A DNA stretch of 64,000 nt from an uncultured Prevotellaceae bacterium. Lineage in GTDB: Bacteria; Bacteroidota; Bacteroidia; Bacteroidales; Bacteroidaceae. Shown in pieces: positions 1 to 64,000 of this stretch. The stretch covers positions 96,663 through 160,662 of the forward strand of contig ONNV01000001.1 of the NCBI GenBank assembly GCA_900319225.1, given 5' to 3'. Made by a program: the position numbers and the translations under genes. Under the pieces are notes generated by a model. It made no database searches, had not been told where the DNA came from, and worked only from the letters and a program-made list of their open reading frames with translations. The first letter of the stretch is position 1. The number at the start of each line of letters is the position of its first letter.

Positions 1-2608
1 GTGTGGGGGCATATCGTGCCGCTTTCATATATTATGCCCTGGTCAGAAATGTCACTCTGGAACGGTTCCGAGCCCAGGCATGCCTCCATGACGTTATATA
101 TGGAGCCGGAGTTATGCGGGCGGCTGCTCAGTATCACCAGGTTGCTTTCGGCACGTGTCAGGGCTACATAAAGCAGGTTGAGGTTATCTACGGCCTGCAG
201 TCCGGCCTCACTTTTATAATTATCCTCAAAGACGGATTTCTTTAGTGAACCGTTGAATCCTACCGGAATGAACGGCATACCGTCAAACTGGGCCTCATTG
301 GGCTTGATCCAGAGACGTTTTTCAGTCTTGCTGCCGGTGTCAATGATGGGCCAGTTGCATAAGGGTACTATCACCGTATGGAACTCCAATCCTTTGGATT
401 TGTGTATGGTAAGCAGACGGATTCCGTTGATATCGGTGGCAGGTATGGGTGTCTTGTACAGTTTTTCATCCCATTCAACGATAAATTGCGCCAGGTCACC
501 GGGGTTGCGGCTGAGCCATTGGCAGACGGTATCCTGGAATGCCATCATATACTGGTCCTGGCCCTCAATACGGTCCAACTGTAGTATGCTGTACAGCTTC
601 TCAGTCAGTTCATAAAGCGGGAGATGACGGATGGAGTCAGCCTGCTCTGTGAACGGCTGGGGCAGGGCGTTCTCCAATCCGTTGGCGTAGATATGGTCAA
701 AAGTCTCATCTGTGCCGTCAACGGCGTTCTTGTACTCCCAGGCAAGCTGCGCCAGAGATATCCGGTCAGTGCTGTCAGAGAGCCAACGCAGGGCATTTAC
801 CATAATCCTTACAGAGACGGATGAATCCAGTTGGAAAGCCTCACTGGATATCATGTTGTAGTCAGGACGGTTCTGTGCAAACCATCCCGCGATATCGGCT
901 ATCTGGTTCTTTGTGCGGCAGAGTATGGCAATATCGGTCTGCAGGACTCCGGCCTCAGTGAGTCTGTCCAGATGCTCTGCAATCCTGGGGTATATCTTAT
1001 CGGGGTACTCTTTTGTCTTGACCTCATCACTGATGGTCTGGACATGGACATAACCGGTGCCGTCATTATTGGTGCATTCCTGCTTTACGCCGTCATATGC
1101 CAGTTTCAAATCAGGGTACTCAAGACCGGTCTGCTCCCGGTAGAACTGGGATGTGAATTCCACCGCCTTGGGGAACAACGCGTTATTGAAGTCAATCACC
1201 TGCTGGCGGCTGCGGTGGTTGCTGTCCATTGATACTACCTTGGGGCTGAATCTGGCAAGTTCCCGTTCTATGCCGGTGTTGAGTATGTTCCAGTCACTGT
1301 TTCGCCAGCGGTAGATTGATTGCTTTACGTCACCCACCACCAGACAGTCCTGACCGGTGGCAAGGCATTCATTAAGCAGAATGGCCAGGTTGCGCCATTG
1401 CAGGTCCGATGTATCCTGGAACTCATCTATCATGACGTGACGGGTAAAACTGCCTGTCTTTTCATACACGAATGATGTGTCTCCGTCTTCCATCTGATGC
1501 AGAAGCTGGGGCGTGTCTGCCAGTATGAAACGGCCCTGCTCCTGGCTCTGGGTGTCAATCTCCCGGCGTATGCTCAGCAGGAGACTCAGCTCATGCAGAT
1601 ACTTTAGTGCGGAGTCAAAGGAGTTGCCGGTGTATATGTATTCGTCATACTCCTTTAAGACATCTTCAAATAACGGCATCAGTATCTCCTGTGCCAGAGG
1701 CCCCAGGAACGGCATTTTCTTTACCACGGTTTTGCCGAATATCTTATCCGGGTTGGTGGCGCAGTTCCCCAGTGTCTTGCTTTTGGGATCCATATCCACC
1801 ACCGTGCCGTCAGCAATCCTTGTCACCAGAGGCTTTGCGTATCGGTCCATCATGTCAAACGCAGAACCTACGGCACCGAGTAACTCTTGTCCCAGCTCTT
1901 TTATATGATCCAGGATGGCCGACAGCTTACTGTCACGGGCGGCTATGAGGTTCTGCTTGTAATCGGTGACGGCGTCGGGGTTATCGGTCATGATGCGGCG
2001 TAACTCCTGCCCATATTGCATGAAAATCTCGCTGAAAAGCTCACGTGAGAAACTCTTTATGGTCTTGTCAATGGACCAGCTGCGGTCATTCTCAATGTTG
2101 CTTTCCACAAATTTCATGATGTTGCGCTTATCGGGAGAGTCAGGCTCAACATCGGCCAGGAACGCATCGACGGCCTCATCAATGGCGGCATCAGTATCCA
2201 GCTCAAGAGTCAGGTTGCCGCCTATGTTCAGCTCACGGGCCAGACCGCGCAGGACTGTCTGGAAGAAACTGTCAATGGTCTCGACGCGGAAACGGCCGTA
2301 ATCCTGCAGGATGTTGTCAAGGGCCAGGATGGCATTGTGCCGTATGGTCTGCTCATCCAGACTGACAGAATTCTTTACCTCCTCAAAGTATCCCTGTGAG
2401 CTTTTAAGACCATGTCCGATACCGTACAGCTGCGACATTATTCGCTGCTTCATCTCGGCAGTGGCCTTGTTTGTAAAAGTTACTGCAAGTATGCTGCGGT
2501 AGTTCTCAGGGTTGTTCACAAGCATGACAATATACTGCACCGCCAGCCGGAAGGTTTTGCCCGATCCGGCCGATGCCTTATACACAGTCAGGTGAGAATT
2601 GTTACCCA
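1..2608 (-). CDS. UvrD/AddA-type ATP-dependent DNA helicase, N-terminal part (about 869 codons); the C-terminus lies beyond the left window edge
   Basis: Absent from the ORF track because it has no stop codon inside the window. Hand translation of the reverse strand from the ATG at 2606-2608 gives MGNNSHLTVYKASAGSGKTFRLAVQYIVMLV..AVTFTNKATAEMKQRI..RVETIDSFFQTVLRGLAREL. This contains a Walker A (GSGKT) and UvrD-family motifs. Only the first ~150 codons were translated. The + strand over 1-2600 carries only short overlapping ORFs. Confidence 0.8.
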
Positions 2609-2690
2609 TAGGAGTTTAAACTATCCAAATTTAGTGATTCCTTTTTATAAAAGAGTTATCTTCGCGGTCCAATTATAAACACGTGATAAT

Positions 2691-3509
2691 ATGGGATACA
2701 TTACTGAAGACAAACGTAAGGTTACCACACAGCGTCTCAGAGAGATGAAACAGCGTGGCGAGAAGATTGCAATGCTTACCGCCTATGACTACACCATGGC
2801 CAGGATGGTCGATGGTGCCGGTATCGACGTTATTCTGGTTGGAGACTCGGCATCGAACGTGATGGCCGGAAACCAGACTACACTGCCTATTACGCTTGAC
2901 CAGATGATATATCACGCCAAGTCTGTTGTACGCGGCGTGCAGCGCGCCCTGGTGGTTGTGGATATGCCTTTCGGCACCTATCAGATCAATGATTCCGAGG
3001 CTGTTACCAATGCCATCAAGATAATGAAGGTGTCACATGCCGATGCACTCAAACTGGAAGGCGGCGAGGAGATCCTGCCTCAGGTGCGTCATTTGATAGA
3101 AATAGGTATCCCTGTTATGGGACATCTGGGTCTGACACCCCAATCCATCAATAAATTCGGAACATATGCCGTTCGCGCCAAGGAGGAGGCCGAGGCTGAG
3201 AAACTCATTTCCGATGCCCACAAACTTGAGGAGGCAGGTTGTTTCTCAATCACACTGGAGAAAATCCCCGCCAAGCTTGCCGAGCGCGTAGCCAAGGAGG
3301 TCTCAATTCCTATTATAGGCATTGGTGCAGGAAACGGCGTTGACGGTCAGGTCCTGGTATGCGCCGATATGCTGGGCATGAACAACGATTTCAGTCCCCG
3401 GTTCCTGCGTCGTTACGCCAACCTCTACGAGACCATCACCAGCGCGGTAGGTCATTACGTGGAGGATGTCAAGAACTCTGACTTCCCCAACGAGAAGGAA
3501 CAATACTGA
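2691..3509 (+). CDS. panB: 3-methyl-2-oxobutanoate hydroxymethyltransferase (ketopantoate hydroxymethyltransferase)
   Basis: The 272-aa ORF reads ..[57 protein letters not shown].., a typical PanB signature and length. Confidence 0.93.
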
Positions 3510-3576
3510 TGACCCATTAGGGACAGTCCCCCTGTGCCATCTTGCATGGCACAGGGGGACTGTCCCTAATGGGTCA
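3510..3576. terminator. Bidirectional hairpin with a perfect 31-bp stem and 5-nt loop, shared by convergent panB and the DEAD-box helicase gene
   Basis: TGACCCATTAGGGACAGTCCCCCTGTGCCAT (3510-3540), loop CTTGC, then the exact reverse complement (3546-3576). The helicase stop codon is the last 3 nt (TCA at 3574-3576). A second in-frame TGA for panB is the first 3 nt. Confidence 0.75.
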
Positions 3577-4785
3577 TTTCTTGGGTTTGTGGAAGAACTT
3601 CCTTTTCCCTTTGTAGGGAGTTCTGGGACGTTCTGCTTTGTACTCCGGAGCCTCGCCAAGCTCGGCGGGGAGGGGGACTTTGTAGACGTCTTTGCCTAGG
3701 AAACGCTCTATCTGGCGGAACTTGGGCTGGTCGTCCAGGCTGATGAAGGTGATGGCGCAGCCTTCGGCGCCGGCGCGGGCGGTTCGGCCTATGCGGTGGA
3801 CGTAGTCTTCGGGGTCGTGGGGGACGTCAAAGTTGATGACAAGGTCTATGTCATCTATGTCTATTCCGCGTGATACGATATCGGTGGCTACGAGTATGTT
3901 GATGTGACCGTTGCGGAACTTGTGCATGATTTCATCACGCTCTGCCTGAGCCAGGTCGGAGTGCATCTCGCCTACGTTCAGACCAAGGCGGCGCAGTGAT
4001 TTGGTTATCTCCTTGACCTTGAGTTTGGACGATGCAAACGCAATTACCCTCTTGGGGGCGTTGGCGCTGAACAGACTCTGTATGATGGGCAGTTTCTGGG
4101 CCTCGTAGCATACGTAGGCGGCCTGCAGGATCTTTTCGGCCGGCTTGGAGACGGCCAGTTTGACCTCTACCGGGTTGTGCAGGATGGTGCGGGCCATGCG
4201 CTGTATCTCATCGGGCATGGTGGCGGAAAAGAGCATGTTCTGGCGCTTGGCGGGCAGCTGCTTTACAATCTGCATGATGTCATCATAGAAACCCATATCG
4301 AGCATGCGGTCGGCCTCGTCAAGGATAAAGAATGATACCTTGCTCAGGTCTATGTTGCCCAGACTGATATGGCTGATAAGACGGCCGGGAGTGGCTACCA
4401 CGATATCGGTACCCATGGCAAAGCCGCGTTTTTCCTGCTCAAAGCGGATTCCGTCATTGCCTCCGTAGACGGCGGTTCCGGATATGTTGGTGAAGTAGGA
4501 GAATCCCTCTATCTGCTGGTCTATCTGCTGTGCCAGCTCGCGGGTGGGTACCATGATGAGGCAGTTCACCGCGTCCTGGGGGTAGTCTCCACTTGACAGT
4601 TTGTCAAGTACGGGCAGCAGGTAGGCGGCGGTCTTGCCGGTTCCGGTCTGTGCTATGCCTATAAGGTCATGTCCTTCTAAAAGTATGGGTATGGCTTTCT
4701 CCTGGATGGGAGTGCACTCCTGAAAATTCATTGCGTCTATGGCGTCAAGTAACGCCGGCTGGAAATCTAGCTCGTCAAATCTCAC
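3574..4785 (-). CDS. DEAD-box ATP-dependent RNA helicase (RhlE-like)
   Basis: 403 aa with a Q-motif region, AQTGTGKT (motif I), DEAD (..FFILDEADRMLD..), SAT and HRIGRTARAG motifs. Confidence 0.92.
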   Translation of the reverse strand: MRFDELDFQPALLDAIDAMNFQECTPIQEKAIPILLEGHDLIGIAQTGTGKTAAYLLPVLDKLSSGDYPQDAVNCLIMVPTRELAQQIDQQIEGFSYFTNISGTAVYGGNDGIRFEQEKRGFAMGTDIVVATPGRLISHISLGNIDLSKVSFFILDEADRMLDMGFYDDIMQIVKQLPAKRQNMLFSATMPDEIQRMARTILHNPVEVKLAVSKPAEKILQAAYVCYEAQKLPIIQSLFSANAPKRVIAFASSKLKVKEITKSLRRLGLNVGEMHSDLAQAERDEIMHKFRNGHINILVATDIVSRGIDIDDIDLVINFDVPHDPEDYVHRIGRTARAGAEGCAITFISLDDQPKFRQIERFLGKDVYKVPLPAELGEAPEYKAERPRTPYKGKRKFFHKPKK

Positions 4786-4795
4786 GGTGAAATGG

Positions 4796-5914
4796 TTATT
4801 TTGGTGCTTTTATGTAAAGGAATATAGCAATCGGTATGTAAATGAAATTGGGAAGCCACTCGGCCATGAAAGCAGACATGGAGCCTGTTATGGCAAAGTT
4901 TGATGAGACTATCTGGAATAGTATGTATCCGAAACTCAGTCCCAGACCTATGCCCAGATAGAGTCCCATGCCGCCCTTACGTTTACGGCTGGAGAGCGAT
5001 ACGCCCATCACGGTCAGGATGAATGCGGCGAATGACATGGCGTAACGTTTATGGTACTCAATTTCAAAGTCCTGTATGTTGCCCATGCCGCGCTCTTTCT
5101 GGCGACGTATGTATTCACGCAGTTCGGCCGATGACATGGTCTCCTGCTGGCCGTTCTCAATCAAGAAATCTGCCGGCTCAAAGTGGATTATGGTATCCAT
5201 GTCATTGCCCTGGCTTATGGATTCTATGTTGCTTGAAAGGTCACGGATCAAATAGTTGCGCACTTTCCAGTGGTATTTATCGGCTGCGAGAGTGTCATAT
5301 GTGACGCTGCGGGCGGTCATGTGTGATACCAGTTTCTTGCCTTCAAACTTGTCAAGCGTAAAGCGGTAACCGGTACGGGTCTCGTGGTTGTAGCTCTCCA
5401 TGTAGGCTATGATACCTTCCTCAACTTCAAGCTGTATGTTGTAGGCGCCACTTGAGTTGTCACGGTTGTAGTGGCTCATTCCGTACTTGTTCTCAAACGT
5501 AAGTCTTTTTATGCTGGCCTTGGGTATGACCTGTGATCCCAGATAGAGGGTGAAAGCGGCGATAAGGGCTGCGGACAGCATATACGGAATCATCATCCTC
5601 TTAAAACTCATTCCCGTTGAGAACATGGCGATTATCTCAGAGTTCTCGGCCAGTTTTGAGGTGAAGAATATGATGGCTATGAATACGAACAGCGGACTGA
5701 AAAGATTGATGAAATAGGGGATAAAGTTGAGATAGTAATCAAATATGATCTCCTTGGCCGATGCTGCATTGAGCTTGTCAATCTTCTCATTGAAGTCAAA
5801 GACCACCAGGATCACGATGATGAGCGCAATGGTAAAGAAGTAGGTTCCAAGGAACTTCTTTATGATGTACCAGTCAAGGCGTTTGAGCAGTCTGTGTCTG
5901 AAAGGACTTTTCAT
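4796..5914 (-). CDS. LptF/LptG family permease (YjgP/YjgQ)
   Basis: 372 aa. The N-terminus LLKRLDWYIIKKFLGTYFFTIALII is typical of LptF/G, with multiple TM segments flanking a large periplasmic loop. Confidence 0.8.
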   Translation of the reverse strand: MKSPFRHRLLKRLDWYIIKKFLGTYFFTIALIIVILVVFDFNEKIDKLNAASAKEIIFDYYLNFIPYFINLFSPLFVFIAIIFFTSKLAENSEIIAMFSTGMSFKRMMIPYMLSAALIAAFTLYLGSQVIPKASIKRLTFENKYGMSHYNRDNSSGAYNIQLEVEEGIIAYMESYNHETRTGYRFTLDKFEGKKLVSHMTARSVTYDTLAADKYHWKVRNYLIRDLSSNIESISQGNDMDTIIHFEPADFLIENGQQETMSSAELREYIRRQKERGMGNIQDFEIEYHKRYAMSFAAFILTVMGVSLSSRKRKGGMGLYLGIGLGLSFGYILFQIVSSNFAITGSMSAFMAEWLPNFIYIPIAIFLYIKAPK

Positions 5915-5926
5915 ATCTCCAAAAGG

Positions 5927-7066
5927 TTACAGGCGTTGCATTACTCGTTTTACCATGACATCCTTCCAGGTGTGGTAATCATCGGCCAGGATATGCTTGC
6001 GGGCCTCGCCTACGAGCCACAGGTAGAATGCCAGATTATGTATGGATGCTATCATCAGTGCAAGGTACTCCTGCGCCTTGAACAGGTGATGCAGGTATGC
6101 CTTGGTGTAGAGGGCGTCAACATATGAAGCTCCATCGGGCTCGATGGGATCAAACACATCCTCCCATTTCTTGTTGCGTATGTTTATGATGCCGTCCTTG
6201 GTGAACAGCATGGCGTTACGGCCGTTGCGGGTGGGCATGACGCAGTCAAACATATCCACTCCAAGGCCGATAGCCTCAAGTATGTTGGCTGGGGTGCCTA
6301 CACCCATCAGGTAACGGGGTTTGTCCTTGGGCAGGATGTCATGCACCAGGTCAATCATCTCATACATGACATCTGTGGGCTCACCTACGGCCAGTCCGCC
6401 TATTGCATTGCCCTCGGCTCCTTTTGATGCAATATATTCGGCCGATTTGGCTCGCAGGTCCTTGTAGACGCAGCCCTGGACAATGGGGAACAGGGCCTGA
6501 TGGTATCCGTACTTGGGCTCTGTTGAATTGAAACGCTCAAAACAGCGGTCAAGCCAGCGGTGAGTACGCTCCATGGACTGCTTGGCATACTTGTAATCGG
6601 CAGTGCCGGGACAGCACTCATCGAACGCCATGATGATATCGGCACCGATGGTACGCTCTATATCCATGACGCGCTCAGGGGTGAACAGGTGGCGTGATCC
6701 GTCTATGTGTGACTGGAATTTGACACCCTCCTCAGTCATCTTCCTGAGTCCCGTTAGTGAGAATACCTGGAAACCGCCGCTGTCAGTGAGCATGGGGCGG
6801 TCAAATCCGTTGAATTTATGCAATCCACCGGCCTTTTCCAGCACATCCAGACCCGGACGCAGGTAGAGGTGGTATGTATTACCCAGTATGATCTGGGCTT
6901 TTATGTCATCCTTGAGCTCATTCACATGGACGGCCTTGACCGAGCCTACGGTACCTACAGGCATGAAAATGGGGGTCTCAATAACTCCGTGGTCTGTGGT
7001 AATGCGTCCGGCTCTGGCGTGGCTGGTGCCGTCTGTGTGCTGAAGTTCAAATGTCAGTGCGTTCAA
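5927..7066 (-). CDS. tgt: Queuine tRNA-ribosyltransferase
   Basis: 379 aa: ..ARAGRITTDHGVIETPIFMPVGTVGSVKAV..LGNTYHLYLRPG..TDSGGFQVFSL.. Confidence 0.95.
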   Translation of the reverse strand: MNALTFELQHTDGTSHARAGRITTDHGVIETPIFMPVGTVGSVKAVHVNELKDDIKAQIILGNTYHLYLRPGLDVLEKAGGLHKFNGFDRPMLTDSGGFQVFSLTGLRKMTEEGVKFQSHIDGSRHLFTPERVMDIERTIGADIIMAFDECCPGTADYKYAKQSMERTHRWLDRCFERFNSTEPKYGYHQALFPIVQGCVYKDLRAKSAEYIASKGAEGNAIGGLAVGEPTDVMYEMIDLVHDILPKDKPRYLMGVGTPANILEAIGLGVDMFDCVMPTRNGRNAMLFTKDGIINIRNKKWEDVFDPIEPDGASYVDALYTKAYLHHLFKAQEYLALMIASIHNLAFYLWLVGEARKHILADDYHTWKDVMVKRVMQRL

Positions 7067-7073
7067 AACAGAG

Positions 7074-9545
7074 TTACTTTTCAGGTTGCTGAATAGGGAC
7101 TATCTCAAGTGCGTCGGATACCTTCTCATCCAGAAGCGCAATCTTCCAAACCTCACTTATGTTGCCTACGTAGTGGAACTCCAGGCCTTTCAGATACTCT
7201 GCTGGAATCTCCTCAATGTCACGGCGGTTCTCAGAGCAGAGTATGATATCGGTAATTCCGGCACGCTTGGCTGCCAGGATTTTCTCACGGATTCCGCCCA
7301 CTGGCAGCACCTTACCGCGCAGTGTAATCTCACCGGTCATGGCCAGGTTTGCACGTACCTTACGCTGGGTAAAGGCCGATGCAATTGACGTAGCCATGGT
7401 GATACCGGCCGACGGGCCGTCCTTGGGAATGGCGCCCTCTGGTACGTGGATATGTACGTTCCATGAGTTGAATACGGCGGGGTCAAGTGAGAGCAGCTTG
7501 GCATGTGCGCGGATATACTCCATGGCCAGCATGGCAGACTCTTTCATCACGTCACCCAGATTGCCGGTGAGGGTAAGCTTACCCTCCTTTCCGCGGCTCA
7601 GGCTGGTCTCTACAAAGAGAATCTCACCGCCTACGGCTGTCCAGGCAAGTCCGGTTACCACGCCGGCATAGTCATTACCCTGATACTTGTCACGGGTGTA
7701 GGGCTTGGTACCCAGCAGTTCCTTAAGGTCTGCAGGCTTCACGGTCATCTTGCCGAAATCACCGTCATTGGCGTAACGGCAGGCGGCCTTACGGCATATC
7801 TTGCCAAGTTTCTTGTCAAGTTCACGGACCCCTGACTCACGGGTGTAGCTCTCAATGATAGCCTCGATTGCGGGCTTGGTTACGTTAAGGCTGCCTTTCT
7901 TGAGTCCGTTGGCCTCCATCTCCTTGGGCAGGAGGTGACGGCGGGCAATCTCAATCTTCTCCTCGGTGATGTAACCGCTCACCTCAATCAGCTCCATACG
8001 GTCCAGAAGCGGAGCGGGTATGGTGTTGATATTGTTGGCGGTAGCTATGAACATAACCTTTGACAGGTCATAGTCAATATCCAGATAATTATCGTGGAAT
8101 GCACTGTTCTGCTCAGGGTCAAGCACCTCAAGCAGGGCCGATGAGGGATCACCCTGGTTGGTCATCTGGCTCACTTTATCGATTTCATCGAGGATAAAGA
8201 CCGGATTGGATGAGCCGGCCTTGGCCAGACCTTTGATGATACGGCCGGGCATGGCGCCTATGTATGTCTTGCGGTGACCGCGGATCTCGGCCTCATCATG
8301 CAGACCGCCCAGTGATATGCGTACGTACTTGCGTTTGAGTGCGTTGGCGATGGAAAGTCCCAGTGATGTCTTACCTACTCCGGGAGGGCCGTAGAGGCAG
8401 AGTATGGGTGATTTGAAATCACCGCGCAGCTTCATTACCGCCAGATGCTCCAGGATACGCTCCTTGACTTTCTCCAGACCGTAATGGTCCTTGTCAAGGG
8501 CCTTGCGGGCGTTGGCCATGTCAAGGTTGTCCTTGGTGTATTCACCCCATGGCAGGCTCAGCACGGTCTGCAGGTATGAGAGCTGTACGTTATAGTCAGG
8601 TGACTGTGAGTTGGTGCGTTCCAGCTTAACCAGCTCCTTGTCAAAGATCTTGCGTACATCGGCACTCCATTTCTTCTGGTTTGCCTTGAGGCGCATCTCC
8701 TCGATATCCTGGTCCTGGACGCTGCCGCCCAGCTCATCCTGTATGTTCTTGAGCTCCTGCTGCAGGAAATACTCTTTCTGCTGCTTGTCAATGTCCTCAT
8801 GCGTGCGGCGCTGTATGCTCATCTTGAGCTCTGCCAGCTGGATCTCACGGTTCAGTATGGAGAGCAGACGCAGGGCACGGCTGGAACAGGTTCCTTCACG
8901 CAGCAGATGCACCTTCTCCTTGATGTCAAAGGGCAGGTTGGCGCATATGAAATTTATCAGGAACAGCCCGTTGGATATGTTCTTGAGCGCAAATGCGGCA
9001 TCGGGCTGGATGCTGTCCGACAGTTTCACGTACTTTATGGCAGCCTCCTTGCATGAGTCTACTATAGCCTTGAACTCCTTGCTGCGGGTAGGGGGCAGGA
9101 CCTCGGGGAATATCTCGGCACTGCCTATCAGATAGGGGTCGTCATTGACTATGCTCTTGAGCTTGATACGCTGCATACCCTGCAGTACCACGGTGGTGGT
9201 CTGGTCCGGCATATCAAATACTCGTATTATCTTGGCCAGCACTCCGGCGGAGTAGAGGTCGTTGAATCCCGGGTTCTCGGTATCAGGCTCTTTCTGACAG
9301 AATACGGCAATCTGCTTTCCTTCAGCAAATGCGTTCTGTACCAGTTTAAGTGATGATTTGCGGCCTACGGTTACGGGCATGACCACTGTGGGGAACAGCA
9401 CCATGTTGCGGAGCGGGAGCACCGGCACGATGTCATCCATGTCCGTGTCAAAGAGACCGCTCTCATTGCCGTCAAAATCGGCTATCATGGAAAAGGCCGG
9501 ATTTGACTCGTCAAAAGCGTCTTCTGGATGTTTCTTGGTAAACAT
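7074..9545 (-). CDS. lon: ATP-dependent Lon protease (LonA type)
   Basis: LON N-domain ([20 protein letters not shown]), AAA+ Walker A (GPPGVGKTS) and protease-domain [11 protein letters not shown]. The start is trimmed from the track's 9701 to the ATG at 9543-9545 (MFTKKHPED..). A minus-strand TAccTTTG box sits 21 nt upstream of that ATG, and the longer form would overlap the divergent gene. Confidence 0.9.
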
Positions 9546-9565
9546 ATAGTTCTGTAAATATCGTG

Positions 9566-9573
9566 CAAAGGTA
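9566..9573 (-). promoter_or_regulatory. Bacteroidetes -7 promoter box (TAccTTTG) for lon
   Basis: The + strand reads CAAAGGTA, so the minus strand reads TACCTTTG, matching the TAnnTTTG consensus. It lies 21 nt upstream of the proposed lon ATG. Confidence 0.55.
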
Positions 9574-9635
9574 AGAAAATACGCGCACGTAGCAGTCATT
9601 TGCCACCCCAAAAGCCGTGAATAAAACAAAAAAAG

Positions 9636-9643
9636 TACATTTG
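9636..9643 (+). promoter_or_regulatory. Bacteroidetes -7 promoter box (TAcaTTTG) for the tRNA methyltransferase gene
   Basis: TACATTTG matches TAnnTTTG and lies 24 nt upstream of the ATG at 9667. Confidence 0.5.
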
Positions 9644-9666
9644 CATCCGTAAAACCATTGTCCCGG

Positions 9667-10371
9667 ATGTCAAACAGCTGGTTCAGATTCAAACGTTTCA
9701 TGGTAAATCAGGAGGATTGTGCCATGAAAGTGGGTACCGACGGCGTGCTGCTGGGCGCGTGGGCCGATGTCCGCCCCAGATGCAGTGTGCTGGATATAGG
9801 GACCGGAACAGGTCTGGTGGCGCTGATGGTTGCACAGAGAGGCGCGGGTAGGGTAACTGCCATAGAGATAGATGCCGCGGCCGCAGCCCAGGCCACACGT
9901 AATGCCGCCGGCTCGGAGTGGGCCGACAGGATTGAAGTTGTTGCTGTCGATATAGCTGATTATAAAAGCGATACGCTGTTTGACAGGATCCTTTCCAATC
10001 CGCCATATTTCCGCGATTCGCTGCGGTCTCCCGATGCGGGACGCAATACGGCCAGGCATAATGATACGCTCAGTTATGAGACCCTGGTCAAGTGCTCGGC
10101 TTCACTGCTGGCTCCGGGCGGACAGCTCTGTGTGGTACTGCCGTATGATGCGGTGGATGAGTTCATGCGTCACGCTCAGCTGGCCGGATTCTGCCTGGCA
10201 AGACGTACCGATGTGGTGACTGCTCCGGGACGTGAGCCCAAACGCTCGTTGCTGGCCTTGGGGACAGAATACGTACAGTCCGTGACTGATGTGCTGAGTA
10301 TGCGTGACGATGACGGAAACGAATCGGCCCGGTATGTGGAACTTGTAAAAGACTTTTACCTTAAATACTGA
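9667..10371 (+). CDS. tRNA1(Val) (adenine37-N6)-methyltransferase (YfiC/TrmN6 family)
   Basis: FRFKRFMVNQEDCAMKVGTDGVLLGAWA is the family N-terminus. A SAM-binding GTGTG loop and an NPPY catalytic motif (LSNPPYF) are present. The start could be 9658 or 9667. Confidence 0.8.
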   Translation: MSNSWFRFKRFMVNQEDCAMKVGTDGVLLGAWADVRPRCSVLDIGTGTGLVALMVAQRGAGRVTAIEIDAAAAAQATRNAAGSEWADRIEVVAVDIADYKSDTLFDRILSNPPYFRDSLRSPDAGRNTARHNDTLSYETLVKCSASLLAPGGQLCVVLPYDAVDEFMRHAQLAGFCLARRTDVVTAPGREPKRSLLALGTEYVQSVTDVLSMRDDDGNESARYVELVKDFYLKY

Positions 10372-11265
10372 TCAGATACCGCGACGTTTATCGGGTATGA
10401 GAACCTTGAGTCCGTTGGGTACCATCTCTATGTCTATCACCTTACCCAACTGTATGGGATCACCGTCAAAATGGGCGGGTCCTTCCTTCTCTCTGGTTAT
10501 GGTCAGACGGCGGCATTTGCGGATGGTCACCTTCTCATTCCTGTCAAGCTGCTTGTTGAACAGCTGGAATGCCAGCAGCGGTGCGTCGAGCGGTGTGAAC
10601 GGATGTATCACAACTACGTCCATAAGACCGTCCTGCATGGATGCGGTGGGTGCTATAAAGGCATTGTTGCCCCACTGGTCGGCGTTGGCGCAGGTAACTA
10701 TGAATGACTCAAATGTCTCACTTGAATTATCGAAAGAGAGCTTGTATAGCTCATCCTTGTAGTTGGCGATATTAAGCAGAATGCTCTCCATATATGTCAG
10801 CACTCCGCGTGATCCTGAATTGGAGAATGTCTCACTTACCGTGGCGTCAAAACCAACGCCGCAGGTACAGAAGAACGGGTGCCCGTTAATGGTTCCGTAA
10901 TCGATGTCGGTGATGATTGATTTGTTTAACCATTTTACTGCCTTGAAGGGGTCAATGGGGATACCCAGATGACGTGCCATACCGTTACCTGAACCGCAGG
11001 GGATAATGCCCATTGCAGTGTCGGTGCCTATCAGACCGCAACCAACCTCATTTACGGTTCCGTCACCGCCCACGGCAATGACCGCGTCATATTTCTTATC
11101 GGCATACTCACGTGCCAACTCCGTGGCATGGCCCTTATGATCGGTGGAAATGACGGAATAGTCATAGAGATCTGTGTTGATGAATCTCTCTATGATGGGC
11201 AGTACCGGTATCAGGCGGCGGCTGCCGGAGATGGGGTTGTATACGAACAGGACCTTTCTCTTCAT
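10372..11265 (-). CDS. Diacylglycerol-kinase-fold lipid kinase (YegS/BmrU family)
   Basis: 297 aa: KVLFVYNPISGS..AVGGDGTVNEV..GIIPCGSGNG. Its stop codon abuts the stop of the convergent methyltransferase gene (TGATCA at 10369-10374). Confidence 0.85.
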   Translation of the reverse strand: MKRKVLFVYNPISGSRRLIPVLPIIERFINTDLYDYSVISTDHKGHATELAREYADKKYDAVIAVGGDGTVNEVGCGLIGTDTAMGIIPCGSGNGMARHLGIPIDPFKAVKWLNKSIITDIDYGTINGHPFFCTCGVGFDATVSETFSNSGSRGVLTYMESILLNIANYKDELYKLSFDNSSETFESFIVTCANADQWGNNAFIAPTASMQDGLMDVVVIHPFTPLDAPLLAFQLFNKQLDRNEKVTIRKCRRLTITREKEGPAHFDGDPIQLGKVIDIEMVPNGLKVLIPDKRRGI

Positions 11266-11342
11266 GAACAGTTTGTCATTCCGTATGCGAAGATACTGAA
11301 AAAGATTGCACGAATCAGTAAATTATCTAATTTTGCGCCGAT

Positions 11343-12530
11343 ATGAACAAACTTAGCGAAAGATGCGCCCAATATACACTACCTCAGGAAGGTAAGGCGC
11401 AGGGAATTTATCCGTATCACAAGTGCTTGTCGACAATGCAGGATACGGAGGTTACCATGGAGGGACGAAAAGTTCTTATGTTCGGTTCAAACTCTTATCT
11501 GGGTCTGACCAATCATCCAAAAGTAATAGAGGCTTCAATTGAGGCAGTAAAGAAATACGGTACAGGTTGCGCCGGTTCACGTTATCTGAACGGCACGCTT
11601 GACCTGCATCAGCAGTTTGAGGCCGAGCTTGCGGAGTTTGTAGGTAAAGAGGACGCAATGATATTCTCAACCGGTTTCCAGACAAACCTGGGCACAATCT
11701 CATGTCTTATGGGGCGTGATGACTATGTTATCTGCGATGACCTGGACCATGCATCGATTGTGGACGGCCGCCGTCTCTCTTTCGCAAAGCCGCTCAAGTT
11801 CAAGCACAATGACATGGCGTCACTTGAGAAAACCCTTCAGCGCTGCGAACCCGATTCACTGAAACTGGTGGTTGTGGACGGCGTATTCAGTATGGAGGGT
11901 GACCTGGCCGATCTGCCCGGAATCATTGCTCTCAAGGACAAGTACAACTGCGCCGTCATGGTCGATGAGGCTCACGGACTTGGAGTTCTGGGTGATCACG
12001 GACGCGGCGTGTGCAACCATTTTGGCCTGACTGACCAGGTGGATATCATAATGGGTACATTCAGTAAGTCACTGGCTGCCATCGGCGGTTTTGTAGCTGC
12101 CGATGCAAGCGTGATCAACTGGATACGTCATCACTCACGCTCATACATTTTCAGTGCCAGCAACACTCCTGCAGCTACCGCTGCCGCACGTGCTGCCCTG
12201 CAGATTATGAAGAATGAGCCGGAGCGCATACAGCATCTGTGGGATCTTACCAATTACGCACTGAATAACTTCCGTCAGCTGGGATTTGAGATAGGAAAGA
12301 CTTCAACTCCTATCATCCCGCTCTACATAAGGGATTTCTACAAGACGTTCTTTATCACCAAGATGCTGTTTGAGGAGGGCGTGTTCGTGAATCCGGTTAT
12401 CCCGCCGGCATGTTCACCTGAGGATACCCTGATACGTTTCTCACTCATGGCAACCCACACCAAGGAGCAGATTGACATAGCTACCGAGAAGCTTGTCAAG
12501 TGCTTCAAGGCTTACGAGATTTTGAAATAA
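11343..12530 (+). CDS. spt: Alpha-oxoamine synthase family enzyme, most likely serine palmitoyltransferase
   Basis: 395 aa: ..VLMFGSNSYLGLTNHPKVIEA..GCAGSRYLNGTLDLH..GTFSKSLAAIGGF..SASNTPA... It is recalled as collinear with the Bacteroides sphingolipid Spt. The AONS/KBL alternative cannot be excluded without a search. Confidence 0.75.
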   Translation: MNKLSERCAQYTLPQEGKAQGIYPYHKCLSTMQDTEVTMEGRKVLMFGSNSYLGLTNHPKVIEASIEAVKKYGTGCAGSRYLNGTLDLHQQFEAELAEFVGKEDAMIFSTGFQTNLGTISCLMGRDDYVICDDLDHASIVDGRRLSFAKPLKFKHNDMASLEKTLQRCEPDSLKLVVVDGVFSMEGDLADLPGIIALKDKYNCAVMVDEAHGLGVLGDHGRGVCNHFGLTDQVDIIMGTFSKSLAAIGGFVAADASVINWIRHHSRSYIFSASNTPAATAAARAALQIMKNEPERIQHLWDLTNYALNNFRQLGFEIGKTSTPIIPLYIRDFYKTFFITKMLFEEGVFVNPVIPPACSPEDTLIRFSLMATHTKEQIDIATEKLVKCFKAYEILK

Positions 12531-12560
12531 AAAATATTTGCTTGTTCTGCTCTAAAAGCG

Positions 12561-12568
12561 TACCTTTG
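12561..12568 (+). promoter_or_regulatory. -7 promoter box (TAccTTTG) upstream of tRNA-Pro
   Basis: TACCTTTG lies 28 nt upstream of the mature tRNA 5' end. Confidence 0.55.
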
Positions 12569-12595
12569 TGCCGCTTTTCTGGACAGAGAGGCTTT

Positions 12596-12670
12596 CGGGA
12601 TGTAGTTCAGTCCGGTTAGAATGCCTGGTTTGGGACCAGGTGGTCGAAGGTTCGAATCCTTTCATCCCGA
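12596..12670 (+). tRNA. tRNA-Pro (anticodon TGG)
   Basis: Manual cloverleaf: acceptor CGGGATG/CATCCCG, anticodon stem CCTGG/CCAGG with loop TTTGGGA, T-arm GAAGG-TTCGAAT-CCTTT, discriminator A. No encoded CCA. Confidence 0.9.
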
Positions 12671-12674
12671 CTAT

Positions 12675-12710
12675 GAAACAGTGGCTCAAATAGCTGCTGT
12701 TTCTTTTTTT
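12675..12710 (+). terminator. Rho-independent terminator after tRNA-Pro
   Basis: Stem GAAACAG (12675-12681) / CTGTTTC (12697-12703), followed by a T7 run. Confidence 0.55.
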
Positions 12711-12741
12711 GCAATCTTAGCTGATTTTGGAAAGATTCCTG

Positions 12742-12759
12742 TCGGGATGAAAGGATTCG
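12742..12759. repeat. Inverted copy of the 3' end of tRNA-Pro (18/18 nt)
   Basis: TCGGGATGAAAGGATTCG is the exact reverse complement of 12653-12670 (T-loop, T-stem and acceptor 3' strand of the adjacent tRNA-Pro). Confidence 0.9.
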
Positions 12760-12780
12760 GACCGTGGGGCAAGGCCCCAC

Positions 12781-12894
12781 TTACCTCCTTTTATTTTGCT
12801 ACGCAAAAGCGCTCCATTTCATTTCGCTTGGCGGCCCTCCGGGACCGCGGTCTCGTTCGTCGCCTCACTCGCTCCGATACGTTTGTCCCTGCGT
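12781..12894. repeat. tRNA-downstream conserved element, copy 1 (homologous to 44984-45096)
   Basis: Shared blocks: TACCT.CTTTTA.TTTGCTA.CGCAAA ... GCGGCCCTCCGGGACCGCG.TCTCG ... CTCGCTC ... ATACGTT.G..CCTGCGT. Confidence 0.8.
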
Positions 12895-12977
12895 TATTCT
12901 TCAATTTTCAATTCTCCACTCTCAATTATTTTATAAAAAGGTTGGGGGGTAATAAAAAAGGTGTACCTTTGCGGTCA

Positions 12978-13065
12978 GGAAAGCAGAATGGATTGAATCA
13001 GAGTTTTCCTATTATTGAGTTGTGCGCATAACGCACATTGTGTACGGTAACGTACCCTTTTTTTT
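12978..13065 (+). ncRNA. Candidate small RNA (promoter-to-terminator unit of about 85-90 nt)
   Basis: A -7 box TACCTTTG at 12964-12971 is followed by hairpins TGTGCG/CGCACA (13021-13037) and GTACG-GTAA-CGTAC (13042-13055), then CC and T8 (13058-13065). No ORF longer than 2 codons starts at the only ATG. Confidence 0.35.
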
Positions 13066-13206
13066 GAGTTGGTTACTTTATAACCGATGGTTGTCAACAA
13101 CCGCCCGACTTGGAAAACGGTCAATAAGAAGAGTAGTAAAAGTATTTGTTTACTATATAGACTCTGATTTGAAAGTACAAAGGCATTGCTGCCTACGTAC
13201 CTGAGA

Positions 13207-13246
13207 CGTAAACAAGAGAGGTTTTATTGTTTATGTCTTTTTTTTG
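13207..13246 (+). terminator. Strong terminator/attenuator hairpin 65 nt upstream of the speA start
   Basis: ACGTAAACAA (13207-13216) pairs with TTGTTTATGT (13228-13237), including one G-U pair, with an 11-nt loop. CTTTTTTTT follows. A second hairpin CCCCTT-AAAA-AAGGGG comes immediately after. Confidence 0.5.
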
Positions 13247-13310
13247 TCCCCTTAAAAAAGGGGCGGGAAAAAGGCTGGATGGTTGAACTTTTAAAACGTT
13301 TTTGAAGTAG

Positions 13311-14768
13311 ATGGATCAGCGAAAAGCTCCCGTTTATGAAGCCCTTCAGGAGTTCCGCAGGAACAGAGTGGTACCATTCGATGTACCTGGTCACAAAAGA
13401 GGTAGGGGAAACCCCGAACTTGTAGCTCTGCTGGGTAAGCAGTGCGTTGAGTTGGATGTGAACTCAATGAAACCCCTGGACAATCTGTGTCATCCCATTT
13501 CAGTTATCAAAGAGGCTGAGGAACTGGCCGCCGAGGCATTCGGAGCCGCACATGCATTCCTTATGGTGGGCGGTACCACATCGGCCGTACAGACTATGGT
13601 GCTGACCGCATGCAAGAGCGGTGAGAAGATAATCCTGCCGCGTAACGTGCACCGCAGCGTCATCAACGCCCTGGTTGTGAATGGTGCAACTCCCATCTAT
13701 GTGAATCCCGATACGGACAACCGCCTGGGTATAGCTCTGGGCATGAAGATATCACAGGTGGAGCGTGCCATTGAGGAGAACCCCGAGGCAAAAGCCATCC
13801 TGGTGAACAACCCCACATACTACGGTATCTGCTCCAACCTTAAGAAGATTGTGGAACTGGCCCATGAGCACGGCATGATGGTGCTGGTGGATGAGGCTCA
13901 CGGAACACACTTCTACTTTGGTGAGAACATGCCTTTGACGGCCATGGCAGCCGGGGCCGATATGTCATCGGTCTCAATGCACAAATCAGGCGGAAGCCTT
14001 ACGCAGAGCTCATTCCTGCTTACAGGCCCTAACGTCAGCGCCGGTTATGTGCGTCAGGTAATCAACCTCACCCAGACCACAAGCGCATCATATCTGCTTA
14101 TCTCAAGTCTTGACATATCACGCCGTAATCTGGCCCTGCGCGGTAAGGAACTCTTTGCCGAGGTTATGCGTATTGCCGATTACGCCCGCACAGAGATCAA
14201 CAAGATAGGCGGTTACTACGCATACGGCAAGGAGCTGATAAACGGTGACAGTGTATATGACTTTGACCCCACCAAACTGACTGTCTACACACTGGATATC
14301 GGCCTGGCCGGCATTGAGGTGTATGACCTGCTGCGTGACGAGTATGACATCCAGCTGGAGTTGGGTGATATGGGTAACGTGCTGGCTTACATATCGATAG
14401 GTGACCGTATGCGTGAGGTGGAGCGTTTGGTTAGCGCGCTGGTTGACGTGAAGCGCCGATACAGCAAGGACCGCACCGGTCTGTTTGACCATGAGTATAT
14501 CAACCCTTCGGTGGTTATGACTCCGCAGGAGGCTTTCTATGCTCCCAAGGAGGAGATGATTCCCATTCGTGAGACCAACGGACGTATCTGTACGGAGTTC
14601 GTGATGTGTTATCCTCCCGGAATTCCTATCCTGGCACCGGGTGAGCGTATCACGCAGGAAATCATCGATTATATCCTTTATGCAAAGGAGAAAGGCTGCC
14701 AGCTCACCGGCCCCGAGGATGAGAAGGTTGAGCGTCTGAATGTGATTAGGGAAAGTACAACATATTGA
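13311..14768 (+). CDS. speA: PLP-dependent Orn/Lys/Arg decarboxylase (aminotransferase-fold, Bacillus SpeA-like arginine decarboxylase)
   Basis: 485 aa: ..VPFDVPGHKRG..VGGTTSAVQ..VDEAHGTHF..SMHKSGGSLTQSS (PLP lysine). It is the first gene of the polyamine operon. Confidence 0.8.
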   Translation: MDQRKAPVYEALQEFRRNRVVPFDVPGHKRGRGNPELVALLGKQCVELDVNSMKPLDNLCHPISVIKEAEELAAEAFGAAHAFLMVGGTTSAVQTMVLTACKSGEKIILPRNVHRSVINALVVNGATPIYVNPDTDNRLGIALGMKISQVERAIEENPEAKAILVNNPTYYGICSNLKKIVELAHEHGMMVLVDEAHGTHFYFGENMPLTAMAAGADMSSVSMHKSGGSLTQSSFLLTGPNVSAGYVRQVINLTQTTSASYLLISSLDISRRNLALRGKELFAEVMRIADYARTEINKIGGYYAYGKELINGDSVYDFDPTKLTVYTLDIGLAGIEVYDLLRDEYDIQLELGDMGNVLAYISIGDRMREVERLVSALVDVKRRYSKDRTGLFDHEYINPSVVMTPQEAFYAPKEEMIPIRETNGRICTEFVMCYPPGIPILAPGERITQEIIDYILYAKEKGCQLTGPEDEKVERLNVIRESTTY

Positions 14769-14780
14769 TTCTGACTGACA

Positions 14781-15644
14781 ATGGAATTCTGGTTTACTGA
14801 GCTTCATACTCCAAACGTAAAGTTCTCCGTAAAGGTTGACAAGCACCTTTACACTTCCGAGAATGACTTGGGTCGTGTTGATATTTTTGAGTCGCCTGAG
14901 TTTGGCCGTTTCCTGGCCGTTGACGGTTACATCATTTTCACCCAGCGTGATGAGTTTATCTATGATGAGATGCTGTCACACGTGCCTATGGCCGTGAATC
15001 CCGCCATTGAGAGGATATTGGTATTCGGATCAGGTGACGGAGGTGTGGTACGCGAGCTGCTCAAGTACAAGACGGTCAAGACCATTGACCTTATTGAGAT
15101 AAATGAGGGTGTGGTTCAGGCCTGCCGTGAGTATTTCCCCGAGATGGCCGAGTCACTGGATGATCCGCGCGTGACCATCTACACTGAGAACGCCCTGCGT
15201 TTTATCCGCCACATTGAGAATGAGTATGACCTTATTATAGTTGACTCGGCCGGTTTCTACGGACCTGGTGAGAGTCTGCTTACCCGTGAGTTCTACGGCA
15301 GTTGCTACAAGGCTCTAAAGGCCGATGGAATCATGGTAAATCAGCATCAGAGTCCCTTCTATGAGGAGGACCGCATTGAGACCCAGAAGGCCCATAAGCG
15401 TATCGTGAACAGCTTCCCCATAAGCCGCGTATATCAGGCTCATATCCCCACATACCCGTCGGGTTACTGGCTGTTCGGATTCGCATCCAAGAAGTTCCGT
15501 CCGGTGATTGACCTGGATGCCGAGGCCTGGAACCAGCTTGGAATCAAGACCGATTATTACACAACCAACCTCCATAAAGGTTGTTTTGCACTCCCCGCAT
15601 ATGTGGAGCGCATGCTGTCAGATGTGGAGCGTATATATGATTAA
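14781..15644 (+). CDS. speE: Spermidine synthase-family aminopropyltransferase homologue with a non-canonical active-site motif
   Basis: 287 aa: MEFWFTE..FGRFLAVDGYIIFTQRDEFIYDEML.HVP..VFGSGDGGVVRELLK..IDLIEIN... The canonical DS(T/S)DP box reads DSAGF here. Confidence 0.75.
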   Translation: MEFWFTELHTPNVKFSVKVDKHLYTSENDLGRVDIFESPEFGRFLAVDGYIIFTQRDEFIYDEMLSHVPMAVNPAIERILVFGSGDGGVVRELLKYKTVKTIDLIEINEGVVQACREYFPEMAESLDDPRVTIYTENALRFIRHIENEYDLIIVDSAGFYGPGESLLTREFYGSCYKALKADGIMVNQHQSPFYEEDRIETQKAHKRIVNSFPISRVYQAHIPTYPSGYWLFGFASKKFRPVIDLDAEAWNQLGIKTDYYTTNLHKGCFALPAYVERMLSDVERIYD

Positions 15645-15647
15645 GCC

Positions 15648-16502
15648 ATGCTGCAGAGGAACGTTGAGACTTTTATAGGTTGTGATGCCTCATATGATGA
15701 TGCACGCATAGTACTGTTCGGAGCACCGTTTGACTCCACCACGTCATTCCGCCCCGGTACCCGTTTTGCCCCGCATGCCATCCGCTCCGAGTCATTCGGA
15801 CTTGAGACCTACAGCCCCTGGCTGGACCGCGACCTAGAGGATATAAGCGTGTTTGACAGCGGTGACATTGAACTCTGCATCGGTAGTGCCGATAAGGCCC
15901 TTGACCAGATATCGGAGCGTACCGCCACCATACTTAAGGACGGCAAGATTCCGTTCATGATAGGAGGTGAGCATCTGGTAACGCTTGGCGCATTCCGTGA
16001 GGTATTCAAAAAATACCCCGACATACACATAATCCACTTTGACGCCCATACAGACCTGCGTGACGACTATCTGGATGTGAAGCTCTCACACGCCTGTGTA
16101 ATCCGCCGCTGCCATGACCTGGTGGGCGACGGCCGCATACACCAGTTCGGAATCCGTTCCGGCGAGCGTGCCGAGTGGCGTTGGGCCCGCCAAGGCCACA
16201 CTGACCTGCATCCGTTCAGCTTTGACGGACTTGCAGAGACCGTGAAGGGACTGGGTTCCACGCCCGTCTATTTTACTATAGACCTGGATGTGATGGATCC
16301 CTCAGTATTCCCCGGCACAGGCACCCCAGAGTACGGAGGCGTTACATTCATTCAGCTCTTTGAGGCATTAAAGACCGTATGTGGCGGTTGCAACATAGTA
16401 GGCCTTGACGTAAACGAGCTCTGCCCGCCTTACGATCAGACAGGAGCGTCTACAGCCGCTGCCTGCAAAATAATTCGTGAATTACTATTAAGCATCAGAT
16501 AA
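15648..16502 (+). CDS. speB: Ureohydrolase family enzyme (agmatinase or aminopropylagmatine ureohydrolase)
   Basis: 284 aa with Mn-binding blocks GGEHLVTLG, HFDAHTDL and DLDVMDPS. Confidence 0.85.
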   Translation: MLQRNVETFIGCDASYDDARIVLFGAPFDSTTSFRPGTRFAPHAIRSESFGLETYSPWLDRDLEDISVFDSGDIELCIGSADKALDQISERTATILKDGKIPFMIGGEHLVTLGAFREVFKKYPDIHIIHFDAHTDLRDDYLDVKLSHACVIRRCHDLVGDGRIHQFGIRSGERAEWRWARQGHTDLHPFSFDGLAETVKGLGSTPVYFTIDLDVMDPSVFPGTGTPEYGGVTFIQLFEALKTVCGGCNIVGLDVNELCPPYDQTGASTAAACKIIRELLLSIR

Positions 16503-16503
16503 A

Positions 16504-17769
16504 ATGGGAAAGGTATTGGTTATAGGCTGCGGAGGTGTAGCCCAGGTTGCGATTCAGAAATGCGCCCAGAACGACGCAGTTTTTGACGAGATTTGCATTG
16601 CCAGCCGTACGGTTAGCAAGTGTGACGACCTTAAGAAGAAGATTGAGGCCCAGGGTAAGAGCCGCTCCAAGATTACCACAGCTAAGGTGAATGCTGACAG
16701 CGTGGATGAGTTGATAGCCCTGATCAAGAGCGTAAAGCCCGATGTAGTACTGAACCTGGCCCTGCCGTATCAGGACCTGACCATCATGGATGCCTGCCTG
16801 GCATGCGGCGTTCATTACGTTGACTCAGCCAACTATGAGCCCGAGGATACCGAGGATCCCACTTGGCGCAAGATTTATGAGAAGCGCTGCAAAGAGCAAG
16901 GTTTCACCGCCTATTTTGACTACTCCTGGCAGTGGGCATACCAGAAGCGTTTCCAGGATGCCGGCATCATGGGTATTCTGGGTACCGGATTTGATCCGGG
17001 CGTAACCAGCGTATTCACGGCATACGCACTCAAGCACTATTTTGACCAGATTGATACCATCGATATCCTGGACTGCAACGGCGGTGACCACGGTTATCCC
17101 TTTGCAACCAACTTCAACCCCGAGATCAACCTGCGTGAGGTATCGGCCAACGGTTCATACTGGGAGAACGGCCACTGGGTAGAGACCAAGCCCATGGAGA
17201 TAAAGCGCGAGTACAACTTTGAGCAGGTAGGTATGAAGGATATGTATTTGCTTCATCATGAGGAGATTGAGTCACTCGCCAAGAACATTCCCGGCGTAAA
17301 GAGAATCCGTTTCTTCATGACATTCGGCCAGAGCTACCTTACTCACATGAAGTGTCTTGAGAACGTAGGTATGCTGCGCACCGACCCCGTTATGTTTGAG
17401 GGCCGTGAGATTGTTCCCATTCAGTTCCTCAAGGCTCTGCTGCCCGATCCCGCATCGCTGGGCCCGCGCACAGTAGGCAAGACCAACATAGGCTGCATCT
17501 ATACCGGTACCAAGGACGGCAAGAAACGCAGCATCAAGATATACAACGTTTGTGACCATCAGGAGTGCTATAAGGAGCTGGGCTCACAGGCCATCTCTTA
17601 TACCACCGGTGTCCCCGCCATGATCGGTACCGCAATGGTTATGACCGGCACATGGAAGGGCGCAGGCGTGTTCAACGTTGAGGAGTTTGATCCGGATCCC
17701 TACATGGAGGGCCTGAACAAGTGGGGCCTGCCTTGGGTTGTGGATGAGAATCCCGTACTTGTAGACTGA
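16504..17769 (+). CDS. Saccharopine-dehydrogenase-family carboxy(nor)spermidine dehydrogenase/synthase
   Basis: 421 aa with an N-terminal Rossmann motif KVLVIGCGGVAQ. It lies directly upstream of the carboxynorspermidine decarboxylase gene, which is the usual pairing. Confidence 0.8.
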   Translation: MGKVLVIGCGGVAQVAIQKCAQNDAVFDEICIASRTVSKCDDLKKKIEAQGKSRSKITTAKVNADSVDELIALIKSVKPDVVLNLALPYQDLTIMDACLACGVHYVDSANYEPEDTEDPTWRKIYEKRCKEQGFTAYFDYSWQWAYQKRFQDAGIMGILGTGFDPGVTSVFTAYALKHYFDQIDTIDILDCNGGDHGYPFATNFNPEINLREVSANGSYWENGHWVETKPMEIKREYNFEQVGMKDMYLLHHEEIESLAKNIPGVKRIRFFMTFGQSYLTHMKCLENVGMLRTDPVMFEGREIVPIQFLKALLPDPASLGPRTVGKTNIGCIYTGTKDGKKRSIKIYNVCDHQECYKELGSQAISYTTGVPAMIGTAMVMTGTWKGAGVFNVEEFDPDPYMEGLNKWGLPWVVDENPVLVD

Positions 17770-17777
17770 TTCTTCTG

Positions 17778-18920
17778 ATGGACGTAAAGCAACTGCATAC
17801 ACCGTGTTACGTCATTGACCGTGACCGCCTGGAGGCTAACCTCAAGGTGCTGCGCGGCGTAATGGACCGTACCGGCTGCCGAATCCTGCTGGCACAGAAG
17901 GCGTTCAGCTGCTATGCCGTCTATCCGCTTATATCACAATATCTCTGTGGCGCAACCGCAAGCGGGCTCTTTGAGGCCCGCCTGTGCCACGAGGAGATGC
18001 CCGGTCGTGAGAATCACATATTCTCTCCTGCGTTCCGTGAGGAGGATATGCCGGAGATCCTGAAAATATGCGACCATATTGTTTTCAATTCCATTAGGCA
18101 GCTTGAATTGTTTGGCTTTAGAGCCAAGGAGGCTGGGCAGCAGGTTGGCTTGCGTATCAATCCGCAGATTTCTACCCAGCCGGCTGAGCATGCAATCTAT
18201 GATCCTTGCGCTCCCGGGAGTAGGTTGGGTGTAACTTTGGCGGAGTTCCTTGATGTACCTGCTGAGTTGCTTTCTTTGCTTGATGGCCTCCATTTCCATA
18301 CTCTCTGTGAGCAGAATTCCGATGATCTGGAAATAACTCTGAACGGCTTTGAGGAGCAGTTCCGTGAGTGGCTCCCGCAGATGAAATGGGTAAACTTTGG
18401 CGGCGGACACCATATTACCCGCGCTGATTACGATATTCCGCGTCTGGAGCGTTGCATCAAACGTATGAGCGAAGGTTATGGCCTTATGGTCTATCTTGAG
18501 CCGGGTGAGGCAATCGCCCTCAACGCCGGTTATCTGCATACCCAGGTGCTTGAGGTGCAGCATCACGCAGGAGCAATGGATATCGCAATCGTGGATACAT
18601 CGGCCGCATGTCATATGCCCGATGTGCTTGAGATGCCTTATCGGCCTCCGCTCAGAGACAGCGGTCAGCCTCAGGAAAAGAAATACACCTACCGCCTGGG
18701 AGGCCCCACATGCTTATCGGGCGATATAATAGGGGAGTACTCGTTCGATACCCCATTAAAAGAAGGTCAGACCCTCATATTCGAGGATATGGCCATCTAC
18801 TCCATGGTCAAGAACAACACCTTTAACGGTATGCCCCTGCCGTCAATCTACCTTAAGCAGGGTTCAGACTACACTCTGATCAAATCCTTCACTTACACTG
18901 ACTTCAAGTCCCGCCTTTGA
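17778..18920 (+). CDS. nspC: Carboxy(nor)spermidine decarboxylase
   Basis: 380 aa, alanine-racemase-fold decarboxylase: TPCYVIDRDRLEANLKVL..AQKAFS..NFGGGHHIT..GGPTCLSGD. Its stop codon TGA is the first 3 nt of a hairpin repeat. Confidence 0.85.
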   Translation: MDVKQLHTPCYVIDRDRLEANLKVLRGVMDRTGCRILLAQKAFSCYAVYPLISQYLCGATASGLFEARLCHEEMPGRENHIFSPAFREEDMPEILKICDHIVFNSIRQLELFGFRAKEAGQQVGLRINPQISTQPAEHAIYDPCAPGSRLGVTLAEFLDVPAELLSLLDGLHFHTLCEQNSDDLEITLNGFEEQFREWLPQMKWVNFGGGHHITRADYDIPRLERCIKRMSEGYGLMVYLEPGEAIALNAGYLHTQVLEVQHHAGAMDIAIVDTSAACHMPDVLEMPYRPPLRDSGQPQEKKYTYRLGGPTCLSGDIIGEYSFDTPLKEGQTLIFEDMAIYSMVKNNTFNGMPLPSIYLKQGSDYTLIKSFTYTDFKSRL

Positions 18921-18946
18921 CACAGAAGGATCAGTTCCCTGTGTTA
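18918..18946. repeat. TGACACAG-family hairpin repeat, copy 1 (left direct repeat flanking the ATPase gene)
   Basis: TGACACAGAAGGATCAGTTCCCTGTGTTA: stem of about 8 bp and a 13-nt loop. It is 28/29 identical to 20386-20414. Confidence 0.9.
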
Positions 18947-19038
18947 CACGTGAGCAAAAACTATGAATTAATCAGAGTTTATATGATTTTTTTATAGTTT
19001 TGATTATATTTGCCTCAAAAATAATGGCAGTAATTGCA

Positions 19039-20388
19039 ATGAAAAGAAAAATTACACAGCAACTTATAGACTGGAAAAACAGGCCTGACCATAAGCCTCT
19101 CATCCTGCAGGGTGCCCGTCAGGTTGGTAAAACATACATTCTTGAAGAATTCGGGCGCCAACACTATAAGAATTATATCAAGGTGAGCCTTGATCTGGTT
19201 CCTGATGTTCGCAATTTCCTTAAGGACAATATCAATCCTTTGGAAATAATCGCTTATCTGGAAACATTGTACAATGTCAGGATTATCCCGCATGATACAC
19301 TTGTCATACTGGATGAGATTCAGGACTGCAAACGGGCGCTGCTTGCCCTCAAATATTTCCAGGAGGATTATCCACAGTATGATGTCGTGGCCGCAGGAAG
19401 CCTTCTGGGTGTTGCCGTCAATCAGGGAAACAAGCCGGATCAGGAAGAAACTCAAGAAAAGCAGGAAGAAGAGTTTTCATATCCGGTAGGTAAGGTCGAT
19501 GAGTTGCGCCTTTACCCTATGGATTTTGAAGAGTTCCTGTGGGCTATGAATATGGATGTTCTGGCTGAGGATATCCGCACTCACTTCAATTCAAATGAGG
19601 CAATGCCGGCTTCAGTTCATCAGTTGGCTCTGGATTATTATCAGCGGTACCTTATAATTGGAGGTATGCCTGAGAGCGTAGGAAAATACGTTGAGACCCA
19701 CAGTTACCTTGAGTGCCGTACTGTACAGCAGTCCATTCTGCTTGGTTACAATGCCGATATGGCCAAATACGCCAAACCGGGAACCACAGTCAAGATCAGA
19801 GCCTGCTTTAACTCCATTCCTGCGCAGTTGGCCAAAGAGAACCGCAAGTTCCAATACAAGCTTGCGCAAAAAGGCGGTACTGCCAAGATATTCGGTGAGG
19901 CAATAGAATGGCTCATCCTGGCCGGGGTAGTCCACAAGTGCAAATTGATATCCCATGGTTTCATTCCCATCTCGGCACAGGAAGATGACAGTGATTTCAA
20001 GATCTATATGTCCGATATCGGCCTACTTAACACAAAAGCCCAGATGCCTGCCCAGATGCTCCTCAATTCCATTGAAACTGATAACACCTTCCTTGGTTCC
20101 GTAGCAGAGAACTACGTTGCTCAGGCTCTCTCTGCCAACGGCATTACGCTCCGTTATTGGAAAAACGATAATACTCAGGAGGTGGAGTACATCCTGCAGG
20201 ATGGTATGAGTGTCATTCCATTGGAGGTCAAGAAAGGCAGGAAGGTTGATGCAATCAGCATGAACAATTTCAAGAAAACCTACAAGTGTCCTTTTGCTTA
20301 CCGCATATCAGGAAAAAACTTCGGGATGGCCAATGATATAAAGTCAGTTCCCCTTTATGCTGTTTTCTGCATTGAGGCTAGAGAATGA
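19039..20388 (+). CDS. AAA+ ATPase with a C-terminal DUF4143-like domain (AAA_14 family)
   Basis: MKRKITQQLIDWKNRPDHKPLILQGARQVGKTYIL (Walker A) and LVILDEIQ (Walker B). The start is trimmed to the ATG at 19039 because a TAtaTTTG -7 box (19005-19012) lies inside the track ORF. The ATG at 19024 is an alternative. The gene is visibly more AT-rich than the polyamine genes. Confidence 0.8.
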   Translation: MKRKITQQLIDWKNRPDHKPLILQGARQVGKTYILEEFGRQHYKNYIKVSLDLVPDVRNFLKDNINPLEIIAYLETLYNVRIIPHDTLVILDEIQDCKRALLALKYFQEDYPQYDVVAAGSLLGVAVNQGNKPDQEETQEKQEEEFSYPVGKVDELRLYPMDFEEFLWAMNMDVLAEDIRTHFNSNEAMPASVHQLALDYYQRYLIIGGMPESVGKYVETHSYLECRTVQQSILLGYNADMAKYAKPGTTVKIRACFNSIPAQLAKENRKFQYKLAQKGGTAKIFGEAIEWLILAGVVHKCKLISHGFIPISAQEDDSDFKIYMSDIGLLNTKAQMPAQMLLNSIETDNTFLGSVAENYVAQALSANGITLRYWKNDNTQEVEYILQDGMSVIPLEVKKGRKVDAISMNNFKKTYKCPFAYRISGKNFGMANDIKSVPLYAVFCIEARE

Positions 20389-20414
20389 CACAGAAGGATC
20401 AGTTCCCTGTGTCA
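20386..20414. repeat. TGACACAG-family hairpin repeat, copy 2 (right direct repeat flanking the ATPase gene)
   Basis: TGACACAGAAGGATCAGTTCCCTGTGTCA. Its first 3 nt are the ATPase stop codon. Confidence 0.9.
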
Positions 20415-20501
20415 TTCGTAGAGGTGGACCTTTAGCTTAAAAAGTAAGGCGGACGCTTTCGCGCCCGCCACATACCTTTGTCGGACTATTGTAGTCACCA
20501 A

Positions 20502-20594
20502 TCAGAGCATTTGTGCAGATTTCCTGTCCACCTTGCCGCACAGCAATATGCTAACGGCTGCTACGGTGGCTGTCAGTATGATTACGGTAATCAT
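20502..20594 (-). CDS. Candidate 30-aa hydrophobic peptide (MITVIILTATVAAVSILLCGKVDRKSAQML)
   Basis: ATG..TGA ORF found by hand; it is below the track's size cut-off. It encodes one predicted TM helix followed by a basic tail. Its first 17 nt form the palindrome ATGATTAC-C-GTAATCAT. A + strand -7 box (TACCTTTG, 20473-20480) would drive antisense transcription across it. Confidence 0.25.
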   Translation of the reverse strand: MITVIILTATVAAVSILLCGKVDRKSAQML

Positions 20595-20715
20595 GAATAA
20601 AATAGAGACAAACTATTGCATGCATCCGGCAATTTGTTCGTATATTTGTATATTTTTCATTATGTAAATTCTTGTACAAAAGGACTATAGAGGTAAAAAC
20701 TGTAAAATTTGATAA

Positions 20716-20762
20716 GTGACGCAAAGTGAAAGACGCAAAGTGAAACGACCCCAATGCGTCAC
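20716..20762. repeat. TGACGCA-family hairpin repeat with an internal tandem duplication
   Basis: GTGACGCAAAGTGAAA-GACGCAAAGTGAAA-CGACCCCAATGCGTCAC. The last 31 nt match 30031-30061 with one mismatch. It lies in the leader of the 1574-aa gene. Confidence 0.85.
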
Positions 20763-20802
20763 GTCATGTATTTGATTTTTAAATAATTAAACAAATATCA
20801 AC

Positions 20803-23800
20803 ATGCAAAGAAGTAAGTTTCTATTGATCTTTGCCTTGTTCTGCGGCTTGGTGCAGGAGGGTTGGGCACAGATTACTTTTCCCATCGTCTATGACGACGT
20901 GTGGGACGGTTCTTCGAAAACGAAGCCGGTGTATGATGTCGGCAGTGGCTATGTCATCATTAACCGTGCATCAGAACTGGCTTATATACACGAGCATTGG
21001 ACTGATGCCTCTGGTGACGGTGATTATGATAAGAAATATTTCAGGCATAAGTATTTGCTCAATGCAAACATTGACATGGGAGATGCTGTTTCGTGGACAC
21101 CTTTGGACAAAGACTTTGTCTCATCATTCGCAGGTGAATTTCATGGTGAAAATCACACCATTCGCATACACATTTGGGGGACGGACGACAATAATCAAGG
21201 TCTTTTTGCCACTAATGGCGGCAAAGTGCAAGATCTTCATTTGACAGGCAAAATAGAAGTCGGGAACTGTAAAAATGTAGGTGGAATTGCTGGGCAGAAT
21301 TTCGGAGTCATCAAAAACTGTTGGGTGAGTGCCGACATCAGTTCATCCAATAGCTATTTGGGTGGCATTGCCGGGGACAACGCCGAAAGTGATAACGGTA
21401 ATGCCGGAATAATAGAGTACTGCTGCATGACGGGTAATGTGACGAACACCGGAGGAAATTCCTATGTGGGTGGAATTGCCGGGAAAAGCGGTGATGGAAA
21501 TGGAGCAAAGACAGAGCTCCAGCACTGCACTTTCTACGGCACCGTGTCGGTGAACCACGACCAGCGCGATAAATACTTAGGTGCTGCATACGGAACTGTG
21601 CAGGATTTGTACGACGCATTCAACCAGAACGAGTACAACAATGCCAGCGGCATGGGCCTGTACCGCCAATCTATCAGTTATCCCTACGCCATCAACGTCA
21701 ACATTGTGGGAATCGGCACAGTCACGGTCAGTGCCGGTGGCGAGACTGGCATTACGCGTTGGCGCCCCGGCGAAACCGTCACGCTGACAAGGGAGTTAAT
21801 CCCGGTGAGTAGTGTCACCGTCACCGATACCAGTGGCAACAACGTTTCTGTTAGCGGCAATGAGACAAGCGGCTATACCTTCACAATGCCGAACAAAAGC
21901 GTCAACGTAGCGTGCGTCTTCGACTACGCCAACTGGCCCACGCAGGGCGATGGCACCGAGGACAGCCCATACCTTATCAGCAGTGCTGAGGACTGGCTCT
22001 TCTTTGCCCACAACGTCACCCTCGGCCGCTCGTACAGCGGCAAGGTCATCAGGTTGACCGACAACATCAACGTGAATGTGTCGGTGGGCAGTTGCAATGC
22101 AGCCAACGATAACGATTACAAGCCTTTCAGCGGCACATTTGACGGCTACGGCCACACACTGACCGTTAACCTGAGCAACCAGAGCCGCTTCGGTGCACCG
22201 TTCAAGTGCATCGAGAATGCTACCATCAGGAACCTGCGCACAGCAGGCACAATCGACGGGACGGGCAATGATAACGGCAAGTTGCTGTCAGGCTTAGTGG
22301 GCATCAGTTTTGGCAACACGACCATCACCGGGTGCATCAGCAGTGTGACGCTCACCACAGACTTCGGAGCCCGAGGCTATATAGACGCTGCCCTCGCTGG
22401 CTTTGTGGCCGGTACTGCAGGCGGCAGTCTTACCGTCAGCGGCTGTGTGTTCAACGGCTCGATGACGGGTGCTGGCAATCAGCGTTGCGCCGGAATCTCT
22501 GGCTATGAGTATTCCGATGTCGGAAAAGGTTACACCACTACTTCCATAAGCAACAGCCTCTTTGTCCCCGCCACGCTGACCGTCTCCACCATAGATGACG
22601 GCTATACGAAGACTCTCACCCGCGACCCCGATGCCATCATTACCAACTGCTACTACACCCAGACCCTCGGCACGACGCAGGGCACCGAGGCAAGTACGCC
22701 CACCGGCGACCCTGGCAACGTCGGTGACTTGGTGGAGGACTATGGCTTGGTAAAGGTATACGAGAACGCCATCTTCTTCAACGGCAAATACTGCGTGGTT
22801 CCCACTGCCACCACCGTCATCCAGCCCAAAGACGAATGGGATGCCGTCTGCTGGCAGACGCAGACCGCCCAGACAGACTGGACACCACTTAGTGCAGGCT
22901 CCACCACGGGGCAGACGCTCGGCAGCGTAGGCACCACGACATACTATTACATCACGGACAACCTCAACATCACCAACAGCAACGCTGGCGGCAGCGGCCT
23001 GACCGTCCGGGGCACGGTGTTTCTCTACATCCCCTCCGGCAAGACGCTCACCAGCACAGGTGCCAATGCCAGCGGACAGACGGGCGCAGGTGCCGGCGTT
23101 GAACTGACGGAGGGCAACACGCTCAACCTAATCGGTAGCGGCACGCTGAATGCCACGGGCGGCAATGCAGCCAATGGCGGCAATGGCGGCAGCGGCGATG
23201 ATGCATTTCTGATTTCTGGTAATACCATCCTCGGCGGCTCCGGTGGAACCGGTGGCAATGGCGGCGGCGGTGCCGGTGCAGGCATCGGCACACGCGGTGC
23301 GAATGGCGGCAGTGGCGGCACAGGCGGTCAACGCACTGGAAGCACTGGAGATGAGAAGACACAGAAAGGCGTTGATGGCAATGCCGGCAGTGTCGGTAGT
23401 ACTGCGGCTGCTATGGGTAACCTCTATGTGTACAAGGTATTTCAGCAGACCGAAGCCATAACGGTGAATGCCACTGGTGGCTCTGCAGGCTCAAACGGCA
23501 CTGGTGGCAATGGAGGCAGAACCGCTTCCCAGCACCCCGGTTCGATTGTATATATGGCTGCTGGTGGTGGTGGCGGCGGTGCCGGCGGCTTCGGCGGCGC
23601 AGCCAGCAACATCGGCACCGGTGGCCCCGGCGGTGGCGGCGGTGGCGGCGGTGCCGCAGGTAACGTGGCATGGGTGCTTTACTCCGGAACCCTGAATGGT
23701 TACTACTATGCAGGAGCCAAAGGCGGTAAAGGCGGCACCAATGCTAATGGCAGTTCTGCCCCCGATGGTGCTCAGGTTTTCTTGGACAATCCTAAGCATG

Positions 23801-25527
23801 CCGATCAACAAGGAGACGGCCTTAGAGCTTCTGCTGACGACTATGACGATTGTGATGGCTGGGAGAACGGCAACGCCTGGCATGACGGCGGGGCTGGCGG
23901 CGGCTGTGGCAATGCCAGCAGCGTCGGCACAGTCCAACGCGTGTGGGGCTCGCTGGTGCTGGGCAGCGGCACTGAGAATGCCCCGTACCAAATCAAGTGT
24001 ACCGCCGACTTCGACCAGTTGGCTGCCAATGTGAACGGCGGAACGACCTACGCGAACAAGTATTTCGTTCTGGTCAACGACATCAGCGTGACTACAATGG
24101 TAGGCACGGGCGATGCCGACTCGTTCCAAGGCACCTTCGACGGCAACGGCAAGACGCTGACCGTTGACTACAACACCACCGAGAATAACACCGCACCGTT
24201 CCGCCACGTGAAGAACGCCACCATAAAGAAACTGCACGTCACGGGCACCATCACCACCAGCGCACCATTCGCCGGCGGCATCGTGTCAGAGTCGCACGGT
24301 GCGCTGACCCTCACGGGTTGCGTCAGTTCGGTAGCCATCCATAGCAGCAAGAGCGGCGACGGTACCCACAGCGGAATAGTCAGCGTACTGAGCGGAAGGG
24401 GCAACACCATCCTCATTGACGGCTGTGTGTTTGACGGTTCCTTTGCCTCCACTACCGGCACTGTGGGCTGCGGCGGATTCGTGGGTTGGGGAGTATATAA
24501 CAAGCCTACCATCAAGAACTCACTGCTGAAGCCTAGTAGCGTCGATGCAAATATGATGGGCAGCAACTTCGCCCGCTGGCACACGGGCGATGAAGGCATT
24601 TACGAGCCTACCATCATCAACTGCTACTACGTTGCCACCAACAACCTGCCCACCGACCAAGGCATGGAGCCCGTCATCCTCAACAACACTCCCAGTAACC
24701 TTGGTGAACTGGTGTCTGATTATGACATGGTAAAGGCATACGCTAACGGCATCCTTTACGACGGCAAGTACTACATGTCATTCGTCAGGATCAGCCTGGC
24801 CGACGATGCCGACAACAGCACGGCCATCAGCGATGCCGACAGTTACTTTGCCGATGTGACGCTTCAGGGCCGCACGCTCTACAAGGACGGGGATTGGAAT
24901 ACACTCTGTCTGCCGTTTGACCTGACCGTGAGCGGCAGCGTGCTGGACGGTGACAACGTCAATGTGATGGTACTGGATGATGCAAACTCAAATCTCACCG
25001 GAACCACTCTTACGTTGGACTTCGCCGACGCTCCTGCCACCATTCCCGCCGGCACCCCGTTCATAATCAAGTGGGGTGCAGAGGGCGATGACATCTCGGC
25101 TCCAGTGTTCAATAATGTAATTATCAATGCACAGGCTTCGACCAGTGTTGGTTTTAACGGCGGTCAGTTTGTAGGCTGCTACTCACCGTTTGAGATAACT
25201 AACGATAACATAGGTGAGATAGTCTATCTTGGTGCCAATAACATAGTAGGTTACGCAGAGGCTCCCAGAACGTTGCGTTCCTGCCGTGCCCACTTCTATC
25301 TGCCCGAACCACCTTCCGGTAACCGTGCTATGATGCGTGCCGTTGTCAGATTCCACGGCTCAGACGGCACCACCACCGTAGTATATGATATCCCGAGTGG
25401 TGCCGGCAGTAAGTCCATGCTTGAAGGCTGGTACACTATAGACGGCCGTCAGCTACAGGAGGAGCCTACAGAGAACGGCATCTATCTGTATAACGGTAAT
25501 AAGGTACTAATCAATGAAAGGAGGTAA
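20803..25527 (+). CDS. Giant secreted or cell-surface protein with GLUG-type repeats, an internally duplicated module and a glycine-rich core
   Basis: 1574 aa. Signal peptide MQRSKFLLIFALFCGLVQEGWAQ. GLUG-like units (NVGGIAGQNFGVIKNC, YLGGIAGDN, YVGGIAGKS). Two paralogous modules (about 21946-22800 and 23962-24780) flank a GGxGGxG-rich segment (about 23050-23935). The C-terminal tail is WYTIDGRQLQEEPTENGIYLYNGNKVLI. Confidence 0.85.
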   Translation: MQRSKFLLIFALFCGLVQEGWAQITFPIVYDDVWDGSSKTKPVYDVGSGYVIINRASELAYIHEHWTDASGDGDYDKKYFRHKYLLNANIDMGDAVSWTPLDKDFVSSFAGEFHGENHTIRIHIWGTDDNNQGLFATNGGKVQDLHLTGKIEVGNCKNVGGIAGQNFGVIKNCWVSADISSSNSYLGGIAGDNAESDNGNAGIIEYCCMTGNVTNTGGNSYVGGIAGKSGDGNGAKTELQHCTFYGTVSVNHDQRDKYLGAAYGTVQDLYDAFNQNEYNNASGMGLYRQSISYPYAINVNIVGIGTVTVSAGGETGITRWRPGETVTLTRELIPVSSVTVTDTSGNNVSVSGNETSGYTFTMPNKSVNVACVFDYANWPTQGDGTEDSPYLISSAEDWLFFAHNVTLGRSYSGKVIRLTDNINVNVSVGSCNAANDNDYKPFSGTFDGYGHTLTVNLSNQSRFGAPFKCIENATIRNLRTAGTIDGTGNDNGKLLSGLVGISFGNTTITGCISSVTLTTDFGARGYIDAALAGFVAGTAGGSLTVSGCVFNGSMTGAGNQRCAGISGYEYSDVGKGYTTTSISNSLFVPATLTVSTIDDGYTKTLTRDPDAIITNCYYTQTLGTTQGTEASTPTGDPGNVGDLVEDYGLVKVYENAIFFNGKYCVVPTATTVIQPKDEWDAVCWQTQTAQTDWTPLSAGSTTGQTLGSVGTTTYYYITDNLNITNSNAGGSGLTVRGTVFLYIPSGKTLTSTGANASGQTGAGAGVELTEGNTLNLIGSGTLNATGGNAANGGNGGSGDDAFLISGNTILGGSGGTGGNGGGGAGAGIGTRGANGGSGGTGGQRTGSTGDEKTQKGVDGNAGSVGSTAAAMGNLYVYKVFQQTEAITVNATGGSAGSNGTGGNGGRTASQHPGSIVYMAAGGGGGGAGGFGGAASNIGTGGPGGGGGGGGAAGNVAWVLYSGTLNGYYYAGAKGGKGGTNANGSSAPDGAQVFLDNPKHADQQGDGLRASADDYDDCDGWENGNAWHDGGAGGGCGNASSVGTVQRVWGSLVLGSGTENAPYQIKCTADFDQLAANVNGGTTYANKYFVLVNDISVTTMVGTGDADSFQGTFDGNGKTLTVDYNTTENNTAPFRHVKNATIKKLHVTGTITTSAPFAGGIVSESHGALTLTGCVSSVAIHSSKSGDGTHSGIVSVLSGRGNTILIDGCVFDGSFASTTGTVGCGGFVGWGVYNKPTIKNSLLKPSSVDANMMGSNFARWHTGDEGIYEPTIINCYYVATNNLPTDQGMEPVILNNTPSNLGELVSDYDMVKAYANGILYDGKYYMSFVRISLADDADNSTAISDADSYFADVTLQGRTLYKDGDWNTLCLPFDLTVSGSVLDGDNVNVMVLDDANSNLTGTTLTLDFADAPATIPAGTPFIIKWGAEGDDISAPVFNNVIINAQASTSVGFNGGQFVGCYSPFEITNDNIGEIVYLGANNIVGYAEAPRTLRSCRAHFYLPEPPSGNRAMMRAVVRFHGSDGTTTVVYDIPSGAGSKSMLEGWYTIDGRQLQEEPTENGIYLYNGNKVLINERR

Positions 25528-25538
25528 TCACTATCACT

Positions 25539-25670
25539 ATGAAAAAGAGACAATATACAAAACCCTCAACTGATATAATTAAGCTGTCAAACACCACCAG
25601 TCTGCTGCAGGCCAGCAATTTGGATAGTAACATACCCTTAGATTGGGGCGTTCCCGTTTTTGACCGCTAA
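25539..25670 (+). CDS. Candidate 43-aa ORF 11 nt downstream of the giant gene (MKKRQYTKPSTDIIKLSNTTSLLQASNLDSNIPLDWGVPVFDR)
   Basis: Hand-translated ATG (25539) to TAA (25668-25670); too short for the ORF track. It has no signal peptide. Its 3' end (GATTGGGGCGTTCCCGTTT) resembles the repeat superfamily, which lowers confidence. Confidence 0.3.
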   Translation: MKKRQYTKPSTDIIKLSNTTSLLQASNLDSNIPLDWGVPVFDR

Positions 25671-25672
25671 AT

Positions 25673-25701
25673 GTGACACAGGGAACTGATCCTTTTGTGT
25701 C
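25673..25701. repeat. TGACACAG-family hairpin repeat, copy 3 (inverted orientation)
   Basis: TGACACAGGGAACTGATCCTTTTGTGTCA is the reverse complement of the 18918/20386 copies, with 2 differences from 18918 and 1 from 20386. Confidence 0.85.
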
Positions 25702-25710
25702 ATCAGTAGA

Positions 25711-25749
25711 TGTGGAATTGGGGACTGTCCCCAATTCCACATTTTCACA
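25711..25749. repeat. GGGGAC-N-GTCCCC hairpin repeat (TGTGGAATTGGGGAC T GTCCCCAATTCCACA + TTTTCACA)
   Basis: 15-bp perfect arms. The same element, with an internal insertion, recurs at 43258-43312. Confidence 0.85.
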
Positions 25750-25757
25750 GCATCGTT

Positions 25758-26867
25758 TTACTTAATATTGTAGATGACTAAAACAGGATTGGATTCCATG
25801 GTCATGTCAGGGAACTTTTTCCTGAGCGTTTCATCTTTCTCAATATCTTCATAATCAATTACATCGGCCAATCTGCCGTTGTAGGTGTGATGTGCATAAG
25901 GGAACAGGTCGTTTAAAGAATTGTCTTTGAGATATTCAGACATGTGTAACCTGTAAAGATGGTTTTTCTTATTGTCATAGAAGACCGTAACCCATACGTC
26001 CATATTGAAAAGAGTAACGCTCATGAATCTCTCTGTCTCGCAGAATAGAATCTTTGAGTATTCTCTATCCATATTATCCCATAGTTTGCTCATTTCCATT
26101 ACCTCACGTGGCATCACAATATCCGTATTGATCTTGAATGCGGGACGGAGCGAATCATTCTCAAAGTGATAAATGATATTGCTATCCTCTAATCCACGAC
26201 AACTGATTACATCATTATTCAGGTGAATAAGAAATGGCTCTTCGTGATAGACGTGTTTGAAGTAAGCTGGTATTTCAAACAATGTTCTTATGACATTCCC
26301 ATCATTGTCAATCTCAAACAGTCCTTTAATGGCGACATCCTCATAGTTGAATAAAAGATAATGCCCGTTGGATAACGCAGCAAAACTACATATATATTGA
26401 CTTATAGGGATTTTCTTTACAAAATCGCCGTTGAATGAGTATTCATAGATGCTTGCTGTCTGCAGATCATATATACTGACAATCTTCCGCTCTTCCTGTA
26501 TATCATAACATTTCATGGACAGATATTCTCCGTGTCCACGGCCTATTTTGTTGATTCTCCTTACATACTTTCCTTGGTAATCAAACAGATACACTCCGCT
26601 ATTATATTGAATGAAAATATAATCGCTGGCACATTTAATATTCATGCTGTAGCCTATGTAGCTTTCCAGAACAGAATCATCAAGTCTGATGGTGTCAATA
26701 GACTCTATGTAGTCAGAAAATACAGGTTTGTCTGTCGGGGTTTCATTAAGCAAGGGCGCTTCAATGATGATTCCGTCAAAATCATCGGTTTGAGCGCTCT
26801 GGCTCTTACAGGAGTAAACCAGCAAGGCCGATAACAGGGCGGCCGAAAAGGACAATTCTAGTTTCAT
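25758..26867 (-). CDS. 6-bladed beta-propeller lipoprotein (BF3164-like family)
   Basis: 369 aa with a lipobox (LLVYSC). It has a GRGHGEY motif (compare G.GPGE in this family) and repeated hydrophobic/aromatic blade-like segments. The gene is conspicuously AT-rich. Confidence 0.6.
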   Translation of the reverse strand: MKLELSFSAALLSALLVYSCKSQSAQTDDFDGIIIEAPLLNETPTDKPVFSDYIESIDTIRLDDSVLESYIGYSMNIKCASDYIFIQYNSGVYLFDYQGKYVRRINKIGRGHGEYLSMKCYDIQEERKIVSIYDLQTASIYEYSFNGDFVKKIPISQYICSFAALSNGHYLLFNYEDVAIKGLFEIDNDGNVIRTLFEIPAYFKHVYHEEPFLIHLNNDVISCRGLEDSNIIYHFENDSLRPAFKINTDIVMPREVMEMSKLWDNMDREYSKILFCETERFMSVTLFNMDVWVTVFYDNKKNHLYRLHMSEYLKDNSLNDLFPYAHHTYNGRLADVIDYEDIEKDETLRKKFPDMTMESNPVLVIYNIK

Positions 26868-26917
26868 AATACTCTCAGAAATAGGATTTTACTGCGTAAA
26901 GATAGTTGTTTTTGCAG

Positions 26918-26999
26918 GGAGGGAGCCAAAGGGGACGGTTCTATTTGGCCCCTTTTTGAAAAATGGGGCCAAATAGAACCGTCCCCTTTGGCTCCCTCC
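26918..26999. repeat. 35-bp perfect-stem hairpin of the GGGGACGGTTCTATTTGGCC family (terminator position)
   Basis: GGAGGGAGCCAAAGGGGACGGTTCTATTTGGCCCC (26918-26952), a 12-nt loop, then the exact reverse complement (26965-26999). It starts 4 nt after the stop of the 27003-27437 gene. Confidence 0.85.
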
Positions 27000-27002
27000 T
27001 CT

Positions 27003-27437
27003 TCAGATGCGCGGAGTGCGGATGATGTAGAGGATGCGGGATATCAGGTAGTTGAAAGTGCTCCAGAATAATACCGCGAAGGCACTGGCAAGGGGTGAAG
27101 TTATGTATCTCCAGATGCTATCAATAGAGTTAAGATCTTCTCTGGTAATGGGCTGACCACTCTCAAACTGTTGATATATCAAATCATAAAAATCAGTATA
27201 ATGGCCCTTCTGGAACTCATCGAACACCTGGATCATAGCGACAAAGAAACAGAGGAATCCGAACACCATTATTATGCTTCCCAGTGAGTGCAGCTTGGCG
27301 GGATACTTCCAGGCAATATAGCAGATGGCAATCAACAGCAATACGGATGTTATGGCTGTGAATGCAGTTGTGTGATACAGTATAAACCCCATGTTTGAGG
27401 CATACTGATTAATGCTAAGGCTGATTAAAGTATTCAT
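27003..27437 (-). CDS. Small integral membrane protein, unknown function
   Basis: 144 aa with about 3-4 hydrophobic helices. No recognisable motif. Confidence 0.55.
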   Translation of the reverse strand: MNTLISLSINQYASNMGFILYHTTAFTAITSVLLLIAICYIAWKYPAKLHSLGSIIMVFGFLCFFVAMIQVFDEFQKGHYTDFYDLIYQQFESGQPITREDLNSIDSIWRYITSPLASAFAVLFWSTFNYLISRILYIIRTPRI

Positions 27438-27461
27438 AGCGCTTGTCTGTATAAAGGTTGA

Positions 27462-27773
27462 TTAATGGCCCGGTTTCTGGATGAAACTGATAATGTGTGA
27501 AATAAAATAGATGATAAATCCGTATATTAAAGTAAAGGTCATAAGTTTTAATCCTCCACCCAATACGGAAATGCTAATGTCACCTGCTTTCCAGATATCG
27601 GACAATGCAATCATAGTGTCAAAAAGGAGGAACAGAACACAGGATCCTAATGCGATAGAGCCGATGGGACGGACCCAACGTGGAGCTTTCCAGGCGCTGA
27701 GGAATATCAGCACCAGCAGAATGGTAAGGATAGCAAGAACGCCTCCCGGTTGTTGTGCGATGATTTGTTGCAT
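27462..27773 (-). CDS. Small integral membrane protein, unknown function
   Basis: 103 aa with about 3 hydrophobic helices. It lies 24 nt upstream of the 144-aa gene, so an operon is likely. Confidence 0.55.
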   Translation of the reverse strand: MQQIIAQQPGGVLAILTILLVLIFLSAWKAPRWVRPIGSIALGSCVLFLLFDTMIALSDIWKAGDISISVLGGGLKLMTFTLIYGFIIYFISHIISFIQKPGH

Positions 27774-27843
27774 AGCGTTTGTTGTTAAAGGTTTGATGCA
27801 AAGTTAGCGGCCTATCTCCAAGGGCTCCCCATGTTTTGCCTTA

Positions 27844-27913
27844 CAAATCCCAATTGTCGGTTTGGGGACCGATGTCAAATCCCACGTTTCGGCCCCAAAT
27901 CCCCAATATCGGG
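27844..27913. promoter_or_regulatory. Three direct repeats CAAATCCC-N5/6-TCGG in the divergent promoter region (candidate LytTR operator)
   Basis: CAAATCCCAATTGTCGG (27844-27860), CAAATCCCACGTTTCGG (27876-27892) and CAAATCCCCAATATCGGG (27896-27913). They lie between the small membrane-protein operon and the LytTR gene. Confidence 0.4.
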
Positions 27914-27941
27914 CAATTGAACGGAGTTTTGCTGTGATAAT

Positions 27942-28715
27942 ATGGAGTGTTTTCATATCTTCGTGGATGATATGAGAACCCTTGTTACCATACTCTATTG
28001 GATGCTGTCCGTATTGATAGCGGCGCTGGTGGTTTCCAGTGCCGGTTACACTTTCCAGGAGTCACTGCTTATGGGCACGATGTTCCTTCCCGGTGCGCTG
28101 GGCGCCAAGTATCTGCTCCCCAAGGTCTCTTTCAAGAAACGCAGCGAGGGAATTCAGGGCGTGATATATATCGTTCTGGCAATCCTGGTGCTTGAGTATC
28201 TGCTTATAATTGGTACGAACATACTAATTGAGGACATCCGTCATGGCATCCCATTCGGATATAGTGGCTCGTACTTTCCTTATTATCAGCCTCAGCTTCC
28301 GTCCATAATGGTCAATCCGTTCTTCATAACCATATTGGTATCAATCCTGGCCATAGGCGGATCTCTTATAGACCGATGGCTCACCGTAAAGCACCCTGAG
28401 ATTGAGACTCCGGTCACATTCTGCTCCATGCGCAAGAAGGTCACGCTGTTCCCAAGTGAAATCCTATATGTGGAATCATGTGATACAGAGGTGATTATCC
28501 ATTCTACCGATGGCCGCTCACTGAATAACCGCACCGGCATCTCTCAATGGGAGGCGTTGCTGGGTCCCGGATTTATCCGTATTCATCGGGCTTTTCTGGT
28601 AAACGGCAAGTACGCAAAACCGGAATCACAGGACACAGTGTCTGTGGGCGATACCAGACTTCCCGTCTCCCGCAAATACCAGCCTAAAGTCAAGGACCTC
28701 ATTTCAAACAGTTAA
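27942..28715 (+). CDS. Membrane-anchored LytTR-family DNA-binding protein
   Basis: 257 aa. The N-terminal ~150 aa has 4-5 TM segments. The C-terminal LytTR domain reads (..ILYVESCDTEVIIHSTDGRSL..ISQWEALLGPGFIRIHRAFLVN..). No receiver domain. The start may be at M11. Confidence 0.8.
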   Translation: MECFHIFVDDMRTLVTILYWMLSVLIAALVVSSAGYTFQESLLMGTMFLPGALGAKYLLPKVSFKKRSEGIQGVIYIVLAILVLEYLLIIGTNILIEDIRHGIPFGYSGSYFPYYQPQLPSIMVNPFFITILVSILAIGGSLIDRWLTVKHPEIETPVTFCSMRKKVTLFPSEILYVESCDTEVIIHSTDGRSLNNRTGISQWEALLGPGFIRIHRAFLVNGKYAKPESQDTVSVGDTRLPVSRKYQPKVKDLISNS

Positions 28716-28718
28716 GAA

Positions 28719-29480
28719 ATGGAACAGGAATCGTTTACAGATGATGGGTGGTATGTGGCCGGAACAGAAGGGAAGCCCTTTCTTTTGCTGTTGCCAGGTC
28801 TGGGAGTATCGTACCAGATATTCTTTCCGCTGATTGAATTGCTAAAGGAGGAGTTCCGGATTTACGCCTTCCAGGTGGATGGTTTTACTCTGGGCCGATG
28901 CACGCGGTTTGATTCCATCGACGGTCAGGCCGGGCGTGTGATTGAATTCATCCGCACTCAATGTGGGGGAAGGGTGGATTGCGTATACGGACTGTCGCTG
29001 GGCGGAAAGATACTGTCGCGTGTGCTTGAGCGCAACGAGGTCACTATTGATCACGCAATCCTGGATGCGGCACCGCTTTTGCCGCTACCGCGTTGGCTGG
29101 AGGGACCGCTGCGCTATTACCAGAGCATCAACGTTTGGACCTGCTATCACTGGACCGGGTTCTGGCGTTTTGTGTTTCACTCACACTATTTTGACGTGCT
29201 GCTTGACGAGTGCCGCAAGGTCTTTCCGTTTGGTGGACGGAGGTCTGTGCTGGACGGTTACAAATCAGTCTACACCAATAAACTTGAAGCAATATTCGGG
29301 GCCGATATCCATTTCTGGTACGGCACCAAAGAGGCATTCGTGGCCAAACCGCAGGCGGAGCATCTGCTCAGGTTGTGCCCATCGGCCCATGTCGAGGTGT
29401 TCAAGGGTATGAATCACGGTCAGTTGCTGGTGGACCATCCCGATGAGGTTGCCCGCCGCATTATTTTGACGCATTCTTAA
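28719..29480 (+). CDS. Alpha/beta hydrolase
   Basis: 253 aa with nucleophile elbow GLSLGG, a C-terminal His (NHGQLL) and LLLPGLG near the N-terminus. Confidence 0.75.
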   Translation: MEQESFTDDGWYVAGTEGKPFLLLLPGLGVSYQIFFPLIELLKEEFRIYAFQVDGFTLGRCTRFDSIDGQAGRVIEFIRTQCGGRVDCVYGLSLGGKILSRVLERNEVTIDHAILDAAPLLPLPRWLEGPLRYYQSINVWTCYHWTGFWRFVFHSHYFDVLLDECRKVFPFGGRRSVLDGYKSVYTNKLEAIFGADIHFWYGTKEAFVAKPQAEHLLRLCPSAHVEVFKGMNHGQLLVDHPDEVARRIILTHS

Positions 29481-29498
29481 ACGACCCCTTTGCGTCAC
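29467..29498. repeat. TGACGCA-family hairpin repeat
   Basis: TGACGCATTCTTAAACGACCCCTTTGCGTCA(C): 7-bp stem and a 17-nt loop containing AAACGACCCC. It is 29/31 identical to 33755-33785 and overlaps the hydrolase stop region. Confidence 0.85.
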
Positions 29499-29502
29499 TT
29501 TT

Positions 29503-30069
29503 ATGATTATGGAGAATTTTGAGACAGAGAGATTAAGGTTCAGGGCTTGGAGGGAGGCCGATGCAGAGGATTTGTTCCTGTGTGCATCGGACCCTGATAT
29601 TGGCGAGCGTGCCGGTTGGCCTCCGCATAAGACGGTTGATGACAGCCTGATGGTGATTAAGAATATCTTTTCAAACGGGCATACCTGGGCGCTGGAGCTT
29701 AAGGAGACCGGCCACGTGATAGGGTGCATGGGGTATTATCCGTATGGAGAGAGCAATATTGAGATAGGTGAGCAGGATGTCGAGGTGGGCTACTGGATAG
29801 GTAAGTCGTACTGGAACAAGGGGCTTTGCACCGAGGCCCTGCGTGCCATGATAGACTACTGTTTCCGCAGGAGAGGGTTCAACAACATCTGGGCCGATTA
29901 CTTTGTGGATAATCCCGCATCGGGCCGCGTGATGGAGAAATGCGGGTTCCGTGACACCGGACGCACCAACATCCTGAGCAAACTGTATCACAGCGACTCC
30001 CGTCCCGTCAAGATAATGATACTTGAAAACGACGCAAAGGGAAACGACCCCAATGCGTCACTTTTTTAA
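29503..30069 (+). CDS. GNAT family N-acetyltransferase (RimJ/RimL-like)
   Basis: 188 aa: ETERLRFRAWREADAEDLF..GYWIGKSYWNKGLCTEA... The last ~13 codons (..ENDAKGNDPNASLF) are encoded by a hairpin repeat. Confidence 0.8.
   Translation: MIMENFETERLRFRAWREADAEDLFLCASDPDIGERAGWPPHKTVDDSLMVIKNIFSNGHTWALELKETGHVIGCMGYYPYGESNIEIGEQDVEVGYWIGKSYWNKGLCTEALRAMIDYCFRRRGFNNIWADYFVDNPASGRVMEKCGFRDTGRTNILSKLYHSDSRPVKIMILENDAKGNDPNASLF
30031..30061. repeat. TGACGCA-family hairpin repeat
   Basis: GACGCAAAGGGAAACGACCCCAATGCGTCAC. It contains the stop codon (TCA at 30058-30060) of the minus-strand radical SAM gene and encodes the tail of the GNAT ORF. Confidence 0.85.
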
Positions 30070-30954
30070 CAATTCATTGAAAGTGTGGGGTTTGATGCCC
30101 CAGGCGGGGGCTATCAGGAGGGATTTGGGAGTCTCGGATACAAAGCGGTCATAGAAGAGGTCCCGGCGGGCTCTCTTAATGAAGGCCGATACTACTGCGG
30201 CGTATTCTTGCGGAGTTTCAAACAGTCTTATGCTTGTGTGGTCCTGCTCATACATTTGTGCCAGCGCAGTGCCTTTTACCACCTGTAGCTGATGCAGTTT
30301 GAGCGTTTTGATGGGCAGGGCCGATACGCGCTCAGCGTGAGCCATCCAGTCCTGCTCAGTCTCGCCGGGCAGGCCTAAGATCAGATGTGCTCCGGTATCT
30401 ATTCCGCGCTCGTAAAGGTCATTAATACAGTCTGATGCACACTGGAATGTGTGGTGTCGGTTGATGAGTTGCAGAGTGCGGTCCAGAGTGGTTTCAATGC
30501 CAATCTCAACCAGCAGATGCGGGTGACCGGCTGGCGCCTTGCGTCCAAACCTCTGCTCAAACCAATCTGCCAGGTCCGGTTTGATGCAGTCGGGACGTGT
30601 GGCAATGACCAACCCCTTTACTCCTGGAAACCTTAGTGCCTCCTCATAGAGCTCAATCAACCGTCCGGTAGGTCCGTAAGTATTGGTATATGATTGGAAA
30701 TATGCCAGATACCCGTAGCATTCACCCTTGCGGCTGTTGAACTTAACGCCTTTCTCCAATTGAGCGGTAATGCCGCCGGACAAATCATTTGCAGCGTACG
30801 ATGGATTGAATGACAGGTTGTTGCAGTATATGCATCCGTCGCGGCCCAATGTGCCGTCACGGTTGGGGCATCCCAGTCCCGCATTTACCGCAATCTTGAT
30901 TACCCGTCCGGGAAACACCTCGCTCAGGTAATCATTCATGGTCCTGTATTCCAT
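30058..30954 (-). CDS. Radical SAM protein, TIGR01212 (YhcC) family
   Basis: 298 aa: ..AGLGCPNRDGTLGRDGCIYCNN.. cysteine cluster plus the family-typical length. Confidence 0.8.
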   Translation of the reverse strand: MEYRTMNDYLSEVFPGRVIKIAVNAGLGCPNRDGTLGRDGCIYCNNLSFNPSYAANDLSGGITAQLEKGVKFNSRKGECYGYLAYFQSYTNTYGPTGRLIELYEEALRFPGVKGLVIATRPDCIKPDLADWFEQRFGRKAPAGHPHLLVEIGIETTLDRTLQLINRHHTFQCASDCINDLYERGIDTGAHLILGLPGETEQDWMAHAERVSALPIKTLKLHQLQVVKGTALAQMYEQDHTSIRLFETPQEYAAVVSAFIKRARRDLFYDRFVSETPKSLLIAPAWGIKPHTFNELLKK

Positions 30955-30967
30955 CAGTAAAAGACTC

Positions 30968-31519
30968 TTAGTTAGAGAGTTTCTTCATCTCGTAACCCAG
31001 GCGGTGGAGCTCAATGGCGGCGCCTATTGAGAACATCACCTGGACGGTGCGGGCATAGACGTAAAATGCGCGCTTGCTTTGAGGCTCAATGTGCTCCTGG
31101 CGGATGAACGTTACGGCAGTCTGCGCGCAACTCTGCATCACAGCGGTTATCTGCTGCGCCTGCTTGCCGTCCGGCAAAAGCCCCAGTATGTCTTTCATGA
31201 TGTGGTCATCCATATCATCAAATCCGTTGGGGCCAAGCAGTACGCTGTAGGGCTGGTCTTTAAGTTTGTTCCAGTCGCGGTTCCACCAGCAGGCCACAGC
31301 CAGACCTATGTATCCGGCCCAGGCAACTGAAACGGTAGGATATTCTGCAATCTCCTTAACGCCGTCGGCCATATACTCCGGCGCAAGTTCCTTCCATTTA
31401 AGGTCGATGTCATCGGACCGGAGCAATATGCCCTCAAGCATCCCGGCATCGGTGCAGATCTTGAGCATCTCCTTGCAGAGCCTGTCCTCAAACATTGTAT
31501 AGTAAAGCTGATCTTCCAT
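30968..31519 (-). CDS. Hypothetical cytoplasmic protein
   Basis: 183-aa ORF, tightly packed between conserved genes on the same strand. No motif recognised. Confidence 0.55.
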   Translation of the reverse strand: MEDQLYYTMFEDRLCKEMLKICTDAGMLEGILLRSDDIDLKWKELAPEYMADGVKEIAEYPTVSVAWAGYIGLAVACWWNRDWNKLKDQPYSVLLGPNGFDDMDDHIMKDILGLLPDGKQAQQITAVMQSCAQTAVTFIRQEHIEPQSKRAFYVYARTVQVMFSIGAAIELHRLGYEMKKLSN

Positions 31520-31526
31520 CAGTAAA

Positions 31527-32876
31527 TCAGTATATGAGTTTGGTAATAAGTGTAGCTACGATGGTGCTGGTGATAACGCTCACAAGTCCGGGCATCATGA
31601 ACGAGTGGTTGAGCAGATATTTGCCGATGCGGGTGGTGCCGGAGCGGTCAAAGGTTACCGTTGCGATATCGGACGGATAGTTGGGTATGAAAAAGTATCC
31701 GTAGACCGATGGCAACACGCCCAGAAGCACCGGGCCGGGAATGCCCAGGGAGTAGGCCAGAGGCAGCATGGCAACCACAACGGCACCCTGGCTGTTGACC
31801 AGTACCGATACCGCAAAGAATACCAGTGATATTGCCCAGTGATATTTGCTTACGATGCCTTCAAGGCTGTCCTGCATCTGAGGCAGGTAGTTGCCGAAAT
31901 AGGTATCGGCCAGCCATGCAATTCCGTAAATGGCTATTACGGCTACCATACCTGACTGCCATACGTTGCCTATGATTGCCTGGCGCGGATTGGCCTTGGC
32001 TATTATGATCATCAATGCGGCGGCCGTTATCATCACAATCTGGATGATGATGTTCATGCCTATGGGCTTGCTGTTTACCGTGGGACGGATATCACAGCCT
32101 ATAATCTGGAAGAATGAGTATAGGGTGATGACCAGAAGTGCGCCCAAAAAGATGTAAACTGATATCTTGGCGCTCTTGGTGACCTCCTTGTCAAGCACGG
32201 ATGCGGTCTCACCGTACATGTACTTGTACATCTTGGGGTTGGCCTTGCGCTCCTGGAATACGGGATCCTTGTCCAGGTCCTTGCCGCGTTTGTAAGAGCA
32301 GAGTGCGGCAGCCATCAGTCCGCACAAGCATGCCGGGATGGTAACTGCAATTACTTGTAAGTTATTAATATCAAACCCGTTACTGTTGCTTATTATTACG
32401 AATGATGCCACCGCGGCGGCTATAGGCGAGCAGGTTATACCCACCTGTGATGCGACCGATGCCACACCGCAGGGACGCTCCGGACGTATGCCTTTTTTAA
32501 GGGAAATATCGCAGATGATGGGCATCAGGGTATAGACCACATGACCCGTTCCAACCAGAACCGTAAGGAAGAATGTGCACAGAGGAGCCAGGAAGGTGAT
32601 GTGCTCGGGATGCTTTCTAAGCAGCTTCTCGGCAATCTGTATGAGCCAGTCCATACCGCCTGCGGCCTGCATGATTCCGGCGCAGGTGACGGCTGCTATT
32701 ATGATGTATATGACATCGGTAGGCGGATTGCCCGGTTTCATGCCGAAACCCAGAACCAGAATGGCCAGACCAATTCCCGATATGGCACCCAGTGCAAGAC
32801 TGCCATAGCGTGAACCTACATAAAGCGCAGCCAAGACTATGAGCAACTGCAAGATCATAACAAAAGTCATAAGCAA
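31527..32876 (-). CDS. Anaerobic C4-dicarboxylate transporter (Dcu family)
   Basis: 449 aa, polytopic: ..VGSRYGSLALGAISGIGLAILV..GGMDWLIQIAEKLLRKHP..FLAPL.. is typical of DcuA/DcuB. Confidence 0.85.
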   Translation of the reverse strand: MLMTFVMILQLLIVLAALYVGSRYGSLALGAISGIGLAILVLGFGMKPGNPPTDVIYIIIAAVTCAGIMQAAGGMDWLIQIAEKLLRKHPEHITFLAPLCTFFLTVLVGTGHVVYTLMPIICDISLKKGIRPERPCGVASVASQVGITCSPIAAAVASFVIISNSNGFDINNLQVIAVTIPACLCGLMAAALCSYKRGKDLDKDPVFQERKANPKMYKYMYGETASVLDKEVTKSAKISVYIFLGALLVITLYSFFQIIGCDIRPTVNSKPIGMNIIIQIVMITAAALMIIIAKANPRQAIIGNVWQSGMVAVIAIYGIAWLADTYFGNYLPQMQDSLEGIVSKYHWAISLVFFAVSVLVNSQGAVVVAMLPLAYSLGIPGPVLLGVLPSVYGYFFIPNYPSDIATVTFDRSGTTRIGKYLLNHSFMMPGLVSVITSTIVATLITKLIY

Positions 32877-32882
32877 AACAAT

Positions 32883-33725
32883 TTAATCAATACCTATCAT
32901 CTGATGGACAGCGGGACGGATTGGGGGAACGGCATAACCCATCATCTTCTCTACGCAGAGTATGCGCAGCAGGGAGATTGGGGTAAGTTGACGGTTGATT
33001 TCATCGATATCGGCATCGGGCCCGAAATACTCCTTTACAAAAATGCTCCAGAACCGGGTGGACACATCCTTGGTGATGTGGTAGAGTTCCAGCTCCAACT
33101 CGTCGGGGATGGTACAGCATTGCATATATATTATTCCCAGGTCAAACAGAGGGTTGCCGATGCTGAACTCGCTCAAGTCAATAAGGTACTTGCGGCCCTC
33201 CTCATCAAAAATCACGTTGCCTATGTGAAGGTCACCGTGCAGGGCTGTGTTGCCATCAGGTAGGGTATCAATGAAACGGATTACGCCGCTCCTCTCCTGA
33301 TCGGTCAGGTATGGGTTCTCCAGTATGTACTGCTTGCATTGGTCCTTTATGCCGGGGAACAGTCCGGGTGGGGGTGTAGTGGAGTGGAGTTTCTTGCAGA
33401 TAGCGGCAAACTCTGCGGCATACTGCTCCATATTTTCCGGGTGGATGCTCAGCGCGCGTGCATAGGAGAGCTTGCCGTGAATGCGTTTGAACTGTATGCC
33501 TACACGATTATCGGGGGTGTGTACCACCTGGCCGGGCTCGGGGCAGGGCAGTCCCAAATCATATACTTTACGGGCCCTTTCATACTCATCGAGCCCCATC
33601 TGCTCCAAATTTGTGGAGTAGAGTTTGAGCAGCACATCAGGGTCATCCTTTTTAATATAACTCTCACCAAGCTTTCCTCCTCCGGAGAGCTCATAGTCCT
33701 TTAGGTCAATAATAGTAGGTTTCAT
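32883..33725 (-). CDS. Aminoglycoside/choline-kinase-fold phosphotransferase family protein
   Basis: 280 aa with catalytic loop HGDLHIGNV and metal-binding IDLSEF. Confidence 0.7.
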   Translation of the reverse strand: MKPTIIDLKDYELSGGGKLGESYIKKDDPDVLLKLYSTNLEQMGLDEYERARKVYDLGLPCPEPGQVVHTPDNRVGIQFKRIHGKLSYARALSIHPENMEQYAAEFAAICKKLHSTTPPPGLFPGIKDQCKQYILENPYLTDQERSGVIRFIDTLPDGNTALHGDLHIGNVIFDEEGRKYLIDLSEFSIGNPLFDLGIIYMQCCTIPDELELELYHITKDVSTRFWSIFVKEYFGPDADIDEINRQLTPISLLRILCVEKMMGYAVPPIRPAVHQMIGID

Positions 33726-33754
33726 AACGCAAACTTAAATAAAAATGCTGATTT

Positions 33755-33785
33755 TGACGCGTTCTTAAACTACCCCTTTGCGTCA
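33755..33785. repeat. TGACGCA-family hairpin repeat
   Basis: TGACGCGTTCTTAAACTACCCCTTTGCGTCA. Its last 3 nt (TCA at 33783-33785) are the stop codon of the ABC ATPase gene. Confidence 0.85.
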
Positions 33786-34856
33786 AATCAGGATCTTGAT
33801 ACGGAACCCGCGGGTGGTGGGCTCCTGGATGATATCCTTTGCCTGAGCGCGGATGGCGTCCGGGAACTTGCCGGCGGCAAAGGGTGATTCAGTCATACCT
33901 TCCACCATGAAATCCAGGGCGGTCTCAGAGGTGAGTTCAGTGTACGTGAGCCTGAAGGTCAGGGGACGGACGGATGCCATGTGATTCTGTATCATGTCAT
34001 CTGCTATGGATATTGCCTGGGCGGCTTTATCGGCTATGTTATATTTGATGCAGAAAGCGTTGATACCGGAATGCATGTCAAGTTGGTCAAACTCATCACT
34101 GCCTATCTCATAAACCAGTTTCTGGATACGGTTTACAAAAGCCTTTGTGGCACTGCGGACTGGATGCTCAAATATCTGCTCTGCCGATCCGTCTTCATAT
34201 ATGATACCCTCGTTCATAAAGAATATGCGGGTGCTCACGTCACGGGCAAAACGCATCTCATGAGTCACAATAAGCATGGTCATGCCCTCTGATGCCAGCT
34301 GACGTATTACGCTCAGTACCTCACCAACCATTGTGGGGTCCAGGGCCGATGTAGGCTCGTCAAAAAGTATCACATCGGGGTGCATGGCAAGTGACCGGGC
34401 TATGGCCACACGCTGCTTCTGTCCGCCGGAGAGTGATGAGGGATAGACATCAGCCTTCTGTGACATTCCCACTTTTTTGAGCAGGGTCATGGCCTCGGCA
34501 CGGGCATCGGCATCACTGATTCCGAGCAGACGGATGGGGGCATAGATTATGTTCTCAATGACCGTCATGTGATCAAACAGGTTGAAACTCTGGAATACCA
34601 TACCCATACGGCGGCGCAGGGCATCCAGACGGTATCCCTTGGCAGTTATATCCTGCCCGTCAAAGAGAATCTGTCCGCTGGTGGGCGGCTCCAGCATGTT
34701 GAGCGCTCTGAGCAGGGTACTCTTACCGGTTCCCGAGGGGCCGATAATGCTTATTACCTCGCCCTTGTCAATATCGCAGTTAACATCCTTGAGAACGTTT
34801 ACAACGCTGCCGTCAGGATTATGGAAAGTCTTGCTTAAGTGTCTGATGCTTATCAT
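33783..34856 (-). CDS. Amino-acid ABC transporter ATP-binding protein with an extra C-terminal domain of about 110 aa
   Basis: GPSGTGKST (Walker A), [15 protein letters not shown] (signature), [11 protein letters not shown] (Walker B). At 357 aa it is about 110 aa longer than GlnQ-type ATPases. Confidence 0.88.
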
Positions 34857-34857
34857 G

Positions 34858-36306
34858 TTACTTTCTGATTAAGAGGAGGTTCAACAATTTGCGTATCAAC
34901 CAAGCCAGGACAAAATAGATTATGGTGATGATGAGCAGAGGAATGAGTGCATCAAACGTGCGGCTACGGATAAGGTCGCTGGCACGGGTCAGGTCCTGGA
35001 TAGCTATGTATCCCACTATTGATGTACTCTGCAACAGTTTGACGCAATCGCCGGCATACAGCGGAAGACCATGGCGGAGCGCCTGCGGCAGTACTATACC
35101 GGTAAAGGTCTTGAAAGGTGTGAAACCCAGACTCAATCCGGCCTCGGTTTGTCCTACAGGTACAGTGGATATGGATGAGTTAAAGATATTTCCGGCCGAT
35201 GAGGCAAAGCTGAATGCAAATGTGATGATTGCCACAGACGACGCGCTCAAACCGGAACTTGCAAATACCACGTAGAACATGATGAGCAGCAGCACCAGAG
35301 TAGGGGTTCCCTGTATGAATGAACCGTATAGACCGGCTGCCGACCTAACCCAACGGCGGCGGCTGCGCAGTGCGGCACACACACCCATTCCCAGAATGGT
35401 TCCAATCAGGATTGCAAGCACGGTTATCTTTATGGTCTCCACGAAACCGTCTGTTATCAGTTTCCAGCGATTCTCCTTAATAAGGTTCATCCTGAACCGT
35501 TCTCCTATTCCGATATGTGCACGCTTGCCATGATCTGCAACTACAAATACCGGATGGCACAAGTAATAAGAATCAGTGAAATCCACGAAAGTCTTTCTCT
35601 CCTCGGTTATAAAGATGTTGCCGCCTACCATATCTACTTGTCCGGTCTGTACGGCTGTAAGGGCACCGCCAAGATCCTGTAACATTATCTCTATGGGACG
35701 CCCTAAATAATTGGCAAAACGGGTCAGCAGATCAGGGGTAAGCCCCATCCATTCACCACCTTCACCAACATAACATACGGGATCCAGATTGGCGCATACC
35801 GCACAGCGCAAGGGCTGGGTATTCTTTATTTGTCCGGCATTGGGATCGGGTACCTGGGGGCCATCCTTTGTCCAGTGTTCTATGATATCCTGTACTGGGA
35901 TTGAGGCAAGGAACGTATTGAACTGCCCGGCTAACTCTGTGTTTCCTTTTTTTACGCAGTACGCAACCTCAAACAAGTCTTCTCCGTAAAAAGCTACTTT
36001 CAATCCCAAATCTTTCAGCGTACGCTCCGGAACCTCAATGTCATCGGCCACAAATACATCTGCCAGGCCCTGACGTATGGCCTGTAGGGCATCGGCTTGG
36101 GTGGCGGCAGCAAACACTTTGACATCTGAGCGTTTAGAGAACTTGTGCTCGTAGTAATTGCCTACTGCAGTACTAAGTGTCAGACCGGAAAGGTCGGCCT
36201 CAGAGTTCAGTTCAATACTCTTTTGCTTATTGCCTGAACAAGAACAACTGATTGCAAGAAGTATAATTCCAGCAATCATTTGTTGTGCAAAAGTCCTATT
36301 TGTCAT
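34858..36306 (-). CDS. Fused substrate-binding / permease component of an amino-acid ABC transporter
   Basis: 482 aa with a lipoprotein-like N-terminus (LLAISCSC) and a periplasmic-binding region. The C-terminal permease carries an EAA-like loop (..[29 protein letters not shown]..). Confidence 0.8.
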
Positions 36307-36342
36307 TTATCAGATATTAAGTGTCAGGAAATCTGAACAGTG

Positions 36343-38904
36343 TTATTTAATCTCGTATTTCAAACTCTTAAGAACCGTCAGGTCCGATGACGGCCCGTAC
36401 AGAATCTCATACTTACCCGGCATGGTGGCCATCACGTTGTGGTTGGTGTCAAACCACTCAAATGACTCAGAGGTGAGTTCAAACTCAACATCCACGCTGT
36501 TGCCGGCAGGAATTGACACGCGCTTGAATCCGCGCAGGGCGTGGCTGGGACCCTCTGTGTCACCGGGACGGCGCAGATAGAGCTGCACAACCTCATCACC
36601 GTCAACCTTTGATGTGTTCTTTACGTTAACCGTAACGTAAACCTTATCTCCATCCTTGCGGATCTTGGCCTTGCCGTACTTGAATGTGCTGTAGCTCAGA
36701 CCGTATCCGAACGGATAGAGAGGCTTCTCTGTCATATAGCGGTAGGTACGTCCCTTCATTGAGTAGTCCTCAAAGTCAGGCAGCTGGTCTGTAGATGCAT
36801 AGAAGGTAACGGGCAGACGGCCACCGGGGTTGTATGTTCCGTACAGGACCGATGCAACCGCGTTACCGCCCTCCTCACCGGGATACCAAGCCTGCAGTAT
36901 GGCGTCACAGGCAGGCTCTACATCGGTCAGACCCATGGCTGATCCGCTGAAGTTTACGAATACCACCTTCTTGCCGGCAGCCTTGAGTGCCTTAACAAGC
37001 TCTGTCTGGGCAGCGGGGAGCTCAATCTTGGTGCGGTCACCGCCGCGGAATCCGTCAATGCTTACCGGCATCTCCTCACCCTCAAGTGAGGGAGAGATAC
37101 CTCCTGCAAATATCACTACGTCTGCATCGGCACATGCGGCTACGGTCTTGTCAACGCTAACCTCCTCTTCATAACCCAGATCGAATGAGAGTGAGGCAAG
37201 ACCGCTGCGGCAGCTGTAATTTATTACGATCTCATAGTCCTGACCGGCCTTGGCATCCAGGGTGTATACCTTACGTGACTCGGTGCTGTTACGTCCGGTT
37301 GCCACGCGGCGTCCGTTGACGCTGATTGATGCCTGGCCCTGGTTCTGCATGTAGAATGCCACCTGGCCGTCCTCATTGGCATGGAAGGTGGATGTGTAAC
37401 GGGCTGCAAAGTTCTCCAGGTTTACATTGGGTGCAAAAACGGTAGCACCGCCGGTTGAGAATCTCAAAGGAGTGGCATTGTGACGCAGCACGTCGGGCTC
37501 ACCATCGGCACGGGCGTTGTTCCAGTACTGGGCATCAAAGCCCTGCTGGCCGCTTGCACTGGTCTGGCTGAACAGGCTTATCAGAGCCAGTGAGTTTGAT
37601 GCGTAGTCACAACCGCGCATATACTCAACCTTGGCACCGGTAGCTTTGACTGCCTCAAGCAGGGTCACGGTGCGTGAGGGAGTACCGTTGTAGTTACCCC
37701 ACTGCATTACGGAGTCATTGGCGTTGGGTCCCATGACCACCACCTTATTAATTGTATTAAGGGGCAGGATGCCGTTGTTCTTGAGCAATACCATGCTCTC
37801 CTGAGCCATCTTGAGCGCCAGGGCACGGTGCTCCTTGCTGTCAACCACGCTGTATGGGATCTTGCTCCACTCAACCTGGCTGGGATCATCCATCTCGCCA
37901 AGCTCAAAACGGGCGGTCATGAGGCGTGTGATTGATACGTCTATATCAGACTCCTTGATAAGACCGTCCTTTACAGCCTGAACCAGCTGGGCGTATGAGC
38001 TTCCGCACTCCAGGTCAGTACCTGTGAGTACGGCCTTGGCTGTGGCGTGCTTGGCATCGGGCTCAGTGTTGTGATGACCCTGTGTAAAGAAGTCATTGAT
38101 GGCCCAGCAGTCCGATACCACAATACCCTTGTAACCCCATTCGTTGCGCAGTATCTGCTGGAGCAGACGGTTGCTGCCGCAGCATGGCTCATCCTCATAG
38201 CGGTTGTAGGCGCACATCACTTCTTTGACATCGGCCTCCTGAACCAGTGCCTTGAAGGCTGGCAGGTAGGTCTCACGCAGGTCACGGGGTGCAATGTTCT
38301 CGGCATTGAACTCATGACGGTTCCACTCCGGGCCGCTGTGCACCGCAAAATGCTTGGCGCAGGCGTGCAGCTTGTCATACTTGGAACCGGCAGGGCCTTG
38401 CAGTCCGTTTACTACCGATACACCCATCCTGGATGTAAGGTAGGGGTCCTCACCGTATGTCTCCTGACCGCGGCCCCAGCGGGGATCACGGAAAATATTC
38501 ACGTTTGGGGTCCAGAATGTAAGACCCTGATAGCGGCGCAGTCCGCCGTTCTCACTGTACTGTGCTGATTTGGCGCGGGCCTCATCACTTACTGCGGTAA
38601 ATACATCCAGCAGCAGTGCATCGTCAAATGATGCAGCCATACCTATGGCCTGCGGGAAAACGGTAGCAATGCCGGCGCGACCAACTCCGTGCAGAGCCTC
38701 GTTCCACCAGTCATAAGCTTTGATTCCAAACTCAGGGATAGCTGGCGATCCGTTCTGCATAAGAGCGACCTTCTGCTCCAGCGTAAGGCGGCTCACCAGG
38801 TCGGCGGCACGATCGGCTGCCGGCAGATCGGCATTCTTGTAAGGTTGGGCGTAACAGATGACTCCCGTGAAAGCGCATACGAGCGCTGTAAAAATTCTCT
38901 TCAT
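36343..38904 (-). CDS. Glycoside hydrolase family 3 (beta-glucosidase/beta-xylosidase type)
   Basis: 853 aa with a signal peptide: ..NEALHGV..KHFAVHSGPE..GIVVSDCWA.., C-terminal Fn3-like region. A minus-strand TAtaTTTG box lies at 38940-38947. Confidence 0.88.
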   Translation of the reverse strand: MKRIFTALVCAFTGVICYAQPYKNADLPAADRAADLVSRLTLEQKVALMQNGSPAIPEFGIKAYDWWNEALHGVGRAGIATVFPQAIGMAASFDDALLLDVFTAVSDEARAKSAQYSENGGLRRYQGLTFWTPNVNIFRDPRWGRGQETYGEDPYLTSRMGVSVVNGLQGPAGSKYDKLHACAKHFAVHSGPEWNRHEFNAENIAPRDLRETYLPAFKALVQEADVKEVMCAYNRYEDEPCCGSNRLLQQILRNEWGYKGIVVSDCWAINDFFTQGHHNTEPDAKHATAKAVLTGTDLECGSSYAQLVQAVKDGLIKESDIDVSITRLMTARFELGEMDDPSQVEWSKIPYSVVDSKEHRALALKMAQESMVLLKNNGILPLNTINKVVVMGPNANDSVMQWGNYNGTPSRTVTLLEAVKATGAKVEYMRGCDYASNSLALISLFSQTSASGQQGFDAQYWNNARADGEPDVLRHNATPLRFSTGGATVFAPNVNLENFAARYTSTFHANEDGQVAFYMQNQGQASISVNGRRVATGRNSTESRKVYTLDAKAGQDYEIVINYSCRSGLASLSFDLGYEEEVSVDKTVAACADADVVIFAGGISPSLEGEEMPVSIDGFRGGDRTKIELPAAQTELVKALKAAGKKVVFVNFSGSAMGLTDVEPACDAILQAWYPGEEGGNAVASVLYGTYNPGGRLPVTFYASTDQLPDFEDYSMKGRTYRYMTEKPLYPFGYGLSYSTFKYGKAKIRKDGDKVYVTVNVKNTSKVDGDEVVQLYLRRPGDTEGPSHALRGFKRVSIPAGNSVDVEFELTSESFEWFDTNHNVMATMPGKYEILYGPSSDLTVLKSLKYEIK

Positions 38905-38958
38905 GACGTATTATTTGGTTATATCTAAAGTTTCAGGTTCAAATATACTACTTTTTGG

Positions 38959-39903
38959 TCACTCCAGACTTACGGCAGGCCAACCATAGTCCTTATAATA
39001 GCGGTAAGGCAGGTCGTTGAAACGGATATACTCGCTCAGCTGCTCGCGGCGAACGGCCTCGCGAACATCCTGGTTGGAGTGCATGTTGCTGAATATATCA
39101 TAGTAGTCACGGAATATACGTTTGGCACTGGGAGTATAGCCGGCACCATCGGCCACCTGAACAAATGAAGTTACAGTAAAGGTGCCATCCTTGTAATCCA
39201 GAGTCATCATGCCGGCGTGGTTTCCGCCCGATACACACTTGAGCGTATCGCCCGCCGCCTCATACCAGTACACCCAGAAATCACCCCAGACCTGGTCATC
39301 CTCCTCATTGACAATCATCAGGGTGGGGATGCATATCTCTCCCTGCCTGTAATAGGGCGCTACCTCACTTATCAGATAATCACTTATAGCCTTGCGTACG
39401 GCCTGCTCGCGGCGGTTGATGGCTATATAACGTATGCAGTCATCCTTATGTCCGTCAAAATCCGCCATCAGCCACTCTCCATTCACCTTCTCCATAAACA
39501 TCAGGTGCTGCTCAATGTCATGTGCCTCATCAAATGATCCGTCCTCCCATATCTGACGGACGTTGATGGTGGCTATGGCATGGGTGCGGTCTGTCTTCTC
39601 AACGCGGTCCACGTCATAATCGGCAATAGTGCCGCCGTTGCCGGTCACAAAGTAGTAGAGCCACTCATGGTCCAATGCCTCATGCGCGGGCAGACGGTAG
39701 AACATGGTGTCCAGTAGGGAATAGAAATCCGTGGTCATGTAATCACGTGACTTCTCCAGCAACTCATGGTCCGGGATATATTTGCAGAGTTCAAATGCGC
39801 GTTGCTCCAACTGCTTCTCTGTGTCATTGCATGCAGTGGTCAGTAGGGCAATTATGATCAAGGGAGTGATGGTATGTCTCATTTTCATATCATTATTGTT
39901 CAT
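38959..39903 (-). CDS. Hypothetical lipoprotein
   Basis: 314 aa with a lipobox (LLTTAC). No recognised motif. The start is ambiguous (39903, 39888 or 39882). Confidence 0.55.
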   Translation of the reverse strand: MNNNDMKMRHTITPLIIIALLTTACNDTEKQLEQRAFELCKYIPDHELLEKSRDYMTTDFYSLLDTMFYRLPAHEALDHEWLYYFVTGNGGTIADYDVDRVEKTDRTHAIATINVRQIWEDGSFDEAHDIEQHLMFMEKVNGEWLMADFDGHKDDCIRYIAINRREQAVRKAISDYLISEVAPYYRQGEICIPTLMIVNEEDDQVWGDFWVYWYEAAGDTLKCVSGGNHAGMMTLDYKDGTFTVTSFVQVADGAGYTPSAKRIFRDYYDIFSNMHSNQDVREAVRREQLSEYIRFNDLPYRYYKDYGWPAVSLE

Positions 39904-39993
39904 GATTACAAACTTACAAAAAATAGATAAAAGAACACCTCTCGGCTTTTTTTACTATGTTTGCATAATAGAACCAATTATAAATGCCTGCTT

Positions 39994-41982
39994 ATGAAAC
40001 GTTTCGGTATATTGTCTCTTGTGCTTGTATCTGTTCTGGCACTTAATTCATGTGATAAGGATGACCTGGAAAAAGGTAAGGGCGGTGACTATCAGTTCGG
40101 CGCCTCATTCCGTAAGGCCGATCTTTCCGGTGCAACTTCACTGGTACTTGCTTCAGGCAAGAGTGAAACCCGCAGTTCAATAACCAAAGGTGACGGCGGT
40201 GATGACGGTCACGACGGTCACGGCGGTGGTGAGCAGCATATCGACTACGGTTATTCCGCTCCGCTGTATAAGGTATCGGCCGATGGAAGCATGGTTGAGG
40301 TTAATTACGAGATTGAGGTTACCACAACCGGTGAGACCGATGAGGGTGAGTCATATGAACTGAAGGATTCCCTGCAAGCCAACCTGAGACTTAAGATAGA
40401 GTATATCTACGGCATAAATGACAAGTGGCTGATGCTCTATAACTGCAGCTATGACTATCCCGGTTATGAAGAACTGCCGGAAGGCCATTTCAAGAATGCA
40501 CTTAGACGCCTGCTGGAAGAAGACAATAATATGAGGCGGAACTATATGGTTCGTCTGGAAGACGGTGCGCTGTTCCTGCTTGAAAAAGGCGGGCATACTC
40601 CCGGTCTAGGCAGAACGCAGACTCACACCCAGACTGAGAGTGTGGCGGCTATGGAGATGATAGGCAATGATATCTATTATCTTGACCATGGGCCAAGGTT
40701 GATAAGGATGGAGGATCGTGGCAATACATTGAATGTTGTACAGGTTCTCAGTGACAATATCTATAATGATTATATCCTGAATAATGGTTCTGTATTGGGA
40801 GTGGTTCCCAAGTTTGAGACCTCAGGCAGAGAAACTCAATTTGGAAAGCCGTCCATAGTATTCCCCGGACGTAATTCAACCGTTCAGGTAAGCGGCATAG
40901 GCCTTGATGATAGGGACGTTGAGCTGTTTATGGTAGATAATGAATACTATGTGTCAAGAAACAACGGAGCTGTATTAGATGAGATTGACTATCCTAAGGG
41001 GAATGCATACCTTATAATTGGAGAGAATGAATACCAGATGAATATAATGGAAGACAGTTCTTATTATTCCGTATATAATGTCTCTGTTCCGGCTGGTTCC
41101 AAGATTTATTTTAAGAAAGAGGATGGAGAGAAGGTACTACTTTGCAAGGACACCTACGGCGGTTATGATGTAGAAGGTGCCATTGTAGGTGATCTGCGCA
41201 ATGAGAATAATCTTCCTCAAAGCTACGTACCAATGACTGTTGCAGAAACAGGTAATTATGAGTTTTATGTTAGTATTTTTAGCCAGATTTTGCTGTATGC
41301 CCCTGAAGGCTGGAGCAAGGATGTATTTCCGTCACATAACATTACATTCGGTTATGACAGATACGAGCGTGGTGACGAGGCTGCTGTCTACAAGGTTGGG
41401 ATATCGGGCTATACGGCATCATTAAGTGAGGAGCCTGTATTAAGGTATATAGGCAGTAGACCCCATTTCACAAGGAACGGTAGTAACGGTCAGCAAGGTG
41501 AATCGGATTATGATACAAGGCACAGAAGGATAATTACCGGTGGAATCTTGACTTGGATAGATGAATTAGCGGACTACTATGCAGTTGTTAACCGTATTGA
41601 CTTTACCACCAGGACATACAGTAAAATGGAACTCACAGGCCATTTCCCTTATGATATATCAAAATATTATGACGGTACGGCTTATGTGGCCGATGGTAAC
41701 AAGGGCTATTATGTATGCACGCTTGCTGATGGCATAGAGAAATACGTGCCCTTTGATTTGTCGGTTTTGAGTCAATACTCAGACGGAATGGCTACATCAC
41801 CATCTGAAGCGGTCTTTATGCCTGAAATCATGCAGTTTAAGATGACTGCTTTCATGAATGACGGTACTCAGCTTGATTTCTATGTCGATATCCAGGGCGA
41901 TGATGCCGGTAAGGCTCGTGTCTATGCAACAGAAGGCAGTGGCTCCGGTATGGTCATCTCATCACTGGTACGTCTTAATTAA
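39994..41982 (+). CDS. Hypothetical lipoprotein (662 aa)
   Basis: MKRFGILSLVLVSVLALNSC lipobox. The start is trimmed from 39961 because a TAtgTTTG box lies at 39956-39963. It has a Gly/Asp/His-rich linker (GDGGDDGHDGHGGGEQH). No other motif recognised. Confidence 0.6.
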   Translation: MKRFGILSLVLVSVLALNSCDKDDLEKGKGGDYQFGASFRKADLSGATSLVLASGKSETRSSITKGDGGDDGHDGHGGGEQHIDYGYSAPLYKVSADGSMVEVNYEIEVTTTGETDEGESYELKDSLQANLRLKIEYIYGINDKWLMLYNCSYDYPGYEELPEGHFKNALRRLLEEDNNMRRNYMVRLEDGALFLLEKGGHTPGLGRTQTHTQTESVAAMEMIGNDIYYLDHGPRLIRMEDRGNTLNVVQVLSDNIYNDYILNNGSVLGVVPKFETSGRETQFGKPSIVFPGRNSTVQVSGIGLDDRDVELFMVDNEYYVSRNNGAVLDEIDYPKGNAYLIIGENEYQMNIMEDSSYYSVYNVSVPAGSKIYFKKEDGEKVLLCKDTYGGYDVEGAIVGDLRNENNLPQSYVPMTVAETGNYEFYVSIFSQILLYAPEGWSKDVFPSHNITFGYDRYERGDEAAVYKVGISGYTASLSEEPVLRYIGSRPHFTRNGSNGQQGESDYDTRHRRIITGGILTWIDELADYYAVVNRIDFTTRTYSKMELTGHFPYDISKYYDGTAYVADGNKGYYVCTLADGIEKYVPFDLSVLSQYSDGMATSPSEAVFMPEIMQFKMTAFMNDGTQLDFYVDIQGDDAGKARVYATEGSGSGMVISSLVRLN

Positions 41983-42019
41983 TAAATCATAATAAGGGCA
42001 TATCTATCCTGTTTTTGTG

Positions 42020-42027
42020 TACCTTTG
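42020..42027 (+). promoter_or_regulatory. -7 promoter box (TAccTTTG) for yhhQ-queF
   Basis: TACCTTTG lies 64 nt upstream of the yhhQ ATG. Confidence 0.55.
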
Positions 42028-42056
42028 CGCCCGAGTAGCGGGAAGTGTCCGCTGCA

Positions 42057-42085
42057 AGTGTGCTTGGAACCACTATAAAAACAAG
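42057..42085 (+). promoter_or_regulatory. Candidate preQ1-I-like riboswitch (H-type pseudoknot)
   Basis: P1 is AGUG (42057-60) / CACU (42071-74). The 10-nt loop UGCUUGGAAC ends in AAC. The A-rich tail is AUAAAAA. CAAG (42082-85) can pair with CUUG in the loop. It sits 5 nt before the ATG of a queuosine-precursor transporter gene. Confidence 0.4.
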
Positions 42086-42090
42086 TAGTT

Positions 42091-42810
42091 ATGTCCTTAA
42101 AAAATGATTCAAATGGACAGCAGGGTCTGTCCGTGACTTTCGTTGTACTGGCAGTGACATTCTGTGTCTGCCTTATAACATCAAACCTTTTTGTGCCAAG
42201 GCTTTGGCGAGTTGGAAACACCTGGATGCAGCTGTCAGGCGCTGTTGTCATTTTCCCTATCTCTTACATAATCAATGACCTGCTGACCGAGGTTTACGGT
42301 TACCGCAAGGCCATGAAGGTTATCTGGATGGGTTTTGCCATGAGCGCGTTCGTGGCTCTGGCTGCAGGTCTTGTAAGTATCCTTCCGGCCCCCATCGATC
42401 CCGGGAATCAGGCTGTTGCCGACAGTTTCAACCATCTTTTCGGCCTCATCCCGCGCACCACAGCCGCATCTCTGCTGGCATTCATACTGGGCTCACACAT
42501 GAATGCATGGGTGCTGTCAACCATGAAGATTGCAACAAAAGGCAAGGGATTCGGCTGGAGAGCTGTTGTATCGAGCATTGTAGGTGAACTGTCCGATTCA
42601 GTGATTTTTTACCCGCTCGCGTTCATCGGCGCAATGCCTTTCAAGACTATCCTGTCAATAATAGTAACTCAGGTGACCGTCAAGACTCTTTATGAGGTGA
42701 TAATCCTGCCTGTGACTGCCTTGATTTCACGCAAACTCAAGGAGAAAGAGGGTATAGACACTTTTGACTACGACATCAAATACAATCCGTTCAAGATAAA
42801 GACCGAATAA
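42091..42810 (+). CDS. yhhQ: Queuosine precursor transporter (VUT/YhhQ family)
   Basis: 239 aa, polytopic: ..[20 protein letters not shown].. is typical of YhhQ. It lies directly upstream of queF. Confidence 0.8.
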
Positions 42811-42812
42811 AC

Positions 42813-43325
42813 ATGTCCCAAGACAGAAAGCAGGAGGGCTTGACCGCCCTTGGTAACAAGACAGCATATTCAAACACTTACAATCCGGATGTCCTGGAGG
42901 CGTTTGAGAATCTTAATAAGGAGAATGACTACTGGGTGCGTTTTAACTGCCCGGAGTTTACAAGTCTCTGCCCTATAACCGGACAGCCCGATTTTGCGGA
43001 GATTCGCATCAGCTATATCCCTGATGTAAAGATGGTTGAGAGCAAGTCACTCAAACTCTATCTGCACAGTTACCGCAATCACGGCGGATTCCACGAGGAC
43101 TGCGTGAACCGCATCATGAAGGACCTTATCAAACTGATGGATCCCAAGTACATAGAGGTGACCGGTTTCTTTGTTCCGCGTGGCGGCATATCGATATATC
43201 CCTATGCCAACTACGGCCGCAAGGGCACCAAGTACGAGACTCTTGCCGAGCAGAGAATGTGGAATTGGGGACAGTCCCCTTTTCCACATGTCCCCAATTC
43301 CACATTTTCACATGACAAAGACTGA
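42813..43325 (+). CDS. queF: NADPH-dependent 7-cyano-7-deazaguanine (preQ0) reductase
   Basis: ..[58 protein letters not shown]... The last ~22 codons ([22 protein letters not shown]) are encoded by a hairpin repeat. Confidence 0.9.
43258..43312. repeat. GGGGAC-N-GTCCCC hairpin repeat (expanded copy of 25711-25749)
   Basis: TGTGGAATTGGGGACAGTCCCC-TTTTCCACATGTCCCC-AATTCCACATTTTCACA. Confidence 0.85.
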
Positions 43326-43896
43326 ACTTGTATTGAGTTGGTTGGAGGAGCACGGGATAGAGTACCAGGTGCACTATCATCCGCCGTTGCCCACCATTGA
43401 GGAGGCTCTGGCTTATTGGAAAAACATAGACTCCACGCACTGCAAGAACCTGTTTTTCCGCAACCACAAGGGTAACCGTCACTATATGGCCAGTTTTGAG
43501 TGCCATAAGAACCTGGATATCCACGGCCTGGAGCATATAGTAAGGCAGGGTAAGCTGAGTTTTGCCAGCCCCGAGCGTATGGACCGATGTCTGGGCGTTG
43601 CTCCCGGATCAGTCTGCGCCTACGGCCTAATAAATGATATGAACCTGGTGGAGCACGCGGCTGTCATCGCGCCCGACGGCTCACGTGATTTTGGTCAGGT
43701 GAAAGAGGGTGTGAACCCCAAGGAACTGTTCGATAACGGTCACCGCGTAAAATACTTTCTTGACGCAGACCTCAAGAACGCCGATCGCGTATCATTCCAC
43801 CCCTGCGAGAATACAGCCAGCGTTGTAGTAAGCAATGCCGGCTTTATGCGCTTCCTGGAGATCTGGGGCGGTGAGGTGGAGTGGATTGAAGTGTAA
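43312..43896 (+). CDS. YbaK/prolyl-tRNA-synthetase-associated (aminoacyl-tRNA deacylase) domain protein
   Basis: 194 aa from [47 protein letters not shown]... The track ORF start (43171) lies inside queF. The ATG at 43312 is in frame and lies at the end of the repeat. Confidence 0.7.
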
Positions 43897-43931
43897 AATG
43901 TGGAAAAGGGGACAGTCCCCTTTTTCACATT
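43897..43931. repeat. GGGGAC-N-GTCCCC hairpin repeat at a convergent gene junction
   Basis: AATGTGGAAAAGGGGA-CAG-TCCCCTTTTTCACATT (one arm mismatch). It starts 1 nt after the ybaK-like stop and ends 1 nt before the stop of the minus-strand gene. Confidence 0.8.
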
Positions 43932-44714
43932 TCAGCGAATTATATCCCTAATTATGTCGGTGGGGACGGATAGGGTGGTGATACCCGTTGCGTACGGTGC
44001 AATGTCGTACTGGTTGAATATGAAATCAATGGTATCCTCACGTATCTCAAAGTTCTCCGGTACAAACATGGGCTCATTGCTGAAATAGCCGTGCTCGTCA
44101 AGCTCGTCGCGGCTGCTGCATTCGGCATATTCCAGGAGTAACTGATCCAGGACCGGAATCAGTTTGCTCTCATATCCCGGTTTGAAATAGTTGTCAAGTG
44201 TCACTACGCTGCCATCCTCAAGACGATAGTTGCGGCAGGTAATGAACGTGCCGCCGTGGGCACCGCCCGTATATTGGTAGAAATTGATGAAATGACCTAT
44301 TATGTCCTTGCGGTTGCCGTAATGGACCTCAGTATTAAGCACGTATTCATAGTCAATGTTACGAGGCTCAAAACCCTCCTCCTTGGCATAACGTATCTGC
44401 TCCTTGTTATCCTCTTTGAATATGTTAATCACGGAGTCTATGAATGATATCATCGCGGCACGTACATCGGTAGTACGTTTTCCGAACATGAATTCCGATA
44501 TGTCCCGGTTGAAAGCGTCGGCAAATACCGTATCTGCACCGTGTGCCTTGAGTACGTGCATGTCAAACGAGCATGACGGGTGCTCCTTGCCTTGGGTGTA
44601 GGGCAGGGTCTCCTTGAATGATACATACTGGAACGCATAATCGTCACCCTTGCTACGGCAGGCGGCAAGTGACAGTATTGCGGTGAGCGCAATTATGATT
44701 TTATGGGCTTTCAT
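43932..44714 (-). CDS. DUF3298/DUF4163-type lipoprotein
   Basis: MKAHKIIIALTAILSLAAC lipobox, with the start trimmed to M10 of the track ORF. YQYTGGAHGG is the hallmark of DUF3298. Confidence 0.7.
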   Translation of the reverse strand: MKAHKIIIALTAILSLAACRSKGDDYAFQYVSFKETLPYTQGKEHPSCSFDMHVLKAHGADTVFADAFNRDISEFMFGKRTTDVRAAMISFIDSVINIFKEDNKEQIRYAKEEGFEPRNIDYEYVLNTEVHYGNRKDIIGHFINFYQYTGGAHGGTFITCRNYRLEDGSVVTLDNYFKPGYESKLIPVLDQLLLEYAECSSRDELDEHGYFSNEPMFVPENFEIREDTIDFIFNQYDIAPYATGITTLSVPTDIIRDIIR

Positions 44715-44810
44715 ATCCTTGGTTTTTGTGCGAATATACATAAAACGCAGTTCCGCTACAAAAAAGTGCAGAAAAATGGTTGCTTTGAGTTGTTTTGTCG
44801 CGAAATGTTG

Positions 44811-44818
44811 CTATCTTT
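44811..44818 (+). promoter_or_regulatory. -7 promoter box (TAtcTTTG) upstream of tRNA-His
   Basis: TATCTTTG lies 30 nt upstream of the tRNA 5' end. Confidence 0.55.
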
Positions 44819-44847
44819 GCACCGCTTTAACAGAAAAGCGGTATATG

Positions 44848-44924
44848 GTGCCCGTAGTTCAGTTGGTTAGAGCGTCAGATTGTGGTTCTGAATGTCGTGG
44901 GTTCGAGTCCCACCGGGCACCCCA
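44848..44924 (+). tRNA. tRNA-His (anticodon GTG), with G-1 and an encoded CCA
   Basis: Acceptor GTGCCCG/CGGGCAC with an extra 5' G opposite the discriminator C. Anticodon stem TCAGA/TCTGA with loop TTGTGGT. T-arm GTGGG-TTCGAGT-CCCAC. CCA at 44922-44924. Confidence 0.9.
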
Positions 44925-44961
44925 AAAGAAAAAAGAGGTCATTCGGCCTCTTTTTTCTTTT
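44924..44961. terminator. 15-bp-stem hairpin terminator after tRNA-His
   Basis: AAAAGAAAAAAGAGG - TCATTCGG - CCTCTTTTTTCTTTT. Confidence 0.65.
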
Positions 44962-44980
44962 GGGGTGTCCGGTGGGACTC
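44962..44980. repeat. Inverted copy of the 3' end of tRNA-His (18/19 nt)
   Basis: GGGGTGTCCGGTGGGACTC compared with the reverse complement of 44905-44923 (GGGGTGCCCGGTGGGACTC). Together with the terminator this makes 44905-44980 a near-perfect palindrome with 34-bp arms. Confidence 0.9.
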
Positions 44981-44983
44981 CAG

Positions 44984-45096
44984 TACCTTCTTTTAGTTTG
45001 CTAACGCAAACCCGTTCACTTCGTTCACTCAGCGGCCCTCCGGGACCGCGTTCTCGCTCCAAGCATTCGCTCGCCCCAATACGTTAGCACCTGCGT
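44984..45096. repeat. tRNA-downstream conserved element, copy 2 (homologous to 12781-12894)
   Basis: The same ordered blocks as copy 1, including the identical 19-mer GCGGCCCTCCGGGACCGCG and the terminal CCTGCGT. Confidence 0.8.
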
Positions 45097-45280
45097 GAAT
45101 ATCCAATACCTACGGCATTGGATTGAATGGGAGAACATGCGGATTACCCAGCCATTAAAATGGCTGGCTACCCATATCTTGTGCCTAGCGGCACAACAAC
45201 ATGCCGTAGGCATGGGATTAAGGTAGCCAGCCAATTCATTGGCTGGATCTTTCCAATTATAAATACATTTCCCTTTTGGT

Positions 45281-46147
45281 TTACAGGCGCTCTCCGCAAT
45301 GCTTGCAATAATTAGCACTAAGGTCAGTCTTTTGGTTGCAGCGGGGGCATCGGCCGTTCTTGCCCTTCTTCTGGGTGGTGTCAATCATTGTGGCCGATAC
45401 GATACCGGTGGGCACGGCAATGATGGTGTAACCCAGGATCATCACTATTCCTGACAGGAACTTGCCCAGTGCCGTTACAGGCGTTATATCACCGTAACCT
45501 ACGGTGGTGAGCGTCACTATAGCCCAATAGATGCTGGTGGGGATGCTGGTGAACCGGGTTTGCGGGGTGCCGCTCTCCACTATGTACATTATGGTGCCCA
45601 GAATGCATACCAGCACTACCACGAACATGAAATAGACCAGAATCTTGGTAAGGCTCTTGCGTATGCTCTCCAGCAGCAGGTAGCCCTCATTGAGGAATGA
45701 GAACAACTTGAGTACCCTGAATATGCGGAACAGACGGAACGTACGCATCAGGGACAGGTATCTGAGCGGCGGGAACACAACACTGAGCAGCTGGGGCAGG
45801 GTGGCCATCAGGTCTATGATACCAAAGAAACTCAGGACATACTCCCGTTTTACAGGTGAGCAGTATACCCTGAGAATATACTCAATGGCAAAGAGTATGC
45901 TCAGTACGTATTCAAGAACGATAATTGAGGCCTTGAGTATACCTACACCGTCCAGCTCCAGGTTAACAAGGGCCTTGAAAGAGAAATCATCCACCTTGAC
46001 CACGCTTTCCAATGACGCCATTATTATGCATAGCGCAATGGCAATCATTATGGCTATGTCAACAGGCTTGGAAAGCCGATCGGTTCCCTCAAACAGGATC
46101 CTGTACAGTCTCTTTTTGTCTTTGATTATAGATATCAGCTTTTTCAT
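45281..46147 (-). CDS. Voltage-gated-type (6TM) potassium channel with a C-terminal zinc-ribbon tail
   Basis: 288 aa with a TTVGYGD selectivity filter and an S4-like segment RTFRLFRIFRVLKLF. The C-terminus is GRCPRCNQKTDLSANYCKHCGERL (CxxC..CxxC). Confidence 0.85.
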   Translation of the reverse strand: MKKLISIIKDKKRLYRILFEGTDRLSKPVDIAIMIAIALCIIMASLESVVKVDDFSFKALVNLELDGVGILKASIIVLEYVLSILFAIEYILRVYCSPVKREYVLSFFGIIDLMATLPQLLSVVFPPLRYLSLMRTFRLFRIFRVLKLFSFLNEGYLLLESIRKSLTKILVYFMFVVVLVCILGTIMYIVESGTPQTRFTSIPTSIYWAIVTLTTVGYGDITPVTALGKFLSGIVMILGYTIIAVPTGIVSATMIDTTQKKGKNGRCPRCNQKTDLSANYCKHCGERL

Positions 46148-46149
46148 CT

Positions 46150-47523
46150 TTATTTTGCGTTTTTCCCCTCATAGTCTTTAAGTGCACGGATGGCCTTGGG
46201 GTAGAGCAGTATGATGGATATGAGCGTTCCCCACGCCATCAGTCCTACGCCTATATCGCCCATTTGCCAGACCACATCGGCCTCACGGACGGCTCCATAA
46301 ATGACCGATGCCAGCAATACCGCCTGGGCTATGCGAATCACTACCTTGACACGGTTGGAGTGCTTGTTCCTGAACAGGTATATTATGCTGGATTCTGCAT
46401 AGAAATAGTAGGCCATGATGGTGCTGTAGACAAAGAATATCATGGCAATCGATACGAACTGGCTGCCAAAACCGGCAAAAACGGAATCGACCGCGCTCTG
46501 GGTGAATGCGGCGTAGTTGTTGCCCAGTTCAGGGGCGCTTGCAAGCAGCATGTTGCCATCGGCATCTATTATGTTGTAGGTACCGGATGTGAGTATCATC
46601 AGGGCTGTGGCCGTGCATACAAAGAGCGTATCCACATAGACAGAGAATGATTGAGCCAGGCCCTGCTGTGCCGGGGCGTCTACATCGGCTGCGGCCGATA
46701 CGATGGCTCCCGTTCCTTGGCCGGCCTCATTTGAGAATATGCCGCGCTTTACGCCCATGGATATGGTTGAACCTATTATTCCGCCGGTGATGGGATTGAT
46801 TCCGAATGCCCCTTTTACAATGCTGCCCAGAACTGCAGGCACGTCATGTATGTGGTAGCCTACCACGATAAGGGCAAGTATGATATAGCCCAATGCCATG
46901 AACGGAGTGACGATTGATGCTACCATTGCTATGCGCTTTATACCGCCTATTATGACTATTCCCAGCAGAACCGCCATGATTATGCCCGATGTGAGTGTGG
47001 ATACGGGGAATGCGTTATTCATGGTTGTGGAGGCTCCGTTGGACTGTACCATGGGGAGGCAGATGCCGCAAGCTATGAGTGTGATAATGGCAAATATGAC
47101 TCCCAGCCTGTGTCTGCCCAGTCCGTCATCAAAGAGATTGAACGGTCCGCCGCGGAACTCACCGTTATGGCGGAACTTGTACATCTGTGACAGGGTGGAT
47201 TCTACAAAGGCGGTCGATGCCCCCAGAAATGCAACTATCCACATCCAGAATACGGCTCCTGGACCGCCGAATGCGATGGCTGTGGCCACACCAACTATGT
47301 TTCCGGTACCCACTCTGCCTGACAGGGCGATGCAGAAAGCCTCAAATGATGATATGCCGTCAGCGCCGCGTCTCTTGCTGAACAGAGAACGCACCATAAG
47401 TCCCAGACGGCGTACCTGCACCATACGTGTGCAGATGGAGAAGAACAGTCCGGCTCCCAGCAGCAGTACAACCAATGCCGGGTTCCAGACAATCTTGTTA
47501 ATACTTGAAACTATATCGTTCAT
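46150..47523 (-). CDS. Alanine/glycine:cation symporter (AGCS family)
   Basis: 457 aa, polytopic: ..SSFEAFCIALSGRVGTGNIVGVATAI..GGPGAVFWMW.. Confidence 0.85.
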   Translation of the reverse strand: MNDIVSSINKIVWNPALVVLLLGAGLFFSICTRMVQVRRLGLMVRSLFSKRRGADGISSFEAFCIALSGRVGTGNIVGVATAIAFGGPGAVFWMWIVAFLGASTAFVESTLSQMYKFRHNGEFRGGPFNLFDDGLGRHRLGVIFAIITLIACGICLPMVQSNGASTTMNNAFPVSTLTSGIIMAVLLGIVIIGGIKRIAMVASIVTPFMALGYIILALIVVGYHIHDVPAVLGSIVKGAFGINPITGGIIGSTISMGVKRGIFSNEAGQGTGAIVSAAADVDAPAQQGLAQSFSVYVDTLFVCTATALMILTSGTYNIIDADGNMLLASAPELGNNYAAFTQSAVDSVFAGFGSQFVSIAMIFFVYSTIMAYYFYAESSIIYLFRNKHSNRVKVVIRIAQAVLLASVIYGAVREADVVWQMGDIGVGLMAWGTLISIILLYPKAIRALKDYEGKNAK

Positions 47524-47536
47524 ATTTTTCCCTAAT

Positions 47537-47625
47537 ACGCGAACAGAAGGTTTAGCTCGACGAAGTCAACCGTCCCCAACGCGAACAGAACCGTCCCCAA
47601 CGCGAACAGAACCGTCCCCTTTGCG
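47537..47625. repeat. Tandem array of ACGCGAACAGAACCGTCCCCA units filling the intergenic gap
   Basis: Full units lie at 47579-47599 and 47600-47619. An upstream unit (47537-47578) is split by an 18-nt insertion. The array ends CCCCTTTGCG and shares the AGAACCGTCCCC core with the 26918 and 56142 elements. Confidence 0.85.
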
Positions 47626-49716
47626 TTATTTATACGGATCCTTGTTGCCCGGTTTCCACGTGCAGCCACCGGCCAGGATGGGGTAGACAACCGACGGGAA
47701 ACAGAGACTCTGATAAATTGTATACTCGTTGTTCTGGTAATTGTCCAGGATATCTATGTAAGCACGCTCACGGGGTGTCCTGTTGCGGCTAATTGCCGGA
47801 TAACTAGGATAGTTACGTACGTAATTGCCTGCTCCGAATACCAGTATTCCCGGACGCGGACCCCATCCCTTCTCAATAGTGTATGCACTCTCGCGGTCAT
47901 GCGGCCAGTGTACCTGATTGAATCCCAGGGTAGTCATGTAGCACTTGCCCAGCGGGTTCAGTCCAAGGGCGTAGTCCATCATCTGGCTTACCACATCAAT
48001 GTACTCCTGATTGCCGGTGAGCCTCCACATAAGAACTATGGGAAATGAGTATTGTCCCTGGGCCACGTTGCTGCCCCACCAGTTCACGTTGATGGATACT
48101 CCGTTGGGGTAGGCGTTCTCTTTGAATGCAGCCATCTGGGATGCAACGGTTACGGTAAGTACATCCATGAACTTCAGTACGGTTGCCGGGTCAGTCTTGT
48201 TGGCAGGGGCAAGCAGGTAACTGAAAAAATAGGATGTCAGCCAGCCGCGCTCGGCAAATATCTCCGATCCCTGATTATAGGTATCCTTCATTGTCATGGC
48301 GTCATAGGCATGCTCCTTTACATACTCGTGGCAGGCCTCATCGCCGGTCATCAGGTATTTCTCCACATTGTAATACATCTGGAATGTGGCAGGCATCTGG
48401 CGGTTACGCTCGGCATAAACCCTTTCTGATGCGCTGTGTGCCAGCTCTGCACGCTCAGCATACTCCTTGCTCTTGGCCTCGTCATAAGGCTTTATGATGC
48501 GGGCAAAATGGTAGAACAGGCCCGATGCCCAGGCCGATGTACGCGGGTCAAGCACCTCGGACCCGAACAGATGGTCCTCAAAGTCATATGTGGTAAAGGG
48601 CGAGTAGCCGTTGGTCTCGGTTCCCCATGGAATCTGGCCGTCCTCCTCCTGGAAGTATTTCCAGAACATGGTGCCCCATTCAGCCTCGTCAAGGATATCG
48701 GGAATGCCGTTGCCCTTGCCCAGTATGTTAAACTGATTGTCAAACTTATCGGGTATATTGAACTGGTCATCGGTAAAGAGGCTGGGGAATGCCTCGAACG
48801 TGGTGAGCAAGGTGCTGGGTACGTCCATGTGGTAGGTGCGGCGGTCTGCATCGCCTGCATCATGGTAACCGCCCCATGCCTGGATGGTGGGCTCATCGCC
48901 CTTTACTACCAGGCTGGCCTCATTGATGCGGTAATAGGTCTGGTAGATTGTCTCATGACAGCGCTTGGTGCGGTAGCTGAAATCAGAGTAGGGCTCTATA
49001 ATCTGGATTCCGCAGCGCTGGTTGAACAGGGAGCGGAAACTGGTGTATGAGAGCTTCTGTGAGAACTGTCCGCCTACGCCAAATGGGTATGATGAACCGT
49101 AACCGTCAACTACGATCTTGTAGGGACCGCCCTCAGGTACCTGTGAGAGGTCAATGCGGTAGACATAATCTCCCGATGAACGGTCATCGCCAATCTCCAC
49201 AAGACGGCCCGACGTCACTTTCTTGCTCAGTTTGGACTTCTTGTACTGATATACGGTATACTTGGGCAGGTCACCCTCAATCTTCTTTACGCCGCCGTCG
49301 CCCAGATAGATGGCAAAGTTTGCAAAACGTTTGGTAGAGAGGGCACTGTATGCAACCTGATTGGTCTTGATGGCCTCACAGAATATATCCCTGTCATTGA
49401 AATTGAAGATGTAGCTGCCGTAGGGGGTATCAATAATGTATTTCTTTCCGTTAGTGAGGGTGGGCACGGTAAGGTAGATGAAATGGTCACACTGGTCTGC
49501 AGCTGCGGCAACACGGTTCACAGCCAGTGCCGGGGTCCCGTTCACCTTCCACTGGGTGGAATCAGATATGTCCACCTCATTGACATCGAGCGTGTCACTC
49601 TGATAGAAGAGTTCAATTACATTGTTTGAGGCTGTACGTATTTCACGTAAAGTAAGCCCGGCGCTGGCTGAGAGGGTTATCAGCTGGCTCAAAAATGCGG
49701 TTAGCAAGGTTTTCAT
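47626..49716 (-). CDS. Glycoside hydrolase family 9-like protein with an N-terminal Ig-like domain
   Basis: WGGYHDAGDADRR (compare the GH9 DAGD catalytic aspartates) and C-terminal ..NNEYTIYQS... The start is trimmed to MKTLLTAF.. because a minus-strand TAtcTTTG box (49740-49747) lies inside the longer track ORF. Confidence 0.65.
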   Translation of the reverse strand: MKTLLTAFLSQLITLSASAGLTLREIRTASNNVIELFYQSDTLDVNEVDISDSTQWKVNGTPALAVNRVAAAADQCDHFIYLTVPTLTNGKKYIIDTPYGSYIFNFNDRDIFCEAIKTNQVAYSALSTKRFANFAIYLGDGGVKKIEGDLPKYTVYQYKKSKLSKKVTSGRLVEIGDDRSSGDYVYRIDLSQVPEGGPYKIVVDGYGSSYPFGVGGQFSQKLSYTSFRSLFNQRCGIQIIEPYSDFSYRTKRCHETIYQTYYRINEASLVVKGDEPTIQAWGGYHDAGDADRRTYHMDVPSTLLTTFEAFPSLFTDDQFNIPDKFDNQFNILGKGNGIPDILDEAEWGTMFWKYFQEEDGQIPWGTETNGYSPFTTYDFEDHLFGSEVLDPRTSAWASGLFYHFARIIKPYDEAKSKEYAERAELAHSASERVYAERNRQMPATFQMYYNVEKYLMTGDEACHEYVKEHAYDAMTMKDTYNQGSEIFAERGWLTSYFFSYLLAPANKTDPATVLKFMDVLTVTVASQMAAFKENAYPNGVSINVNWWGSNVAQGQYSFPIVLMWRLTGNQEYIDVVSQMMDYALGLNPLGKCYMTTLGFNQVHWPHDRESAYTIEKGWGPRPGILVFGAGNYVRNYPSYPAISRNRTPRERAYIDILDNYQNNEYTIYQSLCFPSVVYPILAGGCTWKPGNKDPYK

Positions 49717-49828
49717 CAGCAAAATGATTATAAATGCTACAAAGATAAGATTCAAATCCTATTTTTTCCCATCAGGAGTGCCGTTATTACAGATATTAGT
49801 GCGATTTTTGCAGAAAACCTTATTCTAT

Positions 49829-52800
49829 ATGTTTCTAACCAATATCAAAACCATTTTCCGCAAGCGTGCGGTTGCAATTTTAGGGTTGTTTGCATTATCA
49901 ATTCCTGTTCATTCACAGTATTTTGCCTTAACAGGTGAAAAGTCATTCTCAGGCTGGTCACAGATTACGACTAGCAAGTACAACATCATATATCCCGCGG
50001 GGTTGGACAGTCTTGGCTTGAAATATGCCGACTCTTTTGAGACCTATTACCGTCTGTTGGGTGCATCGGCCGGTTATTATCCGGGTCAGTTGTTGAATTA
50101 TCCCATTCCGGTAGTGCTGCATACGCGATATCCTAAAGGAAACGGTGTTGCAGAGGTGGCACCAAGCCGAATGGAGCTGTTTACGATAGGAGATCCGTAC
50201 AGCACGTTCACTAATTTGCCGTTTGACAAGATGCTGGCTATCCATGAGGGACGCCATTTGGCCCAGTTCCAGTTCTCCAGAGACGGCTCATGGGATTGGA
50301 TGAAGGTGCTGTTCGGTGAGAGTTTGTCATTTTATGTGAGCCGTCTGTATGCCAATGTAGCGCTCTTGGAGGGTGATGCCGTGGTTATGGAGACTGCGTT
50401 GACCGATGGCGGTCGCGGACGTATGGCTAACTTCCTGGAGTATTACCGTATGGCACTGGACAGGAATGATTACCGTAACTGGTTCCGTTGGAGATATGGC
50501 TCACAGCGCTTCTATACCCCTGATTATTACAAGATAGGTTATATGACGGTGGCAGGAACGAGATATCTGTCACACAGATGGGACTTTACAAGAAACTATC
50601 TGTCAAGAAACACCAGAATATTCAGTTTCCATGCTTTTGAGAAGACTCTCTTTGATTACACCCATACTGACATAAACAATTCATGGAGACAGATTGCCGA
50701 TGCATTCAGGACCATCTGGACTGAGGATGATAAGGTGCGCGGTCCGTTCCAGGATGTGGAGAGTCTTGTTGCAGATAACTCCAGGTTCTTTCCCACTTAC
50801 AAGAGTCTGGTACAGACTGCCGACGGCCGCCTGATGGCAGTACGTTCGGATATGGATAAGACAATGGAGCTGGTAGAGATACTTCCTGACGGTAGTGAGA
50901 ACCACGTGAGGTATTTCAATGCTGCCAGCAAACTTGCCTACTCAGCCGCCACAAACTGCATTTACTGGTCTGAGGCTGTTTGGGATACCCGATGGGGAAT
51001 GTACGGAGATTCCCGTATCAGACAGCTCAAGGTAGGTTCAAAAAGCATACAGGACTTTACAAAGGATGGTTACTTTGTCAGCCCTGCTGTGTCGGCCGAT
51101 GGCAAGACCCTGGCCGCTGTACAGCTCTTTGAGGACGGAACAAGCAGTGTGGTAATCCTGGATATGAATGACGGCCATGTAGTCCGTTCCATCCGTCCTC
51201 TTGCCGGTACAAATGCCAGGGAGGTGGCATTTCTGGCCGATGAGGTGGTATTCACCGCAATGGGTGATGACGGTACAGGCCTTTATTCCACAGATTTTGA
51301 CAAGGTAAAGGTTCTGGTGGAGCCTGCCATATTGCTGACCCGTGGCCTGATATCACATGATGATGCCGTCTATTTCACGTCCGATAGGAACGGTACCGAT
51401 GAGATATACTCATACTCGCATGCAGAGGGCGTCAGACAGCAGACTAACACCAAATACGGTGTGTCAAATGCATTCTTCAAGGATGACAAGCTCTGTTTCA
51501 CGGCATTGACCCCTAATGGCAGAATGCCGGCAACGGTGCAGGAGCCATTAGGCAGGAGCGTTGATTACGGTGACCGTTACACCTATCCCATAGCCGAATT
51601 CCTGTCAAAACAGGAGAGCGGCATTGAGCGTTTCCCGGTATTGACTGAACATGGTACGCCCCAGAAGCATTCCGGAATGGACGGACTCATGATACATTCA
51701 TGGATACCGCTATATATTAACCAGGAAGGTGTCATGGTAGGATCGGAGTCATATCTTCCTGCTGAGACATCATCTCTGGGCTTTACGGCCTATTTCCAGA
51801 ACATGCCTACCACACTGAGCGGTAGCCTGGCGTTCTCTGTTACCAGTGACCCGTTCCAAACAATCGACAAAGAGAAACAGACCTCAACGCATTATCTTCT
51901 GCCGGGACTGCATCTCAAGATGAATTATAGCGGTCTCTATCCGGTGTTTGACATAGCTTTTGATATGGGTAAGAGATACTCGGCCGATACATTCTGGGGT
52001 TACATCTATGAAGATGGAATGGATAAGTATAAACTGATGAGCCAGAAATCCCAGGATGGCGGCATCTTTATGGGCGGACGTGCAACCGTCTCTATCCCTC
52101 TTTATTTCTCATCGGGCGGATGGAACAGGGCGGTTCAGCCGTTTGTAGGTGTCCAGACCAGCACGGATATGGTCGCAGCCGAATACCGCACTCTCAGACT
52201 CAGTGAAGTTGATGAAAAGACATACAGCCCCATTGAACCTGTCAACACCGGTCTCTATCCCACAACCCGTATGATTGCCGGCTTGTCTGCAGATATCAGC
52301 CTGGATGTACCTCAGTCATGCATCATTCCCAAATGGGGTATAGGTGGCGGCCTGCAGTATTCAATGAACTCATTCGCCAATTCATTCTATGCAATGATTT
52401 ATGGATATCTGCCCGGTTTCATGTCCACTCACGGCATCGCGCTCAGTGCCAGTATGCAGAAAAAGAATATGAAACTGCATTCCACCAAGGCCGATGTGTG
52501 GTCATTTGACATGTATGACATGACTCCCCGCGGTTATTACAACTCCGATGCCTGGGCCCGTATAAAACTTGACTATACTGACACCTATCACTTTACTGCC
52601 GATTACGTGTTCCCGCTGTTCTATATGGATATGGCGATAGGACAGTGCATCTATGTAAGGAACATGGAGGTGAATCCCTTTGTGGACTTTACCTATGCCA
52701 GCAAGCCCGGAAGGTCCGACCATATGCTGAGCACAGGAGTTGAGATGCTGTTCCGCTTTGAGAAACTGTTCTTCATGACCGGAACGTCAAGACTTGGCGT

Positions 52801-52891
52801 GAGATACAGTTATAACGATGATACTCTGGGTGATATGATTGATCGTCAGAGAATGATGACATTGCAGGCTGTAGCAGGTATCACATTCTGA
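49829..52891 (+). CDS. Large exported protein: HExxH region, TolB/PD40-like repeats and a beta-barrel-like C-terminus
   Basis: 1020 aa from MFLTNIKTIFRKRAVAILGLFALSIPVHSQ (signal peptide). The track start at 49622 overlaps the divergent GH9 gene. It contains LAIHEGRHLAQ followed by LLEGDAVVME, PD40-like segments (SADGKTLAAV, TSDRNGTDEIYSY), and a C-terminal third rich in alternating aromatics ending ..VAGITF. Confidence 0.6.
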   Translation: MFLTNIKTIFRKRAVAILGLFALSIPVHSQYFALTGEKSFSGWSQITTSKYNIIYPAGLDSLGLKYADSFETYYRLLGASAGYYPGQLLNYPIPVVLHTRYPKGNGVAEVAPSRMELFTIGDPYSTFTNLPFDKMLAIHEGRHLAQFQFSRDGSWDWMKVLFGESLSFYVSRLYANVALLEGDAVVMETALTDGGRGRMANFLEYYRMALDRNDYRNWFRWRYGSQRFYTPDYYKIGYMTVAGTRYLSHRWDFTRNYLSRNTRIFSFHAFEKTLFDYTHTDINNSWRQIADAFRTIWTEDDKVRGPFQDVESLVADNSRFFPTYKSLVQTADGRLMAVRSDMDKTMELVEILPDGSENHVRYFNAASKLAYSAATNCIYWSEAVWDTRWGMYGDSRIRQLKVGSKSIQDFTKDGYFVSPAVSADGKTLAAVQLFEDGTSSVVILDMNDGHVVRSIRPLAGTNAREVAFLADEVVFTAMGDDGTGLYSTDFDKVKVLVEPAILLTRGLISHDDAVYFTSDRNGTDEIYSYSHAEGVRQQTNTKYGVSNAFFKDDKLCFTALTPNGRMPATVQEPLGRSVDYGDRYTYPIAEFLSKQESGIERFPVLTEHGTPQKHSGMDGLMIHSWIPLYINQEGVMVGSESYLPAETSSLGFTAYFQNMPTTLSGSLAFSVTSDPFQTIDKEKQTSTHYLLPGLHLKMNYSGLYPVFDIAFDMGKRYSADTFWGYIYEDGMDKYKLMSQKSQDGGIFMGGRATVSIPLYFSSGGWNRAVQPFVGVQTSTDMVAAEYRTLRLSEVDEKTYSPIEPVNTGLYPTTRMIAGLSADISLDVPQSCIIPKWGIGGGLQYSMNSFANSFYAMIYGYLPGFMSTHGIALSASMQKKNMKLHSTKADVWSFDMYDMTPRGYYNSDAWARIKLDYTDTYHFTADYVFPLFYMDMAIGQCIYVRNMEVNPFVDFTYASKPGRSDHMLSTGVEMLFRFEKLFFMTGTSRLGVRYSYNDDTLGDMIDRQRMMTLQAVAGITF

Positions 52892-53857
52892 TTACCTGTC
52901 AGGCACTACTATAAAATCAGGACGGACTGTGCGGTTAGGATGAATATCGTAACCGCGCAGTTTTGTTATGTTTCCTATCTTGATGAGACGGGTGGTTACG
53001 GCAAGCCCCTGAAAGGTGTGCGGGGCGCTCATGTTTGATATGTAGTTGCCCAATGACCAGACCGTAAGACTGCTGCCGGCAGAGTAACGGTGCGGCAGTG
53101 TACGGACCGGCTGCACTACATGGGGGTGGCCTCCGATGATATGGTCCACACCTATGCTGTAGAGCCACTCCTCAAGCGTTTTCTGTGATTTGTCAGGCTC
53201 CAGCCGGTACTCGGTGCCCCAGTGCATGCAGGCTATGATGCAGTCTGCCTTAAGCTGGCGGGCGCGGATGACATCGGCCTTGATCTGTGTGGTGTCTATG
53301 TAGTTGACAATGCAGGGGGCTGCCACGGGAATGCCGTTGGTGGCGTAGGTGTAGTTGAGCAGTGCTATGCGCATGGAGTTCCGCTCAATGATATAGGGGT
53401 AAAGTGAGTCGCGCTCGGCCAGGTCACGGTATGTGCCCAGATGCGGTATGCCCAGACTGTCCAGCACATCCAGAGTGCGTACAAGACCGCGGGTGCGGCG
53501 GTCCAGGCAGTGGTTGTTGGCGGTCAGGAATATGTCAAAACCTGCATCACGCACGGCTGCTGCAAGCTCATCGGGTGAGCAGAACTGGGGGTATCCGGAG
53601 TAGGGGACGCCGCCCAGAGTGGTCTCAAAGTTGCATACAGCAATATCGGCTGCCTCAATCTCAGGGGTGACCTGGGTGAAACAGCCGGTATAATCATATG
53701 TGCCGTCTGCACGGAGAGCGGCTTTAAGCTGGGCCTCATGCTGCATTATGTCTCCGGCAAAGTAGATGGAGATACTGTCTATGGTCTGGGCCGATGCACA
53801 AACGGTGCATACAAACAGCGCCCCGATCAGAGTGGTAAACCTGGCAGCACGAGCCAT
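52892..53857 (-). CDS. CapA/PGA_cap family metallophosphoesterase-like protein
   Basis: 321 aa with a signal peptide: ..FAGDIMQHE..CNFETTLGG..LTANNHCLDRR..MHWGTEY... Its stop abuts the stop of the convergent gene. Confidence 0.75.
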   Translation of the reverse strand: MARAARFTTLIGALFVCTVCASAQTIDSISIYFAGDIMQHEAQLKAALRADGTYDYTGCFTQVTPEIEAADIAVCNFETTLGGVPYSGYPQFCSPDELAAAVRDAGFDIFLTANNHCLDRRTRGLVRTLDVLDSLGIPHLGTYRDLAERDSLYPYIIERNSMRIALLNYTYATNGIPVAAPCIVNYIDTTQIKADVIRARQLKADCIIACMHWGTEYRLEPDKSQKTLEEWLYSIGVDHIIGGHPHVVQPVRTLPHRYSAGSSLTVWSLGNYISNMSAPHTFQGLAVTTRLIKIGNITKLRGYDIHPNRTVRPDFIVVPDR

Positions 53858-53863
53858 CGCGGT

Positions 53864-54745
53864 TTACTTGTAGATTGCTTTCTGGCCTGCAAGAAGGGTG
53901 TTCTTCATAAGCGAGCAGATGGTCATGGGGCCAACGCCGCCGGGAACAGGGGTTATGAAGCTGCACTTGGGAGCTACCTCATCAAACTGGACGTCGCCGC
54001 TCAGGCGGAATCCGCTCTTCTTGGTGGCATCGGGAACTCGGGTGGTACCTACGTCGATGATTACGGCACCCTCCTTGACCATATCGGCCTTTACGAATCC
54101 GGGCTGGCCCAGAGCTGCTACAATGATATCGGCCTGCAGGCACTCCTCCTTGATGTTGGCGGTATGGCTGTGGCAAATGGTCACGGTGCAGTCACCGGGA
54201 TTGGCCTTCTGCATCAGAAGGCTGGCCATGGGCTTGCCTACGATGTTGCTGCGGCCCAGCACTACGGCCTTCTTGCCGCGGGTCTCAATGTTGTAACGCT
54301 TAAGCAGCTCCATTATGCCGTTGGGTGTGGCCGATATGAAACAGGGCAGACCTATGCTCATGCGGCCCACGTTGATGGGATGGAAACCGTCTACGTCCTT
54401 GCGGTAGTCAATGGCCTCAATCACGTGCTGCTCATTGATATGCTTGGGCAGGGGGAGCTGTACTATGAATCCGTCCACATCAGGATCGTTGTTGAGCTCT
54501 GCGACCTTAGCCAGCAGAGTCTCCTCTGTGATGTCGCTCTCGTAGCGGATAAGGGTTGACTTGAATCCGCATACCTCGCAAGCCTTGACCTTGGCTGCAA
54601 CATAAGTCTCAGAACCACCGTCATGACCTACCAGTATGGCGGCCAGATGGGGGCGTTTTTCACCTCTCTCTACCATTGCGGCCACCTGGGCTGCAATCTC
54701 CTGTTTTACCTGTTCGGCAACAGCTTTACCATCAATTAATTGCAT
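53864..54745 (-). CDS. folD: Bifunctional 5,10-methylenetetrahydrofolate dehydrogenase/cyclohydrolase
   Basis: 293 aa: [58 protein letters not shown]. Confidence 0.95.
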
Positions 54746-54758
54746 ATATTGAATGTGT

Positions 54759-56087
54759 TTATCTTCTCATCATTGCACCCAGGTTGGGCAGTTTGGCACC
54801 GGCCACGTTTTTCATCATCTTGCGGGTCTGCTCAAACTGCTTGAGCATGCGGTTAACCTCATTAAGCGGCACTCCGCTGCCCTTGGCTATGCGGTTCTTG
54901 CGTGACTGGCTCTTGTCCAGAAGCTCGGGGTTGCTGCGCTCCTGCGGGGTCATGGAGTATATCATGGCCTCAATGCCCTTGAACGCGTTGTCATCAATGT
55001 CTATATCCTTGATGGCCTTGCCCACACCGGGTATCATGCCCATCAGGTCTTTCATGTTACCCATCTTCTTGATCTGGCCAATCTGCTCCAGGAAGTCATT
55101 GAAATCAAACTTGCCCTTGCCCATCTTTTTCTGCAGGCGTTTGGCCTGCTCGGCATCGAACTGCTCCTGGGCACGCTCTACGAACGATACGATATCGCCC
55201 ATTCCCAGTATGCGGTCGGCCATACGGTCGGGATGGAATACATCGAACGCATCCATCTTCTCACCTGTTCCTACAAACTTGATGGGCTTGTTTACGACAG
55301 TACGTATTGAGAGGGCGGCACCGCCTCGGGTGTCACCGTCAAGTTTGGTCAATATCACACCGCTGAAGTCCAGACGCTCGTTGAACTCACGAGCTGTGTT
55401 TACGGCATCCTGACCGGTCATTGAATCTACTACGAAGAGTATCTCATTGGGTGAGACAGCCTCCTTAATCGCAGTAATCTCCTGCATCATCATCTCATCT
55501 ATGGCCAGACGGCCGGCGGTATCGATGATGACTACGTCATAACCCTTGGCGCGGGCCTCACGGATGGCGTTCTGAGCTATCTCTACGGGCTTGTTGTTGC
55601 CCTCCTCAGTATAGACCGTAACACCTATCTGCTCACCCAGGACCTTGAGCTGGTCTATGGCGGCGGGACGGTATACGTCGCAGGCTGCAAGCAGGGGCTT
55701 CTTGGCGCGCTTGGTCTTGAGCAGACCCGCCAGCTTGGCGCTGAATGTGGTCTTACCGGAGCCCTGCAGACCGGCCATCAGAATGACTGCGGGATGTCCC
55801 TTTACGTCTATGTCAACGGCCTCGCCGCCCATCAGGGTTGCCAGCTCATCATGAACCACCTTGACCATGAGCTGTCCGGGACGCAGGGATGTGAGCACGT
55901 TCATGCCCAGCGCCTTCTCCTTTACGGTGTCGGTGAACTGCTTGGCAACCTTGTAGTTTACATCGGCATCAAGCAGGGCCTTGCGTACATCCTTCAGGGT
56001 TTCGGCAACGTTAACTTCGGTGATTTTACCTTCACCTTTCAGTATCTTAAGGGACCTTTCAAGTCTTTCTGATAGATTTTCAAACAT
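54759..56087 (-). CDS. ffh: Signal recognition particle protein
   Basis: [18 protein letters not shown].., [15 protein letters not shown], and an M-domain rich in Met. The start is trimmed from 56141 to the ATG at 56085-56087, because the longer form begins inside an intergenic repeat. Confidence 0.93.
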
Positions 56088-56141
56088 GGACTTATTTTTA
56101 GAGACTGCAAAGTTAGTAAAAAGACTGCGACTTGCAGCCAT

Positions 56142-56257
56142 GGGGACGGTTCTATTTGGCTCCTAGGTGCAGAATTCTTTCTGACTGCGTATCAGGGCCA
56201 AATAGAACCGTCCCCAGTGGCCCTGATCTTACCGAGGTGCCAAATAGAACCGTCCCC
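56142..56257. repeat. Cluster of three GGGGACGGTTCTATTTGGC units (one forward, two inverted)
   Basis: The forward copy is at 56142-56160 and reverse-complement copies are at 56197-56215 and 56239-56257. An additional inverted pair ATCAGGGCC/GGCCCTGAT (56191-56199 / 56219-56227) brackets the middle copy. Confidence 0.85.
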
Positions 56258-56267
56258 TTTGTGCCCC

Positions 56268-58379
56268 TCAGCGGCCGGAGAGGTAGAGCATCTGGCGGAT
56301 TTCGTCGTTGAATTTGCGGGCGGAGCAGAGCTTCTCAAGGGTTAGGTGCATGCGGTAGCGCCAGTAGTTGTTTGAGTCGGCAGGGACGTTTATGCGCTCG
56401 GCGGCGGGATCCTTGGCGCGCAGCGAGCTGCTCATGGAGAGCCAGTCCTGGAGCGGGAATATGGCCAGCATGGAGGGTGATGCCAGATGGGCCGATATCA
56501 CACTGGTGCAGGCTGCAACGGTTGCTTTCTTGGCGGTAATCACGTGGTTGGGTTCCATCTCATCCTCGATCCAGGTACGCAGCACGCTCATGTCATGCGT
56601 GGATGTGGTGCAGACTGACATGTAGGGGTAGGTGGCAGGGTCCGATACCTGGACACCCAGGGTCTTGGGCATGCGCTGAACCTCAAGAGCCATGATGCGC
56701 AGGCGGTCCATCACATCTGGAACGCAGGCGGGAATCATACCCAGATCCTCACCGCATACCAGCATATCGGTTGCCTCAATGAGTGCCGGTAGCTTGGCCA
56801 TGGCCGAACAGCTCCAGAAATCATTGTTGCGGTTGTAGTAGAAGTCCTCATGCAGGCGGCGGAACGCATCCTGAGCCTGGCTGTCAAGCGCCTTGAACAT
56901 GGTGGTGTCAAAAGCGTTTATACGCGGATGGTAAGTGCCCGGTTTGTGGGTGTCCTCCAGGAATAGCACGTTGGTCTGGGCTGTTCCGGCGGGTGCCTGG
57001 GCATGCAGTGCGGGGTTGAACGGGAATCCGCTGTCCCAAATCTCCTGCGGTGTGTAGGTCAGGGCAGGATTGAAACGTCCCATGAGCCCGCTGTCATATT
57101 TCAATGGAACCTCCCAGATACGGAAAAATCCCAACAGGTGGTCTATGCGGTAGGCGTCAAAGTAATCGGCCATCTTGCGGAAACGAGCCACAAACCAGGC
57201 ATAGCCGTCGCGGGCCATGTTATCCCAGTTGTATGTGGGCATTCCCCAGCGCTGTCCGTCTACGGCGAATGCGTCGGGCGGGGCGCCGGCCTGGCAATCA
57301 GTATGGAACAGCTCCGGGTGAATCCAGACGTCGGCACTGTGACGGTTTACTCCGATGGGTATGTCACCTTTGAGCAGGATGCCTTTACGGTTTGCATATT
57401 TCTTTACATCTGTAAGCTGTCTGTCCAGATGGTACTGTATGAAATAATACTTGCGGATATCATTGTAACAGGCGCCTTGGGGCATGCAGAAACGGTCCAG
57501 CAGGGCTGGGGTGTAACTGGCCTCTTTCCATTTGCTGAAATCAGGTGTGCCGTACTTGTCACGCAGGTAGCAGTAGAGAGCGTAGGGCTCAAGCCATGAG
57601 CGGTTGGCACTGAAAAATGCCTTGTACTCCCTTGTCTTAAGGTGCTTGTCACCAAACTCAGCATAGAGGCGGTCCAGATAGTCGTTCTTGGCTTTCTGAA
57701 CACGCTCAAAATCTATCTGGGGCAGGGCGTTGAGCTCACGGCGCAGCTTCTCCATCCGGCTAAGGAACTTGCTGTCAGATAGCTGGCCTACCATCTCCAG
57801 GTTTATGTATACCGGATTGAGCGCGAATGATGAGTTTGCGCTGTACGGGTATGAGTCCCTCCAGGTATATGTCATTGTGGTGTCATTTACCGGCAGGGTC
57901 TGGATTATGCTCTGTCCGGTGGCTGCGGCCCAGTCAACAAGCAGCTTAAGGTCTGTGAACTCACCTATGCCGAAATCCCTCTCACTGCGCAGCGAGAACA
58001 CCGGTATGGCGGTGCCGGCACCCTTCCAGTGCGGACGGTTGTTATGGTGAACGTATGGAATGGCTACGGTCCGCTGCTCCATGTCACGTCCCTGGCACTC
58101 TTTCCATCGGTCTGACAGGACCAGACGTTTGGCGCCGGTGTAGGGGATGGAGTGTACCGGACCCTCCTCGCGGCGGGTTATGTTGCCGTCAGTTAGTACC
58201 ATGTAGCTGTAGGTGATGTCACCAATGATGTCATCCTCCAGTTCATGGTCATAGAACCATGTTCCTGATCCGTTATTGTCCATCTCAAGGCACTGCTGTG
58301 TGCCGTCGGGCATGTTGAGACAGAGGTATAGGTTCTCACCCCAGCGGGTTATGTATTCTATCTGGAAATGTATCTGCAT
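56268..58379 (-). CDS. malQ: 4-alpha-glucanotransferase (GH77) with an N-terminal starch-binding (CBM20-like) domain
   Basis: ..IPVFSLRSERDFGIGEF.DL..LVDWAA..GQSIIQTLPVNDT..DIPIGV..DGQRWG.P.YNW..IDH..GF... The start is set to MQIHFQIEY.. (ATG 58377-58379) because a minus-strand TActTTTG box (58402-58409) lies inside the longer track ORF. The ATG at 58436 is an alternative. Confidence 0.85.
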   Translation of the reverse strand: MQIHFQIEYITRWGENLYLCLNMPDGTQQCLEMDNNGSGTWFYDHELEDDIIGDITYSYMVLTDGNITRREEGPVHSIPYTGAKRLVLSDRWKECQGRDMEQRTVAIPYVHHNNRPHWKGAGTAIPVFSLRSERDFGIGEFTDLKLLVDWAAATGQSIIQTLPVNDTTMTYTWRDSYPYSANSSFALNPVYINLEMVGQLSDSKFLSRMEKLRRELNALPQIDFERVQKAKNDYLDRLYAEFGDKHLKTREYKAFFSANRSWLEPYALYCYLRDKYGTPDFSKWKEASYTPALLDRFCMPQGACYNDIRKYYFIQYHLDRQLTDVKKYANRKGILLKGDIPIGVNRHSADVWIHPELFHTDCQAGAPPDAFAVDGQRWGMPTYNWDNMARDGYAWFVARFRKMADYFDAYRIDHLLGFFRIWEVPLKYDSGLMGRFNPALTYTPQEIWDSGFPFNPALHAQAPAGTAQTNVLFLEDTHKPGTYHPRINAFDTTMFKALDSQAQDAFRRLHEDFYYNRNNDFWSCSAMAKLPALIEATDMLVCGEDLGMIPACVPDVMDRLRIMALEVQRMPKTLGVQVSDPATYPYMSVCTTSTHDMSVLRTWIEDEMEPNHVITAKKATVAACTSVISAHLASPSMLAIFPLQDWLSMSSSLRAKDPAAERINVPADSNNYWRYRMHLTLEKLCSARKFNDEIRQMLYLSGR

Positions 58380-58607
58380 CCGGGCCTGATTGAATGAGTC
58401 ACAAAAGTATAATTTCTTTTTGGGTTTGACGCTCATTTTGATATTCAAAAAGGATGGCTGCCACACCTTATTGACAGCCCCTACTTAAGTTATCAACAAT
58501 TTGTAAAATTCAATGAATTTTTCTTTTGGGGTAATGACGCGGAAACTATTTTTGCGTATCCTGATATGACTTTTTTAAACATATTATAACACAAACCATT
58601 ATTAGTC

Positions 58608-60065
58608 ATGGATTTAAAGCAGGAAGGCATCTATGATGCCAGTACCCTAGGTGGTGGTAAAATGTTTGTGCTTGGTTGTCAGCACATGTTCGCAATGTTT
58701 GGCGCAACCGTTCTGGTTCCGCTTCTTACAGGTCTTTCAGTTTCAGCCACACTGCTTTTTGCAGGTATCGGCACACTGATTTTCCATTTCTTTACAAAGA
58801 TGAAAGTTCCGGCATTCCTGGGCTCATCATTCGCATTCCTGGGTGGTTACAGTGCCGTAAAAGCAATGGGACCCAAGTTCCTTGACCCCAACTTCAACCA
58901 GTCTGTTTTTGATTCAATGTCTGAGGCTGATCAGTTAAAGTACATCGGTGAGTTTGCTCCTGCAGCCCTTACCTATGCCTGCATCGGTGTGTTCTGCGCC
59001 GGTCTGCTTTACTTTGTTCTGGCTGCCCTGTTCAAGTTCTACGGTGTACGCCGCACCATGCGTTTCTTCCCGCCCGTAGTAACCGGTCCTATCATCATAT
59101 CGATTGGTCTTATCCTCTCATCAAGTGCCATCAACAACTGCCAGCATAACTGGTGGATTGCACTTCTTGCCATCGCAATCATTGTTATTTGCAACATATT
59201 CGGTAAGGGCATGATCAAAATCATTCCCATTATCCTGGGTGTTATCGGTTCTTACATCGTAGCCGCTTGCTTCGGTCAGGTGGATTTCACTGCGGTTGCC
59301 GAGGCCAAATGGTTCGGTCTGCCCATTGAGTGGAGCAACACCGGTCTGAGTACTGTGATCAATAAGCCCGACGGTGCATTCCTGACTACAGCCATCATCA
59401 CTATCATGCCTATTGCTATCGCAACCATGATTGAGCATATAGGTGATGTAGCTGCTATCTCATCAACCTGCAACCGCAACTTCATAGCCGATCCCGGTCT
59501 GCACCGCACTCTTATGGGTGACGGCTGCGCTACCGCTCTGGCTGCCCTGTTCGGTGCTCCCGCCAACACTACATACGGTGAAAATACAGGCGTGCTCAAC
59601 CTGACCAAGGTGTTTGATCCCAAGGTTGTACGTATTGCAGCACTGCTGGCTATAGTATTCTCATTCTGCCCCAAGTTCGCCCAGATAATCTACGCTATGC
59701 CTGTTGCAACAGTAGGTGGTGTATCTCTGGTGCTCTACGGTATGATATCAGCTGTAGGTGTACGTAACCTGGTTGAGAACAAGGTTGACTTTACAAATAA
59801 CCGTAACGTGCTTATCGCAGCTCTGATACTGGTACTTGCCATAGGTATCAACTTTGGTCCCGGCAGCGTATCATTCGGTAAGATTTCTCTGTCAGGTCTG
59901 GCTGTTGCCGCTCTGGTAGGTATCATCCTGAACGCAATACTGCCCGGTAACGACTTCCACTTTACTGGTGAATACACAAGCGGTAAGCGTGCCACAGCCG
60001 AGGGTCAGGATCTGCCTGAGGACTTCAAGAAGCCTCTGCATGATGATCCCAAGTTCAACGGATAA
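58608..60065 (+). CDS. NCS2-family nucleobase:cation symporter (uracil/xanthine permease type)
   Basis: 485 aa, polytopic: ..LGCQHMFAMFGATVLVP.. and ..GENTGVLNLTKV.. are typical of NCS2. Confidence 0.85.
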   Translation: MDLKQEGIYDASTLGGGKMFVLGCQHMFAMFGATVLVPLLTGLSVSATLLFAGIGTLIFHFFTKMKVPAFLGSSFAFLGGYSAVKAMGPKFLDPNFNQSVFDSMSEADQLKYIGEFAPAALTYACIGVFCAGLLYFVLAALFKFYGVRRTMRFFPPVVTGPIIISIGLILSSSAINNCQHNWWIALLAIAIIVICNIFGKGMIKIIPIILGVIGSYIVAACFGQVDFTAVAEAKWFGLPIEWSNTGLSTVINKPDGAFLTTAIITIMPIAIATMIEHIGDVAAISSTCNRNFIADPGLHRTLMGDGCATALAALFGAPANTTYGENTGVLNLTKVFDPKVVRIAALLAIVFSFCPKFAQIIYAMPVATVGGVSLVLYGMISAVGVRNLVENKVDFTNNRNVLIAALILVLAIGINFGPGSVSFGKISLSGLAVAALVGIILNAILPGNDFHFTGEYTSGKRATAEGQDLPEDFKKPLHDDPKFNG

Positions 60066-60111
60066 CAATTATTATTCAACAATATTCTTATTAACTCTAA
60101 AAAGTTTTGAT

Positions 60112-60837
60112 ATGAAAAAAATCGTAGCTTTTGCAGGTTTTGCCCTGCTGTCAGTTGGTGCTTTTGCACAGACAAACTTACAGGTGTTCTATGATTTCGG
60201 TGAGAACCGCAAGTACACAACAACCACTCTTGAGATGTTTAAGAGTGACAATTGGGGAAGCACCTTCTTCTTTGTTGATTACAACTACACAACTTCAGAT
60301 CAGCGTAAATATCAGGATATGTATGGTGCTACAAGCACATATATGGAGATTGAGCGTGCCCTGAACTTCTGGCAGGATTCAAAATTTGCTCCTCTGAGTG
60401 CACACGTAGAGTTCCAGGCAGGTTTGTTAGGCGGTACTCTGGGCAGCACCCGTAACTGGTTGCTTGGTGCCGATTATTTCATGCACAATGCTGATTTCTC
60501 AAATACATTCACCGTTAGCCTTCTGTTGAAGCTTTACAGCAAGGAGAATGATTGCAAGCTTCCTCTGCAGCTTTCAGGTGTTTGGGGTATGAACAACCTC
60601 TTTGGTGTTGAGGGCCTCAAGTTCTCAGGTTTCTTTGACCTGTGGGGTAACTATGTTGATTGGGGTGGTGACGACAGCTTCTTCAGCTTCCTCTCAGAGC
60701 CTCAGCTTTGGTACAACGTAGGTCAGTTCTTTGACTGCCCCAACCTCCATGTAGGTACTGAGATTGAGCTTTCTGCCAACTTTGTACAGAGTGGTTTTGT
60801 ATGCAACCCCTGTCTTGGTCTTAAGTGGGAATTCTAA
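60112..60837 (+). CDS. Small outer-membrane beta-barrel protein, Tsx-like / DUF5020-type candidate nucleoside channel
   Basis: 241 aa from MKKIVAFAGFALLSVGAFAQ (signal peptide), then NLQVFYDFGENRKYTTTTLEMFKSDNWGSTFFFVDYNY. It has alternating aromatic strands and a terminal ..LKWEF. The track start at 59968 overlaps the upstream gene. Confidence 0.6.
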   Translation: MKKIVAFAGFALLSVGAFAQTNLQVFYDFGENRKYTTTTLEMFKSDNWGSTFFFVDYNYTTSDQRKYQDMYGATSTYMEIERALNFWQDSKFAPLSAHVEFQAGLLGGTLGSTRNWLLGADYFMHNADFSNTFTVSLLLKLYSKENDCKLPLQLSGVWGMNNLFGVEGLKFSGFFDLWGNYVDWGGDDSFFSFLSEPQLWYNVGQFFDCPNLHVGTEIELSANFVQSGFVCNPCLGLKWEF

Positions 60838-60871
60838 TCATTTGAAGGTCTAACAATTACATCTGATTGTT

Positions 60872-62215
60872 ATGTCATTCCTTAAAATATTAGGTTTTGA
60901 CCCCCAGAAGCATAGCGTAAGGACAGAGATTGTGGCCGGTCTGACCACATTTCTGACAATGGCTTACATTCTGGCTGTTAACCCGCTTATCTTTGGCGAT
61001 CTGGAGGGCATGGGAATGCCTAAGGATTCTGTGTTCACTGCAACTGCACTGGCAGCCATCGTGGGTACTCTGATTATGGCATTATATGCAAAGAAGCCTT
61101 ATGCTCTGGCTCCCGGCCTGGGCCTGAACGCATTCTTTGTATATACCGTATGCTTTACTATGGGATACAGCTGGCAGTTTGCTTTGACCGCTGTCCTGAT
61201 AGAGGGTATCATCTTTATATTACTCACTGTAACCAATGTCCGTGAGGCTATCATCAACGCCATTCCTAAGGCTATGAAGAGTGCCGTATCAGCCGGTATA
61301 GGTCTGTTTATCGCATTCATCGGCCTTTACAATGCTCATATCGTTGTAGGTGGCGGCGGAACAGTTGTAGCTCTTGGTGATATCATGCACGGTACTGCTG
61401 CCGTGGCTCTCATCGGCCTGGTAATTACCTCTGTATTGATGATCCTCAAGATTCGTGGAGCTATGCTCATCGGTATCATTGCAACTTCAATAGTCGGCCT
61501 GTTCTTCCAGGAGCCGGTTGATTATGAAAACCTTGACGCTGGAATGAAGGCTGTTACCTTATTCGGAGGTGTAGTTGACAAGGTGCCGGATGTAACACCT
61601 ATCCTGTGCAAGTTTGAGTGGCACAACATATTCACCAAGGATATGCTGATTGTTGTGTTCACATTCCTCTTCATCGATATGTTTGATACCATCGGTACTG
61701 TTATCGGTGTATCAAAGAAGGCCAATGCCATTAACCCTGACGGCACCATCCCCGGTGTTAAGAAGGTTCTTATGGCCGATGCCATCGCTACCGTATTCGG
61801 TGCCATCTTTGGTACCAGCACCACTACAACATACGTTGAGAGTGCATCAGGTGTAGCAGAGGGTGGCCGTACAGGTCTTACATCATTCACTGTTGCAATC
61901 TGCTTTGCAATATCTCTGTTCTTTGCTCCGATATTCCTTGCAATACCGTCAGCAGCCACAGCTCCTGCCCTTATCCTGGTAGGTTGCATGATGATGACTT
62001 CAATACTTGATGTAGATTTCAATGACTTCTCAGAGAGTATTCCTGCTTACATCTGCATGATCATGATGCCTCTGGCATACAGCATATCCGATGGTATTAT
62101 GCTGGGTATGATCTCATACGTGGTTCTGAACGTTATCTGCGGCAAGGCTAAGAAGATTAACCTGATGACCTGGATTCTTGCAATCCTGTTCATCATACGT
62201 TATGCCTGCCTGTAA
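60872..62215 (+). CDS. NCS2/AzgA-family purine (adenine/guanine/hypoxanthine) permease
   Basis: 447 aa: ..SVRTEIVAGLTTFLTMAYILAVNP.. and ..TTTTYVESASGV.. are typical of PbuG/AzgA. Confidence 0.85.
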   Translation: MSFLKILGFDPQKHSVRTEIVAGLTTFLTMAYILAVNPLIFGDLEGMGMPKDSVFTATALAAIVGTLIMALYAKKPYALAPGLGLNAFFVYTVCFTMGYSWQFALTAVLIEGIIFILLTVTNVREAIINAIPKAMKSAVSAGIGLFIAFIGLYNAHIVVGGGGTVVALGDIMHGTAAVALIGLVITSVLMILKIRGAMLIGIIATSIVGLFFQEPVDYENLDAGMKAVTLFGGVVDKVPDVTPILCKFEWHNIFTKDMLIVVFTFLFIDMFDTIGTVIGVSKKANAINPDGTIPGVKKVLMADAIATVFGAIFGTSTTTTYVESASGVAEGGRTGLTSFTVAICFAISLFFAPIFLAIPSAATAPALILVGCMMMTSILDVDFNDFSESIPAYICMIMMPLAYSISDGIMLGMISYVVLNVICGKAKKINLMTWILAILFIIRYACL

Positions 62216-62246
62216 GGTAAGCGGTCAGCAATAGAGACCAAAAATT

Positions 62247-62274
62247 CAGGGCGGTTCCGGATGGAGCCGCCCTG
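62247..62274. terminator. Bidirectional terminator hairpin between convergent genes
   Basis: CAGGGCGG-TTCCGGATGGAG-CCGCCCTG followed by TTGTTTT. Confidence 0.65.
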
Positions 62275-62296
62275 TTGTTTTCTGTAAGAGTGATGA

Positions 62297-63388
62297 TTAC
62301 TCGTTTATTCCCAGGATATTTCCTGTCGTAGTATCAAACTTTATCTTGGTATCGGCACGCTTGCCCATCAGGGTGGATGATACCACCTCAACGTTACCGA
62401 ACTGTGCTATCTGCACATCCTGCTCGGTAAATACCGTGCGGTTGTTGTAAACCTTTACGATGGCGCGGCCCGGAATGCGGTAATAGAGGAACGCAGCCTC
62501 TTTCTTGTTTTTGCCTGGGGCGGCTTTCTTGAGTGCATCGGCACTGGGGTTGTAAGCCTGTGTCATGTTACGGTCCGTGATGTCTATCCATACGGGCTCA
62601 CCAGCCAGATTATCTACGGGCAGCACGCCTAACTTGGATGAGAAACGGAACAGCAACTGCTTGGAGGTGGCGGCATCGGGGGTGACATTGATGGTGAATG
62701 TCTCCTCCTGAGTCTCACTGGTACCGCTGAACAGGGTGAGCAGGGCGGCCTCCTGGGCCGACAGGGACTCAAGCATGAACTTGAGTGACTCGCCGTCAGT
62801 GGGGATATACTCAGCCTGGCCGCGCGTTATGGCATTGCGGCTCTCACGTATGTTGTATATCTCCTTGGCCGTAAGCTCCGCCATCTTGGCTGTGGAACCG
62901 GCCATGAGAATCTCCTCGGTCATGAAATCCTGCGGGTTCACCTTCTTGACCGGCTGGATGGGGGCAGGCTTGTCCTGCCGGGTGGGCTCGTCAACATGAA
63001 CGTTCACGGCGCTCAGTATGCCGTCGCGGGTCAGTTCTATGTATGGCCTTATACCGGTGGGACTGAATGTCAGAGTATAAAGCTTGTCCTGGTCAGGTAC
63101 TCCCTGGGTCTGGATCTGGATATCGGATATGGTCCAAACCTCCTCGGCCTTGTCACGAACGTCACTCAGACGCAGGTAACGCTCTGCATAACGGGAGAAC
63201 TCACCGGGCTTGAATATCTGTTTGCTAACCTTGACCCGGATGGTGATCTGGGTCTTGGGCAGCCAGTATGAAACCGCATCCTGTGTAATGCCCGGCTGGA
63301 ACGGGGCGGATACACCCTGGGCGCAAACGGGCGTGATGCCTAATGCCATACCCAGCAGAATAACTGAATTCCTTATCTTCATAGTCAT
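62297..63388 (-). CDS. Hypothetical exported protein (possibly DUF4831 family)
   Basis: 363 aa with a signal peptide (..LLGMALGITPVCAQG). Its ATG overlaps the upstream gene's stop (ATGA), suggesting translational coupling. The family assignment is from memory only. Confidence 0.55.
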   Translation of the reverse strand: MTMKIRNSVILLGMALGITPVCAQGVSAPFQPGITQDAVSYWLPKTQITIRVKVSKQIFKPGEFSRYAERYLRLSDVRDKAEEVWTISDIQIQTQGVPDQDKLYTLTFSPTGIRPYIELTRDGILSAVNVHVDEPTRQDKPAPIQPVKKVNPQDFMTEEILMAGSTAKMAELTAKEIYNIRESRNAITRGQAEYIPTDGESLKFMLESLSAQEAALLTLFSGTSETQEETFTINVTPDAATSKQLLFRFSSKLGVLPVDNLAGEPVWIDITDRNMTQAYNPSADALKKAAPGKNKKEAAFLYYRIPGRAIVKVYNNRTVFTEQDVQIAQFGNVEVVSSTLMGKRADTKIKFDTTTGNILGINE

Positions 63389-64000
63389 ATCATATTTTCA
63401 AATTGTTGCCAGACTTGGGGGAGACTTGCGGCAATATCGGCCGATGTCATGGCAGTCATGCCATATGTGTGGGCAGCGACGTCTCCGGCCAGTCCGTGTA
63501 TGTAAACCGCCGTATAGGCAGCCTTTTCCTGATCAAATCCCTGTGCAAGCAGAGCCAGCGTGATGCCGGTAAGTACATCGCCTGATCCGCCCGTAGCCAT
63601 ACCGGGATTGCCGGTGCTGTTCACGTATGCTCTGCCGTTGGGCGTTACGGTTACTGTGGGCGCTCCCTTGACTACTACCGTAATGCCGTACTCGGATGCC
63701 AGTACTGCGGCACGTTCAATCAGCTCCCTGTAACAGGTGGTGTCACCTACAAGCCTTTTAAGCTCTCCGGGATGTGGGGTGATGACGGATCCCGCGGGTA
63801 TTGCCTCCAGGAGTGACCGGTCCGCAGCCATTATGTTGAGAGCATCGGCATCAAGTACCATGGGGCACGTAGCGGATCTTAGCAGACGTCCAAGCAAAGC
63901 TGCCTGTGCGGCACCCCGGCCCAGTCCGGGACCTGCTCCGATGGCTTTGTATCGGTCCAGGATGGTGTTGGCGTATATGTCATCATCCGATACGGTCATG
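63385..64000 (-). CDS. NAD(P)H-hydrate dehydratase (YjeF C-terminal carbohydrate-kinase domain), C-terminal part; the N-terminus lies beyond the right window edge
   Basis: ..GPGLG..MVLDADALN..VITPHPGELKRL..NSTGNPGMATGGSGDVLTGI.. The reading frame stays open to position 64000. Confidence 0.85.
   Translation of the reverse strand, partial: MTVSDDDIYANTILDRYKAIGAGPGLGRGAAQAALLGRLLRSATCPMVLDADALNIMAADRSLLEAIPAGSVITPHPGELKRLVGDTTCYRELIERAAVLASEYGITVVVKGAPTVTVTPNGRAYVNSTGNPGMATGGSGDVLTGITLALLAQGFDQEKAAYTAVYIHGLAGDVAAHTYGMTAMTSADIAASLPQVWQQFENMI

Follow-up and report, generated by a model that had tools for sequence, protein, structure and literature searches.

A Putative Clade-Wide 3' Module of Stable-RNA Genes in Rumen and Gut Bacteroidales: A Mirrored Gene End Paired with a ~111-nt Dispersed Repeat

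The 3' end of the tRNA-His gene in the window (the whole 64,000-nt stretch of DNA analysed here) forms part of a near-perfect palindrome, and five bases past that palindrome begins a ~111-nt repeat that we call X. The same succession of stable-RNA gene, terminator loop, mirror image of the gene end (a' below) and X recurs at dozens of loci and, judged from sequence comparison, appears to be a 3' module found throughout a clade of Bacteroidales from rumen and gut. The inverted fragment is thus no free-standing device of tRNA-His; it is the inner edge of a repeated element that had been missed in the original prediction. The best reading is that the tRNA-His palindrome did not evolve base by base as a device, and we give roughly even chances to an origin as a DNA-level inverted duplication, linked to X, that arose when a strand folded back at the terminator hairpin and switched template.

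Results

The palindrome at tRNA-His

An inverted-repeat search places the palindrome arms at 44905–44938 and 44947–44980 (Table 1); they are 34 nt each, 97% complementary and separated by an 8-nt loop, in agreement with what had been read from the letters at the outset. The pairing is unbroken from the loop to the tRNA T-loop with 33 of 34 positions paired, and the sole mismatch (G44917 against T44968) would be a G-U wobble in plus-strand RNA. ARAGORN carries the tRNA-His(gtg) gene through to 44924, and the Rfam tRNA model stops at the discriminator (44921). The tRNA portion of the left arm comprises the final four T-loop nucleotides, the 3' strands of the T-stem and acceptor stem, the discriminator and the encoded CCA; the acceptor strand and CCA that had been assigned to the arm are thus present, and of the T-arm, also assigned to it, only this 3' part is. 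Upstream of the gene stands a candidate promoter element, TATCTTTG, that is kept in orthologues L177, L147 and L236; the Bacteroides −7 promoter consensus that it matches is reportedly the TAnnTTTG of Bayley and colleagues from 2000.

The centre of the palindrome is a terminator-like hairpin (T1) that is predicted to fold as 17 bp (−21.3 kcal/mol, z = −7.3), followed by a U-run (UUUUUUCUUUU at its end). Its A-tract is a perfect match to its T-tract, its stem has only 3–4 G-C pairs, and it is not among the sites returned by a consensus terminator scan; being symmetric, T1 could, on this fold, work in both directions. The other terminators in the window are short and imperfect, and a copied gene end is seen only in the two palindromes beside X. 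Folding of the whole tRNA-His palindrome gives z = −10.75 as RNA and z = −13.4 as DNA, with 0 of 200 shuffles folding as well, and it could extrude as the long cruciform that had been envisaged. By our own arithmetic, about 1e-12 such arm pairs are expected by chance per 64 kb. The palindrome is also present in L236 and L237, independent assemblies of a close relative, and is therefore not an assembly artefact. An Rfam search of the palindrome returned only spurious matches to miRNA precursors, all below threshold.

Table 1. Features of the tRNA-Pro and tRNA-His loci in the window
Feature	Position	Strand	Evidence or remark
tRNA-Pro(tgg) gene	12596–12671	+	CCA not encoded
Terminator-like hairpin and T-run 3' of tRNA-Pro	12675–12710	+	Off-centre between the arms
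a' of tRNA-Pro (GGATTCGGACC)	12741–12763	+	Inverted copy of the last 23 nt, one mismatch
G+C-rich hairpin between tRNA-Pro a' and X	12764–12780	+	
X at tRNA-Pro	12784–12894	+	nhmmer E = 1.2e-29; aligns with the tRNA-His copy
TATCTTTG, putative promoter element 5' of tRNA-His	44812–44819	+	Direct reading; matches the −7 promoter consensus
tRNA-His(gtg) gene	44847–44924	+	ARAGORN 44848–44924; Rfam RF00005, 65.9 bits over 44848–44921; encoded G-1 (44847) and CCA (44922–44924)
Palindrome left arm	44905–44938	+	Last 20 nt of the tRNA (44905–44924), then A-tract and left half of the terminator stem (44925–44938)
T1, putative terminator hairpin	44925–44961	.	Fold; A-tract, GAGG stem, loop, CCTC stem, T-tract
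Loop at the palindrome centre, TCATTCGG	44939–44946	.	RNA fold pairs 2 more bases, leaving a 4-nt loop
a' of tRNA-His	44961–44980	+	Reverse-complement copy of 44905–44924, one mismatch (T44968)
X at tRNA-His, full length	44986–45096	+	nhmmer E = 1.3e-24, model positions 1–111
Repeated hairpin modules "Y" right of X	45101–45246	.	45101–45123, 45145–45170 and composite palindrome 45148–45246

The parallel locus at tRNA-Pro

The likeness to the tRNA-Pro locus that had been pointed out earlier is real: arms of 23 nt (12649–12671 and 12741–12763) with one mismatch lie 69 nt apart. The mismatch, A-to-G in a', is common to L097, L056 and L243. Among orthologues with the Spt gene upstream, L097, L030 and L249 (90–95% identity) carry both a' and X and L251 and L252 neither, and in L243 a' is kept and the position of X holds only a T-rich stump. 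The centre measures 69 nt in the window, whereas the arms of L097 are perfect over 35 nt, so the centre is able to turn over with a' remaining in place.

Anatomy and family of repeat X

Both copies of X in the window stand 3' of an inverted fragment, in loci that can be aligned, and they have in common an exact 19-mer, GCGGCCCTCCGGGACCGCG, that occurs nowhere else in the window. Read from left to right, the tRNA-His copy consists of CC and a T-run, hairpin 1 (44996–45011), a variable hairpin 2, the core hairpin GCGGCCCTCCGGGACCGCG (45032–45050), a pyrimidine-rich right half and a CCTGCGT end. The window and the Bacteroidales loci described below together yield 61 copies, every one intergenic. 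Their left end is fixed (59 of 61 begin at model positions 1–4) and their right end ragged (27 of 61 end early, at positions 46–110), and the right-terminal ACCTGCGT is tandemly repeated in some (L027, L077 and L093). In the alignment hairpin 1 covaries cleanly, by Watson-Crick pairs only (GC 16, UA 10, AU 8, none broken), which argues that X itself is under some constraint; the fold of its whole length is weak (plus-strand z = −1.9, minus-strand z = −0.6). The clear clustering of copies by locus that was expected is seen only weakly, with 81% identity between copies at the same locus across genomes and ~76% between copies at different loci within one genome, and because of these values the family appears to be old and free of any recent burst.

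The junction at which the locus-specific part of a' gives way to X falls within sequence derived from the T-loop. A derived junction GGATTCG-GTAAACC-TC is common to the tRNA-Ser(cga), tRNA-Ser(tga) and tRNA-Pro loci, and a second type, TCG-GGGACC, to those of tRNA-His, tRNA-Val and others; the left end of X, (G/A)(G/A)ACC, resembles the reverse complement of the T-arm GGTTC and looks as if it derived from a tRNA T-loop. On its right, X at tRNA-His is followed by the Y hairpins, which also follow a short X at the tRNA-Met locus in L099.

Two possible roles for X were considered and set aside. Its plus strand, which is rich in pyrimidines (35% C, 22% G), is only mildly suggestive of a rut-like Rho-loading site, and as a Bacteroides-type promoter its T-run and hairpin 1 read TAnnTTGC, one base off TAnnTTTG, on the plus strand, with no such match on the minus strand. 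Searches of Rfam 15 gave no match to X at E ≤ 10 (tRNAs alone pass at the gathering score), a' plus X had no BLAST match in plasmid and phage collections, and the X core had one chance hit among viral contigs, in a phage of 73% G+C. We found no earlier description of X or of inverted tRNA ends in the literature searched, core sequence included, and a dispersed repeat that is systematically paired with the mirror of an adjoining stable-RNA gene end appears to be undescribed.

tRNA-His loci with and without X

A metagenome scan with a 36-mer of tRNA-His found 139 gene copies with 116 distinct downstream sequences. In the 97 distinct Bacteroidales tRNA-His loci among them that have no X, the median terminator arm is 14 nt and the tRNA is entered in only two cases, by 3 and 7 nt; at X-bearing loci the palindrome enters the tRNA by 12–20 nt.

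Orthologues of the window's locus were recovered through the same upstream DUF3298 gene (76–88% amino-acid identity). L236 and L237 have the window's structure, and their a' shares its C-to-T mismatch and adds two more; the shared mismatch means that a' was inherited, and the extra ones are drift. L177, L147, L145 and L203 also have a' and X, with trailers and stems quite unlike those of the window. The differing trailers of the X-bearing orthologues are still paired with their mirrors at 15/17 to 18/18 positions (15/17 to 17/17 in L177/L147 and L203; in L145, where indels break the outer arms, only the 13-nt inner stem can be scored, at 13/13), and where a gene ends in CCC rather than CCCC the mirror likewise has three C's. 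In these orthologues a' thus follows each gene's own 3' C-run and trailer, which is, broadly taken, the covariation that the original prediction had proposed to look for. The match of a' is 82–95% (85–95% for the whole gene-end mirror) where the neutral DNA right of X is unalignable, and such conservation needs either recurrent re-copying or selection.

Other orthologues have ordinary gene ends. L240 and L229 have plain terminators with ~10-nt arms and neither a' nor X, the terminator of L240 being unrelated in sequence and its right flank different; L238 has 9-nt arms, a homologous trailer, a natural imperfect terminator and no a' or X, and its tRNA gene is inverted relative to DUF3298. The structure that had been expected at orthologous tRNA-His loci is therefore present in L236, L237, L177, L147, L145 and L203 and absent from 95 of the 97 other Bacteroidales loci and from more distant orthologues. 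The neighbours of tRNA-His are common chromosomal genes and encode DUF3298, an ion channel, a Na/Ala symporter, GH9, a YbaK-like protein and QueF, with no recombinase, transposase, integrase or reverse transcriptase among them, and beyond X the orthologous loci continue as normal chromosomal DNA.

Genes that carry a' and X

A scan for the 19-mer in one genome per species gave 115 loci, from which 66 chance matches in high-G+C taxa were discarded; the 49 kept are from low-G+C Bacteroidales of the rumen and of horse, deer and sheep gut. A tRNA lies on the same strand 50–190 nt 5' of X in 36 of 51 oriented copies, with 10 specificities and 14 anticodons represented (Ser, Val, Pro, Gln, Arg, Met, Lys, Cys, Tyr and His), and in all 36 the best inverted repeat is that between the tRNA's own 3' part (11–43 nt) and the segment directly before X. 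A search with the X profile in the 49 loci and the window finds X at most 350 nt downstream of 40 of 42 tRNA/tmRNA genes, in most cases in the gene's own orientation, and each of these genes is mirrored by an inverted copy of 11–43 nt from its 3' part. In the 49 loci, a' stands before X at every site with a readable upstream gene.

Stable RNAs other than tRNA are served in the same way: tmRNA precedes X in L018, L069, L091 and L095, and in L002 X follows the 5S rRNA at the end of an rRNA operon, with an inverted copy of 34 nt and palindrome arms that are split by ~70 nt of non-palindromic DNA. Covariation thus holds in a broad sense as well, and at this level emphatically, a' matching its upstream gene over the 10 tRNA specificities, tmRNA and 5S rRNA. 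A protein gene is found before X in L018 and L095, its stop codon within the palindrome arm; groEL was ruled out as its identity, since it encodes a 233-aa hypothetical protein, and "highly transcribed" therefore applies to the RNA genes alone.

The palindromes centre on the terminator loop and have arms of up to ~50 nt, and the clear ones usually end within ~20 nt of the left end of X. A G+C-rich hairpin, different in sequence each time, lies between a' and X in about one third of the loci. In a few loci a' occurs with a stump of X or without X (L243, L244, tRNA-Met in L002 and tRNA-Asn in L012). Three individual loci have further peculiarities: in L091 8 nt of the tmRNA end recur as a direct repeat on the two sides of X, in L012 the tRNA-Asn end is directly repeated, and in L241 a serine recombinase gene adjoins tRNA-His.

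The inverted copy runs beyond the tRNA end into the trailer, and no CCA is added to it where the gene has none. These properties, and the way in which a' follows the C-run of the gene, identify the template as the DNA of the gene and not the mature tRNA. Mismatches in a' are common to close relatives and accumulate in others.

Discussion

A proposed origin by fold-back template switching

Template-switch (quasipalindrome) mutations are reportedly the subject of work by Ripley in 1982 and by the Lovett laboratory. In an origin of this kind, all steps of which are inferred, a nascent DNA strand would first fold back at the terminator hairpin and copy the local gene end; at tRNA-His this would extend the terminator hairpin outward, the right arm continuing into a' of the trailer and of the last 20 nt of the gene. 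The strand would then switch template to a copy of X at another locus, often inside the T-loop sequence that is common to all tRNAs, and the point of its return would vary. Subsequent switching from arm to arm would keep the inner arms perfectly paired, and the outer copy would drift because the tRNA arm cannot change. Template switching between the arms of inverted repeats homogenises and expands them and can make perfect hairpins in one step (PMC8794818, PMC13100816, PMC5941160).

At tRNA-His and in most of the palindromes the derived sequence is indeed the reverse complement of the hairpin flank and contiguous with it. Fold-back switching, the simplest of the fitting explanations, would account for why the copy is specific to its gene and includes the trailer, why inner arms stay paired despite divergence of the orthologues, why tRNA and tmRNA genes are preferred, why X has a fixed left and a ragged right end, and why terminal repeats, target duplications and enzymes are absent. 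By itself it leaves unexplained the non-contiguous palindromes (tRNA-Pro and 5S rRNA), the long persistence of a' and the constraint on X; with arms ~70 nt apart at tRNA-Pro and at the 5S rRNA of L002, a single fold-back from the present terminator would not be sufficient without later turnover. We also count against it the few loci in which a' is accompanied by a stump of X or by none, which would allow either order of a' and X, as well as the lack of an identified enzyme or donor copy and the ~76% identity of paralogues, which gives no sign of recent activity. An allele with the module would be expected to exceed an empty one by the palindrome's right part and X, with microhomology at the joints (often TTCGAACC) and no target duplication; the tRNA-His and tRNA-Pro orthologues include no empty site with both flanks conserved, so the polarity and the exact inserted segment are known by inference only.

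An extension of this origin, to which we assign a low probability, is that X and the mirror together form a new type of DNA that spreads by itself and, needing no transposase, homes to stable-RNA genes: the terminator hairpin would act as primer and the T-loop as homing microhomology, and the module would be retained as an insulator of highly transcribed genes. In a bolder variant, the transcript of X would be directed against its own tRNA by the adjoining antisense fragment, which would serve as a programmable guide.

Alternative explanations

It is unlikely, in our judgement, that a' was selected at the RNA level for its pairing with the tRNA 3' half in read-through transcripts. In variants of this idea it could be a second, very strong terminator together with the T-run of X, a mark for RNase III-type cleavage of mis-terminated precursors, or a block to antisense transcription into the tRNA gene. 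The predicted folds do differ as this explanation would have it. RNA that ends at the T-tract (44961) has the cloverleaf and the 17-bp terminator hairpin as its minimum-energy structure, and read-through RNA to 44990 is predicted to form a 36-bp hairpin (−83.6 kcal/mol) in which the T-arm, the acceptor stem and so the cloverleaf are lost, much as the original prediction had supposed; in thermodynamic terms, read-through in either direction would zip into a hairpin of ~36 bp. The position of the X T-run a few bases 3' of a', the G+C-rich hairpin with T-run in about one third of loci, the persistence of a' and of perfectly paired trailers across species and the plus-strand wobble at the window's sole mismatch fit an RNA role as well. 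The mismatches at large, however, do not: of the 90 counted over 27 palindromes, G-U pairing would be possible on the plus strand for 28, on the minus strand for 34 and on neither strand for 28, a split with no strand bias and no sign of selection for an RNA hairpin, and close relatives have 2–3 mismatches that are uncompensated. The spacing from stem to T-run is often 4–10 nt or more, which is non-canonical for a terminator, few transcripts should include a' at all given its position beyond a complete terminator, and the structure is missing from nearly all other Bacteroidales tRNA-His genes. On these modelled folds, we take sequestration of the tRNA 3' half to be a physical consequence of the palindrome and not a demonstrated function.

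Quite unlikely, we believe, is the explanation that X is a non-autonomous mobile element whose terminator-hairpin targets are chosen by an HUH/RAYT-like hairpin-nicking transposase or by a reverse transcriptase. The 3' end nicked at the foot of the hairpin would prime itself and copy the upstream gene end before X was joined to it, and a' would be the signature of insertion. Such an element would fit the orientation of X with the upstream transcription unit, the contiguity of a' with the terminator in most loci, the richness of the window in other REP/REPIN-like palindromic repeats and the 8-nt direct repeat of the tmRNA end around X in L091. The fixed left and variable right ends would suit it too, but ordinary deletions on an unconstrained side also explain the latter. 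Against it, X has no terminal inverted repeats of the MITE type, its left end (CC + T-run + AGTTTGC) and right end (ACCTGCGT) being non-complementary, and its flanks show no consistent duplication of the target. No transposase, integrase or reverse transcriptase lies near the tRNA-His locus, paralogues within a genome are nowhere near-identical (~76%), and X was not found in the plasmid, phage and viral collections.

We think it very improbable that the structure is the remnant of site-specific integration into a tRNA gene, be it an attL/attR scar of an integrase or a folded single-strand att hairpin of the CTX-phi or integron cassette type. The 3' ends of tRNA and tmRNA genes are classic integration targets, and Williams reportedly described, in Nucleic Acids Res in 2002, integrase identity blocks in such genes; copy lengths near 20–24 nt (from the T-loop) and 36–44 nt resemble these blocks, and an integrated CTX-phi-type junction has its parts in the same succession, from target through short loop and inverted copy of the target to the body of the element. 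The serine recombinase beside tRNA-His in L241 and the direct repeat of the tRNA-Asn end in L012 would also be in keeping with it. However, in 46 loci the 1.2 kb that follow X repeat the tRNA end directly over 6–9 nt at best, just as shuffled controls do, and no tyrosine or serine recombinase gene is near the tRNA-His locus. The outer ends of the palindromes are local gene sequence that varies by locus, with no common core motifs, and an element would have to possess its own hairpin for every one of over a dozen targets; 5S rRNA and a protein gene are followed by this arrangement as well, and the trailer mirrored in a' is local, so that no arriving element could have brought it. That the palindrome is due to chance or to faulty assembly has practically no probability, in view of the expected number of such pairs per window, the shuffles, the independent assemblies and the dozens of loci.

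Implications

If fold-back template switching is indeed the origin, the 3' flanks of nearly all tRNA and tmRNA genes and rRNA operons have been reshaped across an entire clade of Bacteroidales from rumen and gut, by a process usually seen as rare, scattered events and here coupled to a repeat family that appears to be undescribed. The loci, of which each genome offers dozens as independent replicates, would be a natural system for studying the origin and upkeep of perfect long hairpins, how repeats find stable-RNA genes, and whether palindromes insulate the most heavily transcribed genes. In practice, the palindromes and X break short-read assemblies (several copies are at contig ends), can be misread as pseudo-tRNAs, att sites or miRNA-like hairpins, and point to places of rearrangement, L238 with its inverted tRNA-His gene being one.

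Comparison with known systems

The closest likeness in mechanism is to template-switch quasipalindromes, in which, as here, new sequence is the exact reverse complement across an existing hairpin, arms stay paired though orthologues differ, and the replisome suffices. Those events are sporadic, whereas the present ones are found at nearly every stable-RNA gene examined in one clade, reach 20–44 nt into an essential gene and are tied to a 111-nt repeat. Large fold-back rearrangements likewise involve a nascent strand that turns back at a short inverted repeat, copies its own template and then makes microhomology switches, but they span kilobases to megabases and change copy number, and here tens of bases form a stable local palindrome.

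Integrase att sites resemble our loci in their tRNA/tmRNA 3'-end targets and in a duplicated 3' block of the gene of ~20–45 nt. Att blocks, however, are direct repeats flanking an element that bears an integrase; a' is inverted, 16–70 nt from the gene, and comes with no direct repeat and no integrase. The folded single-strand sites CTX-phi attP(+) and integron attC, reportedly those of Val et al. in 2005 and Bouvier et al. in 2005, are recognised as hairpins and share the arrangement of target-like site, short spacer, inverted site and element body. They differ in having conserved recombinase-binding cores and one fixed target, whereas the arms here are those of any upstream gene, its private trailer included. 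In E. coli, the distal repeats of the tyrT operon contain the last 19 nt of tRNA-Tyr, and so also repeat a tRNA 3'-end fragment downstream of the gene; they are direct, in tandem, confined to a single locus and without a dispersed family, and a' is inverted and linked to X.

REP/BIME and REPIN sequences are extragenic palindromic repeats of Proteobacteria that are moved by RAYT transposases (PMC2817692). Like these extragenic modules, X is multi-copy, non-coding, hairpin-rich and placed 3' of genes, and it forms mosaics with other modules, both as X plus Y hairpins and beside the GGGGAC/GTCCCC palindromes elsewhere in the window. Unlike REPs, it is ~111 nt long with several different hairpins, strongly prefers tRNA, tmRNA and 5S rRNA genes, is oriented with the upstream unit, and is accompanied by a copy of the neighbouring gene end, which REPs are not. 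Our overall verdict from these comparisons is that the tRNA-His structure is probably best described as a quasipalindrome extended by template switching, set within a REP/BIME-like mosaic of extragenic repeats.

tRNA-His Gene Ends and Palindromes at Other Loci

The tRNA-His gene of the window encodes the extra 5′ G (G-1) that is typical of tRNA-His (at 44847, facing discriminator C44921), and it also encodes its CCA, which is encoded neither in the orthologue L177 nor in tRNA-Pro. At the L238 locus (GCA_045534955.1, 2866-2942) the entire tRNA-His gene and its promoter are inverted relative to the flanking gene; the DUF3298 of this relative is 80% identical, the tRNA-His terminator is natural and imperfect, and neither a mirror copy (the inverted copy of the gene's own 3′ end) nor the ~111-nt repeat X is present at this tRNA-His locus.

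In a metagenome tRNA-His locus, L139, a perfect palindrome with 26-nt arms extends 7 nt into a different tRNA-His and is followed by a G+C-rich, repeat-like sequence other than X, which was itself not detectable at this locus; palindromes that reach into a tRNA may occur with other elements in other lineages. The X-less relative L245 (~3930-4260) is arranged differently downstream of tRNA-Pro: the trailer lies in a long-range palindrome that encloses other hairpins, after which come two tandem repeats of ~75 nt (CCCCCCTTAAGGATGCGCGAACGCAGTGAGCGAATCCTT...).

Probable Integration, Opposite Orientations and Signs of Decay

A large serine recombinase gene lies immediately downstream of tRNA-His in metagenome contig L241 (1-1519 and 1470-1546) and is absent from L240, which is otherwise identical; the recombinase region is probably an integrated element that uses the same tRNA-His. 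At a tRNA-Asn locus (L012, 3950-4143, minus strand) the terminator is followed by a short inverted copy of the tRNA end and, ~100 nt past that copy, by a 22-nt direct repeat of the tRNA 3′ end, a pattern like that of a classical att scar.

Two tmRNA loci, L091 (4439-5100) and L018 (4500-5019), have in common a block of terminator, 9-nt mirror copy and short X that matches almost base for base and lies in opposite orientations relative to the tmRNA. The L091 copy of X (4854-4917, minus strand) is flanked on both sides by the 8-nt direct repeat GCTCCACA, and beyond it come a 44-nt mirror copy and a second X. Evidence that mirror-copy/X sites decay and rearrange comes from L007 (1020-1100 and 1900-2010): only an internal part of a mirror copy is left downstream of 5S rRNA, with X lost, and at another place in this locus X and a mirror copy of tRNA-Val are orphaned, with no tRNA upstream of them.

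Repeats Adjoining X and a Second Palindrome Family

The motif at the right end of X, (GA)ACCTGCGT(TAG), is present in tandem copies in L027, L077, L093 and L112; L027 has at least five, ~60-110 nt past the X core (6085-6103, minus strand). The window also contains a second family of long palindromes, centred on GGGGAC(N)GTCCCC (Table).

Table. Hairpin modules to the right of X at the His locus and GGGGAC(N)GTCCCC palindromes, in window coordinates.
Feature	Position	Description
Additional hairpin modules	45101-45246	CCAATACCTACGGCATTGG, CCAGCCATTAAAATGGCTGG, composite palindrome with 40-nt arms
GGGGAC(N)GTCCCC palindrome	3509-3577	32-nt arms, perfect
GGGGAC(N)GTCCCC palindrome	25710-25742	
GGGGAC(N)GTCCCC palindrome	26918-26999	40-nt arms
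GGGGAC(N)GTCCCC palindrome	43253-43309	
GGGGAC(N)GTCCCC palindrome	43896-43932	
GGGGAC(N)GTCCCC palindrome	56141-56216	

In other genomes (L001, L007 and L051) truncated copies of X are followed by hairpins related to this family, which in the window is similar to REP/REPIN elements. At a tRNA-Met locus (L099) a short X is followed by the same hairpin modules as at the His locus, and at both loci X and its right-hand modules form a repeat mosaic that resembles a BIME.
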